From: an uncultured Methanosarcinales archaeon
GTDB taxonomy: Archaea > Nanobdellota > Nanobdellia > Woesearchaeales > DATGWN01
Reading direction: 5' to 3'
NCBI GenBank assembly: GCA_964624275.1
Contig: CAZUXP010000005.1
Coordinates: 1-49,446, forward strand
DNA: 49,446 nucleotides
Translations under genes and position numbers: made by a program
In this document: one piece after another, positions 1 to 49,446 of the stretch
Layout of the letters: the number at the start of each line of letters is the position of its first letter
Numbering within the stretch: position 1 is the first letter of the stretch
Notes under the pieces: model-generated
Told to the model about the DNA's origin: nothing
Seen by the model: only the letters and a program-made list of their open reading frames with translations
Database searches by the model: none

Positions 1-1
1 A

Positions 2-1423
2 GAACCAGAACCAGAACCGGATGAAATTGACATTTCCGAAATCGATGCAGATTCTGTTAAAACAGACGAAATAACGAAAAAACCCGAAGATTTTAATGAA
101 AAACTAACAATTCAAAGAGAACAATTTTATAAAGAAAATAAAGAAATCCAAACTGAAAATATTAAACTTGTTCAAAGTAAAAAAAATCGACTCGAAGAAT
201 ATATAAGTCTTTTAGAAAAAGAAGATACAGATTCTGAACGTTTCAATGAGTTAAAAGAAGAATTTCAGAATATTGAGAATTTAGATAGTTTAAAAGAAGC
301 GCTTGATACATACGATTCAAAAATAGATTTCTTAACAACAACTCTAACTGAAATTCCCGTATCATCATACACTAACGAAGAAGGAAAAGAAGTCACATTA
401 TACCAAACAGAAAATGCTGATGGTACGCTCACTTCAAGAATTGTAATTGATGGTGAAGAACAAAAATACACTGTAGATCAAAAAGATCGAATTAGTTTGG
501 AAATTGACGGAACCCAAGTTACAAGAGGTGGAATATTTGGTGGCATCCAATGCAGTGATGGACCCTGTTCAGATGCACAAAAAGAAGAATTTAAAGAACG
601 CGAAAAACAAATCAAAGAAGAAAATTCAAAATATCGATTAACAAGAGCACAGGAAGTTGATCAAGAGCGTTCTTTCTCAGAACGAGCACAAATCCGAATC
701 AATTTCATTCGTTCAGCAGCCGGAGCGTTTTCATCAGTAACACCACTTCTCAATGAATTAGGATTATTTTCAGATGAAATGCTTGCAGATTGGAGATACC
801 AAGTTGATAGTATGTTTGAATCAGTTGGTTTGACATCCGCATTTTATGTAAAAGAATTTTGTTCTGCAAACCTTGAACTTCCAGAAGGTTCTCAAGCTGC
901 ATTTGTTCAAATGCCAGATAGTTCTGCACAATTAGGGGCGTCAGTGCAAGGAGAATGTTCACAAGTCTCTTTTGAAGGAACAAGTGGCGCAGGCTTAAGT
1001 AATGTCTCAGAATATCATTACAAATTCATGGGCTATGTAAATAATCCCAGACTTGGTGGACGATTATCTGCAAGTGATATGAAATTTTCAATTTATATGG
1101 AAGGTCCTGATGGACGAGTTGATTTATTCTCAGAAGGTAAAAAAACTTTAAGTGCTGGTGAATCATTCTCATTAACAGGCGCTAATGCATTTCAAATTTT
1201 TTCAAGTAAACGATTTGATGCAATTTGTGTACATTTTGATGAACCACCACAAGCAGCAACCAAAAACACCGTTTGTAACGCAATTCAATGTACTGTATTA
1301 GATAATGTGGGAGATTATAATAATAAACACCCACCAATCGAAACAACACCGGATGGAGTTGCAACTGCAGATGTTGAAAGCGGAAGTGCAGGTTCAATAT
1401 TTAATTACGAGGCATTTGAATGA
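2..1423 (+). CDS. Large hypothetical protein, 5'-truncated by the window edge; acidic, probably surface-exposed
   Basis: The frame of the 497..1423 ORF is open back to position 2 (EPEPEPDEIDISEID...). It has an EP linker, a coiled-coil stretch and a Cys-containing beta-rich C-terminus. Confidence 0.75.
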   Translation, partial: EPEPEPDEIDISEIDADSVKTDEITKKPEDFNEKLTIQREQFYKENKEIQTENIKLVQSKKNRLEEYISLLEKEDTDSERFNELKEEFQNIENLDSLKEALDTYDSKIDFLTTTLTEIPVSSYTNEEGKEVTLYQTENADGTLTSRIVIDGEEQKYTVDQKDRISLEIDGTQVTRGGIFGGIQCSDGPCSDAQKEEFKEREKQIKEENSKYRLTRAQEVDQERSFSERAQIRINFIRSAAGAFSSVTPLLNELGLFSDEMLADWRYQVDSMFESVGLTSAFYVKEFCSANLELPEGSQAAFVQMPDSSAQLGASVQGECSQVSFEGTSGAGLSNVSEYHYKFMGYVNNPRLGGRLSASDMKFSIYMEGPDGRVDLFSEGKKTLSAGESFSLTGANAFQIFSSKRFDAICVHFDEPPQAATKNTVCNAIQCTVLDNVGDYNNKHPPIETTPDGVATADVESGSAGSIFNYEAFE

Positions 1424-2313
1424 AAAAATTAATTAAAGTATGTAAAACAAAAGAATTTGGTTTAGCAACGTTAATTGGATTACTTATATTCATATTATTT
1501 ATTGGTGTTGGTGAAACCCAAAATAGCGTATTTGGAACTATTATTTCATCAACTATTGAATCCCATCCTGATTATAATATAATTCAATCGCAAAGTGTAA
1601 CACCACAACAACTCGAAGATGACCCTGAAAGGTTTTTGAATTACTTCATACTTGTCATAAGTGTTTTAGTTGGAGCAGGAGTAATAGGATTTTTACTTTA
1701 CGTTTTGTTTCAGACAACATTTTGGAATTTTGTGCAAACAAAAAAAATAAGCCTGAAATTTTATATGAAGCAACTTGTAAATCAGCTTTTATTTATTTGT
1801 TTTACAAGCGTTGTAATATTTGTCTTATTAGGATTAACTCCGCTTATACAAGTAACATTTGGTTTTGGTGGAATTTTAGCGCAAACAACACCAACACAAA
1901 TTATTGCACAAATCATCTTAATAACACTCTACACAATTATTGTCGTACTTCCACTTGTATATGTAGTTCATACATTTGTTTTTCATTTACCGTATTATAT
2001 TGTAAAATATGAATCAATTAGACAATCAATTAAACAATATTATCAAAAAACGATTCAAAAACAGTTGTATTACTTTTTACCTTTATACATAATAGCAGGT
2101 ATTATAATAACAGCTTCTTATCAACTTACAATATTTTTAACAGAAATGCATTATGTTTCTGGCGTCTTGTTTGGAATTCTTGCAACAATACTTCCATTTG
2201 CGTGGATATTTGTGTCAATACCAATTATTGATGACTATTTACAAGGAAAAGTAGAACAAAAAAAAATATCGAGTCGCAAAACATTGCAGCGTAATAAATC
2301 TAAACGTAACTAA
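1420..2313 (+). CDS. Multi-pass membrane protein, function unknown
   Basis: About 6 hydrophobic segments and a basic C-terminal tail; ATGA overlap with the upstream gene. Confidence 0.75.
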   Translation: MKKLIKVCKTKEFGLATLIGLLIFILFIGVGETQNSVFGTIISSTIESHPDYNIIQSQSVTPQQLEDDPERFLNYFILVISVLVGAGVIGFLLYVLFQTTFWNFVQTKKISLKFYMKQLVNQLLFICFTSVVIFVLLGLTPLIQVTFGFGGILAQTTPTQIIAQIILITLYTIIVVLPLVYVVHTFVFHLPYYIVKYESIRQSIKQYYQKTIQKQLYYFLPLYIIAGIIITASYQLTIFLTEMHYVSGVLFGILATILPFAWIFVSIPIIDDYLQGKVEQKKISSRKTLQRNKSKRN

Positions 2314-2661
2314 TTACTTGCGATACTTTGCAAGTATATCCTCTATTTTTTTCAAATTTTCAGATTTGATTGTTAACGCATATCCACTTAATATTAACTT
2401 TATATCATCAACTGAATGCGGTAATATATCTACTAATTTAATTATATGCTCGTCTTTAAGTCGTGGAATTTCTAATTCAACTAATTCTTTTTTCAAAGCA
2501 GTTGCATCTTTATCGGTTAATGGTGTGAATTGGTTCACATACGCTTCACATCGATTTGCACGAAAACCAAGTTCTTCATCTCGTTTCTTTAAGACTTTCA
2601 AATTTTTTTTTACATCGTATGAACTTAATGGTTCTTCAAAAACTATTTCTGGATTTGTCAT
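2314..2661 (-). CDS. rpo4: RNA polymerase subunit F (Rpo4)
   Basis: 115 aa with the HRDC-like motif IIKLVDILPHSVDDIKLIL; directly downstream of eL21 as in the conserved archaeal operon. Confidence 0.9.
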   Translation of the reverse strand: MTNPEIVFEEPLSSYDVKKNLKVLKKRDEELGFRANRCEAYVNQFTPLTDKDATALKKELVELEIPRLKDEHIIKLVDILPHSVDDIKLILSGYALTIKSENLKKIEDILAKYRK

Positions 2662-2663
2662 TT

Positions 2664-2954
2664 TTATAAAGATTGTAAATGTGCTGGATGAACAATAATT
2701 CGTTTTTTTGTTCCTTCATCAGTAACTTCAACTTTGTAACAATCGCCTTGTTTTGCTAAAACGACTCCGCTTCTTCCGTGAAATCTTCGAAAATATAATC
2801 CTTTTTGGATAATCGGCTGTGCTTTTAAAACAACTTTTTGTCCGATTTCATATTCATGCAAGCATCTTCGAATGCTTAATTTACCTTTTTCACGGACTGA
2901 GTTTTGAAACACGTGTCGTGTTTTTCTTCGATTTCCGCCTACTCTTGTTGCCAT
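2664..2954 (-). CDS. rpl21e: 50S ribosomal protein L21e
   Basis: GGNRRKTRH, RRFHGRSGVV and IVHPAHLQ motifs. Confidence 0.95.
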   Translation of the reverse strand: MATRVGGNRRKTRHVFQNSVREKGKLSIRRCLHEYEIGQKVVLKAQPIIQKGLYFRRFHGRSGVVLAKQGDCYKVEVTDEGTKKRIIVHPAHLQSL

Positions 2955-3049
2955 AATACACTTGTGGAATTCAAATCCCTTTAAAAATGTTGTTGTTGTC
3001 TCAGCGATATGTGTATTTGTATAGAAGATAAAATTTCAATTTATAAAAC

Positions 3050-3063
3050 GAAACATTTATATA
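3050..3063 (+). promoter_or_regulatory. BRE-TATA promoter upstream of sepF
   Basis: GAAACATTTATATA; near-identical motifs recur at 7247, 18527, 41237 and 48295. Confidence 0.6.
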
Positions 3064-3109
3064 TAGTTTTAAACCATTTATTTTTAAACGTTGTAGTAGA
3101 GGTACACAG

Positions 3110-3508
3110 ATGAAGCGATTTTTTGCAAACTTAACTGGAAAATTAAAAAATAATAGTAATAATGATGATGATCTTTTAGAGATTGAAGAAGAATATGTTG
3201 AATTAGATTCACGACCAATGGTTAAAGACGATGATGCAAAAGTAGTTGTGCGACCTTTTACAATTGAAGACTTCTCAGATGTCAAAGAAATACTCGATAC
3301 AATTCGCGATGGGTATACAATTGCACTTGTAAATATTAAACCATTAAAAGAAAAAGATGTTATTGAATTAAAACGAGCAATTAGTAAACTAAAAAAGACA
3401 TGTGATGCTATTAAAGGTGATATCGCAGGTTTTGGTGATGATTATATAGTAGTCGCGCCTGAGTTTGCAACTATTTATCGTCAAAAAAAATCTGAAGACT
3501 CGCTGTAA
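3110..3508 (+). CDS. sepF: Cell division protein SepF
   Basis: N-terminal amphipathic helix (MKRFFANL), EEEYVELD, and a SepF core (DVKEILDTIRDGYTIALVNI...GDIAGFGDDYIVVAP). Confidence 0.9.
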   Translation: MKRFFANLTGKLKNNSNNDDDLLEIEEEYVELDSRPMVKDDDAKVVVRPFTIEDFSDVKEILDTIRDGYTIALVNIKPLKEKDVIELKRAISKLKKTCDAIKGDIAGFGDDYIVVAPEFATIYRQKKSEDSL

Positions 3509-3621
3509 GCTTTTTTGTTTTTGTCTTCGACATCACTGTTTGGACAGAGCAAATTTCTTAGATAGTTTTATAAATATAGAGTACTTATATTATTTTAGAT
3601 TTATGATTCGAGGGGATATAT

Positions 3622-4179
3622 ATGCAACAAGTAAAAGAAGATTACGCGATAGTATTGGATTTTCTCCCAAATGGGTATCCGCTCGAAAAACAAGTTGGGT
3701 ACAAAAAAGTTCCGATTGTGCAAGCAATTGGTAAATCTAATTTCATTTTATTAGAACTCGTTCCAAAAAAAGATGTTCACGTTAAATCAGGAGATGAAGT
3801 CTATGTTGGAAATGGAAAACGTGATCAAATTCATCATATAAATGGAAAAATTCCAATCAAAAGACTGACTGCAACAGCAAATGGTGAATTAGAATATGTC
3901 GTTCGTGCGCTTATTCAAAAGAATGAAGAAAAATTTATTACGTTTTTTAATGAATCAACACCACTGAGTATGCGAATGCACCAGTTAGAATTACTTCCGG
4001 GTCTTGGTAAAAAGCACATGTGGGAAATAGTTGAAGAACGTCAAGGAAAACCGTTTACAAGTTTTGAAGATTTAAAACAACGAGTTAAACTTATACCAGA
4101 TCCTCAAAAACTTATTTTAAAGAGAATTTTAAAAGAGTTAGACGGTAACGAAAAACATCATCTTTTTGTTAAGGAATAA
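3622..4179 (+). CDS. DUF655 family putative RNA-binding protein
   Basis: AIVLDFLPNG, FILLEL, RMHQLELLPGLGKKHMWEI helix-hairpin-helix motif. Confidence 0.9.
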   Translation: MQQVKEDYAIVLDFLPNGYPLEKQVGYKKVPIVQAIGKSNFILLELVPKKDVHVKSGDEVYVGNGKRDQIHHINGKIPIKRLTATANGELEYVVRALIQKNEEKFITFFNESTPLSMRMHQLELLPGLGKKHMWEIVEERQGKPFTSFEDLKQRVKLIPDPQKLILKRILKELDGNEKHHLFVKE

Positions 4180-4236
4180 TATCTTTTTTAGTATTCTTTG
4201 AATACTTTTTTAAATACATATTCCTAAAATTGATGT

Positions 4237-5727
4237 ATGTCTCAAAAAAAAGAATCACTATTCTCAAAAGTATATTCAATTATGCAAAAACACCCTGTTG
4301 GTTTTTTGAGTTTAACAGGGTGGGTTTTACTTTTAATAGTCTCATATAATTTTGTGTACGGAATTTTAAAAAATTCAATAGGTAGTATCGCACAAAATGC
4401 TGGAGCAATAATTCAAACAATTACTTCGCAAGGTACACAAAATCCAGAATATATTCAATTATATGGTGATCAATCATTATTAGGCATTATCTTTACAGAT
4501 CCAATCATTCAAAAGTCGTTATGGAGTTTGTTTGGATTATATATTGGTATTTTACTATTTGCAACAGTTTTTATTACTGCGTTAATTTATTTTCCTCTGT
4601 ATTATTATAGTCATATTACAAAAACAAAAATAGTTTCATTTTCAAAACTCATAAAACTCATAATAGTATGGATGAGCATTTTTGCTCTATACAAAATTAT
4701 ATTTTTATTTTTGAATTTACGTTATGTATTTGTGAGCGTTATAACTGAAACTACGCCCTTTAATATATTTATTATTGATCGAATAGTTGTGTTCTTATTT
4801 GTTGTATTTTTGACAATTTCAGTTATGAACCTTTACACTATGTCAGTCAAAAAAGCATTTTTTCAATCATTTAAACCAACAAAAACTACTGGTGTTACAA
4901 TTTTAGTACTTCTTGTAACGATTTTTTTCATCATACTTCTTTTTATGGTGTTTGAATTAATTCCAAGTGTGGCTATGCTAATACTATTACTTATAGTATT
5001 TAGTGCAATATATATAGGATATACAGTATTTTTCTTTTTTTATGTTAAACATGAGTATGTGAAAAAACATCACCCTATTAACCTAAAAAAATTTGTGTAT
5101 CTTCCAGCTTTATTTTTTATACTGTTTCTCCCATTATTATTCGCGACGTCATACTTAGAATCGCAACTGACACCATTAACTGGAGATTTTGATTTCGAAT
5201 TACCATCAAATTATAAAGAACAACTACGATTATCACAAGAGAGTATATATATAATTGAATTTATAGATTTTAATTGTCAATTTTGTAAATCTTCACATCC
5301 TTTAGTGCTTCAGTTACGTGACATATATAAAAATGAACAAAAAGTTCAATTTGAGACAAGGCATTTTTTGTTGGATGAATTAAATGAAGGCTCAATACGA
5401 GCAGGTATGACTTATGAGTGTTTAAAAAACCAAGGATTGGCACTGCAAGCAAAGGAAACACTCTATGAGTATCAAAATCAATTTAGTGTTAATACATTAT
5501 TGAATATTGGTGAAATGAGTGAAAATTACGGTCAGTTTGTAGCATGTTTTGAATCTGAATCGATTTATAATATAGTGCAAAGTGATACGATTAATGCAAA
5601 AAATATGGGATTACAAGGAACTCCAACATATCTTGTATTTGATACAACAAAACCTCAAGATGCAAAAATATTTGTTGGTACGCCTCCAATTCAAGTAATG
5701 GTAGCAACGATCGATGAGTGGATATAA
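4237..5727 (+). CDS. Multi-pass membrane protein with C-terminal DsbA-like thioredoxin domain
   Basis: About 7 TM segments, then IEFIDFNCQFCK (CxxC) and GLQGTPT cis-Pro loop. Confidence 0.8.
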   Translation: MSQKKESLFSKVYSIMQKHPVGFLSLTGWVLLLIVSYNFVYGILKNSIGSIAQNAGAIIQTITSQGTQNPEYIQLYGDQSLLGIIFTDPIIQKSLWSLFGLYIGILLFATVFITALIYFPLYYYSHITKTKIVSFSKLIKLIIVWMSIFALYKIIFLFLNLRYVFVSVITETTPFNIFIIDRIVVFLFVVFLTISVMNLYTMSVKKAFFQSFKPTKTTGVTILVLLVTIFFIILLFMVFELIPSVAMLILLLIVFSAIYIGYTVFFFFYVKHEYVKKHHPINLKKFVYLPALFFILFLPLLFATSYLESQLTPLTGDFDFELPSNYKEQLRLSQESIYIIEFIDFNCQFCKSSHPLVLQLRDIYKNEQKVQFETRHFLLDELNEGSIRAGMTYECLKNQGLALQAKETLYEYQNQFSVNTLLNIGEMSENYGQFVACFESESIYNIVQSDTINAKNMGLQGTPTYLVFDTTKPQDAKIFVGTPPIQVMVATIDEWI

Positions 5728-5734
5728 CTAAAAA

Positions 5735-7237
5735 ATGAATACGGATACCAAATTTAAACTAAAAAAATTGGCTTTAACAACTGGTGGTATTTATATTGTA
5801 GTTTTACATGAATCTTCTGCAAAAAAATTAAGACTTCGAACTGGGGATCGGGTTAGTTTACGGCAAAAATATTCTTCGCAAAAAATAATAGCAATATTAG
5901 ACACTACAAGTGATGAATCATTTATTAAAAAAAATCAAGTAGGTATATTTAAAGAATTACATCGATATTTTCAAAAAAATACTGGATTAATATATATTCA
6001 ACCAAAATCAAAACCATCCGCAGTTTTTGCAATTCAAAAAAAATTGCATAACAAACGCTTGAGTAAAGATGAAATGTATGATATTGTGATGAGTATTACA
6101 AAAAATGAATTGACTGATATTGAAATGACATATTTTGTCTCAGCATGTTTTGCAAATGAATTAAGCGAATCAGAAATAGTTCATTTAACAAATGCGATGA
6201 TTGAATCAGGGGAAACAATTCAGTTTCCACACAAAATAGTTGTTGATAAACATTGCATAGGTGGGGTTGCAGCGAATCGAACAACAACACTTGTTGTTCC
6301 AATACTTGCAGCAGCTGGGTATTGTATGCCAAAAACAAGTTCTCGTTCAATTACAAGTCCTGCTGGAACAAGTGATACGATGGAAGTTTTAACAAATGTA
6401 AGTTTATCCGCAAAACAAATAAAAGATGTTGTAAAAAAAACAAATGGGTGTTTAGTTTGGGGTGGTGGATTAGATTTGGCTCCAGCAGATGATAAAATCA
6501 TTCGCGTTGAACACCCATTATCTTTAGATCCGCAAGGTCAATTAGTTGCAAGTATATTGGCAAAGAAAAAAACAGTTGGTGCAACTCATGTTTTAATTGA
6601 TATTCCTGTTGGTAAGGGAGCAAAAATTGAAAAAATGCAGAAAGCAAAAAAACTTCAGCATTTATTTGTTCGTATTGGAAAAAAATTAGGTATGGATGTA
6701 CTTGCAATTATAACTGATGGTTCTCAACCTATTGGAAACGGTATTGGACCTGCATTGGAAGCAAGAGATATATTATGGACTTTAGAAAATTCTCCGAAAG
6801 GATCACTTCAATTAAAAGAAAAAGCAATTAATTTGAGTGCACAGCTTATTAATTTCATTACAAAAAAAAAGGATGGACAAAAAATAGCAACAGAAATTTT
6901 TGAGTCACAAAAAGCATATGACAAATTTCAAAAAATACTCGTCGCTCAAGGTGCGAAAATAGTAGATGCAAAAAATATATCTGTTGGAAGATATACGCAT
7001 ACTGTTCTGTCTCAATCATCTGGAAAAGTAAAACATATTGATAATGTTGAAATTTCAAGAATTGCAAAACTTCTTGGAGCTCCTTTTGATACTGGCGCAG
7101 GAGTATATTTACATGTTCATAAAAATGATATTGTTCAGAAGAATCAATCATTATGTACTTTGTATGCACAAAATAAAAATAAATTATTGCATGTAAAAGA
7201 ATTTGTTCAAAAACAAAATGGATTTATTGTAAAATAG
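5735..7237 (+). CDS. deoA: AMP phosphorylase (thymidine phosphorylase family)
   Basis: DKHCIGGV, PKTSSRSITSPAGTSDTME, GIGPALEA; 500 aa with N-terminal extension. Confidence 0.92.
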   Translation: MNTDTKFKLKKLALTTGGIYIVVLHESSAKKLRLRTGDRVSLRQKYSSQKIIAILDTTSDESFIKKNQVGIFKELHRYFQKNTGLIYIQPKSKPSAVFAIQKKLHNKRLSKDEMYDIVMSITKNELTDIEMTYFVSACFANELSESEIVHLTNAMIESGETIQFPHKIVVDKHCIGGVAANRTTTLVVPILAAAGYCMPKTSSRSITSPAGTSDTMEVLTNVSLSAKQIKDVVKKTNGCLVWGGGLDLAPADDKIIRVEHPLSLDPQGQLVASILAKKKTVGATHVLIDIPVGKGAKIEKMQKAKKLQHLFVRIGKKLGMDVLAIITDGSQPIGNGIGPALEARDILWTLENSPKGSLQLKEKAINLSAQLINFITKKKDGQKIATEIFESQKAYDKFQKILVAQGAKIVDAKNISVGRYTHTVLSQSSGKVKHIDNVEISRIAKLLGAPFDTGAGVYLHVHKNDIVQKNQSLCTLYAQNKNKLLHVKEFVQKQNGFIVK

Positions 7238-7246
7238 CGAATTTAC

Positions 7247-7261
7247 GAAAACATTTATAAA
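7247..7261 (+). promoter_or_regulatory. BRE-TATA promoter of the H1-like gene
   Basis: GAAAACATTTATAAA; SD-like GAGGT shortly before ATG 7325. Confidence 0.65.
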
Positions 7262-7324
7262 CATCTTTACATAGAATTGTATATAAATCCTGTTAAAGGA
7301 CTATCATAAGAGGTTATATACAAA

Positions 7325-7618
7325 ATGGCTAAGAAAAAAGCAGCTAAAAAAGTTGCAAAAAAAGCAGTCAAGAAAGTTGCAAAGAAAAAAGCAGCTAAAA
7401 AAACTGTAAAAAAAGTAGCAAAGAAAGCGGCAAAAAAGAAAGTAGTGAAAAAAGCAGCTAAGAAATCTGTAAAGAAATCTGCAAAGAAAAAGGTAGCTAA
7501 AAAGAAAGTAGCAAAGAAAAAAGCTCCGAAGAAAAAAGTTGCAAAGAAAGTCGCTAAAAAGAAAGTTGCAAAGAAAAAAGTAGCGAAGAAAAAAGCTTCG
7601 AGAAAATCTCGTAAGTAA
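7325..7618 (+). CDS. Histone H1-like Lys/Ala/Val-rich protein
   Basis: 97 aa, 52 Lys, no acidic residues, repeats of KK(K)VA/AA. Synonymous codons vary between repeats; it has its own promoter and terminator. Confidence 0.85.
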   Translation: MAKKKAAKKVAKKAVKKVAKKKAAKKTVKKVAKKAAKKKVVKKAAKKSVKKSAKKKVAKKKVAKKKAPKKKVAKKVAKKKVAKKKVAKKKASRKSRK

Positions 7619-7626
7619 TTCTACAT

Positions 7627-7652
7627 TCTGCAAAGCGAACTTGCTTTGCAGA
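7627..7652 (+). terminator. Stem-loop after the H1-like gene
   Basis: TCTGCAAAGC-gaactt-GCTTTGCAGA, a perfect 10-bp stem just after the stop. Confidence 0.6.
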
Positions 7653-7731
7653 GTTGTTGTCTAAATAATTTAAAAATAGGTATAGTACATATAATTATTA
7701 TTACAAAAGCATTATAAATACCAAAGCACAT

Positions 7732-8034
7732 TTGTTTGATATGAATAATATATTACTAACTATAGGTATAATTATATTTTGTATTGTTTGCATTATTTTT
7801 GCATTTAAAATAGTTACAGTTTTAACACGAACAATTGTGCTTTTTGCGATAGTATGTGTTATAATCTTTGCAATTTTCTGGTTGAATCCGGAGGAAATGT
7901 TTTCATCAATAAGCGATATTTTTGATGCAAATGTATCGAATTCATCCTGGCGTTCTTTTTTCCCGTCTGATTCTGAATCAATAGTTAATCAAACAAGTAA
8001 TGTGACTTCGCAAAATCAAACAAATACGACTTGA
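7732..8034 (+). CDS. Small membrane protein
   Basis: Two N-terminal TM helices and a polar tail with several N-x-S/T sequons; TATA-like ATTATAAA ~20 nt upstream. Confidence 0.65.
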   Translation: MFDMNNILLTIGIIIFCIVCIIFAFKIVTVLTRTIVLFAIVCVIIFAIFWLNPEEMFSSISDIFDANVSNSSWRSFFPSDSESIVNQTSNVTSQNQTNTT

Positions 8035-10838
8035 GGATGATTGTAAAAAGAGGATTCATTTGGATTGGTATACTAGTATTAGTAAGTATTAGTGTATATT
8101 CTGACTCATTTTTATTTTCTTCATTATATACATCGCAAGATATTCTGCAATTTGGTTCTACACAATTACGAGTTAATATTGATACGCAAGGTCAACAAGT
8201 TCAATTATTAAATATTCAAGGTGGTGAGTCGTATATATTACAAAAAAATTCAGAAATTCAAAGTGGTAATCATAAAATTCGTTTTGTTGATTCAGAAGAA
8301 ATAATTGATTCACAGACTCAACAAAAATATTATGAAGTTGAATTAGAATTATATGCATTACAGCCTGATTTACAAGTTAATTGGACTCTTACAGAAAAAG
8401 GAGATTATGTTGGAGATGAATTCCATGCGCGATTATATATTTTCAATAATGGCTCCAAAACTGCTCAAAAAGTTTCATTTGTTCATCCTGTGATTGATGG
8501 TAGAGTTATACAATCTTCGGGTTGCCAACATACTCAGAGCCGTGTTTTTTTTGAACAAAATATAGAGTCTCAAAAATCCATAACGTGTACATATAGATTC
8601 ATTCCTCTTAAACCCAAACAAAATGAAAATATATTTTCAACATTGTTTTATGAATTTGAAGGTATTGAGTACCCAATTCACCCTTCACCTATAGAATTGC
8701 ATGCGCCTTCAATGATTAATATTACGCAAGAATTTAATCAAACCTCTCTTGATATTGCAAAATCTTTCACATTAAATCTTTCTGCAATAAATGCATATGA
8801 TGAAAAAATATCAGATATCAGAATGACATATTATATTCCGGATGTTTTTGAAATAGTAAAAAAACCATTTTCATTTGAAGATAATTCTCTAAATATTGAT
8901 AATTTTCAACAATATTCAACTATATTTTCGTTGCAAGAAAACCAAAATCGAGACTTTGAATTTATGTTAAAACCAAAAGTATCTGGCACTTACCCAATTT
9001 ATTATTCGTATTCTTTATTGCATGATAATAATAATCTCACATTTACTTCCTCGCCTCATTTTATAACCGTAACTCAAGAAGATGATCCTCCACCAGAAAT
9101 ACTGAATCATTCTCAAGCTTTTGAATTTGTTTTAAATATAACAAATCAAGGTGAATATACATCATTCCAAAAAGGAAAAGTTCATTTTGCATATAAAAAC
9201 AAACATATTTATAATTATTCAAACGTTACTGCAACATTATATATCGACGAACAAAAAATTCAAAGTGATTCTCGTTTTGTTCGACCATTATTTTTAATTC
9301 GAGCATTTACGCATGAATATGAAGCACCCTATGTTTCTGAAAATACACAAATACCAATTCGATTTGAATTAAATTATACTGTTAATAATGAAAATTTTAT
9401 CATAAGTCAAAATCAAACCTTAACAATTAAACCAATCCAACCGGTTTCTTTTCGAACAGAAATATCTCAAGATACTGTTGAAGTTTCACAACCTGTAACT
9501 ATTGATGTGTATGCGACTTCAACACAACCTGGACGGTCATTTACGTATCAATTTTATGAAAGAATACCACAAGAACATTTTATAATACAAGGACAAACGA
9601 ATCGTACATTAACTCTTCGAGAAGATGTTGAACAATTAGTTTATTCATATAAACTTATTCCGAAAGACTTGAAAAATCAGACAACATTTTCTATACCAAC
9701 AATTGCATTGAGTTCATATCAAGCTTCAATGAATCAAACAGTGTATTTTAATTTGTCTGAAAATAAAACTGTAATTGTAGAACCTTATACGAATTCTTTG
9801 CAAATAACGGCTTCATTTCCATCAAATTTAGAGACATTTAATATGTATGATGGGGATTTTACAGTAACAAATAATGGTTCTGCGCCAATATATGATATAA
9901 AATTATATCCCATATCAACAATTGATTTTGATGTGAAACACGAAATTGTACAATTTGAACAATTTGTTCCAAAACAAACCCAAGATATTACATTTAAATT
10001 TAGACCAAGAGTAAATATGTCTGTATCGCCAAAAATAGGTATTTCATATACAACAAGAGAAGGTATTTTTATATCTCAAGAAATGAATGCTCAAAACATT
10101 ACAGTTTCAAATGGGGATTTAGATGATGCGGTTGAATCGTTTACATTACAAGCTTTGCAGTATTGGGATGGTAATATAACTTATCATAAATCAGGAAATG
10201 AGAAATCTTTGTTTTTCACACAATTTTTGAATCAAAATGACAAAGTATTATTTAATACAAATGTTACACAAAACCAAAGTCAAGTCTTTTTCTCATTTTC
10301 ATTTCTTGATACGCAATTTATTAGAACTATTCCTGTTGAGTTTCAAATAATTCAAAGACCAAAAAGCCAATTTCTACAAAATGAGTCGCTTGTAAATGAA
10401 TCACATACGAATCAAAGCTTGAACGATAATCAAGTCGATACAAATAAATTTGATGCGAAATTAGTAATTATCGGATTTGGTATTTTTGTATTTTTGATAT
10501 TAGTAACAAGCATTATTTTAACTCATTTTGGTATTTTTTCACATGATGTATTTCGTAAAAAGAATTTCCAAACTCTAAGAAAATCATCTCTAAGTGTTAA
10601 TTCAAAAACGGCACTCCAAAAAAACAAATATACCAATTCTTCCACAAAAAAGCCAGAATCAAAATTAAAAGTACTCAAAGATCAAATTGCACGGTTGCAT
10701 CATAAAACACTGCAAAATAAAAACGTAAGTTCTCAAAAATCTCAATTTGTCAACAATTCTCAAAATTCACTTAAAGATCAGCTTGCTAAAAATCGATTAA
10801 CAGTGCAATCTCTTAAAGAAAGCTTGAAAAAAAAATAA
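8031..10838 (+). CDS. Large cell-surface protein with tandem Ig-like (BatD/CARDB-like) domains
   Basis: Signal peptide, repeated beta-sandwich patterns (YVGDEFHARLYIFNNG, FTVTNNGSAPIYDIKL), many sequons, C-terminal TM and basic tail. Confidence 0.7.
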   Translation: MRMIVKRGFIWIGILVLVSISVYSDSFLFSSLYTSQDILQFGSTQLRVNIDTQGQQVQLLNIQGGESYILQKNSEIQSGNHKIRFVDSEEIIDSQTQQKYYEVELELYALQPDLQVNWTLTEKGDYVGDEFHARLYIFNNGSKTAQKVSFVHPVIDGRVIQSSGCQHTQSRVFFEQNIESQKSITCTYRFIPLKPKQNENIFSTLFYEFEGIEYPIHPSPIELHAPSMINITQEFNQTSLDIAKSFTLNLSAINAYDEKISDIRMTYYIPDVFEIVKKPFSFEDNSLNIDNFQQYSTIFSLQENQNRDFEFMLKPKVSGTYPIYYSYSLLHDNNNLTFTSSPHFITVTQEDDPPPEILNHSQAFEFVLNITNQGEYTSFQKGKVHFAYKNKHIYNYSNVTATLYIDEQKIQSDSRFVRPLFLIRAFTHEYEAPYVSENTQIPIRFELNYTVNNENFIISQNQTLTIKPIQPVSFRTEISQDTVEVSQPVTIDVYATSTQPGRSFTYQFYERIPQEHFIIQGQTNRTLTLREDVEQLVYSYKLIPKDLKNQTTFSIPTIALSSYQASMNQTVYFNLSENKTVIVEPYTNSLQITASFPSNLETFNMYDGDFTVTNNGSAPIYDIKLYPISTIDFDVKHEIVQFEQFVPKQTQDITFKFRPRVNMSVSPKIGISYTTREGIFISQEMNAQNITVSNGDLDDAVESFTLQALQYWDGNITYHKSGNEKSLFFTQFLNQNDKVLFNTNVTQNQSQVFFSFSFLDTQFIRTIPVEFQIIQRPKSQFLQNESLVNESHTNQSLNDNQVDTNKFDAKLVIIGFGIFVFLILVTSIILTHFGIFSHDVFRKKNFQTLRKSSLSVNSKTALQKNKYTNSSTKKPESKLKVLKDQIARLHHKTLQNKNVSSQKSQFVNNSQNSLKDQLAKNRLTVQSLKESLKKK

Positions 10839-10984
10839 CTTTTGTTATTTTAAAGATACAACATAAGTTTATAAATGAACTAATTCGTATTTATATACAT
10901 ATTATAATTGTACTTCACACAACTATAGTTATTTAAGCGGGGCTTTTAGATGGTGCTATACCATTTGAAAAAAGAGGAGATTGA

Positions 10985-12340
10985 ATGAACAAAGAGAATG
11001 TATTGGCTTATTATACGTCATTAGTTGATTTACCGGTGAGTGATTTTGATTTATCTGTTATTGTTTTGGGTTTAAATAAGGAATTTAATCTTGGTCTGCA
11101 ACTTTCATCTGTAAAAAAATCATTAGAAACAATTCAAAAAATTTCTTCAAAAGATCGTGATAAACTTATTCAAGAAATTCCAGAACAAGTGAAATCTTTT
11201 ATTCGCTCAATTTGTTTTTCATCTCAATCTTCAAGTGCTGATTTGCCGACGTTTGCTGATGAAAATGATTCGCAGGATGAACATTTTGATTTTCAAAAAC
11301 CTGAAATGAGCGAATCTGCAGAAAATGCAAGCTTGCAAAAAGAAGAAGAAATTTTACAAAAAGAAGAAGAGTTATTGTTTAAAGAAAAAGTTTTAGAAAA
11401 AAAAGAGCGGTTGCTTCAAGAACAATTAACCCCACAACTTCAATCGGATATAATTTCTTTGTTTTCAAAAATTGATGAAAAAACAAATACATTAAATTCA
11501 CAAATTGATTTACATAGACAATTAAGTGAGTCAATTATGAAGATGAAACGTGAGTTGATAAATCAACAAAGAGAACAACAACAACATGTAACATTCTTAC
11601 AATCACAAGAAGAAAGGGTTCGTCAGAATTCAGCAAAAGTAAAACAAGAGTTAATGGTTCTTTTAGAAAAAAAACGACTTAAAAAACAAGAATGTTCACA
11701 GTTAGAAGATAGAATTCAATCAGCACATAAAACAATGAGTGAACGAGAACAAAATATACTATTACAAGAAAAAAAATTACGATATGAACGTCAACAAGTA
11801 GAACTTATGCAGGAACAAGTACAAAGACAGTTACAAGTTGTATTGGAATTGCGAAAAAATGTTGAAAATCAAGCTGAATCAATACAAAAAAAGAAAAATT
11901 CAGCTGAATATAAAACGGCAATAGCTCAAGAGTCTTTACAAGAAAATATAGGGAAATTCTATGATCAACTTCACGAACAAGCAAATAGATTTGAGAAAAT
12001 GGAGGAAACAATTCAAAAAATATCAAAACGAAAAACTGCACCTCCTAAAGCATATCTACAAAAAATAAACCAAAATTTAACAAAAGGAATAAGTCAGATT
12101 CAAAAACAAGAAGATTCTTTTGAAAAATTCATTCATTCCGTTAATATACAAAATATTGATGAAAAAACGGCAGTACTTGATCTTATTGAATTAGGTAAAG
12201 TTTTCTTCGAGAAAGGAGATATGTTTCAAGCAAAACAAACATATAAATTAATTCAAGAAAAATATACTCAATTAAATTCTATGCAAAAACAATCTGTTAA
12301 ACAGAAAATTGTTGATTTTTTTAATCAATTACAACGATAA
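10985..12340 (+). CDS. Coiled-coil protein, first gene of the type IV pilus operon
   Basis: E/K/Q-rich heptads, helical C-terminal domain; SD-like GAGGAG upstream. Confidence 0.75.
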   Translation: MNKENVLAYYTSLVDLPVSDFDLSVIVLGLNKEFNLGLQLSSVKKSLETIQKISSKDRDKLIQEIPEQVKSFIRSICFSSQSSSADLPTFADENDSQDEHFDFQKPEMSESAENASLQKEEEILQKEEELLFKEKVLEKKERLLQEQLTPQLQSDIISLFSKIDEKTNTLNSQIDLHRQLSESIMKMKRELINQQREQQQHVTFLQSQEERVRQNSAKVKQELMVLLEKKRLKKQECSQLEDRIQSAHKTMSEREQNILLQEKKLRYERQQVELMQEQVQRQLQVVLELRKNVENQAESIQKKKNSAEYKTAIAQESLQENIGKFYDQLHEQANRFEKMEETIQKISKRKTAPPKAYLQKINQNLTKGISQIQKQEDSFEKFIHSVNIQNIDEKTAVLDLIELGKVFFEKGDMFQAKQTYKLIQEKYTQLNSMQKQSVKQKIVDFFNQLQR

Positions 12341-12345
12341 TTACT

Positions 12346-13854
12346 ATGAGTGAAAAAAGAAGTATGGATTTGTATTATATAAAGGAGCAAATAGATAGAA
12401 AATCTAAACTTCTTGAACAAAAAGAAACATATTTAGATGATAAATCTACCGAATTACAAAAATTTCAACAAAAACTATTTCGAGATCAACAACAGTATGT
12501 TCAGAAATATTCTCAAGTGCAAGGACAAATATCAGATATTCAAAAACGAGAAGTAAGTATTTCTCAAAAATTTTCCCAACTTCAAGAGTTTCATTCTAAT
12601 TTAACAAAAAATATTCACGAATTCAATGCCAAAAAAAAGAAATTAGCGGAGTGGTATGAAAATTTTTTAAAAGAGAGAAATAGTTTTCAATCTCAAAAAT
12701 CAGATTATGAAAAACGGGTTTTAATTTTAAAACAAAATGAAGAACAAGTACAAAAAATCAAAATTCAAAATGTTCAATTAGAAAAAAAACTTGTTGAAGA
12801 TAAGTCTGTAGTTCAGAAAAAACTTCAATTTGCTCAAAGTATTTTAGATCAAAAAGAAAAATATGATGTTTTTTTGCAAAAATATAAAGATATGCAAAAA
12901 GAGTACGCAGAATTACGTTCCAATTTTGCAAAAAAAAATACAGAATTAGAACATTTTGAGAAAAAAATAAAAAGTGCGAGATCAGAATATGAGAAATTTA
13001 AGCATCAAAAAGAATTAGAATCAAAAAATCTTCAATCTGTACATTCTGAATTACGAAAAAGAGAGGATATTTTGAGAAATTTAGAAAAAGAATTAACTGA
13101 TAAAGAAGTAAAACTTAAAGTTGAGCAAGAAAAATTTTTTGAAATACAATTTCAATTATCTGAAGCAGAACATAGAATAAATAGTCAATCAAAAATATTA
13201 AAGGATCGAGAAAAATTATTTGTAAAAAAAGAAGAAGAATTGCGTAAACGAGAACACTCACTTCAAACAAATCAATTACGTCATCAAGAAATTGAAAAGC
13301 AAATAAGTGATTTTGAAGAACGTGAAAGACAGATGCATGCAAGTATAAATGAACTTGAAAAAACGCAAATTTCTTTAGAAAAGCTTCAAGAAGAATTAGA
13401 AAAACGCGAAAAAAAATTACTTGATAAAGAATCTCAGGGAGATGCGTTACGTCTTAAATCAGAACTTGCAAGTGCAAAAACAAGAGAAGATGAGTTGAAA
13501 TCAACTATTGAAAATTTAGAATCTCAAATTAGTGAACAGCAAAAATCAACTCAAAAAGCCGAAGAGAAAAATGAACAATTAAAAGCTAAAATTGATGAGC
13601 AAGAAATTGTTGTCAATAAAGTTGAAGAATTACAAAATCATATTCGTGAATTAGAATCTCAAAATGAAAAACTTGTTGAAGAGACGCAAAAAGCGCTTTC
13701 ACAAGAATCAGATGAAGATGTAACAAAAGCATTACATGTTTTAGATGGATTATTAGAACATTTACCCAAAGATGTTTTGGAATCTTTTGTAAACACAAAA
13801 GAATTTGAAGCAGTTGAGAAAGTTTTTGAAAATTATGGTATAGGTAAACAATAA
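12346..13854 (+). CDS. Long coiled-coil protein
   Basis: About 450 aa of continuous heptad pattern plus a short C-terminal motif (LDGLLEHLPKDVLESFV...YGI); no ATPase motifs. Confidence 0.75.
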   Translation: MSEKRSMDLYYIKEQIDRKSKLLEQKETYLDDKSTELQKFQQKLFRDQQQYVQKYSQVQGQISDIQKREVSISQKFSQLQEFHSNLTKNIHEFNAKKKKLAEWYENFLKERNSFQSQKSDYEKRVLILKQNEEQVQKIKIQNVQLEKKLVEDKSVVQKKLQFAQSILDQKEKYDVFLQKYKDMQKEYAELRSNFAKKNTELEHFEKKIKSARSEYEKFKHQKELESKNLQSVHSELRKREDILRNLEKELTDKEVKLKVEQEKFFEIQFQLSEAEHRINSQSKILKDREKLFVKKEEELRKREHSLQTNQLRHQEIEKQISDFEERERQMHASINELEKTQISLEKLQEELEKREKKLLDKESQGDALRLKSELASAKTREDELKSTIENLESQISEQQKSTQKAEEKNEQLKAKIDEQEIVVNKVEELQNHIRELESQNEKLVEETQKALSQESDEDVTKALHVLDGLLEHLPKDVLESFVNTKEFEAVEKVFENYGIGKQ

Positions 13855-13855
13855 A

Positions 13856-16045
13856 ATGGGTTTTTTAGATAATGCAAAGAAAGTAAAATCTACAGAATCA
13901 GAAACGAAAGTAGATTCAAACATTGCTTCAAAATCTGAATCAAAGGCTTCACAAAATGTTTCTTTAAAACAAAGCAAAACACAAGATGATCATGACTCGA
14001 TAAAACCATCAAATCAGCAACCAGTTAAACATGAACAATCTGCCTCTATTCAAGCAGAGTCTCAAAATTCACCCACAAAATCACTCAAAGAAAAAAATGA
14101 ACCCATTTTAACAAAAGAATCAATACTTCGGGCAAAAGAAGAATTACAATCAACACAGAAATCTGATTCAATTCAAGATAAAAGAGAAAAAGATTCATCA
14201 AAATCTATTGTTGAGGAATCAAATAGTTTAGACATTGGAGACGAACAAGCGCATGAATTCTTATTAGGACTTCAAGAAGGTTCGAATATTCAAACTATTG
14301 CTGATACAATATTAGATAAACTGGTTGAACAAAAAAAATCAACATTTAAAGAATTAGCTCAGCATTGTCAGAGTTCAATTCCAATAATTGAAAAATTTTG
14401 TAAAATTCTATCTTATCAAAAAAGGGTGAGAATAGAATATCCTCTTATTTTTACGCAACCGCCAAAAGTTATATTGTTAGAACGAGAAAAGATTGATGGT
14501 ACAGAAAAAGCGGTTTTATCTGATGATAAAAAATTATTAGAAGAATATACTGTCATGTCGGACTATGTCGTAGCTGATATACATATATGGTCAGTTCCAA
14601 AAGAAAACACGCCGATTTATGAAGTGATTTCACACAAAGTTCCTGAAGGTACACAATTAGTGTTAGAATATTTAACTGAAGAATTAGCAGAAAAAACACC
14701 AATCGAATCAGGAGACGCAACAGATCCTAGGAAAATATTTGGTGTAAAAAAAGATCGTTTTGATTTAACGTTACAAGAGGTTAAAAAAACATTTTCTGAT
14801 GTTTCTGACGATGTTGCAAAATTTCTTTCAGGTATAGTTATTCATCAATCATTTGGTTTAGGCGATATGGAAATTATCATGAGTGATAATTGGCTTGAAG
14901 AAATCGCAATAAATGGAAATACTGAACCATTATCTGTTTATCATAAGAGGTATGGGTGGTTAAAAACAACAAAACATTTTGATGCTGAAAATGGCGAAAT
15001 ATATAATATTGCATCGCAAATTGCTCGAAAAGTTGGAAAACAAATTAATGCACTTTCGCCAATCATGGATGCACATCTTCAGACAGGTGATCGGGTTGCT
15101 GCAACATTATTTCCAATTAGCACAGAAGGAGATACATTAACTATCAGACGTTTTGCTCGTAATCCGTGGACTGTTGTACACATGATTGATCCAAAAAATC
15201 ATACCATGTCAAAAGAAGTCATGTCATTTTTATGGCAAGCAATACAGTATGAATTAAATTTTTTAGTTGTTGGTGGTACTGCATCAGGTAAAACATCTGC
15301 CTTAAACACGATGGCGGCATTAATTCCACCAACGAATCGTATATTAAGTATTGAAGACACTCGTGAGATATCCTTGCCTAAGGCATTACATTGGAATTGG
15401 GTCCCGCTTGCATCTAAATCTTCAAATGCTGAAGGTCAGGGAGAAGTCTCTATGCTTGATTTAATGGTTGCATCATTACGTATGCGTCCTGATAGAATCA
15501 TTGTTGGTGAGATTCGAAGAAAACAACAGGCCGAAGCGATGTTTGAAGCCATGCATACTGGACACTCAGTTTGTGCAACGATGCATGCTGATACTGCTGA
15601 GCAAATTAAACATCGGTTAACACAACCGCCAATTGATATACCTGAAAACGAATTGCAAGCTCTCCAATTAATATTAGTACAATATCGAGATAGGCGAAGA
15701 GGCGTTCGTCGTACATTAGAAGTTGCAGAGTTATTGCCTGGAGGTTCTGATGAAAAAATTAATTTGAATTATTTATTTCGTTGGCAGGCACGTGGCGATA
15801 AATTCGTAAAAGAAGAAGCAAGTGTGCGTGTTGTTGAAGATTTGAATCTTCATACTGGTATGACTGAAAAAGAAATTAATAATGATTTATCACAAAAAGA
15901 AAAAGTATTAGAATGGATGTTGAAAAATAAGGTTTTTGATGTTGATAAAGTTGGTCATATTATGCGAATTTATTATAAATATCCACAATTACTACTTGAT
16001 ACAATATCAGACGAAGCAAGCGCTGATAATATCCTAAAAAGTTAA
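13856..16045 (+). CDS. Type IV pilus assembly ATPase (TadA/CpaF/FlaI family)
   Basis: Walker A GGTASGKT, SIEDTRE Asp box, LRMRPDRIIVGEIR Walker B, HTGH...TMHA His box. Confidence 0.95.
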   Translation: MGFLDNAKKVKSTESETKVDSNIASKSESKASQNVSLKQSKTQDDHDSIKPSNQQPVKHEQSASIQAESQNSPTKSLKEKNEPILTKESILRAKEELQSTQKSDSIQDKREKDSSKSIVEESNSLDIGDEQAHEFLLGLQEGSNIQTIADTILDKLVEQKKSTFKELAQHCQSSIPIIEKFCKILSYQKRVRIEYPLIFTQPPKVILLEREKIDGTEKAVLSDDKKLLEEYTVMSDYVVADIHIWSVPKENTPIYEVISHKVPEGTQLVLEYLTEELAEKTPIESGDATDPRKIFGVKKDRFDLTLQEVKKTFSDVSDDVAKFLSGIVIHQSFGLGDMEIIMSDNWLEEIAINGNTEPLSVYHKRYGWLKTTKHFDAENGEIYNIASQIARKVGKQINALSPIMDAHLQTGDRVAATLFPISTEGDTLTIRRFARNPWTVVHMIDPKNHTMSKEVMSFLWQAIQYELNFLVVGGTASGKTSALNTMAALIPPTNRILSIEDTREISLPKALHWNWVPLASKSSNAEGQGEVSMLDLMVASLRMRPDRIIVGEIRRKQQAEAMFEAMHTGHSVCATMHADTAEQIKHRLTQPPIDIPENELQALQLILVQYRDRRRGVRRTLEVAELLPGGSDEKINLNYLFRWQARGDKFVKEEASVRVVEDLNLHTGMTEKEINNDLSQKEKVLEWMLKNKVFDVDKVGHIMRIYYKYPQLLLDTISDEASADNILKS

Positions 16046-16057
16046 TGAGCACAGACA

Positions 16058-16948
16058 ATGACAGACAGATTTTTTTTAAATATTGTACCTCCATCATTTT
16101 CAAAAATGTTTGTGAAATTTTTGTATTCGCAAGCTCAGTTTATTGTTAATTTTTTTTCATCAATTAAAAAAGATGTTGAGAAATTTGAACAAAAAGTTGA
16201 TCCGGTTGAATATATTGCAACAGGGTTAGTTTCATATTATTTGTTAGCATTTGTTCTCGCATTAGGTGTTTTTCGGTTATTTCAATCTCAAGAAATCGAC
16301 CTTGTTCGTGCAACATTACTTTCAATTTTAATTTTTGGTTTAATTGTTTTTATTTTAGTTTTTTTAGCAATTAAACATCCTGTATCTAATGCAGTGAATA
16401 AGGCTAAAGATATTGATAAGTATTTGCTTTATGCATTACGTGATTTATCTTTACAAGTAAGCTCTGGAGAAACAGTATATAATGCAATGGTTAGTGTAAG
16501 CGAAGGTGGGTATAAAAGCGCATCACGTGAATTTTCCTTAATTGCAAAAAAAATAAATGTTGGAATTCCTATGGAGATAGTTCTTCGTGAAGCTTTGCGT
16601 AAAACAGAATCGGAATATATGCGAAAAACATATTGGCAAATCATCAATGGAATTAAAAGTGGTTCTGATTTAACACGAGGTTTAGATTCTGTCATTAGCG
16701 AATTAAATTCTGAACAAAAATCTAAAATTCAAAATTATGCTCGAGAACTTGGTTTGTGGTCATTAGTATATATGATGTTTTCAGTTGCAATTCCAACAAT
16801 CGGAATAACAATGCTTGTTATACTTTCAACATTTGCAGGATTTGGATTAAATCAGGCTACGTTTTTACTCTTTGTTGTTGCAAGTATGATAGTTCAAGTA
16901 ATTTTGATAGTCTTTGTGAAATCACGAAGACCGGCGGTGCACTTCTAA
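16058..16948 (+). CDS. Type II secretion F-domain (TadB/TadC/FlaJ-like) platform protein
   Basis: DIDKYLLYALRDLSLQVSSG...SREF T2SSF pattern with TM helices; follows the ATPase. Confidence 0.88.
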   Translation: MTDRFFLNIVPPSFSKMFVKFLYSQAQFIVNFFSSIKKDVEKFEQKVDPVEYIATGLVSYYLLAFVLALGVFRLFQSQEIDLVRATLLSILIFGLIVFILVFLAIKHPVSNAVNKAKDIDKYLLYALRDLSLQVSSGETVYNAMVSVSEGGYKSASREFSLIAKKINVGIPMEIVLREALRKTESEYMRKTYWQIINGIKSGSDLTRGLDSVISELNSEQKSKIQNYARELGLWSLVYMMFSVAIPTIGITMLVILSTFAGFGLNQATFLLFVVASMIVQVILIVFVKSRRPAVHF

Positions 16949-18018
16949 TGAACTTATTAATGCGCATGCTTTACGGACTTGCAAATATTATTCCAAAAGG
17001 TTATGCAAATAAACTTAAAACATCAATACAATATGCTGATACAAATCGTGATTGGAGATTTTTTGGTGGAATTATTGTTTTGCTCATGTTCGTTGTTCTT
17101 TTAAGCTCATTTATCGGTACACAAATATATGAATTTAGTGTATCAGAAGAAGAATTATTACAATTTCAAGAAGATGAATTAAGTCCTGAAGAAATACTTG
17201 AAGAAATAAATAATATTCAAATTTTTAAAATATCTTCATATATATTAGTAAGTGTTCTTTTGTTTTTTCTTATTCCTTTTGTAATTAATACGTATTTTTT
17301 TTTAAAAATGGATAAACGTTCAAATGAAGTTGAAATCGTATTACCAAATGCGCTTAATCTCGTTGCAGCAAATTTGCGTGCAGGTATGACGCCGTATCAA
17401 TCTATAAAGATGGCTGCAATTCCCGAATTTGGTGTTCTTGGAAAAGAATTTGAACGAGCAACATCTCGTTCGACTGGTGTAAAAAACTTTACAGATTATC
17501 TAGAAGAAATATCGCAAAGAGTAAATTCGCTCACATTACAACGAACGATTCGGTTATTAGTTGCTTCAATGAAATCGGGGGGTAAATTAGCTGAATTACT
17601 TGAAGGTTTATCTCTTGATATATCAGAACGTTCGTCGTTAAAAAAAGAACTTGAAGTAAATATCAAAACAAATATGATGTTTATTATGTTCATAATTATA
17701 ATGGGTACACCTTCATTGCTTTCGATTTCAATATATTTTGTAGAAACTGTCAGTGAAATTCAAGAAGGTACTGATTTGGATAGTGCGCAAAGTGCGGATA
17801 TTGGTGGTTTTGGCGGTGGTGAATTAAGTATTAGTGCAGTATTTTTAGAACGAATTTCGTATGTCATTTTATTTATGACATCTCTTTTGGCTTCATTTTT
17901 CTTAGGTGGGGTTTTAGATGGTGATGTGAAAAGGGGTTTGAGGTTTGCTCCATATATGGTTGTTGGTTCTTTTATTGTATTTATTATTGCACGATATACA
18001 ATTGATGCGTTATTGTAA
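16948..18018 (+). CDS. Second T2SSF (TadC-like) platform protein
   Basis: EIVLPNALNLVAANLRAGMTP...FGVLGKEF, SGGKLAELL. Start re-assigned to ATG 16948 (TAATG coupling). Confidence 0.88.
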   Translation: MNLLMRMLYGLANIIPKGYANKLKTSIQYADTNRDWRFFGGIIVLLMFVVLLSSFIGTQIYEFSVSEEELLQFQEDELSPEEILEEINNIQIFKISSYILVSVLLFFLIPFVINTYFFLKMDKRSNEVEIVLPNALNLVAANLRAGMTPYQSIKMAAIPEFGVLGKEFERATSRSTGVKNFTDYLEEISQRVNSLTLQRTIRLLVASMKSGGKLAELLEGLSLDISERSSLKKELEVNIKTNMMFIMFIIIMGTPSLLSISIYFVETVSEIQEGTDLDSAQSADIGGFGGGELSISAVFLERISYVILFMTSLLASFFLGGVLDGDVKRGLRFAPYMVVGSFIVFIIARYTIDALL

Positions 18019-18052
18019 AGTTTTATTGTAGCTATTATTAGGATGTAAAAAA

Positions 18053-18490
18053 ATGAAGCATAATCAAAATCGGTTAAAATTTGCACAAACTTCTGTAGAA
18101 TTCATTGTGTTATTATTTGTCGCTATACTTGTCGTAAGTGTTATAGCATTTAGTTATATTGATATTCCGAGTCTTTCAAATGCTCAACAAAATCAAATGA
18201 GTAAACAATATTATGCACGACTTCCGGTTGGTATTTTAGGTATAACTCAAAATGATACACATTTGCAGATGACTTTGATAAATTCTTTTTCTGAACCAAT
18301 TCTATTTCAGAACATTACTATTAATATGCAAGAAATTGTTATTAATCAACAATTAAAACCAAGTGAACAGGCTTTAATTTCATTTACGTTTACTGAAAAA
18401 TTTCAAACTGTAAATTCATATTGGTATACGCTTGAATTCACAAATAAAACGATTCAATACATTCCTCGATTTGAATATCCAATTTCTTGA
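18053..18490 (+). CDS. Pilin-like protein with class III signal peptide
   Basis: RLKFA/QTSVEF followed by a hydrophobic helix (Q+1, E+5). Confidence 0.8.
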   Translation: MKHNQNRLKFAQTSVEFIVLLFVAILVVSVIAFSYIDIPSLSNAQQNQMSKQYYARLPVGILGITQNDTHLQMTLINSFSEPILFQNITINMQEIVINQQLKPSEQALISFTFTEKFQTVNSYWYTLEFTNKTIQYIPRFEYPIS

Positions 18491-18526
18491 ATTTTATTGT
18501 AAAATGTGTAAAAACACTAAAAATAG

Positions 18527-18541
18527 CAAAACATTTATAAA
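18527..18541 (+). promoter_or_regulatory. Internal BRE-TATA promoter for the putative major pilin
   Basis: CAAAACATTTATAAA; GAGGT SD upstream of ATG 18599. Confidence 0.65.
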
Positions 18542-18598
18542 CTTAAAACTGCCAAAATGGTATAAAAGGTACAATATGTACAATCACGAGGTTTACAA

Positions 18599-19093
18599 AT
18601 GAATGTGAAAAAACAAAAGTTAGCACAAACAGCGACTGAATATCTAATTATTCTCGCAGTAGTTATTATCATCGCCTTAATTGTTGTAGGAGTGCTTGGT
18701 GGAATACCAGGACTTGGCGGAGACATTGGTGGCGGAACAGGAACATTATTCTGGACAACGCAAGAAGTTGGAGTTTCAATGGTACTCTCAGCAGGTGGAA
18801 GTCATGCGTTATCACTTCAAAACAATAGACAAAATGCAATTGTAGTACAAAATTTCACCGTTGATGGAAGTGATAATGTACTGTTACAAGATGTTGTTAT
18901 CCAAGCTGGTGAAACAAGAAATTTAGTTAATGGTACGCATTTTAATGGTTCAGTTTTAACAGGTTTGGGAATTTGTACGACTGGCGGAGACAGTTATGCG
19001 GTGCAAATATCAACTGATTATGAAGATCGTGTAAATGATGCGTCACACACAATGGCACCAAATCGAAACTATGAAGGATCCTGTGCAAACTAG
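18599..19093 (+). CDS. Putative major type IV pilin
   Basis: KQKLA/QTATEYLIILAVVIIIALIVVG; own promoter, SD and downstream T-tract; two Cys in the globular domain. Confidence 0.85.
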   Translation: MNVKKQKLAQTATEYLIILAVVIIIALIVVGVLGGIPGLGGDIGGGTGTLFWTTQEVGVSMVLSAGGSHALSLQNNRQNAIVVQNFTVDGSDNVLLQDVVIQAGETRNLVNGTHFNGSVLTGLGICTTGGDSYAVQISTDYEDRVNDASHTMAPNRNYEGSCAN

Positions 19094-19122
19094 GATTCCT
19101 TTTATTTCCTTTTTTTTCTTTT
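19094..19122 (+). terminator. Oligo-T terminator after the major pilin
   Basis: GATTCCTTTTATTTCCTTTTTTTCTTT directly after the stop. Confidence 0.5.
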
Positions 19123-19138
19123 ACACTCATAGCTCACA

Positions 19139-20965
19139 ATGATAAATGATGGACATACTCAGTATGCTCTTTTAAAAAAGAGGGTTGGTTTTACACAAGA
19201 CCATGTTGTTGAACAATTAACAAAACATGGTTTTTCACCTGATGCAGTTTCACCAAATGACATGTCTTATACGGATATATTAAAATTAATAGCATATATT
19301 TCTCAAGCACAACAAAAGGGCTTATCAAATACAATTATTCAAGAAAGTCTTTTACACACAGGTTGGAAAAAAGATGATGTAAACGAAGCAATGCAAATTT
19401 GTCATTCTATAGGTGGATTACAACCACGAAACATAAAAACTTTTACACAGAAAAAAAAATCAAAGTCAATGCAAAAAGGAGTAAATCCTAAAGTAGATTT
19501 AAATTTGCAAGAAATAGACTTTAAAGTTGATTCACAATTACAAAAAACATCTCAGTTATTATCACAACTTCGACAAAAAGAACGAAATTCAGTTATTGCA
19601 AAAATACGTGATCACTTATATGGTAAGAAGCATTTTTATTCTAATTTGAAAAAAAAATCGCCAAATGAAAATAATGATGATGGGAAGGATGAAAATAATA
19701 ATGATAAAAAGAATAATAAGAACGAATCTTTAAAAAAACAACTTCAACTTGAGAAGAAAAAGAATCAGTTGACAAATAAACAATTTGAACAACTTCAACA
19801 AGTTATTGAAGGTTTAAATAATTCATTAATGATGCAGTCGTCATTGCAAATGCAGAATCAGATGGCTAAAAACCAACCGAGAGTACCAATCCAACCACAG
19901 TCGCAAGAAGTTCAAAAACCAAAAGAACAAGATCCAGTAATAATTGGAGATGCTCCACAATTAAAATCTGAAACACCAAATCAGACAAAAGAAGAGCCAG
20001 TCTCAAAAATTGTAGAAGAGGAAAAAACTGAGCATCATAAACAAAATGAAAAAGTTGTTAAATTAAGTTCACAATATAAAAATCCGAGTTTACAGATTCA
20101 AAGCGATTCTGTTTCAGTGACACAGAAAAACCCTCAAAAATCTTCAGGATCAAAAGATTTGGCTTCATTAGAACAAAAGTTTCAAAGTATGGGTAATCAA
20201 AGCGCAGGTTTTGGTTTTTATAATCAAGTCGTACCAGATGAAATTAAATATACACAAGAACCAATTGGAGATCGAGCACAAACAGGAATTCCCGATCTTG
20301 ATTTAGTTATTGATGGAGGTTTTGTTCGATATTCTCAAACACTTGTTTCAGGTGGTCCTGGAACGGGTAAAAGTACGTTTGCATTACAGTACCTTATTGA
20401 CGGAGTTGTTTTGTATAATGAGCCCGGCGTATATGTTACATTTGAACAATCTCGTGAGGCAATCATTGCACTTGGAAAACAATTTGGGTGGGATATTGAA
20501 AACTTGGAAAAGCAAGATATGCTTGTTATTCATGAATATACTCCAGAGCAAGTATATAAGGCCTTGAAATCAGGGGGTGGGTCGTTTCGTGATTTGATTG
20601 ATTCAATTCATGCAAAAAGAATTGCAGTAGATTCAATAACTGAATATTTAATGTTATTTTCTTCTGAAATGGCTCAAAGACGTGAAATAACTGATTTTTA
20701 TAAATTGATATCTCGTTGGAATTGTACGGGAGTTTTTGTTGGAGAAGAAGATAGTAATGCAGTGACAAAAAAAGCTTCAGTTTTAGATTATGAGTCTGAC
20801 GCGGTTATTTTGTTATATAATGAGCGAAAAGGAGATATTCGTCAACGTGCGCTTGAAATTTTTAAAATGCGCGGAACAAAACATGCGGGAAGAATTTTTC
20901 CAATAAAAATGACGGATAGTGGAATCGTTGTAGATGTAAAATCTTCACAAATATATCGGGTGTAA
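19139..20965 (+). CDS. KaiC/RAD55-family ATPase with long N-terminal extension
   Basis: TGIPDLD...GG, GGPGTGKS Walker A, VYVTFEQ, RIAVDSIT, RALEIFKMRGTKH in the C-terminal ~230 aa. Confidence 0.9.
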   Translation: MINDGHTQYALLKKRVGFTQDHVVEQLTKHGFSPDAVSPNDMSYTDILKLIAYISQAQQKGLSNTIIQESLLHTGWKKDDVNEAMQICHSIGGLQPRNIKTFTQKKKSKSMQKGVNPKVDLNLQEIDFKVDSQLQKTSQLLSQLRQKERNSVIAKIRDHLYGKKHFYSNLKKKSPNENNDDGKDENNNDKKNNKNESLKKQLQLEKKKNQLTNKQFEQLQQVIEGLNNSLMMQSSLQMQNQMAKNQPRVPIQPQSQEVQKPKEQDPVIIGDAPQLKSETPNQTKEEPVSKIVEEEKTEHHKQNEKVVKLSSQYKNPSLQIQSDSVSVTQKNPQKSSGSKDLASLEQKFQSMGNQSAGFGFYNQVVPDEIKYTQEPIGDRAQTGIPDLDLVIDGGFVRYSQTLVSGGPGTGKSTFALQYLIDGVVLYNEPGVYVTFEQSREAIIALGKQFGWDIENLEKQDMLVIHEYTPEQVYKALKSGGGSFRDLIDSIHAKRIAVDSITEYLMLFSSEMAQRREITDFYKLISRWNCTGVFVGEEDSNAVTKKASVLDYESDAVILLYNERKGDIRQRALEIFKMRGTKHAGRIFPIKMTDSGIVVDVKSSQIYRV

Positions 20966-20967
20966 GA

Positions 20968-21366
20968 ATGAAAAAATCCCAGAGTTCTGCGGAAATGATG
21001 ATTATTTTTAGTTTAGTTCTTATCGTATTTAGTATTTTATTTTTTTCAGCAGATACGGTTAAAAATTCTTTTTTGACGTCGCAAGATCAACGTCTTGCAA
21101 GATTAGCAGTTGATGATATTTCAACAACAGCTCATCGTGTGTATGTGCAAGGTAATGGTGCTGAACAAACAGTTCAGATTCGTTTTCCACGTTCAACGAA
21201 TAAAATAGAAATAGCAAATAATACGGTAGAATTATATCTGTACGGCGATGATTTTCCTTCATCGATACGTTTAATACCTTTTAATGTTTCAGGTAATATT
21301 TCTGCACAAAATGGTTTGGCAGTAATTACTGTTCAGTCAATTGGACAAGAGGTTGTCTTTTCATGA
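20968..21366 (+). CDS. Minor pilin, class III signal peptide
   Basis: MKKS/QSSAEMMIIF plus hydrophobic helix; VYVQGNGA motif. Confidence 0.82.
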   Translation: MKKSQSSAEMMIIFSLVLIVFSILFFSADTVKNSFLTSQDQRLARLAVDDISTTAHRVYVQGNGAEQTVQIRFPRSTNKIEIANNTVELYLYGDDFPSSIRLIPFNVSGNISAQNGLAVITVQSIGQEVVFS

Positions 21367-21725
21367 GAAAAGCTCAATTAACAGTGGAAATGATCATCAT
21401 TTTAGTTATTTTGACACTTGTTCTGACTGTTTTATTTGTTATTTTTACTGATAGGGTTCAAATGCTTGATCAAAATATAAAATTTCATGAACAACAAATT
21501 CAAAGTCAAAATATTGCAACAAGTATTGCAAATATAGCATTTATTGGTGAAAGTTCATCAAAACAAGAATATAGTGAAAATAAAGTTTTTTTTTACCCTA
21601 AAACAATTATTATTGAATCTGAAGAGTTCACAACACAAACCTTAAGTTATACTAAACTTTTTGTTGCAAATAAAACGGGTATTTTTAAAATTTTAAAACA
21701 AGACGGGGTGATTTTATTTGAATAA
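21363..21725 (+). CDS. Minor pilin, class III signal peptide
   Basis: MRKA/QLTVEMIII; ATGA coupling. Confidence 0.82.
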   Translation: MRKAQLTVEMIIILVILTLVLTVLFVIFTDRVQMLDQNIKFHEQQIQSQNIATSIANIAFIGESSSKQEYSENKVFFYPKTIIIESEEFTTQTLSYTKLFVANKTGIFKILKQDGVILFE

Positions 21726-22227
21726 ATCTCAAATATTATCAGTTGATTTAATTTTAGCTTTTATTTTATTTGTCTTTGTATTGCTAGGTTCATATCAATT
21801 ATATGTATTTAGTGATTCTCGTTATCAAAATCAAATAGAAACTGAATCTCTGTTAATTCAAACTCAGGTTGCACTTCGAAATTTTTTTCACACGCAAGGA
21901 GTTCCGCAAAATTGGTACAGTTTTGCTAATTTATCAGACAATGTTCATTTTATCGGACTTGAGTCACATAGCGGGTATCTTTATTCACAAAAAATACAAC
22001 ATTTGCAAAATCTTACAAATGGTTCATATATTGCTCAAAAAATTGGTCTGCCAATTACATATTCAGTCTATGGAGATATTTATCAATATAATCACACAAG
22101 TGAAGAATTAAAATTACATTCTGTTTTTGGTGAAAAAAAAGATATTTTTCTTGATCAACATACATTATATGGAGTTGATGAAAATAAAGAATTATATCAG
22201 TTTAAAATGGTGATTACGAGTGAATAA
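21718..22227 (+). CDS. Minor pilin-like protein
   Basis: MNKS/QILSVDLILA; TQGVPQNW...IGL motif. Confidence 0.75.
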   Translation: MNKSQILSVDLILAFILFVFVLLGSYQLYVFSDSRYQNQIETESLLIQTQVALRNFFHTQGVPQNWYSFANLSDNVHFIGLESHSGYLYSQKIQHLQNLTNGSYIAQKIGLPITYSVYGDIYQYNHTSEELKLHSVFGEKKDIFLDQHTLYGVDENKELYQFKMVITSE

Positions 22228-22606
22228 AAAAGGATTTGTATTTATTATAGATGGTTTGTTTGTCTTAGTGTTATTCATGTTCGTGTTACTTTTTACATTT
22301 GAATCATTACCATCTTTATCTCAACCATCATTAGATTTACAAACTCATCAGTTGGGTTTTGCTCTTACAAATTCAAATTTAACACAAACTGCTATTTTGA
22401 CTGATAACTCATCAACAATTGAAAATTTTATACAAACATTACCCTCGCAAATTTGTGCACGATATACTGTTTTTAATAAAACAACGAATATAGTAAGTGT
22501 ACAGAAAAATAATTGTGTAAATAGTTCAACTAATCAAGTTTCATATCAACAATTCTTGGCTGATGATACATATTATTACACTAAAACAGAGGTTTGGATT
22601 CAATGA
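22220..22606 (+). CDS. Minor pilin-like protein
   Basis: MNKKG/FVFIIDGL plus hydrophobic helix. Confidence 0.75.
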   Translation: MNKKGFVFIIDGLFVLVLFMFVLLFTFESLPSLSQPSLDLQTHQLGFALTNSNLTQTAILTDNSSTIENFIQTLPSQICARYTVFNKTTNIVSVQKNNCVNSSTNQVSYQQFLADDTYYYTKTEVWIQ

Positions 22607-23415
22607 AATTTTTACAATCTAAGAAAAGTTTGATTTTTTCGTTTGTTTTCTTAATATTTTTAATAGGATTTGTTTCATATCAATTTTCATTAAGTTCTGT
22701 AACACAAAAAACTTTCAATATGCAGGATGAATTAATTGAAGCAAACCAAATATATTTTTTATTAAATGATATTTCATCCACTATTCTGGATGTATTGCGA
22801 ATTGATGATATTGAGCTTATTCAAAACCAAGATTTTCAGACAATTACTGTAACAGGTACTATGCGACCATTTGAACAAGAGAATACATTTTTGCAATTAG
22901 AAGAAAATTTTGCTCAAATGCAAACTATTAGACCTGGAATTGACTTAAATATGACGCAATATGCTGTTGATTTAAAACCATTTGGATATGCTTTTCATAC
23001 AACAAGCAATACTTTTAAATTAGATTCAAACCAAACTTTTATCTCAAATTTGAGCTTAACAATGCATCTAAACACTGAATTAACAAACCAAACCAATACA
23101 ATTTTACAAGGAACAAGTGAAGATACAAATGTTTTGATTCATATATATGATAGTACTGGTTTTATTCAATCATATGATTATTTTATTAATTTGTCTGAAG
23201 ACTCAAATGGTTTACTTTTAGAGACATTAAGTAATGAAATAGATATTCAATTTATAGGGGATAGTAATATTATTATAAATGGTTCAGATTATACATTAAC
23301 TCAATTATCAATGACAAAAAATACAACCCAACCCATATTTGTTCAAACAGGTTTTGGTGAATATAAGGGCATATATTATTCGTATAGTTATCCAATTTTT
23401 TTATTTAGTGAGTAA
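22603..23415 (+). CDS. Pilin-like or pilus-associated protein
   Basis: Start at ATG 22603 (ATGA overlap); SKKS/LIFSFV hydrophobic helix and beta-rich body. Confidence 0.6.
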   Translation: MKFLQSKKSLIFSFVFLIFLIGFVSYQFSLSSVTQKTFNMQDELIEANQIYFLLNDISSTILDVLRIDDIELIQNQDFQTITVTGTMRPFEQENTFLQLEENFAQMQTIRPGIDLNMTQYAVDLKPFGYAFHTTSNTFKLDSNQTFISNLSLTMHLNTELTNQTNTILQGTSEDTNVLIHIYDSTGFIQSYDYFINLSEDSNGLLLETLSNEIDIQFIGDSNIIINGSDYTLTQLSMTKNTTQPIFVQTGFGEYKGIYYSYSYPIFLFSE

Positions 23416-23446
23416 CTTTAAATATACCTTTCAATCTTTTATAATC

Positions 23447-24763
23447 ATGCATACAAAATCTCAGTCGGCATCCGAATTTTTAATACTTTTTTCAATTTTA
23501 TTTATAATTATAGGAATTATTGCATTTGTATTTTTAGATTTCACGAATATAGGTTTGTATAATAAAGAACAAGAATCGGCAATATATTGGCAATCAACAG
23601 ATATTCAAATAATGGGGTATGAACATGAAGGTTCGATGTTGATGTTATTACTCAAAAATACTTATGAACAATCTGTTTTGATAACAAATATGACTATAAA
23701 TGGCGAATTGCTTAATATGGATGCCTTTACACTTGAACCCTACAAAGAAACACAAATGCTATTACCTCATACAGTGAATGACAATGCGTATGAATTAACT
23801 ATTTTGTTTTCTTTTGAATTACATAATCGTCCCTATACATTTACAGGGGAAGTTCCATTATACGGACGTGTTGCGGATAATATTTTTTCTGAATTCTTTG
23901 GTTTTATTTATCCGACTCCTTTGAATCAAAAAATGTTGAGTGGTGATATATTAAATATAACACATTATTCATATTCACAAAAAAATGTCTCAGTAGTGTT
24001 AAATTTTAATGACTCGCTTGTATCGTGGTGGCGTATGGATGATGTTGAAGGTAATACTGTTATAGATTATATGGGAATACATAATGGAACGATAAATGGT
24101 GGTGTTCAAATCAATTCTGGCAAGATTGGCGATGCAGTTTTATTCAATGCAAGTCAAAATCAGCGGATTATTGTTTCGCATTCAACTGATTTTAATTTGC
24201 AACAGGGAGGTACATTAGTTGCATGGATAAACCCAACTAATTTAGGTCACAGTGATGCAAGAATATTGGAAAAGGCAAATAGTGCAGGTGCTGATGATGG
24301 TTTTCGTTTCAGATACAATCCACCAAATAATCGTGTAGGATTTCGAATCAATTATGATAATAATGTTGATTCGGAAATAAATTCAGTACATTCAAATGTA
24401 TGGTCGCATGTTGCAGTTACATTTACAGAAGAAGGATTAGTAAGACTATATGTTAATGGTGTTCAATCAAGTAGCGGAATGACTGGGAATGCTTCAACAA
24501 TAACAAGCGAAAATAATTTAGCTATTGGTAATAGAGCAAGTAATTATATTCGACCTTTCGATGGATTAATTGATGATGTTATGGTTTTTAATAAAGTTTT
24601 AACACCAAATGAAATTTCATCGTTATATTTAAGTCAAGCACCAAGGTATGATGAATTTATTTTCACTGATTTATCTGTAGGGAATTATACATTTGAAGTA
24701 TTTACACAAAACACAAAAGGAGAAGTGTTTGAAACTCCAAAACGTATGGTGAGTATAGAGTGA
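23447..24763 (+). CDS. Pilin fused to a LamG/concanavalin-A-like domain (putative adhesin)
   Basis: Start at ATG 23447: MHTKS/QSASEF. LamG pattern LVSWWRMDD, TLVAWINP, WSHVAVTF, LYVNG, FDGLIDDVMVFNKVLTPNEI. Confidence 0.85.
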   Translation: MHTKSQSASEFLILFSILFIIIGIIAFVFLDFTNIGLYNKEQESAIYWQSTDIQIMGYEHEGSMLMLLLKNTYEQSVLITNMTINGELLNMDAFTLEPYKETQMLLPHTVNDNAYELTILFSFELHNRPYTFTGEVPLYGRVADNIFSEFFGFIYPTPLNQKMLSGDILNITHYSYSQKNVSVVLNFNDSLVSWWRMDDVEGNTVIDYMGIHNGTINGGVQINSGKIGDAVLFNASQNQRIIVSHSTDFNLQQGGTLVAWINPTNLGHSDARILEKANSAGADDGFRFRYNPPNNRVGFRINYDNNVDSEINSVHSNVWSHVAVTFTEEGLVRLYVNGVQSSSGMTGNASTITSENNLAIGNRASNYIRPFDGLIDDVMVFNKVLTPNEISSLYLSQAPRYDEFIFTDLSVGNYTFEVFTQNTKGEVFETPKRMVSIE

Positions 24764-25197
24764 GAAAAAAAAGTCAAACAACAACTGAAATGATAATCAT
24801 TATTGCAGTTTTATTTATACTTATTGGTATTATTTCAACATTTTTATTTGATTTTACTTCAATTATACCGTTAGTAGAAAAACAATCAGAACGATTGTAT
24901 TGGGAAAACACAGATATTCAGATTCTTGATCACGCATATAAGAATGATTCATTATATTTATTTATTGCAAATAATAAAAATGAACCAATAATAATTCAAA
25001 AAGTATTTATTGATGATTTTGAAAATAACATAACTCCAATTCAATTAGTTCCAAATCAAAAAGAAACAATTAATATCACACATGATCTTTTTACAAATAT
25101 GTATGAATTTTTAATTGGTTTTGAGTATACAAATTTACAGAATGTATCTTATTTTTTTTATGGTTCTCAGAAAATAAAGGGGGTCATATCAGAATGA
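24760..25197 (+). CDS. Minor pilin, paralog of the N-terminal domain of 23447..24763
   Basis: MRKKS/QTTTEM; SERLYWENTDIQI vs SAIYWQSTDIQI. Confidence 0.8.
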   Translation: MRKKSQTTTEMIIIIAVLFILIGIISTFLFDFTSIIPLVEKQSERLYWENTDIQILDHAYKNDSLYLFIANNKNEPIIIQKVFIDDFENNITPIQLVPNQKETINITHDLFTNMYEFLIGFEYTNLQNVSYFFYGSQKIKGVISE

Positions 25198-26297
25198 TTC
25201 AAGAAGAACAAGTGAAATTAGATATCGATTCAAATACTCTTATCTCAAGAGAACTATCTGTTTTCTATAATCCGCTCATGAAAATGAATCGAGATTTGAC
25301 AATTGCACTTTTACATGCATATTTACAAATACAAAAACCAAAAGAATTTTTATGTCAATTACCTCTTGAAGGAACTGGTGTGCGAGGAATTCGTATCCAA
25401 AAAGATTTTTCAAATGCACAAGTTTTTTATAACGATATCAGTCCAAAAGCAGTATTATCTATACAAAAACATCTTAAAATAAATGATATTAAAAAAAACT
25501 GTACTGTTTTTCAATTACCTGCAGATAGATTTTTGTTATCTCAGAAAATGTCTGATTTTATCGACGTTGATCCATTCGGTTCACCAAATTTTTTTTTAGA
25601 TTCTGCAATAAAAAGAATTAAACATGGAGGATTATTGGCAGTTACCGCAACTGATACTGCTGCACTATGCGGTTCTTCAAAAAAAGCGGGTAGAAGAAAA
25701 TATGGGGCATTTATGAATACAGATATTCCGTGGAAACATGAATTTGGAGTGAGGGTATTAATTGCACATATCCAAAAAATTTCCGCACAGTTTGAAAAAG
25801 CACTTATACCAATTTTTGCATATCCTCATAAACATTATTATCGTGTCTTTTTTCAAGCCTTTGCAAATAAAACAAAATTAGATGCACAATTAGATTTTCA
25901 CCAGTATGTAAAATATGAATCATCATATTCTTGGAAATTTTCAAAGACAGGTTTTCAAAAAGGTTCTGTTCTTGGACCATTATATACTGGTATGATAAGT
26001 ATGAATTCATATTATGAAAATAAAAAATTCTTAGATAAATGTACTCAATTTACTGTTTCACAAAAATGGTTACAAACATATATTCAAGAACAACAATTTG
26101 GAGTTGTTGGTACATATGTTTTACCTCTTATCGCAAAAGAACTTAGATTAAGCCAAATACCTTCTTTTGAAAAACTTACTTTTGAAATTCAAAAAAAAGG
26201 ATATGTTGTATCGCAAAGTGTTTTTGAAAAAGAAGCAATTCGCTCAAACATTCCTCCATTAAAACTTAAAAACCTTTTGTTAAAACTATCTCAATAG
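25194..26297 (+). CDS. trm1: tRNA (guanine-26 N2)-dimethyltransferase
   Basis: VFYNPLMKMNRD, GTGVRGIR, IDVDPFGSP, VTATDTAALCG, GPLYTG. Confidence 0.93.
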   Translation: MIQEEQVKLDIDSNTLISRELSVFYNPLMKMNRDLTIALLHAYLQIQKPKEFLCQLPLEGTGVRGIRIQKDFSNAQVFYNDISPKAVLSIQKHLKINDIKKNCTVFQLPADRFLLSQKMSDFIDVDPFGSPNFFLDSAIKRIKHGGLLAVTATDTAALCGSSKKAGRRKYGAFMNTDIPWKHEFGVRVLIAHIQKISAQFEKALIPIFAYPHKHYYRVFFQAFANKTKLDAQLDFHQYVKYESSYSWKFSKTGFQKGSVLGPLYTGMISMNSYYENKKFLDKCTQFTVSQKWLQTYIQEQQFGVVGTYVLPLIAKELRLSQIPSFEKLTFEIQKKGYVVSQSVFEKEAIRSNIPPLKLKNLLLKLSQ

Positions 26298-26301
26298 CAA
26301 G

Positions 26302-26339
26302 TTTTTTGTAAAGTTTCTCCGGAAATTTTATGTAAAAAA
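26302..26339 (+). terminator. Stem-loop after trm1
   Basis: GTAAAGTTTC-tccg-GAAATTTTAT with G-U pairs, extendable by flanking T/A tracts. Confidence 0.4.
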
Positions 26340-26477
26340 GTCGTTCATTTTAGTGCAGACTATTTGGATAAGTTCATAAATTACATAGGTTTATATACTC
26401 TCTATGATATGTATTTTAAATTAGTCACAAATATGCTCGCAATAAACGGCTTGGTTATTCAAGGGAGGTGAGTGAGA

Positions 26478-26549
26478 GTGGCAGTTAAAAAAGTAGCAAA
26501 AAAAGAAGCGAAAAAACCAGTAGTAAGTAAGAAAAAAGTGAAAAAATAA
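26478..26549 (+). CDS. Unannotated 23-aa Lys-rich peptide MAVKKVAKKEAKKPVVSKKKVKK
   Basis: Perfect SD GGAGGTGA (26464-26471), GTG start, TATA-like TTTATATA near 26390, hairpin right after the stop. Confidence 0.65.
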   Translation: MAVKKVAKKEAKKPVVSKKKVKK

Positions 26550-26562
26550 TTTTTACACGCTA

Positions 26563-26583
26563 ACCGTCTCAAAAAGAGACGGT
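26563..26583 (+). terminator. Stem-loop after the 23-aa ORF
   Basis: ACCGTCTC-aaaaa-GAGACGGT, perfect 8-bp stem followed by CTTTCT. Confidence 0.6.
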
Positions 26584-26597
26584 CTTTCTCAAAATAT

Positions 26598-26990
26598 ATG
26601 GATAGAATTGAATTAATTATTATTGAAGCCAGAAATAGTCTTGCACCTATTTGTTATGGTTCTTGCCAAGCAAAATGTTGTAAACAAGGAAAACTTTTGT
26701 TAGATGCATCACAAATACCTATAGTTGCAAAGGGTTCTCAAACAGTTTTGCGTAAAGATGGATATTTTGAATTATCTTTAGCAAATATTGGTTGTCCAAA
26801 TTTAACATCTGAGAACAAATGTGCGATTTTTACACATAATAAACGTCCGAAAATGTGTGCGGAATATCCTTTATTTCTACGCGGTAAATTTGTATTTGTT
26901 GCAAGTTCTTGTACGGGTTTTGCACAAGGATTACTTGAACCATATTTGCTTAAAATAAAAGAATTAGGATATACTGTAGTTGTTCAGTAG
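26598..26990 (+). CDS. YkgJ/CxxCxxCC family Zn/Fe-chelating protein
   Basis: CYGSCQAKCC, CPNL...CAIF...RPKMCAEYP. Confidence 0.88.
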   Translation: MDRIELIIIEARNSLAPICYGSCQAKCCKQGKLLLDASQIPIVAKGSQTVLRKDGYFELSLANIGCPNLTSENKCAIFTHNKRPKMCAEYPLFLRGKFVFVASSCTGFAQGLLEPYLLKIKELGYTVVVQ

Positions 26991-26992
26991 AA

Positions 26993-28198
26993 TTAATTCT
27001 TTGTGTATTCTTTAATTATTTCAGTGTATTCTTCAACAAGTTCTATCATAATTTGTTGTATTGCAAATTTATGAATAACTCTCTCTCGACCATTTTTTCC
27101 AAATTGTGTTCTTTTTTCTTCATCCTGAATAAGCCACGTAATTCTTTTTGAAAGTTCAACAGAATTATCAGGTTCAAGTAAATAACCATCTTCAGCATTT
27201 GTTATGACTTCAGGTATCCCTGTCACAGAACTTCCGATTACAGGAATTTCACATGCCATTGCTTCTGCATAAACAAGTCCGAACGTTTCTTCTTGCGACA
27301 TTAATACAAATGCATCTGTGGAATTATATACTTTAGGCATATCTTTAAAATTAAACATTTGAATTTGAACTTTATCTTCTATTTCATAAATTGAACAATA
27401 ATGTTTTATCTCTTGAAGTGATTTATCAAAACCTTTTTTGTCTTTTTCATTTGGTCTAGCGGCGGCGATTAAGAGTTTCACTTCAGGATGTGTTTCTAAA
27501 ACTATCGAAAGCGCTTTTAAGACAGTAATAATTCCTTTTGTTTCTAAAATACTTTTTTCGTGTGTTTTGTGCGTATGTATTCTCGAAGCGTGAAGTAGCA
27601 CAAAATCTGAGTTTGAAAAATTAAGTTTTTTTCGAATCGAGAGTTTTTTGTTCGGGACAAATGTCTGGGTATCAACACCGGGATAAATCGAAGATAATTT
27701 ATGTGCCGAAACTCCATTATGAAACAAGTGTTCAGAAACGCTTTTACTTACACATAATATTTTTTGAAAATCTAATTCTTTATATGCTTGCATCGTTAAT
27801 GGATTATTTGTAAAACCGTGTACTCTTTCAACAAGGGGTATTTTATGTTTAATACTAATCATATTAACTGCAAAAAAATATGATAATGTAAGAACAAGAT
27901 TTTGCGTTTCAATAATGTCTAGCGAATATTTTGAAATACAAGAATCTAAATATTCATAAAGTTTTCTTGATCGGGATGTTAATTTTTTATTATGTGTATA
28001 AAAAAGAAGGAAGGGTAGTTTATGAATAAATACATTATCTTGTTTTTCAACTCGGACTCTATCACTAGAAGGATTTGGAATAAAAAAATGTATTTCGTCA
28101 AAATGTGTATGGCAATTTTTAGAAAATTCTTCAACATACGTTTCAATACCACCGCGTTCGTATTCAAACCAAAACTGTGTTACAATACCTATTTTCAT
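26993..28198 (-). CDS. Glycosyltransferase family 4
   Basis: GGIETY, YPGVDT, ETFGLVYAEAMACEIPVIGS (ExFGxxxxE). Confidence 0.93.
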   Translation of the reverse strand: MKIGIVTQFWFEYERGGIETYVEEFSKNCHTHFDEIHFFIPNPSSDRVRVEKQDNVFIHKLPFLLFYTHNKKLTSRSRKLYEYLDSCISKYSLDIIETQNLVLTLSYFFAVNMISIKHKIPLVERVHGFTNNPLTMQAYKELDFQKILCVSKSVSEHLFHNGVSAHKLSSIYPGVDTQTFVPNKKLSIRKKLNFSNSDFVLLHASRIHTHKTHEKSILETKGIITVLKALSIVLETHPEVKLLIAAARPNEKDKKGFDKSLQEIKHYCSIYEIEDKVQIQMFNFKDMPKVYNSTDAFVLMSQEETFGLVYAEAMACEIPVIGSSVTGIPEVITNAEDGYLLEPDNSVELSKRITWLIQDEEKRTQFGKNGRERVIHKFAIQQIMIELVEEYTEIIKEYTKN

Positions 28199-29481
28199 TT
28201 TTCTCCCTCTGTAAATTCATCAAGCATTTCATTGTAATACGATTTAAAATTAATTTTTTTGTTTTGAAGTCTTGAAGTTTCTGCTGCAAATGCCAAAATA
28301 TGACTTTCAAGCGATTTATCAATACTTGTTTTATTTAATGAAGATTCGTTTTGAATCATTTGAATAAAATCATGAATTAAGTGAGCATCTCCACCACCAT
28401 GTGAATCAATATTTTGCGGCAGTTCAATTTCTTGCTTTCCATTATAATTTTCTAAAATAAGTGTACTATTAATAACATCACCATAGATTCGACCTTTTGA
28501 ACCGATAATAAAAATAGTTCGATTAGACTCTTTTTTTCGAGCAGTCATTGTAAAATGAACAATAACGCCATTTGTATAGACGATTTTCGTTGTTTGAAAA
28601 TCAGGAACATCATTTTTTGCGCGATATACACAAGTACCGTAAGGTCCTGTTTTAAGTTTTTTGAGAATTGTTTTTTCATCCATGTCTATTGAAACTGCGC
28701 GCTTCATAAATTCGGGTGTATGTGGATTTGAATACACGTGTTCTGCTGCAAATTTACATGTATCTATAAATTTACATCCTTGGTGACATTTTTTTGGAAC
28801 ATCTTCGTATGGCGCATTTATTTTTTGAAAGAATAATGAATCTGTATGTGATTGTAAATATTTTGGTTTGGCATTAACTAACCAGGTAAAAATATCAAAA
28901 TCGTGGCATGTTTTTGTGAGCGAAATAGGTCCAGATGTTTTTTTTAACGCCCAATTTCCTCGAACATAACTATGTGCAAAATGTTGTTCACCAATACTTT
29001 CTTCGTGTTCAATTGTTCGAATATCGCCAATTTCGTTTGAATCGATGAGTTCTTTGATTTTACTAAATAAAATGGAGTATCGTAATACGTGACAAATCAT
29101 AACTTTTGCATTATATTTTTTTGTTTCTTGAAGTATTTTAATACATGAGCGTTTTGTTGTTGCCATTGGTTTTTCAAGAAGGAGCGTAAATGAATTTCGA
29201 ATAAGTGGTAAAGATGTTTTTAGATGCATTTTATCGCCGCTTGCATTTATTACTGCGCGTGATTCTAATCGTTGTTTTGCGTGAAGCATTCGTTTTACAG
29301 ATTTAAACTGATTTTTTTTAGGGATTTGATGAATTTGACCAAATAATTCTCTTTTTTCATCATCAGGATCAACAATTGCTTCGAATTGTGCTTCATGAGG
29401 ATGCTCTAAAATGTATTTTCCAAATATACCAAAACCTCTTTGGCCTGCACCGACTTGTATTAATTTAACTGGATTTTTCAT
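28195..29481 (-). CDS. Gfo/Idh/MocA family NAD(P)-dependent oxidoreductase
   Basis: VGAGQRG Rossmann motif, LLEKPMA, CHVLRY, HSYVRGNW, TCHDFD, HGGGD; start may be 29481 or 29493. Confidence 0.92.
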   Translation of the reverse strand: MKNPVKLIQVGAGQRGFGIFGKYILEHPHEAQFEAIVDPDDEKRELFGQIHQIPKKNQFKSVKRMLHAKQRLESRAVINASGDKMHLKTSLPLIRNSFTLLLEKPMATTKRSCIKILQETKKYNAKVMICHVLRYSILFSKIKELIDSNEIGDIRTIEHEESIGEQHFAHSYVRGNWALKKTSGPISLTKTCHDFDIFTWLVNAKPKYLQSHTDSLFFQKINAPYEDVPKKCHQGCKFIDTCKFAAEHVYSNPHTPEFMKRAVSIDMDEKTILKKLKTGPYGTCVYRAKNDVPDFQTTKIVYTNGVIVHFTMTARKKESNRTIFIIGSKGRIYGDVINSTLILENYNGKQEIELPQNIDSHGGGDAHLIHDFIQMIQNESSLNKTSIDKSLESHILAFAAETSRLQNKKINFKSYYNEMLDEFTEGEK

Positions 29482-29545
29482 ATTTACATACAATTTCTTA
29501 TAATAAATTTTAAAAAAAGAGCTTTATATAGTTTGTGTACAAAAT

Positions 29546-29691
29546 GGCTCTGTCCCAAGTCTCAACACTAAATGAAAAGCACGGTTGAGCTCACTTGCGC
29601 AATTACCATCCAGACGCTGCATTAATCGCGTCATATTGATATCTCACGCCAAGGTGCTTTTCATTCCAAAAAAGACTCTTGGAACAGAGCC
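29546..29691. mobile_element. MITE, 146 bp, 14-bp terminal inverted repeats and 9-bp target site duplication
   Basis: TIRs GGCTCTGTCCCAAG / CTTGGAACAGAGCC (13/14). Exact direct repeat GTACAAAAT at 29537-29545 and 29692-29700. No ORF. Confidence 0.85.
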
Positions 29692-29722
29692 GTACAAAAT
29701 TTAAAAAGAAAAATAAAAAGAG

Positions 29723-30010
29723 CTAACCCATAGCCAAATCCACTTTTTCAATAACAGTTTCTGTAATACCATCGCACTCAGTAGTGATTTTTTCTGCCAT
29801 TTCTTCGTATTCAAGTCCATCATCTGTTGTTGAAAACATCGCGTATACAAAAAGATGTTTGATTCCAAATGCGATTGGAACAATTTTTGTTTGTAAATCA
29901 CCTTTTGCGCCAAAACTCTGCAAGATTTCAATTGCTTTTGGTGCTACTGTATCCATGTCAACTTCTGGAGATTCCGGCATTATCTTAAATGTTACAACTG
30001 CGTTTGCCAT
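29723..30010 (-). CDS. ef1b: Translation elongation factor aEF-1beta
   Basis: FKIMPESPEVD, VPIAFGIK. Confidence 0.93.
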   Translation of the reverse strand: MANAVVTFKIMPESPEVDMDTVAPKAIEILQSFGAKGDLQTKIVPIAFGIKHLFVYAMFSTTDDGLEYEEMAEKITTECDGITETVIEKVDLAMG

Positions 30011-30012
30011 CG

Positions 30013-30177
30013 TTAATTAGGACCTCGAAACCCACAAGCTGGGCAAGTGTATGGTGCGACGATTTCACGTGCATTTTTACTTCGTACAATAACGCCTTTA
30101 AGGCAGTTTGGACATTTAAATGTAACAGCTCCTGTATCATTTGTAATTTCTCTATTTGATGCTAAACATTGTGCCAT
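30013..30177 (-). CDS. DUF1610/HVO_2753-like zinc-ribbon protein (54 aa, absent from the ORF track)
   Basis: Hand translation MAQCLASNREITNDTGAVTFKCPNCLKGVIVRSKNAREIVAPYTCPACGFRGPN; conserved position upstream of ef1b. Confidence 0.88.
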   Translation of the reverse strand: MAQCLASNREITNDTGAVTFKCPNCLKGVIVRSKNAREIVAPYTCPACGFRGPN

Positions 30178-30236
30178 AATATATCACAATTGTATGAATT
30201 TTGATTTTATTTATAAAGTTATCTTTTATCGTTTGG

Positions 30237-30463
30237 AATCTGACAAACTCCACTTGGAAAAGCTTACCAAAATTTGCCTGCAGTTTTCAGATTAAAATCC
30301 TTAAGTTTGAAATTATTTCAAACAATCGTCAAATTTTGTGATATGATTTCAATGTTAAATTCAAAGAATTTAACAAGAATTTGAAAATATTTTATTTTCA
30401 ATTCAAGGCAATACACTTCTTTAAGCTATAATTCATATTGTTGTGAGGTTTCTATAGAGCCTT
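30237..30463. repeat. Cluster of five inverted repeats in an intergenic region
   Basis: Perfect stems at 30305-30323, 30353-30375 and 30381-30401; imperfect ones at 30237-30293 and 30445-30463. Confidence 0.6.
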
Positions 30464-30476
30464 ATGATTTGAAACT

Positions 30477-31037
30477 TTAAAAAGGTAAATTCTGTGAAGA
30501 TTTGACAAATTCTTCTAATTTTGAGCCAATGATTACTGCATTAGCACCTTTTTTAACATCGTGAATTGATGTAATATTGCTTGCTTGACAAATCCAACCG
30601 TTTCGAACTTTTCTTGCTTCTTCAAAAGTTTCTTTTTTTAATTTTCCCGTTGATAAATCGCGAGAATTCCAAACAACTTTGAAATCTTTTGGGATTGCAG
30701 TTAATTCACGTAATGTAAGTGGTTCGATGAGGCATTTGTCTTGTGCAATTTGAGGTATTCTTCCAACAACTAATACATAATCAGCACCATTTTGTAATGC
30801 TTTAATAATATCTTCATCATCAGAATGAATTCCTTTTGCAAGAATAGGCTTCGTAGTCAATTTTCTTGCTTTTTTAATTAAATCAAACGAACCGCCCCAT
30901 CTTGCATCCGTATGTATTGAAATAATATCACCAGCTTTTTTTGCGATTTGAAATAATTCGTCCCATTTTTTTTCTGATTTAAAACCAAAAGGTGATTGAG
31001 TTTTTACTTCTGCGATAATTTGTACATTATTAATCAT
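30477..31037 (-). CDS. Truncated indole-3-glycerol-phosphate synthase (TrpC)-like TIM barrel
   Basis: IIAEVKTQSP, ISIHTDARWGGS, PILAK, GADYVL, WNSRDL, GANAVIIGS. Start re-assigned to ATG 31037. Confidence 0.75.
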   Translation of the reverse strand: MINNVQIIAEVKTQSPFGFKSEKKWDELFQIAKKAGDIISIHTDARWGGSFDLIKKARKLTTKPILAKGIHSDDEDIIKALQNGADYVLVVGRIPQIAQDKCLIEPLTLRELTAIPKDFKVVWNSRDLSTGKLKKETFEEARKVRNGWICQASNITSIHDVKKGANAVIIGSKLEEFVKSSQNLPF

Positions 31038-31115
31038 TAATGAGCAAGAATAGTTTATATTTATTAATATAGTGCCATTTTTTGACTTTTGTGTGTCAAA
31101 AATTGTACCAGAACT

Positions 31116-31222
31116 TTTATAAATGCCCCCGAATTTCTCAAGATACTTTATTGAAATGTGGGATATACGGCAACCCAAAAAGTACGGCCGTACCTGAATC
31201 AGTAAATGGATAGTGATGAAAT
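31116..31222 (+). promoter_or_regulatory. TATA box and structured 5' leader of rpl15e
   Basis: TTTATAAA 31116-31123; TACGGC/GCCGTA pairing; CTGA (31194-31197) and GTGATGA (31213-31219) in K-turn geometry. Confidence 0.6.
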
Positions 31223-31795
31223 ATGGGTTTATACAAATATGTAAAAGAATTATGGAAAAATCCAAAAAAAAATTTTGGAGAATTATATCAACAAAAAATC
31301 GTACAATGGCGAAAAGAACCATCAACATTGCGTTTAGAACATCCTACTCGGCTAGATAAAGCACGAGAATTAGGATTTAAAGCAAAACAAGGTTTTTTTG
31401 TGGTCCGTCAACGAGTTTCTCGTGGTGGAAGTTTAAACAAAAAACATGCTGGTGGACGTCGTTCAAAAAATTTTTCTCGAAGTATGAGTTTACAATTAAA
31501 CGGTCAAGCTATAGCTGAACGTCGCGCAAATGTGAAATATAAAAACTGCGAAGTATTAAATTCATATTGGGTTGGCGAAGATGGTGAACATAAATGGTTT
31601 GAAATCATTATGGTTGATCGAACACATCCAAATGTCTACAAAAATCCCCAATTAAACTGGATTAGTTTATCAAGAGGACGAACATTTCGTGGGAAAACGA
31701 GTACTAATCGTAAATCACGTGGTCTGAGACAAAAAGGTAAAGGTACAGAAAAAGTTAGACCTTCTCTACGGGCAAATTCAGGTCGACTTCATTAA
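31223..31795 (+). CDS. rpl15e: 50S ribosomal protein L15e
   Basis: MGLYKYV, PTRLDKARELGFKAKQG, VLNSYWVGEDG, GKGTEKVRPS. Confidence 0.97.
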   Translation: MGLYKYVKELWKNPKKNFGELYQQKIVQWRKEPSTLRLEHPTRLDKARELGFKAKQGFFVVRQRVSRGGSLNKKHAGGRRSKNFSRSMSLQLNGQAIAERRANVKYKNCEVLNSYWVGEDGEHKWFEIIMVDRTHPNVYKNPQLNWISLSRGRTFRGKTSTNRKSRGLRQKGKGTEKVRPSLRANSGRLH

Positions 31796-31807
31796 AAGTG
31801 ATGTATT

Positions 31808-32599
31808 ATGGCTTGGTATAAACGATTTGGGTACCGATTGAATCCGTTTGAAAGAGATCCTTTTAAAACTGAATATACGCTTATAAACAGCATACACATC
31901 TTAGAAGATCTTCTTTATTTAGTTAAGACGGGTTCTTTATCAGTAATTCAAGGACGAGAAGGATGCGGAAAAACGACAGTTTTACGACAAGTTATTGATA
32001 ATTTCAAAGGTCAAGGACGAGTAATCTATGTTGATGCGTTAAAAATAGGTAATTCGCTTGATATTGAGGATTTACTGAAAAAAAAAAGTTCATCATTATT
32101 TTCACTCCTTTCGCCAAAAAAATCAAAAAACATGATTCTGTTGCTTGATAATGTTGAGTATTTATCTCAATCTAATTGTGAAAAAATCAAATATTATTAT
32201 GATCAAAATTATATTCAATCAGTTGTTTTTGCAACAAGTAATTACGCTGATTTGAAAATTTCGTTGAGTTTACGAGATAGAATATTAACTAATGTATTTG
32301 ATATTCCGCAAGTGAATAAGTTTGATGCGCTTCGAATCATACGTGATCGATTTGGGGATGCATTGTTTTTAGGAGATGAGGCGATAATGCGCATATTTAC
32401 ATTATCCGATTCAAATTTAAAATTTACACTACGTAATTGTGAAAAAATATGCCGATTCGTTGTCCAAGAGGGTCGTGGAGAAGTTTTATTAAAATATGTT
32501 CATATGATTTTAAAACGAAAAAAGGTTTTTATTTCTGATTCAAAAAACCAACATGTATCTCTCCAAAACTCGCAAGAAACAGGTGTAACAACATTATGA
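31808..32599 (+). CDS. AAA+ ATPase (ExeA/AAA_22-like)
   Basis: WYKRFG...NPF N-terminus, GREGCGKT, LLLDNVE. Confidence 0.78.
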   Translation: MAWYKRFGYRLNPFERDPFKTEYTLINSIHILEDLLYLVKTGSLSVIQGREGCGKTTVLRQVIDNFKGQGRVIYVDALKIGNSLDIEDLLKKKSSSLFSLLSPKKSKNMILLLDNVEYLSQSNCEKIKYYYDQNYIQSVVFATSNYADLKISLSLRDRILTNVFDIPQVNKFDALRIIRDRFGDALFLGDEAIMRIFTLSDSNLKFTLRNCEKICRFVVQEGRGEVLLKYVHMILKRKKVFISDSKNQHVSLQNSQETGVTTL

Positions 32600-33333
32600 A
32601 AAAAAATAAAATTGAGCCCGCAACAGTCTGGTATGAATCGCTGGGATTAGACAAAAATCCATTTAGTATTAAACCAGGCGAAAATAAATCCATTATTGGT
32701 TTAGATTTTGTTGTTTCGCAAGTTATCGATCAAGTAGAAAATAACAAAATGTGCATAGTCGAAGGAAATTATGGTGCGGGTAAAACTACTTTTTTAAAAC
32801 AATTAATTAACTATTTTGGAGGCCAAAAAAAAGTAATTTATTTTTCTTGTAATCGATTAAATAAAGAGCTCAACGTAGATAAGTTGTTATATGAACGATT
32901 TGGTGTCTTTACAAAAGTTCTTCGGATTAAATCAAAACAAATGATTTTATTGCTTGATGAAGCGCAGTTTTTAACACAAAAAGATACAACACTTCTTCAT
33001 AAATATTACAAGGCAGGTTATTTTCGTTCAATAGTTTTTGTAACACATGATTCATTATTAATTCCATTTTCAAAATCGGTTGCAAAACAAATGGAAAAGA
33101 AAAAATATACGTTTGGAAAGTTAGATTCTTCACAAATATTTGAAATTATTTCTGAGAGGATTCAACATCCTTTTTTAACTCAAGAGACTGTTTCAACAAT
33201 TTATAGTCGTGATACACGTATGCGGCAATTCTTAAAAAATTGTGACATTTTTATGCGTCACATGTGTTCTACAAATAGAAAGACTGCAAAATCAAAAGAT
33301 GTGGTGAAAATTCTTCAAAATCATTTTGTATAA
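32596..33333 (+). CDS. AAA+ ATPase (ExeA/AAA_22-like), tandem paralog
   Basis: WYESLG...NPF, GNYGAGKT, LLLDEAQ; ATGA coupling. Confidence 0.8.
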   Translation: MKKNKIEPATVWYESLGLDKNPFSIKPGENKSIIGLDFVVSQVIDQVENNKMCIVEGNYGAGKTTFLKQLINYFGGQKKVIYFSCNRLNKELNVDKLLYERFGVFTKVLRIKSKQMILLLDEAQFLTQKDTTLLHKYYKAGYFRSIVFVTHDSLLIPFSKSVAKQMEKKKYTFGKLDSSQIFEIISERIQHPFLTQETVSTIYSRDTRMRQFLKNCDIFMRHMCSTNRKTAKSKDVVKILQNHFV

Positions 33334-33438
33334 TAGGAACAACTCATAATTTTTAATTATATATCAGTTTTTAATAAATTATACTGACCCAAAAGCTTTA
33401 TTAATTCAATTGTATTTTCTATTTTTGGTGTAAGAAAG

Positions 33439-36099
33439 ATGGCAACAAACGAACTAAAATTAAAAGTAGCTGAAGCAATCCAAGATGATGTAAATAAAGG
33501 TATTGTACGTCTAGATTCAAATATAATTCATCAATTAGGAGTTCGTCCAGGTGAATTTATTGAAATTGAAGGTCAGCGAATAACAGTTTCTGTTGTTGAT
33601 AGAGCCTATCCTGGCGATATTGGTTTGAATATTATCCGAATGGATGGGATTACGCGAAGAAATTCAAAATCAGGAATTGGTGAAGTTGTCACAATTCGAA
33701 AAGCTGATGTAGTAGAAGCAGTAAAAGTAAGTATAGCACCATCTCAAAAAGGTTTAGTTATTCGAGCACCACCTACTATTTTTAAACAAGGTCTTTTAGG
33801 TAAAGCGGTTTTAAAAGGTGATATTATAACTTTAGGTGGAACGAAACGTCGAAAAACAACAATGGGTTCAAATCCATTTTTTAATGATATTTTTAACATG
33901 ATGGATGATTCATTAGGCGGAGGTTTTGGCCTTTCAGATTTAAAATTTGTCGTTGTTGATTCATCTCCTGCAAAAAAGACAGTTGTCATCGGTCCAAATA
34001 CTGAGATTCAATATAATCCTGAAGCAGTTGAGATTGAAGAAGATCAAGTTTTAGAAGTATCGTATGAGGATGTTGGTGGATTACAGGATGAAGTGAAAAA
34101 AATTCGTGAGTTAGTTGAATTACCGCTTAAACACCCTGAAATTTTTGAACAATTAGGTATCGAACCGCCAAAAGGAGTGTTATTACATGGTCCACCAGGT
34201 ACGGGAAAAACATTACTTGCAAAAGCTGTTGCAAATGAAACAAATTCAAATTTTATTTTAATAAATGGACCTGAAATTATGTCTAAATTTTATGGAGAAA
34301 GTGAAGCTAATTTACGGAAAAAATTTGAAGACGCTGAAAAGAACGCACCAAGTATTATTTTTATTGATGAGATTGATGCAATCGCAACTTCTCGTGAAGA
34401 AGCAAAAGGTGAAGTTGAACGGCGTGTTGTTGCACAATTACTTACTATTATGGATGGGTTAAAAAGTCGGGGGAAAGTTGTTGTGATTGCAGCAACAAAT
34501 TTACCGAATGTTATTGATCCAGCACTTCGTCGACCAGGAAGATTTGACAGGGAACTTGAGATAAATCCTCCAAAAAAAGAAGGAAGATTGAATATTTTAA
34601 AAATTCACACACGAGGTATGCCTATCGATACAACATTGGGTAGTATTGGCATTCCTATTTCAAAAAAAATTGTTGCACAGCAAGTATTTGATCATATTGA
34701 ACATATTGATTTACAAAATGTTGCAAAAATAATTTTAGATTCACAAACAAGACAAGTGCAAACAAAAGATGACAAGGTTGTTGTTATTCGAAAAGTTGCT
34801 GATATTGTAAAAAAGAGTTTTGAATCAATTTCAGTTCCGGATAACTTAAAATCAAGTCTTGCGCAAGTTATTTCGTCTGATTTTTATTATGCAAGTTCTT
34901 CTCAAAAAAATGTTTCTGAAATTGTGCAAACTTTGGTTTCATTATTAAAAGAAATGAAAACTGAAAAGAAGATTCAAGAAATAATTGATGACACAGTTAA
35001 AGAATTAATTTTGGATGATATTGCTGAAAATACTCATGGTTTTGTTGGAGCAGATTTAGCCGCACTTTCAAAGGAAGCGGCAATGGTTGTACTTCGAAAA
35101 GTTTTACCTGAAATTAGTTTGGATAAAGATGATGAGATTCCAACTGAAGTTTTAGAAAAATTAAAACTCACAAAAGATGATTTTATTGAAGCATTAAAAG
35201 TTGTTCGACCAAGTGCGCTTCGTGAAGTATTAATTGAAGTTCCATCAGTAACATGGGATGATGTTGGTGGTTTGGTTGACTTAAAACAAAATCTCAAAGA
35301 AGCTGTTGAGTGGCCGCTCAATAATCCAGAAAGATTTTCGCGTTTAGGAATTAAACCACCAAAAGGTATATTATTATATGGACCACCAGGTACTGGTAAA
35401 ACTCTATTAGCAAAAGCAGTTGCAAATGAAAGTAAAGCAAATTTTATATTAGTAAATGGACCTGAACTTTTATCAAAATGGGTTGGAGACAGTGAAAAGG
35501 CAGTTCGAAAAGTTTTTAAAAAAGCCCGTCAAACTTCACCAACAATCATATTTTTTGATGAAATTGATTCAATAGCTCCAAGACGTGGCAGTCATGACTC
35601 AAATGACTCAAACGTAACAGAACGTGTTGTAAATCAGCTATTAACTGAGTTAGATGGTTTAGAAGCTTTGGCAAATGTTGTTATAATGGGTGCAACAAAT
35701 AGGCCTGATTTATTAGACACCGCACTTCTTCGACCTGGTCGGTTTGATCGAATAATTCTTGCTCCTGTTCCAGATGTTGAAACAAGAAAACATATTTTAT
35801 CAATACATACAAAATCAATGCCACTTGCCAAAGATGTTGATCTTAAATCAATTGCAGATAAAACACAAGGTTTTGTTGGGGCTGATTTAGAAGCATTATC
35901 GCGTGAAGCTGCAATAATGGCTTTACGTGAGAATGAAACAATAACTGAAGTTTCAATGAAATATTTTCAAAAAGCATTAGATATTGTTAAACCATCGGTT
36001 AGTGCTGATATAGAAAAAATGTATGCTGATTTACAAGATAAGTTTCGAATGGCTCGTGGAAAAGAAATGCAAGAAAAATCAGTGAGTTATTTTGGATAG
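33439..36099 (+). CDS. cdc48: CDC48/VAT AAA+ ATPase
   Basis: N-domain, two GPPGTGKT Walker A motifs, IFIDEID/IFFDEID, RPGRFD in both rings. Confidence 0.96.
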
Positions 36100-36111
36100 T
36101 TTCTTTATTTT

Positions 36112-36435
36112 TTATTCTTTTGTTTTTTCTAAAATTAAATAGTCGCTTTTAGCAATTAATCGAAATTTTGTTTGTAATTTTCCAGTATAATTATGAAGCG
36201 CTATTCTATTTTGTTTATCAGGTTTGACTTCAAACCAATCTTGTGGATTATCTTTTATTATTTGTTTTGAGTCAGTTATGGTATATAATTCACCTCGATG
36301 TTTTGAATAATACCAAATATCAACTCCACCTGTTTCTTTTCTTCGTAATGCACAATCTCGTATTTTTGAAGGCATTGTGATTCGCTTTTTAGTGTCTATT
36401 GTTAATTCGTATACACCTGTAAATATATTCGTCAT
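36112..36435 (-). CDS. Short MraZ-like (AbrB/SpoVT-fold) DNA-binding protein
   Basis: FTGVYELTIDTKKRITMPSKIR and EVKPDKQNRIAL resemble the two DxxxR repeats of MraZ. Confidence 0.6.
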   Translation of the reverse strand: MTNIFTGVYELTIDTKKRITMPSKIRDCALRRKETGGVDIWYYSKHRGELYTITDSKQIIKDNPQDWFEVKPDKQNRIALHNYTGKLQTKFRLIAKSDYLILEKTKE

Positions 36436-36538
36436 ATAATCTAGTATAAATGAATATCTATATGAATGTTGTGGTTTTTATTCTTTATCATTACAAAATA
36501 GTAAAATATAAATAGGGAGGGGGTTATAATCGTTTATA

Positions 36539-37369
36539 ATGATGACATTAGATTTAATATTAGCAGATAAAAAAGAATTCCCCTTCATCAATTCAGCATT
36601 TCAAGTCATAAGATTAACACAAAGACCTCTCTGTTTTCAAGCAAAATCCAAAGGGATGATATTGCAAAAATATTTAACGGAACCTGAGTTTGCACAATCA
36701 TTTATTGGTTTTGATGCTGGTAAGATGGTACGTCATATGATAAAAAATATTCTTGATGTATTAGAGTTGCGAAACTATGAATTACATGGATTAACTCGAA
36801 GTAATGAGGGTCAATTTAAATCAGATGATATTTATGAATTGCAGATTTCTTTGGATCAAGTTGCAAATTCTCGAGATACATACCTTGTAAGTGCAAATGT
36901 TGTTAATACAGATTCAAATGGGCTCATGTTATTTCAAGGTTATTTGCTTAAATCGTTTAAACCGACGTTTAGTGTTCATTCAAAACAGGGAGATTCATAC
37001 AGTATGAATCGTAATTCATTATTTGCAGAGTTTAATCATGAGATAATGGATTGTTCTTCGAGAATAAATTCCTTGTCAAAAATTCAATCTGAAGCGTATG
37101 TTGAGAAAATAATACGAGAAATTTTAGAACATCAAGGAATGCAGGGTGGTTTTTTTGATTGTGAAACATATGATTTTGAGTGTGATCAAATTATGCCTCT
37201 AGATATGTGTAGTATTCAATCAAGCATTCAAACAAGAAAAGTACAACAAGAAGAAGAAAAAGCAATATTCCAGTACCATATAGTTATTCGTTCTCAATCA
37301 AATACTGGTAAGAAATTTTTACCGATTTTTACGAATGGTTTTGTGAAATATAATCAATATTTTGATTGA
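36539..37369 (+). CDS. Hypothetical protein
   Basis: 276-aa ORF with TATA-like ATATAAAT and GGAGG upstream; no confident motif. Confidence 0.7.
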   Translation: MMTLDLILADKKEFPFINSAFQVIRLTQRPLCFQAKSKGMILQKYLTEPEFAQSFIGFDAGKMVRHMIKNILDVLELRNYELHGLTRSNEGQFKSDDIYELQISLDQVANSRDTYLVSANVVNTDSNGLMLFQGYLLKSFKPTFSVHSKQGDSYSMNRNSLFAEFNHEIMDCSSRINSLSKIQSEAYVEKIIREILEHQGMQGGFFDCETYDFECDQIMPLDMCSIQSSIQTRKVQQEEEKAIFQYHIVIRSQSNTGKKFLPIFTNGFVKYNQYFD

Positions 37370-37631
37370 GCACATGAATTTCAAAATAGAAGAGTTTAAT
37401 GAAATAATGAATTAGCTACAGTAATAAGTGATAATACTTTGGAGTGAATTTAGAAAATAGGTAAACGAAAAAATCAAAGATTTTCTATGCACAAAAAAAT
37501 ATTGTTTTTCTTTGTATGCAATCGATTTTTCGAAAATGTAGTAACCGTTGTGAATTATAGTATTATCACAAACTTTTGTCGCCAACTAAATCGTCCAAAA
37601 ACTTATAAATAAAAAGTATTTCTTACAATCT

Positions 37632-38939
37632 ATGAATTCAGTCAAATTTGATTTAATTAAACCAGGAGATATTGTCAAATTAGAAGTTCAACAATCAAAT
37701 TCGCAAAAAACATACGAAGGTATTGTTCTGCCAAGAAATGAACTCTTTAATCAAGATATTCTTGTTTTAAAAATGGAGAGTGGGTATAATATCGGTTTAC
37801 AAAAAAAAAAAATCACAAAAATCACAAAGAAAGGAACTGTTTCACCACCTCAAAAACCTTTAAAAGTAAAACAAAATCCCAATTTATCAAAAGTAGCAGT
37901 GCTTTCTTTTGGTGGAACGATATCATCAAGACTTGATTATAAAACAGGTGGTGTTATTGCATCCTATTCAGCAGAAGATTTTGTCTTAATGATACCCGAA
38001 TTACACGATATTGCACAGGTTGAAGCAAACTTTTGTGATCAAATAATGAGTGAAGATGCAAGACCACAAGATTGGGTTAAGATGAGCACTGAAATTACAA
38101 AATATCTCAATAGAGAAGATATAGCGGGTGTTGTTGTAACACATGGAACTGATACGATGCATTATTCAGCAAGTGCCGTTTCATTTATGCTCGGTAAATT
38201 AAATAAGCCTGTTATATTTACAGGTTCACAACGATCCATTGATCGTGGTTCTTCAGATGCATTTGAGAATTTATTGTGCGCAATACAAGCTGCAGTTAAC
38301 TGGGATGGTGCAGAAGTTGTTGTGTGTATGCATGAAACAACAAATGATGGTTCATGTCTGTTATCCAGAGGTGTAAAGGTACGAAAAATGCATACTTCTC
38401 GGCGTGATGCGTTTCGACCAATTAATGAACAACCGCTTGCACGAATTCAACCACAAAAAAATATTGAAATTTTAAATCAAAAATATGACAAACGGTCAAA
38501 TCACATTGTTTTACCTTTATCTCAATTCGAAGAAAAAATAGGTCTTGTGTATGTGTATCCAGGAATAGATGAAAAACAAATCGAATTTTTCTTAAAAGAA
38601 AAATATAAGGGTTTAGTTATTGGCGCAACTGCTCTTGGTCATGTTCCACAAAATTTGTTACCAATTTTACAAAATTGTGTTGAGGCAAATATGATTGTTG
38701 TTATTGCAACACAAACTTTGTATGGGAAGACGCATGAATTTGTGTATTCACGATTAAGAGAAGAATCAATTGAATTGGGATTAGTATTTGCAAAAGATGT
38801 AATACCTGAGACTGCATATACAAAACTCGGGTGGCTCTTATCACAAACTCATGACGTAACACAAACAAAGAAATTATTTTTACAAAATATGAAACATGAA
38901 TTCGCTCAAGAGATAGATGTAAATTCGTATTTAAATTAA
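37632..38939 (+). CDS. gatD: Glu-tRNA(Gln) amidotransferase subunit D
   Basis: SGYNIG, GGTISSRLDYKTGG, HGTDTM, GSQRSIDRGSSD, KMHTSRRDAF. Confidence 0.96.
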   Translation: MNSVKFDLIKPGDIVKLEVQQSNSQKTYEGIVLPRNELFNQDILVLKMESGYNIGLQKKKITKITKKGTVSPPQKPLKVKQNPNLSKVAVLSFGGTISSRLDYKTGGVIASYSAEDFVLMIPELHDIAQVEANFCDQIMSEDARPQDWVKMSTEITKYLNREDIAGVVVTHGTDTMHYSASAVSFMLGKLNKPVIFTGSQRSIDRGSSDAFENLLCAIQAAVNWDGAEVVVCMHETTNDGSCLLSRGVKVRKMHTSRRDAFRPINEQPLARIQPQKNIEILNQKYDKRSNHIVLPLSQFEEKIGLVYVYPGIDEKQIEFFLKEKYKGLVIGATALGHVPQNLLPILQNCVEANMIVVIATQTLYGKTHEFVYSRLREESIELGLVFAKDVIPETAYTKLGWLLSQTHDVTQTKKLFLQNMKHEFAQEIDVNSYLN

Positions 38940-38944
38940 GAAAA

Positions 38945-40792
38945 ATGAAACTGCAAAAACTTGATTATGCAAAACTGAAATTTAAATGTGGTATTGAAAT
39001 TCATCAACAATTAAATGGAAAAAAATTATTCTGTGATTCACCAACACAAATTCGTGATGATGAACCGCATTTTACTGTTCAAAGAAAACTTCGTGCAGTT
39101 ATTGGAGAAAGTGGTGAGATTGATACAGCTGCAATATCTGAAATGAAACAAAATAAGGTTTATACATATCAAGGGTATACAGATACAACAGGATTAGTTG
39201 AAATTGATGAAGAACCACCCCATGTCATTAATTCAGATGCTCTTGGTGCAGTTTTACAAGTTGCAAAAATGCTTCGGGCTGATATTGTCGATGAAGTACA
39301 AATCATGAGAAAAACTGTTGTTGATGGTTCAAATACTTCCGGTTTTCAACGAACTGCATTAGTCGGATTGGATGGTCACATAAAAACTGAATCAGGTCAG
39401 ATGATTACAATACCAAATATAATTATTGAGGAAGATGCATGTAAAATTGTTAAAAAAGATGAAACTCAAACAATCTATAATTTATCTCGACTTGGAATTC
39501 CACTTATTGAATTAGGTACTGGACCTGATATAACTTCGCCAATTCAAGCCCAAGAAGTCGCAAAACACTTGGGTATGATTTTACGCTCTACTGGAAAAGT
39601 AAAACGAGGTTTAGGAACAATTCGTCAAGATTTAAATGTTTCAATCTTAAATGGGAATCGTGTTGAAATAAAAGGGGCACAAGATCTAGGTATGATTCCA
39701 ACAATAATTGATTTTGAAATCATTCGCCAATTACAATTACAAGAATTACATGAAAAATTACAAAAAGTTTCAATGGATGTACAACCAGCTGATGTGACTA
39801 AATATTTACTTAATACGAAATGTGGATTTATTGCAAAAAGAATCTCGCAAAAAAAAGTTGTGTATGGTTTAAAGTTACAAGGTCTTAATGGAATAATTGG
39901 TCAAGAGTTACAACCTAAAAAAAGACTGGGGACTGATTTTTCAGATTTTGCAAAAATACATGCTGGTGTAACGGGATTAATTCACAGTGATGAAGATTTT
40001 GCAAAATATGAGATTTCAACTGATGAAATTACTTCACTTCAAAAAGCATTAGCTGTTCAAAAAGATGATGCGTTTGTGTTAGTTGTTGATACAGAATCAA
40101 AAGCTCAAACCGCGTGTTATTCTGTGCTTAATCGTATTGATTTATTTGTACGCGAAGTTATTCCAAAAGAAGTTCGTAAAGCAAATCCTGATGGTACTTC
40201 GTCATATATGAGACCAATGCCTAGTTCGGCAAGAATGTATCCTGAAACTGATACGATTCCAATCATTGTTCAAAGTGAAAATATTGAATTACCTGAATTG
40301 ATTGATGATAAAATCAAGCGGTTTAGTACGGAATATAATTTGAGTTTAGATTTGGCAAGTGATATTGTTAAAGGGGATTTGAGCGATTTGTTTGAAATAT
40401 GTGTTTTAAAATTCCCGTCACTTCAAGCATCTTTTATTGCAGAGTCAGTCAATAGCATCCCGAAGATTTTAAAACGGAAATATTCTATTGAGTATATGCC
40501 AACTCAGGATGAATTTATTGAAGTATTTACGTTAGTATCAGAATCAAAAATTGCAAATTCATCTTTAATTGATATATTCGTTAAATCCCAACAAGATCAA
40601 AAACCAGTTTTAGAAGTTGCAGAAGGTTTTTTAGTATTAGATAAAAAAGAAGTTGAGCAAATAGTTAATTCTGTGTTAGAAGAACATAAAAATGCGCCAA
40701 TGGGTTTAATCATGGGTAAAATTATGGCCCAAACAAAGGGTCGTGCTGACGGTAAGTTCGTCAAAGATTTGATTGGTCAGAAGTTGAAGTGA
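38945..40792 (+). CDS. gatE: Glu-tRNA(Gln) amidotransferase subunit E
   Basis: GIEIHQQL, MRKTVVDGSNTSGFQRT, GLGTIRQDLNVS, RPMPSSARMYPETD. Confidence 0.96.
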   Translation: MKLQKLDYAKLKFKCGIEIHQQLNGKKLFCDSPTQIRDDEPHFTVQRKLRAVIGESGEIDTAAISEMKQNKVYTYQGYTDTTGLVEIDEEPPHVINSDALGAVLQVAKMLRADIVDEVQIMRKTVVDGSNTSGFQRTALVGLDGHIKTESGQMITIPNIIIEEDACKIVKKDETQTIYNLSRLGIPLIELGTGPDITSPIQAQEVAKHLGMILRSTGKVKRGLGTIRQDLNVSILNGNRVEIKGAQDLGMIPTIIDFEIIRQLQLQELHEKLQKVSMDVQPADVTKYLLNTKCGFIAKRISQKKVVYGLKLQGLNGIIGQELQPKKRLGTDFSDFAKIHAGVTGLIHSDEDFAKYEISTDEITSLQKALAVQKDDAFVLVVDTESKAQTACYSVLNRIDLFVREVIPKEVRKANPDGTSSYMRPMPSSARMYPETDTIPIIVQSENIELPELIDDKIKRFSTEYNLSLDLASDIVKGDLSDLFEICVLKFPSLQASFIAESVNSIPKILKRKYSIEYMPTQDEFIEVFTLVSESKIANSSLIDIFVKSQQDQKPVLEVAEGFLVLDKKEVEQIVNSVLEEHKNAPMGLIMGKIMAQTKGRADGKFVKDLIGQKLK

Positions 40793-40868
40793 TTCTTTAA
40801 ACCAGTATACTGCTAAAAACTCATTAATTTCCAAAACATTCAAATATCCCGTTTCATTCATAGATAAT

Positions 40869-41148
40869 ATGGTTAAACAAGATAATCTTTATTTAAAACG
40901 GGGAATATCGCATAAGGAATCGCGGATGTTATTTGTATTAAAAGAGTCTCCTTTAGAAATTTTTACACTTACTGATATCAAAAAACTCACAAGTGAAACA
41001 TATGCGAATCAATTTGCAAGTAATTTAGTGAAAAAGGAATTACTCTTGAGAATAAAAAAAATCAGTATATATTACCTGAAAAATCAGATTATTTCTCAAT
41101 AGCAATTCAAGTATCAACCCAGCTTATATGAGTTTTTGGTTGGAATAG
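40869..41148 (+). pseudogene. Frameshifted AbiEi-like (type IV TA antitoxin) wHTH remnant
   Basis: IFTLTD...NLVKKELLLRIKK continues in shifted frames as NQYILPEKSDYFSIAIQV and PAYMSFW, matching the AbiEi pattern RIKxGxY...PxYxSxW. Confidence 0.5.
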
Positions 41149-41236
41149 TAATTTCATATGAACAGGTTGTTGATGTTTTGAAGAGTTTGATAAAACGAGT
41201 TAGTTAGTAATCACTACTTAAAAGTGTCGATTAAAG

Positions 41237-41250
41237 GAAACATTTATAAA
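41237..41250 (+). promoter_or_regulatory. BRE-TATA promoter, leaderless transcript
   Basis: GAAACATTTATAAA ending 25 nt before ATG 41275. Confidence 0.6.
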
Positions 41251-41274
41251 TACGTATTGATTACTCTTAGTATT

Positions 41275-42087
41275 ATGATGTCAGATATGCATTTGCTGAA
41301 GTTAGGTTCGGGATGGGAATCGGATCCGCTTAAAAGCGTACCCGTTTGTAGTCCTTCTAGAGAGAGTCTATTATCTCTACAAAATTCAGGTATATATAAG
41401 TCTATAAGTTCTAAAAAAACTCAAGAAAGAGTTGATTATGTAGTTCAAAAATTAGACACATTTGATGCTTTTCATGATAAGATATCTTATTTAGAAGAAT
41501 TAGATCCTTTTGTAAAAAAAGCATTATTTGAAGAACAGCAAATGATTGGCAGTGATGCTCAAATAGCTGATTATAGAAGAGGTAGAGAACAAGGTTCTCA
41601 AGCGAAACTTCCATCTCAACTAAGAGGTCAAGCACAATTTAGTGAGGGTTATTTAGTCGGTATACAAGATTTCACTGCGACTCGAGGTTTACTTATACCG
41701 AGAGTTCCTCATATGAATTCCACATACGGTCTTGAAACGATTACAACAGATGAAGGATTCCAAGGATTCCGACTCGGTATGAATTGGGAACGACCTAGCT
41801 TTGCAGAAAATAAGTGTAGTACAATTCATGATTTCTTAGAGTTTCAATTAAAACATTTCCAAGAACCAACAAGAACCGAATCAGGCTATCAAATAGGTTT
41901 TCAAGTTAAAGCTTTGCGAGATTACGACGTTTTATTATCGCGTGACGATGTGCCATTAGATCCTGATGCGTTTAGAGGTTTTGAAAAAGGAAGAAGTCTT
42001 TACTCTAATACTGGTTTAAGTTATGTGAGTTTAGGTAATTTTCGCTTTGAATCTGTTGGAAGAAAATTTGCATCATTACCTAAATAA
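41275..42087 (+). CDS. Hypothetical protein with repeated aromatic-xx-G-xxx-G motifs
   Basis: Start inferred from promoter spacing; YRRGREQG, FSEGYLVG, FQGFRLG, SGYQIG, FRGFEKG. Confidence 0.7.
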   Translation: MMSDMHLLKLGSGWESDPLKSVPVCSPSRESLLSLQNSGIYKSISSKKTQERVDYVVQKLDTFDAFHDKISYLEELDPFVKKALFEEQQMIGSDAQIADYRRGREQGSQAKLPSQLRGQAQFSEGYLVGIQDFTATRGLLIPRVPHMNSTYGLETITTDEGFQGFRLGMNWERPSFAENKCSTIHDFLEFQLKHFQEPTRTESGYQIGFQVKALRDYDVLLSRDDVPLDPDAFRGFEKGRSLYSNTGLSYVSLGNFRFESVGRKFASLPK

Positions 42088-42345
42088 CTACTTTTATAAT
42101 ACAAAACATTCTGAAAAACAAATTTTGTTTTATAATTATAAAAATAGTAGTGAAGTAGATTTTTTATTAGATGAATTGCCTATCGAAGTTAAATCAAATC
42201 TTTTAGCACCAAAAATAGAGCGAAGTATTCACGCATATAGAACGGTTTAATCCAAAAGCAATTATTATTTTTAATGAGAATATACTTGACATTATCAAAA
42301 TTCAAGAATCAAATATTCATTTTCGGCATTTTTTCTCGGTTTTTG
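42083..42345 (+). pseudogene. C-terminal remnant of an AAA_14/DUF4143 ATPase-nuclease
   Basis: FYNYKNSSEVDFLL...PIEVKS (EVDF...IEVK PD-(D/E)xK motif); no start or ATPase domain; stop at 42250. Boundaries approximate. Confidence 0.6.
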
Positions 42346-42403
42346 CTTTAATAGAATAATTCATCCCAAATCTTTATAATGAGTGACTTCTTCTCTGTTA
42401 TTC

Positions 42404-43234
42404 ATGAGAAAATCATACATGCGTGTTGCACACGAAGTTATTCAAAAATCAGATGTAGTCATTCAAGTACTTGATGCACGACTTATTGAACAAACACTTA
42501 ATCCTGAACTCAGACGTCAAGTCGAATTATTGCAAAAACGAGTTATTACTGCTATTACAAAGTGTGATTTAGTCTCAAAAGAATATTTGGATAAAAAAGT
42601 GAAAACGATTCCAAATGCAGTGTATGTTTCTTCAAAAATGAGATTTGGGTTTAAAAAATTACGAGAGCTTATCTATAAAGTCGCAGCTAAACATAAAGAT
42701 GATCAAATTAAAGTTGGTGTTGTTGGATATCCAAACACAGGAAAATCAAGTTTAATTAATACACTTAAAGGTAAAACAAGTGCACCTGTTTCTTCACAGA
42801 GTGGGATGACAAAGGGTGAACAACGAATTCGTATTTCGGGACGAGTTATGTTATTAGATACGCCGGGTGTAATTCCAATTGATGAAAAAGATTCTGTTCA
42901 AATGGCATTAATAGCATCAAAAAATCCTGATAGACTTAAAGATGCAGATTTAGTTGCGATGAAAATTTTAGAAATGCTTTTTGAACAAGGCCATACGAAT
43001 CAAATTGAAGAAAAATATGATATTAAGATTACAAATGAAAGTGTTGATGAAATTATTGAGATGATTGCAATCAAACGAAACCGAGTTATCAAAGGTGGAT
43101 TACCTGATATTCAGACAATTTCTCGTCAAATTATTCATGAATGGCAGAAAGGTACATTGATATCACTTCATAACACCGAAACGCAAGAATATATTGCAGA
43201 TGAAGAAGATGATTTAGATGAGAGTAAAGAGTGA
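42404..43234 (+). CDS. Circularly permuted ribosome biogenesis GTPase (RbgA/YlqF family)
   Basis: VLDAR, TKCD (G4), VSSK (G5), GYPNTGKSS (G1), DTPG (G3) in permuted order. Confidence 0.92.
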   Translation: MRKSYMRVAHEVIQKSDVVIQVLDARLIEQTLNPELRRQVELLQKRVITAITKCDLVSKEYLDKKVKTIPNAVYVSSKMRFGFKKLRELIYKVAAKHKDDQIKVGVVGYPNTGKSSLINTLKGKTSAPVSSQSGMTKGEQRIRISGRVMLLDTPGVIPIDEKDSVQMALIASKNPDRLKDADLVAMKILEMLFEQGHTNQIEEKYDIKITNESVDEIIEMIAIKRNRVIKGGLPDIQTISRQIIHEWQKGTLISLHNTETQEYIADEEDDLDESKE

Positions 43235-43257
43235 TTTTGAAGCATTTTATCTCTAAC

Positions 43258-43550
43258 TAGCACATACATAAAAGTGAGTGATTTTAGACACTTTGAAATA
43301 CTGCTTGTCTATTTGACAAGTGGATGAGCAAGGCGAATGGATATTCAAAGGGGAAGAAAGTTCAAATCAACTATTTTGTATAAATTGTAATTGGTACTAA
43401 TTTGAACTTTCGACATCTTCAAAACTTCGTACAGTTTCATATAGAGTGCTACCTCCCCGGATGGGACAACCCCCGCTAACGCACTCAAAGAATTTTCAAA
43501 AGAGTTTTGACCTGATGATGTAAAAATCACTCGTAAAATTGTATGTGCCC
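43258..43550 (+). ncRNA. Putative ~290-nt structured RNA or non-autonomous mobile element of unknown class
   Basis: Paired termini enclose three hairpin domains; G-U pairs favour the + strand; CTCTAAC direct repeats flank it. Confidence 0.55.
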
Positions 43551-43638
43551 TCTAACCGATGAATTTAAAAAGGACTTTACCTAAAACATAGGTTAGATTT
43601 CGCAATTTATCGCGAAAAATCGTTTGGAGGTGACAAAA

Positions 43639-44052
43639 ATGAAATTTGAAAAAGGCGCAGCCTGGAGTTTAACTGTTGCTCGAGTATTAGTCGGGTTACT
43701 GTTTGTATATCAAGGTTGGCAAAAAGTAATAGATCCCGCAAGTGTTTCAGGATTTTTTCAATCGTTAGGATTGTTTGGATTCTTAGGGCCAGTTGTAGGA
43801 TATCTTGAAGTGATTGCGGGTATTTTGTTAATAGTAGGTCTTTGGACTACGTGGGCAAGTATTACAATCGGAGTTATTATGGTTGGTGCATTAGTTTTAG
43901 TACAATTTCCAAATAATGGATTCATTGATGGATTATTTGGGCGCGATATGCTCATTTTAGCAATCACATTTGTACTTGCGTCTAATGGATCGGGTGAGTT
44001 AGCTTTAGATAAAGAAAAAAAGTCTCGCAAGCTAAACAAATCTAAAAAATAA
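43639..44052 (+). CDS. DoxX family membrane protein
   Basis: ARVLVGLLFVYQGWQK, EVIAGILLIVGLWT, GSGELALD; SD GGAGGTGA at 43626-43633. Confidence 0.92.
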   Translation: MKFEKGAAWSLTVARVLVGLLFVYQGWQKVIDPASVSGFFQSLGLFGFLGPVVGYLEVIAGILLIVGLWTTWASITIGVIMVGALVLVQFPNNGFIDGLFGRDMLILAITFVLASNGSGELALDKEKKSRKLNKSKK

Positions 44053-44056
44053 TACT

Positions 44057-44083
44057 GGATGATTTTTCATCCTTTTTTTTTTT
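44057..44083 (+). terminator. Hairpin plus T-tract terminator
   Basis: GGATGA-tttt-TCATCC followed by 11 T. Confidence 0.7.
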
Positions 44084-44149
44084 GAATATATTTTTGAATA
44101 CACTATTTTTTCACAATTCTTATAAAGGGTTTTGACATATATTTGATAT

Positions 44150-46072
44150 ATGACTTTGAAATACGTATGTATTGCAATTATTTTTATTGTAAGTATTACG
44201 ACTTTTGGTTTTGCTCAAACTATTTCTGAAAATTCAATGACGCTTTTAGCAGTCTCCGAACGCGAAGATGGTACGACTGTTGGAAGTACGGCAAACTTAA
44301 AATTAGAAGTTATTTCGGGACAAGGGAGAGTATTCATTGATACCTTTCCCTTAACTCAAGTTGATACACAGATTTCAACACGAATTGCAAAAGAAATAGC
44401 GTGCGATTTTACGGATGTTTCGTGTGATCAATATGATTTTATTTATACCATTACAAGTGGTTCATCTATAATTGGTGGTCCGAGTGCAGGTGCTGCTATT
44501 TCTGCACTGACTGTCTTAACATTAGATGGTGAACGTATAAATAAAAATGTAGCAATTACTGGTACAAGTAATACGGGTGGTCTTATTGGACCTGTTGGTG
44601 GTCTTCGTGAAAAAATTGATGCATCCTCGCGTGATGGGATTTCAACAGTTTTAATTCCAAAAGGGGGAAGATATTCTCCATTCAATGCATCAATACAAAA
44701 TGAAACGATTTCTGAAGATCAGATAGACTTAGTTACGTATGGTTTAGAAAAAGGAATTTCGGTAATTGAAGTTGGAAATCTGTATGAAGTTTTAAATATT
44801 ATGTCAAATAAGGATTATGATTTAATTTATCAAGAAGTAAGTATACCTTCGTTTTATTCACAAACTATGCAAAGTTTGGCAAATCAATTATGCACACGAA
44901 CACAAGACACAATTAATTCAATAAATCTTACGGATTTTCCTGTAATGATAAATCAGCAAAATACATCAATTAATATACGGGGTTTACACATTCAAAGTTT
45001 AGATGAACAATCTCGTTCAGTATTTTTGCAAGATTCAAGTTTTAATATTTCATCATTTATTCAAACCATACAAGATTTAGATAATCGTTCTCAATTAGCA
45101 AAAGATATATCTGATTATTATTCAACTGCTTCATTTTGTTATAATGCTGGAATTCATGCTCGATTTTTAACATCACTTCAACAAGAGATATCAGTATTAG
45201 AAACACAAGCATCAAATGCAATAAGACGAAGTGAAGAACTTGGCATTGATTCGTATACAACAATAACAGAACTTCAAACATATATGCTTGTTGAAGAACG
45301 AATAACTGAAGCAAAAGAACATTTTAAAGCTGCGCAAGAACATGTTGAGAATAATCAAACTCATGAAGCAATTTTTGCATATTCTCAAGCAATTGAGCGA
45401 GCATTCAGTGCAGAATCATGGTCTGCGTTTTATCAATCAATTGGAAAAAAATTTCAGTTTAATCCATCAGTTTTGTCTGAATCTTGTTCACTCAAAATTC
45501 GAGAAGCCGAAGATCGAAGAAATTATGTTCAGTATTATGCTCCGTTTTTATCAGAATCACCAATTTTAGATAATGCAAAAAAATATCAACGTCGAGGTCA
45601 GTATGAGCTATGCTTATTTGAAGCTTCTAAAGCAAAAGCACGCTTTGATGTTATATTGGGTAGTATTGGTGCAACAACTGATGATGATTTAGATATACTT
45701 GTAGATGAACGAAAAATTTTGGCTGAGCAGGCAATTTTACATCAAACACAAAAAGATATTTTTCCAATTATAGGGTATAGTTATTATGAATATGCATTAT
45801 CGCTTGCTGATACTGATAAACAGTCTGCATTATTATATCTGCAGTATGCGTTAGAATTATCAAATTTGGATATGTATTTTCCAAAAGATTCTCAAGAAGA
45901 TTTTGTGTATCAATCGGTTAGTCGTCTCACACCGAAAATGATATTTTTTATTGGTCTTTCTGCAGGTTTACTTATTGCAGTTGTTCTATTACGTATAGAA
46001 TCTCGATTTTTAAAAAAACCTGCCCGAGCAAGAAAACCGAAGTCGTCTCACCCAGACAGGAAAAAGAGGTGA
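44150..46072 (+). CDS. Secreted/membrane-anchored archaeal S16 (Lon-like, ATPase-less) serine protease
   Basis: Signal peptide, GGPSAG catalytic Ser, ITGT...IGPVGGLREKI catalytic Lys, helical C-terminal region and C-terminal TM. Confidence 0.88.
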   Translation: MTLKYVCIAIIFIVSITTFGFAQTISENSMTLLAVSEREDGTTVGSTANLKLEVISGQGRVFIDTFPLTQVDTQISTRIAKEIACDFTDVSCDQYDFIYTITSGSSIIGGPSAGAAISALTVLTLDGERINKNVAITGTSNTGGLIGPVGGLREKIDASSRDGISTVLIPKGGRYSPFNASIQNETISEDQIDLVTYGLEKGISVIEVGNLYEVLNIMSNKDYDLIYQEVSIPSFYSQTMQSLANQLCTRTQDTINSINLTDFPVMINQQNTSINIRGLHIQSLDEQSRSVFLQDSSFNISSFIQTIQDLDNRSQLAKDISDYYSTASFCYNAGIHARFLTSLQQEISVLETQASNAIRRSEELGIDSYTTITELQTYMLVEERITEAKEHFKAAQEHVENNQTHEAIFAYSQAIERAFSAESWSAFYQSIGKKFQFNPSVLSESCSLKIREAEDRRNYVQYYAPFLSESPILDNAKKYQRRGQYELCLFEASKAKARFDVILGSIGATTDDDLDILVDERKILAEQAILHQTQKDIFPIIGYSYYEYALSLADTDKQSALLYLQYALELSNLDMYFPKDSQEDFVYQSVSRLTPKMIFFIGLSAGLLIAVVLLRIESRFLKKPARARKPKSSHPDRKKR

Positions 46073-46177
46073 ATATAATTTTTGTGCAAACCCGTTTGGG
46101 AATAATCCCAAACAGGAAAAGAGGTTTTGTTTTGCACAAACAGTGATTTCATCTGAAACGGGTTAGTTTCAAATCAC
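46033..46177 (+). other. Structured element with a duplicated purine-rich motif
   Basis: CCCAGACAGGAAAAAGAGGT (46051-46070) and CCCAAACAGGAAAAGAGGT (46107-46125); nested hairpins 46081-46140 and 46143-46177. Confidence 0.5.
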
Positions 46178-46299
46178 GTGTTATAACTACAAAGTAGTTA
46201 GAACTTATATTTAAATGTTGTGATTTTGTTCTCATTTTGAAGTAGTCCTTGTGATAAATTATGGAAACTTTTTAAATATACCTTGAAATTCATATACTT

Positions 46300-49446: not shown

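Follow-up and report, generated by a model that had tools for sequence, protein, structure and literature searches.

The window, meaning the whole 49,446-nt stretch of Woesearchaeota DNA analyzed here, holds at positions 43259 to 43549 of the plus strand a whole mobile element of 291 nt, one arm of which is a conserved and covarying module. On the joint evidence of termini, copies, and base pairing, we read it, with a probability of roughly two-thirds, as a MITE copy that is moved in trans by an IS66-type enzyme and that carries an independent module acting as a folded single strand of the plus strand. It would be one copy of a MITE that is spreading through the Woesearchaeota of one order. 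An earlier, sequence-only reading of this DNA had proposed a four-way junction, either a new noncoding RNA or an RNA-structured mobile element. Mobility, lack of autonomy, target duplications, and a covarying arm 3 have stood, while the four-way junction as a unit has not.

Results

The element, present here in its "long" form, lies in the GTPase-DoxX spacer of a 1.14-Mb Woesearchaeota genome (G000) and is bounded by the inverted ends AGCACATACAT and ATGTATGTGCC. The left terminal inverted repeat (43259..43269, plus strand, as are all features below unless noted) is the 5' strand of helix P1 and pairs with the right one (43539..43549) in the fold and in other copies, some of which carry the compensating variant ACACAACCA/TGGTTGTGT; window-type terminus sequences are GGCACATACA or GGCACTGCCA. 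Helix P2 joins the left arm (43274..43285) to the right arm (43523..43534) in the fold and in a six-copy consensus. The direct repeats CTCTAACT (43251..43258) and CTCTAACC (43550..43557) flank the ends and are identical at seven of eight positions; CTCTAAC, which had been likened to a target duplication, is indeed present at 43251-57 and 43550-56 as part of these 8-mers. By eye, the right flank can be recognized in the single-copy spacer of a sister genome of the same genus (G001). The only ORF in the 291 nt, 61 amino acids on the minus strand (43345-43530), has no Pfam match, and the element has no transposase gene. Small size, no transposase gene, inverted ends, a duplication of fixed length, and dispersed copies are all features of a MITE.

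The minimum free energy (MFE) fold of 43251-43556 reaches −81 kcal/mol on the plus strand, compared to −58.5 ± 4.4 for shuffled sequences (z = −5.18), and none of 100 shuffles equals it; the minus strand reaches −76.3 (z = −3.09). The hand-folded helices of the sequence-only reading are all in place in this fold, and the folding z-score that it had set as a check favors structure. At the gathering score, no Rfam 15 family matches anywhere in the window, and at an E value of ≤10 the region 43000-43800 gives only a chance snoRNA match within the upstream gene, in agreement with the earlier failure to assign a known family.

A likeness to helix 8 of the signal recognition particle (SRP) RNA had also been suggested. 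The size of ~290 nt, the paired ends, and the capped C/G-rich apex fit the SRP RNA of archaea, intact or degenerate, and RF01857 finds no SRP RNA anywhere in G000. We consider this identity next to impossible, since the element gives no RF01857 match up to an E value of 10, it is multicopy, and a single normal SRP RNA occurs in 56 of 61 relatives. The likeness also fails in G001, where a normal SRP RNA with a GGAA/AGCA helix-8 motif (C9:8334-8603) exists beside 13 or more copies of the element.

The search for copies that had been proposed, carried out with BLAST and nhmmer, found about 11 and one left-end fragment in G000. Unlike the 291-nt window copy, the usual copy is a hairpin of ~165 nt; such short copies lie on contigs C33, C14, C12, C3, C22, C50, C6 (two), and C8. 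A second long copy (G000:C9:11383-11669) is 85% identical to the window element. The search model, R1, makes nine strong matches and one weak match in this genome, in which no near-identical multicopy ORFs were found. In the short copies and in metagenome contigs, 43286 is joined directly to 43412, so that 125 positions are skipped and four letters fit either side; the joint seen in metagenome DNA contigs derives from short copies. The skipped stretch (43287..43411) consists of arms 1 and 2 and has GACA flanking both sides. A BLAST comparison of 61 genomes confines this insert to G000, in two copies on C5 and C9, with a partial free-standing copy at G000:C1:39134-39208 that has no Rfam match at an E value of ≤10. 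The "four-way junction" thus combines two things, a hairpin element of ~165 nt and a lineage-specific insert of 125 nt.

Perfect 8-bp repeats abut the inverted ends of 19 of 75 copies, compared to 0, 2, and 0 of 75 in three controls, and each copy has a different duplicated target (TCAAAAAC, GTTGTATA, GATCAGCC, TGCTCTCC, AATTTTTC, and others). By tblastx, the 11 copies in G000 and 13 in G001 have no flanks in common. A single new noncoding RNA gene, one of the original proposals, is not supported, since G000 has about 11 copies, not one of which occupies a site that is also filled in the sister genome. Of the empty sites that had been suggested as a check, one was seen: the GTPase-DoxX spacer of the sister contig is element free and 72 nt long versus 405 nt here, a comparison made by reading both spacer sequences by eye. 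Among metagenome DNA contigs, no empty allele was seen. In G082, 11 of 13 copies have no target duplication and the outer stems vary from copy to copy, yet copies without recognizable termini or duplications retain the core; a simple picture of a recent MITE does not explain them. Relative to neighboring ORFs, 69 copies (including L069, a locus from one of the unpublished genomes) had no orientation bias (19, 18, 17, and 11, with 4 unresolved), and therefore no shared promoter logic is visible.

Arm 3 is the conserved core of the family, 114 positions that R1 matches in the window at 43412..43524 with 115.5 bits. Comparison of sequences among copies indicates that this module is built of five covarying helices, P3, P4, P5, P5b, and P6, on the plus strand. 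P3 (ACATC, 43413..43417, with GATGT, 43517-21) has both sides changed in four of its five pairs across 67 copies, with 96% of cells paired. P4 (TCAAAACTT, 43419..43427, with GAGTTTTGA, 43502-10) is nearly invariant in sequence, with 99 to 100% of cells paired, and its few changes are compensated; at one pair, for instance, 11 copies have U-A or G-C in place of C-G. In P5 (AGTGC, 43445..43449, with GCACT, 43481-85), the pair at kept columns 36-72 occurs as five pair types and is paired in 100% of copies. P5b (TACC, 43450..43453, with GCTA, 43475-78) makes three of four pairs in the window copy, which has one C-C mismatch, and takes the forms UGUC/GACG, UGCG/CGCG, UAUG/CAUA, and UGUG/CACA among copies; it is absent from R1 and was found independently of that model. 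The AC bulge after P5b (43479-80) is kept in 64 of 67 copies.

The apical hairpin P6 (43454..43466) pairs TCCC (43454-57) with GGGA (43463-66) around the loop CGGAT. The bases at kept columns 44-54 pair in every copy, as C-G in 57 and as U-A in 9 of them. An unpaired run of CCCCC stands 3' of P6 (43470..43474), and its last position covaries with that pair, the combination being C-G-C in 56 of 67 copies, U-A-U in 7, and another in 4. This pattern suggests that the C-run probably lies against P6 as base triples. Some MFE folds instead pair the G-run with the 3' C-run in a Watson-Crick hairpin. This alternative was rejected, as columns 53-64 and 55-62 do not pair and the hairpin misfits the covariation.

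Over the 67 copies, 94.7% of cells are paired compared to 82.8% in shuffles, in an alignment that was fitted to the model for P3 to P6 and so favors structure. Both sides are changed at 21 of 27 pairs, in 218 cells versus 55 in shuffles, and the covariation score is 0.398 versus 0.166 in shuffles and at most 0.098 in slid controls. None of 500 shuffles reaches any of the observed pairing, both-side-change, or covariation figures, a control that overstates significance because copies within a genome are related. The earlier remark that G-U pairs favor the plus strand also held, as U-G is common at three pairs (37, 27, and 9 copies) and fold z-scores are better on the plus strand in three of four cores. 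Extra hairpins of 50 to 175 nt occur at fixed points, namely, the P6 loop, the linker between P6 and the C-run, and the P2/P3 junction, which is where the 125-nt insert of the window copy is located.

The CTAAC that had been noticed in the arm-3 loop is present at 43476-80, where it belongs to the conserved core as the 3' strand of P5b plus the invariant AC bulge; it is not tied to the insertion site. A guide to the element's own target would make this an RNA-guided element, with transcript loops pairing with target and donor DNA as in the IS110 bridge RNA or the TnpB/IscB guide. The recurrence of CTAAC in the window flanks and the structured nature of the element suit such a scheme, but the loop is constant, its AC bulge being kept and its P5b bases paired inside the core, while the targets vary. 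The TnpB zinc ribbon (PF07282) was found in none of five genomes, and IS110 and TnpB/IscB systems are not known to make 8-bp duplications. RNA guidance is thus extremely unlikely.

R1, with up to 24 candidates per genome scored, found the core in at least 29 of 151 genomes of the order, including the unpublished genomes G129 and G140 (loci L069 and L073 scanned), at 1 to over 40 copies each. Apart from this count and the orientation count above, no result depends on those two unpublished genomes. In G065, the two halves return 51 and 41 BLAST matches, and G080 has 71 terminus motifs versus 0 to 1 in the control; those at contig starts in G080 belong to long MITE variants rather than IS ends, and G080:C54 is a divergent element copy. 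One exact pattern was scanned in viral contigs, and none of its four matches was confirmed by R1. Termini across copies and genomes are of the types GGCAC..., GTATGTGCATAGC..., GTA(A/T)GTA.TAAG..., and GGCG..TTGAA. Over the order as a whole, it is the core that is conserved, whereas its flanking arms and termini differ.

IS66 family elements have GTAA-type ends and 8- to 9-bp repeats (ISfinder). The GTATGTGCATAGC terminus of the G080 copies is identical at 13 of 13 nt to the left end of an IS66 family element in G080:C13. All 31 metagenome relatives that were examined hold an element of 1,522 to 1,554 bp bounded by inverted repeats; the termini are GTATGTGCATAGC forms with at most two changes in 30 and GTACATGCATAGC in one, and clear 8-bp duplications are present at four. 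A second IS66 element (L149), with ends GTAAGTAATAAGT and duplication ATTTTGCA, matches the G065/G098 termini at 11 of 12 nt, with one mismatch. G080-type and G065/G098-type copies thus share the outermost 12 to 13 nt and an 8-bp duplication with ~1.5-kb elements of the single-gene (ISBst12-like) IS66 group. The shared termini and duplication argue that a DDE transposase acting in trans moves these two subfamilies.

No transposase partner came to light for copies with GGCAC ends, the type to which the window element belongs. PF03050 (IS66) has no match in G000, and the single DDE_Tnp_1 element of that genome has ends unrelated to those of the element. Of the longer, transposase-encoding versions that were to be looked for, IS66 counterparts, by their termini, were found for two other subfamilies and none for this one, which would be moved by a similar enzyme supplied by some other partner. 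R1 made one match in 62 IS66 loci, outside the IS, and none in 15 further IS66 loci. IS66 elements in G015 and G049 do not share their ends with local copies. At the genome level, IS66 (23 of 151) and the core (at least 29 of 151) did not co-occur, with both in 5 genomes versus 4.4 expected, and an IS66 gene is present in just one of 12 core-rich genomes, G080; this null result is weak evidence because metagenome-assembled genomes (MAGs) often lose IS contigs. DDE_Tnp_1 was found in two of five genomes, RVT_1 only in G000, IS1595 in 0/22, and IS256 in 2/22.

The strong covariation, the expansion hairpins at fixed points, and the conservation of the core across the order could also describe paralogous small RNA genes of the host that do not move and whose closing stems merely resemble inverted repeats. 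Such genes would not be expected to have 8-bp duplications, an empty site, termini that match those of IS66 elements, and no shared sites within a genus, nor would R1 be expected to have no match among the candidates scored in 122 of 151 genomes. We therefore regard host RNA genes as very unlikely.

Discussion

In the mechanism that we favor for the MITE reading, the interior of the element is an independent 114-nt module and not a deleted transposase gene. The module would most likely act in a folded, single-stranded form, probably as an RNA that arises by read-through or local transcription, and would most likely bind a specific factor. It would be kept for the benefit of the element or of the cell.

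An ordinary selfish MITE would have no RNA product and no role beyond mobility. Its core would be only a cis-acting part of transposition, such as a structure formed by the single DNA strand that is transferred, or subterminal protein-binding sites like the TCAAAAC on both arms. The near-invariance of P4 in sequence, and not just in pairing, is what is expected of a protein-binding site, but IS66 elements with the same termini have neither the core nor TCAAAAC near their ends, and therefore their transposase needs neither. Although the absence of orientation bias and of a visible promoter, the patchy distribution, and the unconserved sites all resemble selfish DNA, the termini change between genomes and the core stays, even in the G082 copies that are without recognizable ends or duplications. 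Competence for transposition alone could preserve a fold; G-U pairs and the covariation of three positions are more in keeping with a folded single strand than with duplex DNA. We consider a purely selfish MITE unlikely but well above negligible.

It is possible, and we raise it tentatively, that the core is a new structured RNA class, an autonomous folded module carried as cargo on IS66-type termini that it has acquired repeatedly from different insertion sequences, selected for an RNA role and spread horizontally through the Woesearchaeales. Its features would be the five helices, the AC bulge, a triple-helix clamp of C+.G-C or U.A-U, and expansion hairpins at fixed sites, and its roles could include binding a host or viral protein, ribozyme activity, or acting as a decoy.

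REPIN-RAYT systems resemble the element in being hairpin repeats of ~100 nt with a patchy distribution and arms that stay complementary. REPINs are not known to make 8-bp duplications, and the Y1 transposase gene that they flank is a single one. In the present case, Y1_Tnp (PF01797) occurs in two of five genomes, G000 not among them, and no R1 match with an E value below 0.1 lies within about 2 kb of either gene. Membership in this group was rejected on the presence of 8-bp duplications and the lack of R1 matches near Y1 genes. Compared to IS66, the element has no transposase gene and an unrelated interior, and its GGCAC ends have no matching IS among those found.

MITEs SM1 to SM4 of the archaeon Sulfolobus were reportedly described by Redder et al. 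in 2001. Those elements and the MITEs in a bulk census (PMC11602168), whose available part includes a "Woesearchaea" genome with 105 MITEs per Mb, are also nonautonomous, have inverted repeats, and can be dense in a Woesearchaeota genome. The available parts of such reports (PMC2229807 and PMC11602168) catalogue archaeal MITEs by their ends and describe no conserved structured core, and one review states that no archaeal MITE had been reported to carry functional motifs (Delihas 2008, PMC2229807). No published description of the element was found in the literature, although these repeats may be among the MITEs listed in PMC11602168. Bacterial MITEs that fold as RNA hairpins (Correia/NEMIS, ERIC, YPAL/RU-2, CIR, and RUP) are, as far as the accessible accounts go, similarly shorter than 300 bp, gene-less, intergenic, and multicopy, with inverted ends, target duplications, and a partner inferred from common termini. 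According to parts of the same literature, their long hairpin folds can act in transcripts (Delihas 2008, PMC2229807; PMC3184786). The element differs from them in that its ends are not the same from genome to genome, while the 114-nt module inside it persists throughout an archaeal order. This module has five covarying helices, a bulge that does not vary, and possibly a base triple, and the partner IS lacks it.

MITE interiors are usually seen as deleted transposons that are free to decay. Here, we see the opposite, with ends swapped between lineages and an interior that is under selection for base pairing, in a DPANN order and at up to dozens of copies per 1- to 2-Mb genome. These repeats break assemblies and inflate "intergenic" space in Woesearchaeota MAGs, where R1 and the terminus motifs allow them to be annotated. 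If the core works only in cis, it would represent a transposition requirement that the partner IS itself lacks. If the core works as RNA, the element would offer an inexpensive natural means of disseminating functional RNA, and the core would be a new structured RNA class in organisms not yet cultured alone. Should the RNA in fact travel as cargo, archaeal MITEs would for the first time be known to spread a conserved functional RNA, and would do so in the DPANN, a lineage from which hardly any noncoding RNAs have been described.

The element is a repeat carrying a later insert

The window is contig C5 of G000, a Woesearchaeota genome of 1.14 Mb in 58 contigs (31% G+C, 96% complete), and its genes, among them one for a GatE that carries a GAD insert and one for a Lon_C protein, are archaeal. 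A GTPase gene (42383-43234, +) and a DoxX gene (43624-44052, +) border the 405-nt spacer that contains the element studied here (43259-43549, + strand). A sequence-only reading had folded this stretch by hand into a four-way junction of about 290 nt. All helices listed in that reading are present in the sequence and recovered in the MFE fold, which has an energy of -81 kcal/mol and a z-score of -5.18 (equaled by 0 of 100 shuffles); the - strand gives -3.09. CTCTAAC is seen at both flanks as described, and a search of the stretch against Rfam 15 returned no matching family.

The BLASTN/nhmmer search for copies that had been proposed, run on G000, revealed a repeat with many copies and not one single locus. 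A second long copy (G000:C9:11383-11669) is 85% identical to the window copy, short copies of ∼165 nt lie on contigs C33, C14, C12, C3, and C22, and partial or divergent copies lie on C50, on C8 (which also holds a left-end fragment), and twice on C6, where a 52-nt insertion extends the apical loop of one copy. The short copies lack window positions 43287 to 43411, and metagenome contigs join 43286 directly to 43412, skipping 125 nt (four letters, GACA, fit either side). The “four-way junction” is therefore made up of a hairpin element plus a later, lineage-specific insert: its helices exist, but not as one unit, with arms 1 and 2 making up the 125-nt piece. Confined to G000 among 61 genomes searched, this piece is itself a small repeat with two full copies and one partial free copy (G000:C1:39134-39208; locus L012, about 1630-1790). 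The free C1 copy has no Rfam match and folds no better than chance (z = -0.4).

A motif of the insert, GGATGA..CAAGGCG.AA, recurs in a variant interior beside the C8 left-end fragment (G000:C8:31429-31560; locus L009, about 2028-2160). Over G000:C8:31429-32356 (L009, 2028-2960), this fragment and a separate degenerate copy bracket a 209-aa open reading frame on the - strand (L009, 2218-2847), whose N-terminal ∼25 codons extend into the degenerate copy. The repeat may have supplied a gene start here, or the arrangement may be composite.

Target duplications and an empty site indicate transposition

The window element has inverted-repeat ends, AGCACATACAT ... ATGTATGTGCC, adjoined by the 8-mers CTCTAACT and CTCTAACC. 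Perfect 8-bp direct repeats border the inverted ends of copies in the same-genus genome G001 (TCAAAAAC, GTTGTATA, and GCATGAAA), on G000 C14 (AAAAATAA), and in four other genomes: G080 (GATCAGCC), G067 (TGCTCTCC), G098 (AATTTTTC and GATTTTTT), and G065 (TATAAAGC, GGTTAAAA, AACAATCC, and AAAAAATA). A blind scan of 75 copies for an 8/8 repeat directly outside ends that are at least 6/8 complementary found one in 19 copies and none at that stringency in the remaining 56. Controls gave 0/75 (flanks shifted by 12), 2/75 (right flank reversed), and 0/75 (offset by 3).

G001 (about 600 kb, 70% complete) contains at least 13 copies of ∼75% identity, and no flanking gene is common to any of 11 G000 and 13 G001 copies by tblastx. 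The sequence-only reading had proposed to look for empty sites: on the sister contig, only 72 nt separate the GTPase stop from the DoxX start, without the element, and the sister sequence AACCGATTATTTTAAAAA corresponds to the window's right flank AACCGATGAATTTAAAAA when compared by eye. Intergenic copies (n = 69) occur in all orientations, with 19 (+,+), 18 (-,-), 17 (-,+), 11 (+,-), and 4 unresolved. We conclude, with a probability of about 90%, that the window element is a copy of a non-autonomous transposon.

A conserved core covaries as a folded + strand

In a different genus and a different family of the order, weak BLAST matches have entirely different arms and retain an inner stretch, from CATCTTCAAAAC to GTTTTGACC-N6-GATG. 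This core comprises 114 positions (window 43412-43524). With R1, a covariance model built from 23 copies, it was found in 29 of the 151 genomes in a sample of the order, representing 28 of 144 genera, at 1 to at least 24 copies each; two of the 29 genomes are unpublished. In a second sample, labeled “phylum,” 17 of 151 genomes were positive, all within the same order, although the share of that sample lying outside the order was not established. Copy numbers can be high: BLAST with each half of a local copy yields 51 and 41 matches in G065, and G080 contains 71 terminus motifs.

Pairing was counted over 67 aligned copies from 24 genomes for a 27-pair structure, in an alignment pre-fitted to the model for helices P3, P4, P5, and P6 and with within-genome copies that are kin. 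Paired cells made up 94.7% (82.8% in shuffles), 21 of 27 pairs had changed on both sides (12.2 in shuffles), 218 cells had both sides changed (55 in shuffles), and the covariation score was 0.398 (0.166 in shuffles); none of 500 shuffles attained any of these values. Sliding the 3' partners by 1 to 3 columns reduced pairing to at most 51% and the score to at most 0.098.

Helix P5b lies outside the model and was first noticed in ten G082 copies, as UGUC/GACG, UGCG/CGCG, UAUG/CAUA, and UGUG/CACA. Its pairs are among the top mutual-information pairs of alignment columns: 42-64 shows five pair types and is 91% paired, and at 40-66, 54 copies have G-C and 11 have A-U. Between P5b and P5, an AC bulge on the 3' strand is kept in 64 of 67 copies. 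The window's loop CTAAC, which had been put forward speculatively as a guide to the element's own target, is formed by this bulge together with the end of P5b; the loop is constant while targets differ, and it is not a self-guide.

P6 pairs in the register U-C-C-C/G-G-G-R, and at 44-54, which is always paired, 57 copies have C-G and 9 have U-A. The last position of the C-run after P6 covaries with this pair, giving C-G-C in 56 copies, U-A-U in 7 (in G063, G065, G067, G098, G128, G131, and one degenerate G000 copy), and mixed states in 4. The pattern is that of isosteric C+.G-C and U.A-U triples, which we infer from this one column triplet. The neighboring columns disagree with an alternative hairpin that would pair the G-run with the C-run.

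U-G pairs are frequent on the + strand (39-67 in 37 copies, 43-55 in 27, and one P4 pair in 9) and would be A-C mismatches on the - strand. Fold z-scores of four cores were -2.4, -2.2, -4.1, and -2.8 on the + strand and -0.6, -2.5, -3.5, and -1.3, respectively, on the - strand. Together, the U-G pairs and z-scores indicate that the folded strand is +, as initially proposed.

In many copies, the intact core is accompanied by additional hairpins at set positions. In G044, G082, G098, G124, and G141, these measure ∼50 nt and sit either within the P6 loop or in the interval that separates P6 from the C-run; in G065 and G080, they form groups of four or five, 130 to 175 nt in all, within the P6 loop; three G001 copies hold a different ∼100-nt piece at the P2/P3 junction, the same point as the window's 125-nt insert. 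The 130- to 175-nt apical domain is conserved among at least four G065 copies (L126-L130), with a similar layout in G080 (L136-L137), and these ∼300- to 400-nt forms may represent the module in fuller form. Among ten G082 copies (L092-L101), the stem outside P3 has an entirely different sequence in each copy and is complementary within it. Two of 13 G082 copies pass a looser duplication test, and one (L093) is flanked by a 15- to 16-bp imperfect direct repeat. A simple recent-burst model does not explain the G082 copies.

An SRP RNA identity was rejected: RF01857 has no match in G000 and detects a single normal gene in each of 56 out of 61 relatives, among them G001, which also carries the element. 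That G000, at 96% completeness, has no RF01857 match even at E ≤ 10 reflects either an assembly gap or an unusually divergent gene.

IS66-family transposases are the probable partner

No Y1, TnpB, DDE_Tnp_1, or RT gene is common to five copy-rich genomes, and on these searches the element is not of the REPIN/RAYT, IS200/605-type, or RT-based kind. The two RVT_1 loci in G000 (C1:25314-25955 and C25:11943-12552; one an intact 399-aa frame, the other split by TAA) are unrelated to element distribution, because the remaining four copy-rich genomes lack such loci. G000 has one DDE_Tnp_1 insertion sequence (C6:9838-11107; 409-aa frame, 15-bp inverted ends CAGTATCTCCGAATG), which lies ∼3 kb from one element copy and has unrelated termini. 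Across 22 genomes (12 with the core and 10 without), IS1595 was absent, IS256 was uninformative, and PF03050 (IS66 family) occurred in G080 alone.

One G080 copy of the gene, on C13 and cut by the contig end, encodes an IS66-family transposase (NF033517, 214.7 bits; cutoff, 180). The 13-mer GTATGTGCATAGC, 183 nt ahead of its start codon, is the exact terminus of ∼35 G080 MITE copies. Among 62 metagenome loci holding close relatives of this transposase, the 31 with room on both sides were all 1,522- to 1,554-bp elements bounded by inverted repeats. Termini in 30 of them are forms of GTATGTGCATAGC with at most two changes (e.g., GTATGTGCATAGT), and one has GTACATGCATAGC; four show clear 8-bp duplications (ATCTCGCC, AAAAAACA, TGTTAGCC, and GTTTTTGT). 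A second IS66-family element of 1,557 bp (L149, from another genome of the order) has ends GTAAGTAATAAGT ... ACTTATTACTTAC and duplication ATTTTGCA, and its termini differ from those of G065 and G098 MITEs by one mismatch in 12. R1 found no core inside these elements, with one match in the 62 loci, 42 nt outside the insertion sequence, and none in 15 further loci. The shared termini and the missing core therefore identify two subfamilies as IS66-type termini around an unrelated module.

On one metagenome contig (L183), 42 nt separate a copy of the core (1443-1557) from the left end of an IS66-family element (1599-3130) that shares its terminus type, the only spot where MITE and partner stood side by side. 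In the order sample, IS66 genes occur in 23 of 151 genomes and the core in 29 of 151, with both in 5 genomes versus 4.4 expected. Neither G000 nor G001 has an IS66 gene, and no insertion sequence with GGCAC ends, the window type, was found. Many IS66 matches sit on 1.6- to 2.6-kb contigs, and absence is weak evidence because such contigs are often lost from metagenome-assembled genomes. We consider it probable that IS66-family transposases moved the family; for the window's own subfamily, the same assignment is evenly balanced.

The window terminus GCACATAC (43260-43267/43541-43548) is the exact reverse complement of GTATGTGC, the first 8 nt of the G080-type IS66 terminus (L133, 856-863; L156-L201 ends), i.e., one duplex in opposite orientation relative to the element tip. 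The relation may be fortuitous, or it may preserve a trace of arm evolution.

A MITE with a retained interior

In bacteria, MITEs whose RNA folds into hairpins and which influence neighboring transcripts are well known (PMC2229807), and a MITE census (PMC11602168) reports very high density in a Woesearchaeota genome. In the article full texts searched, we found no account of DPANN MITEs with a conserved structured core. The original observation of a structured element stands, and its interpretation was partly right. By mechanism, the element is an ordinary MITE. Its unusual trait is that evolution has retained the interior rather than the ends, and we lean slightly toward a core that would act as a folded single strand with a putative function of its own.
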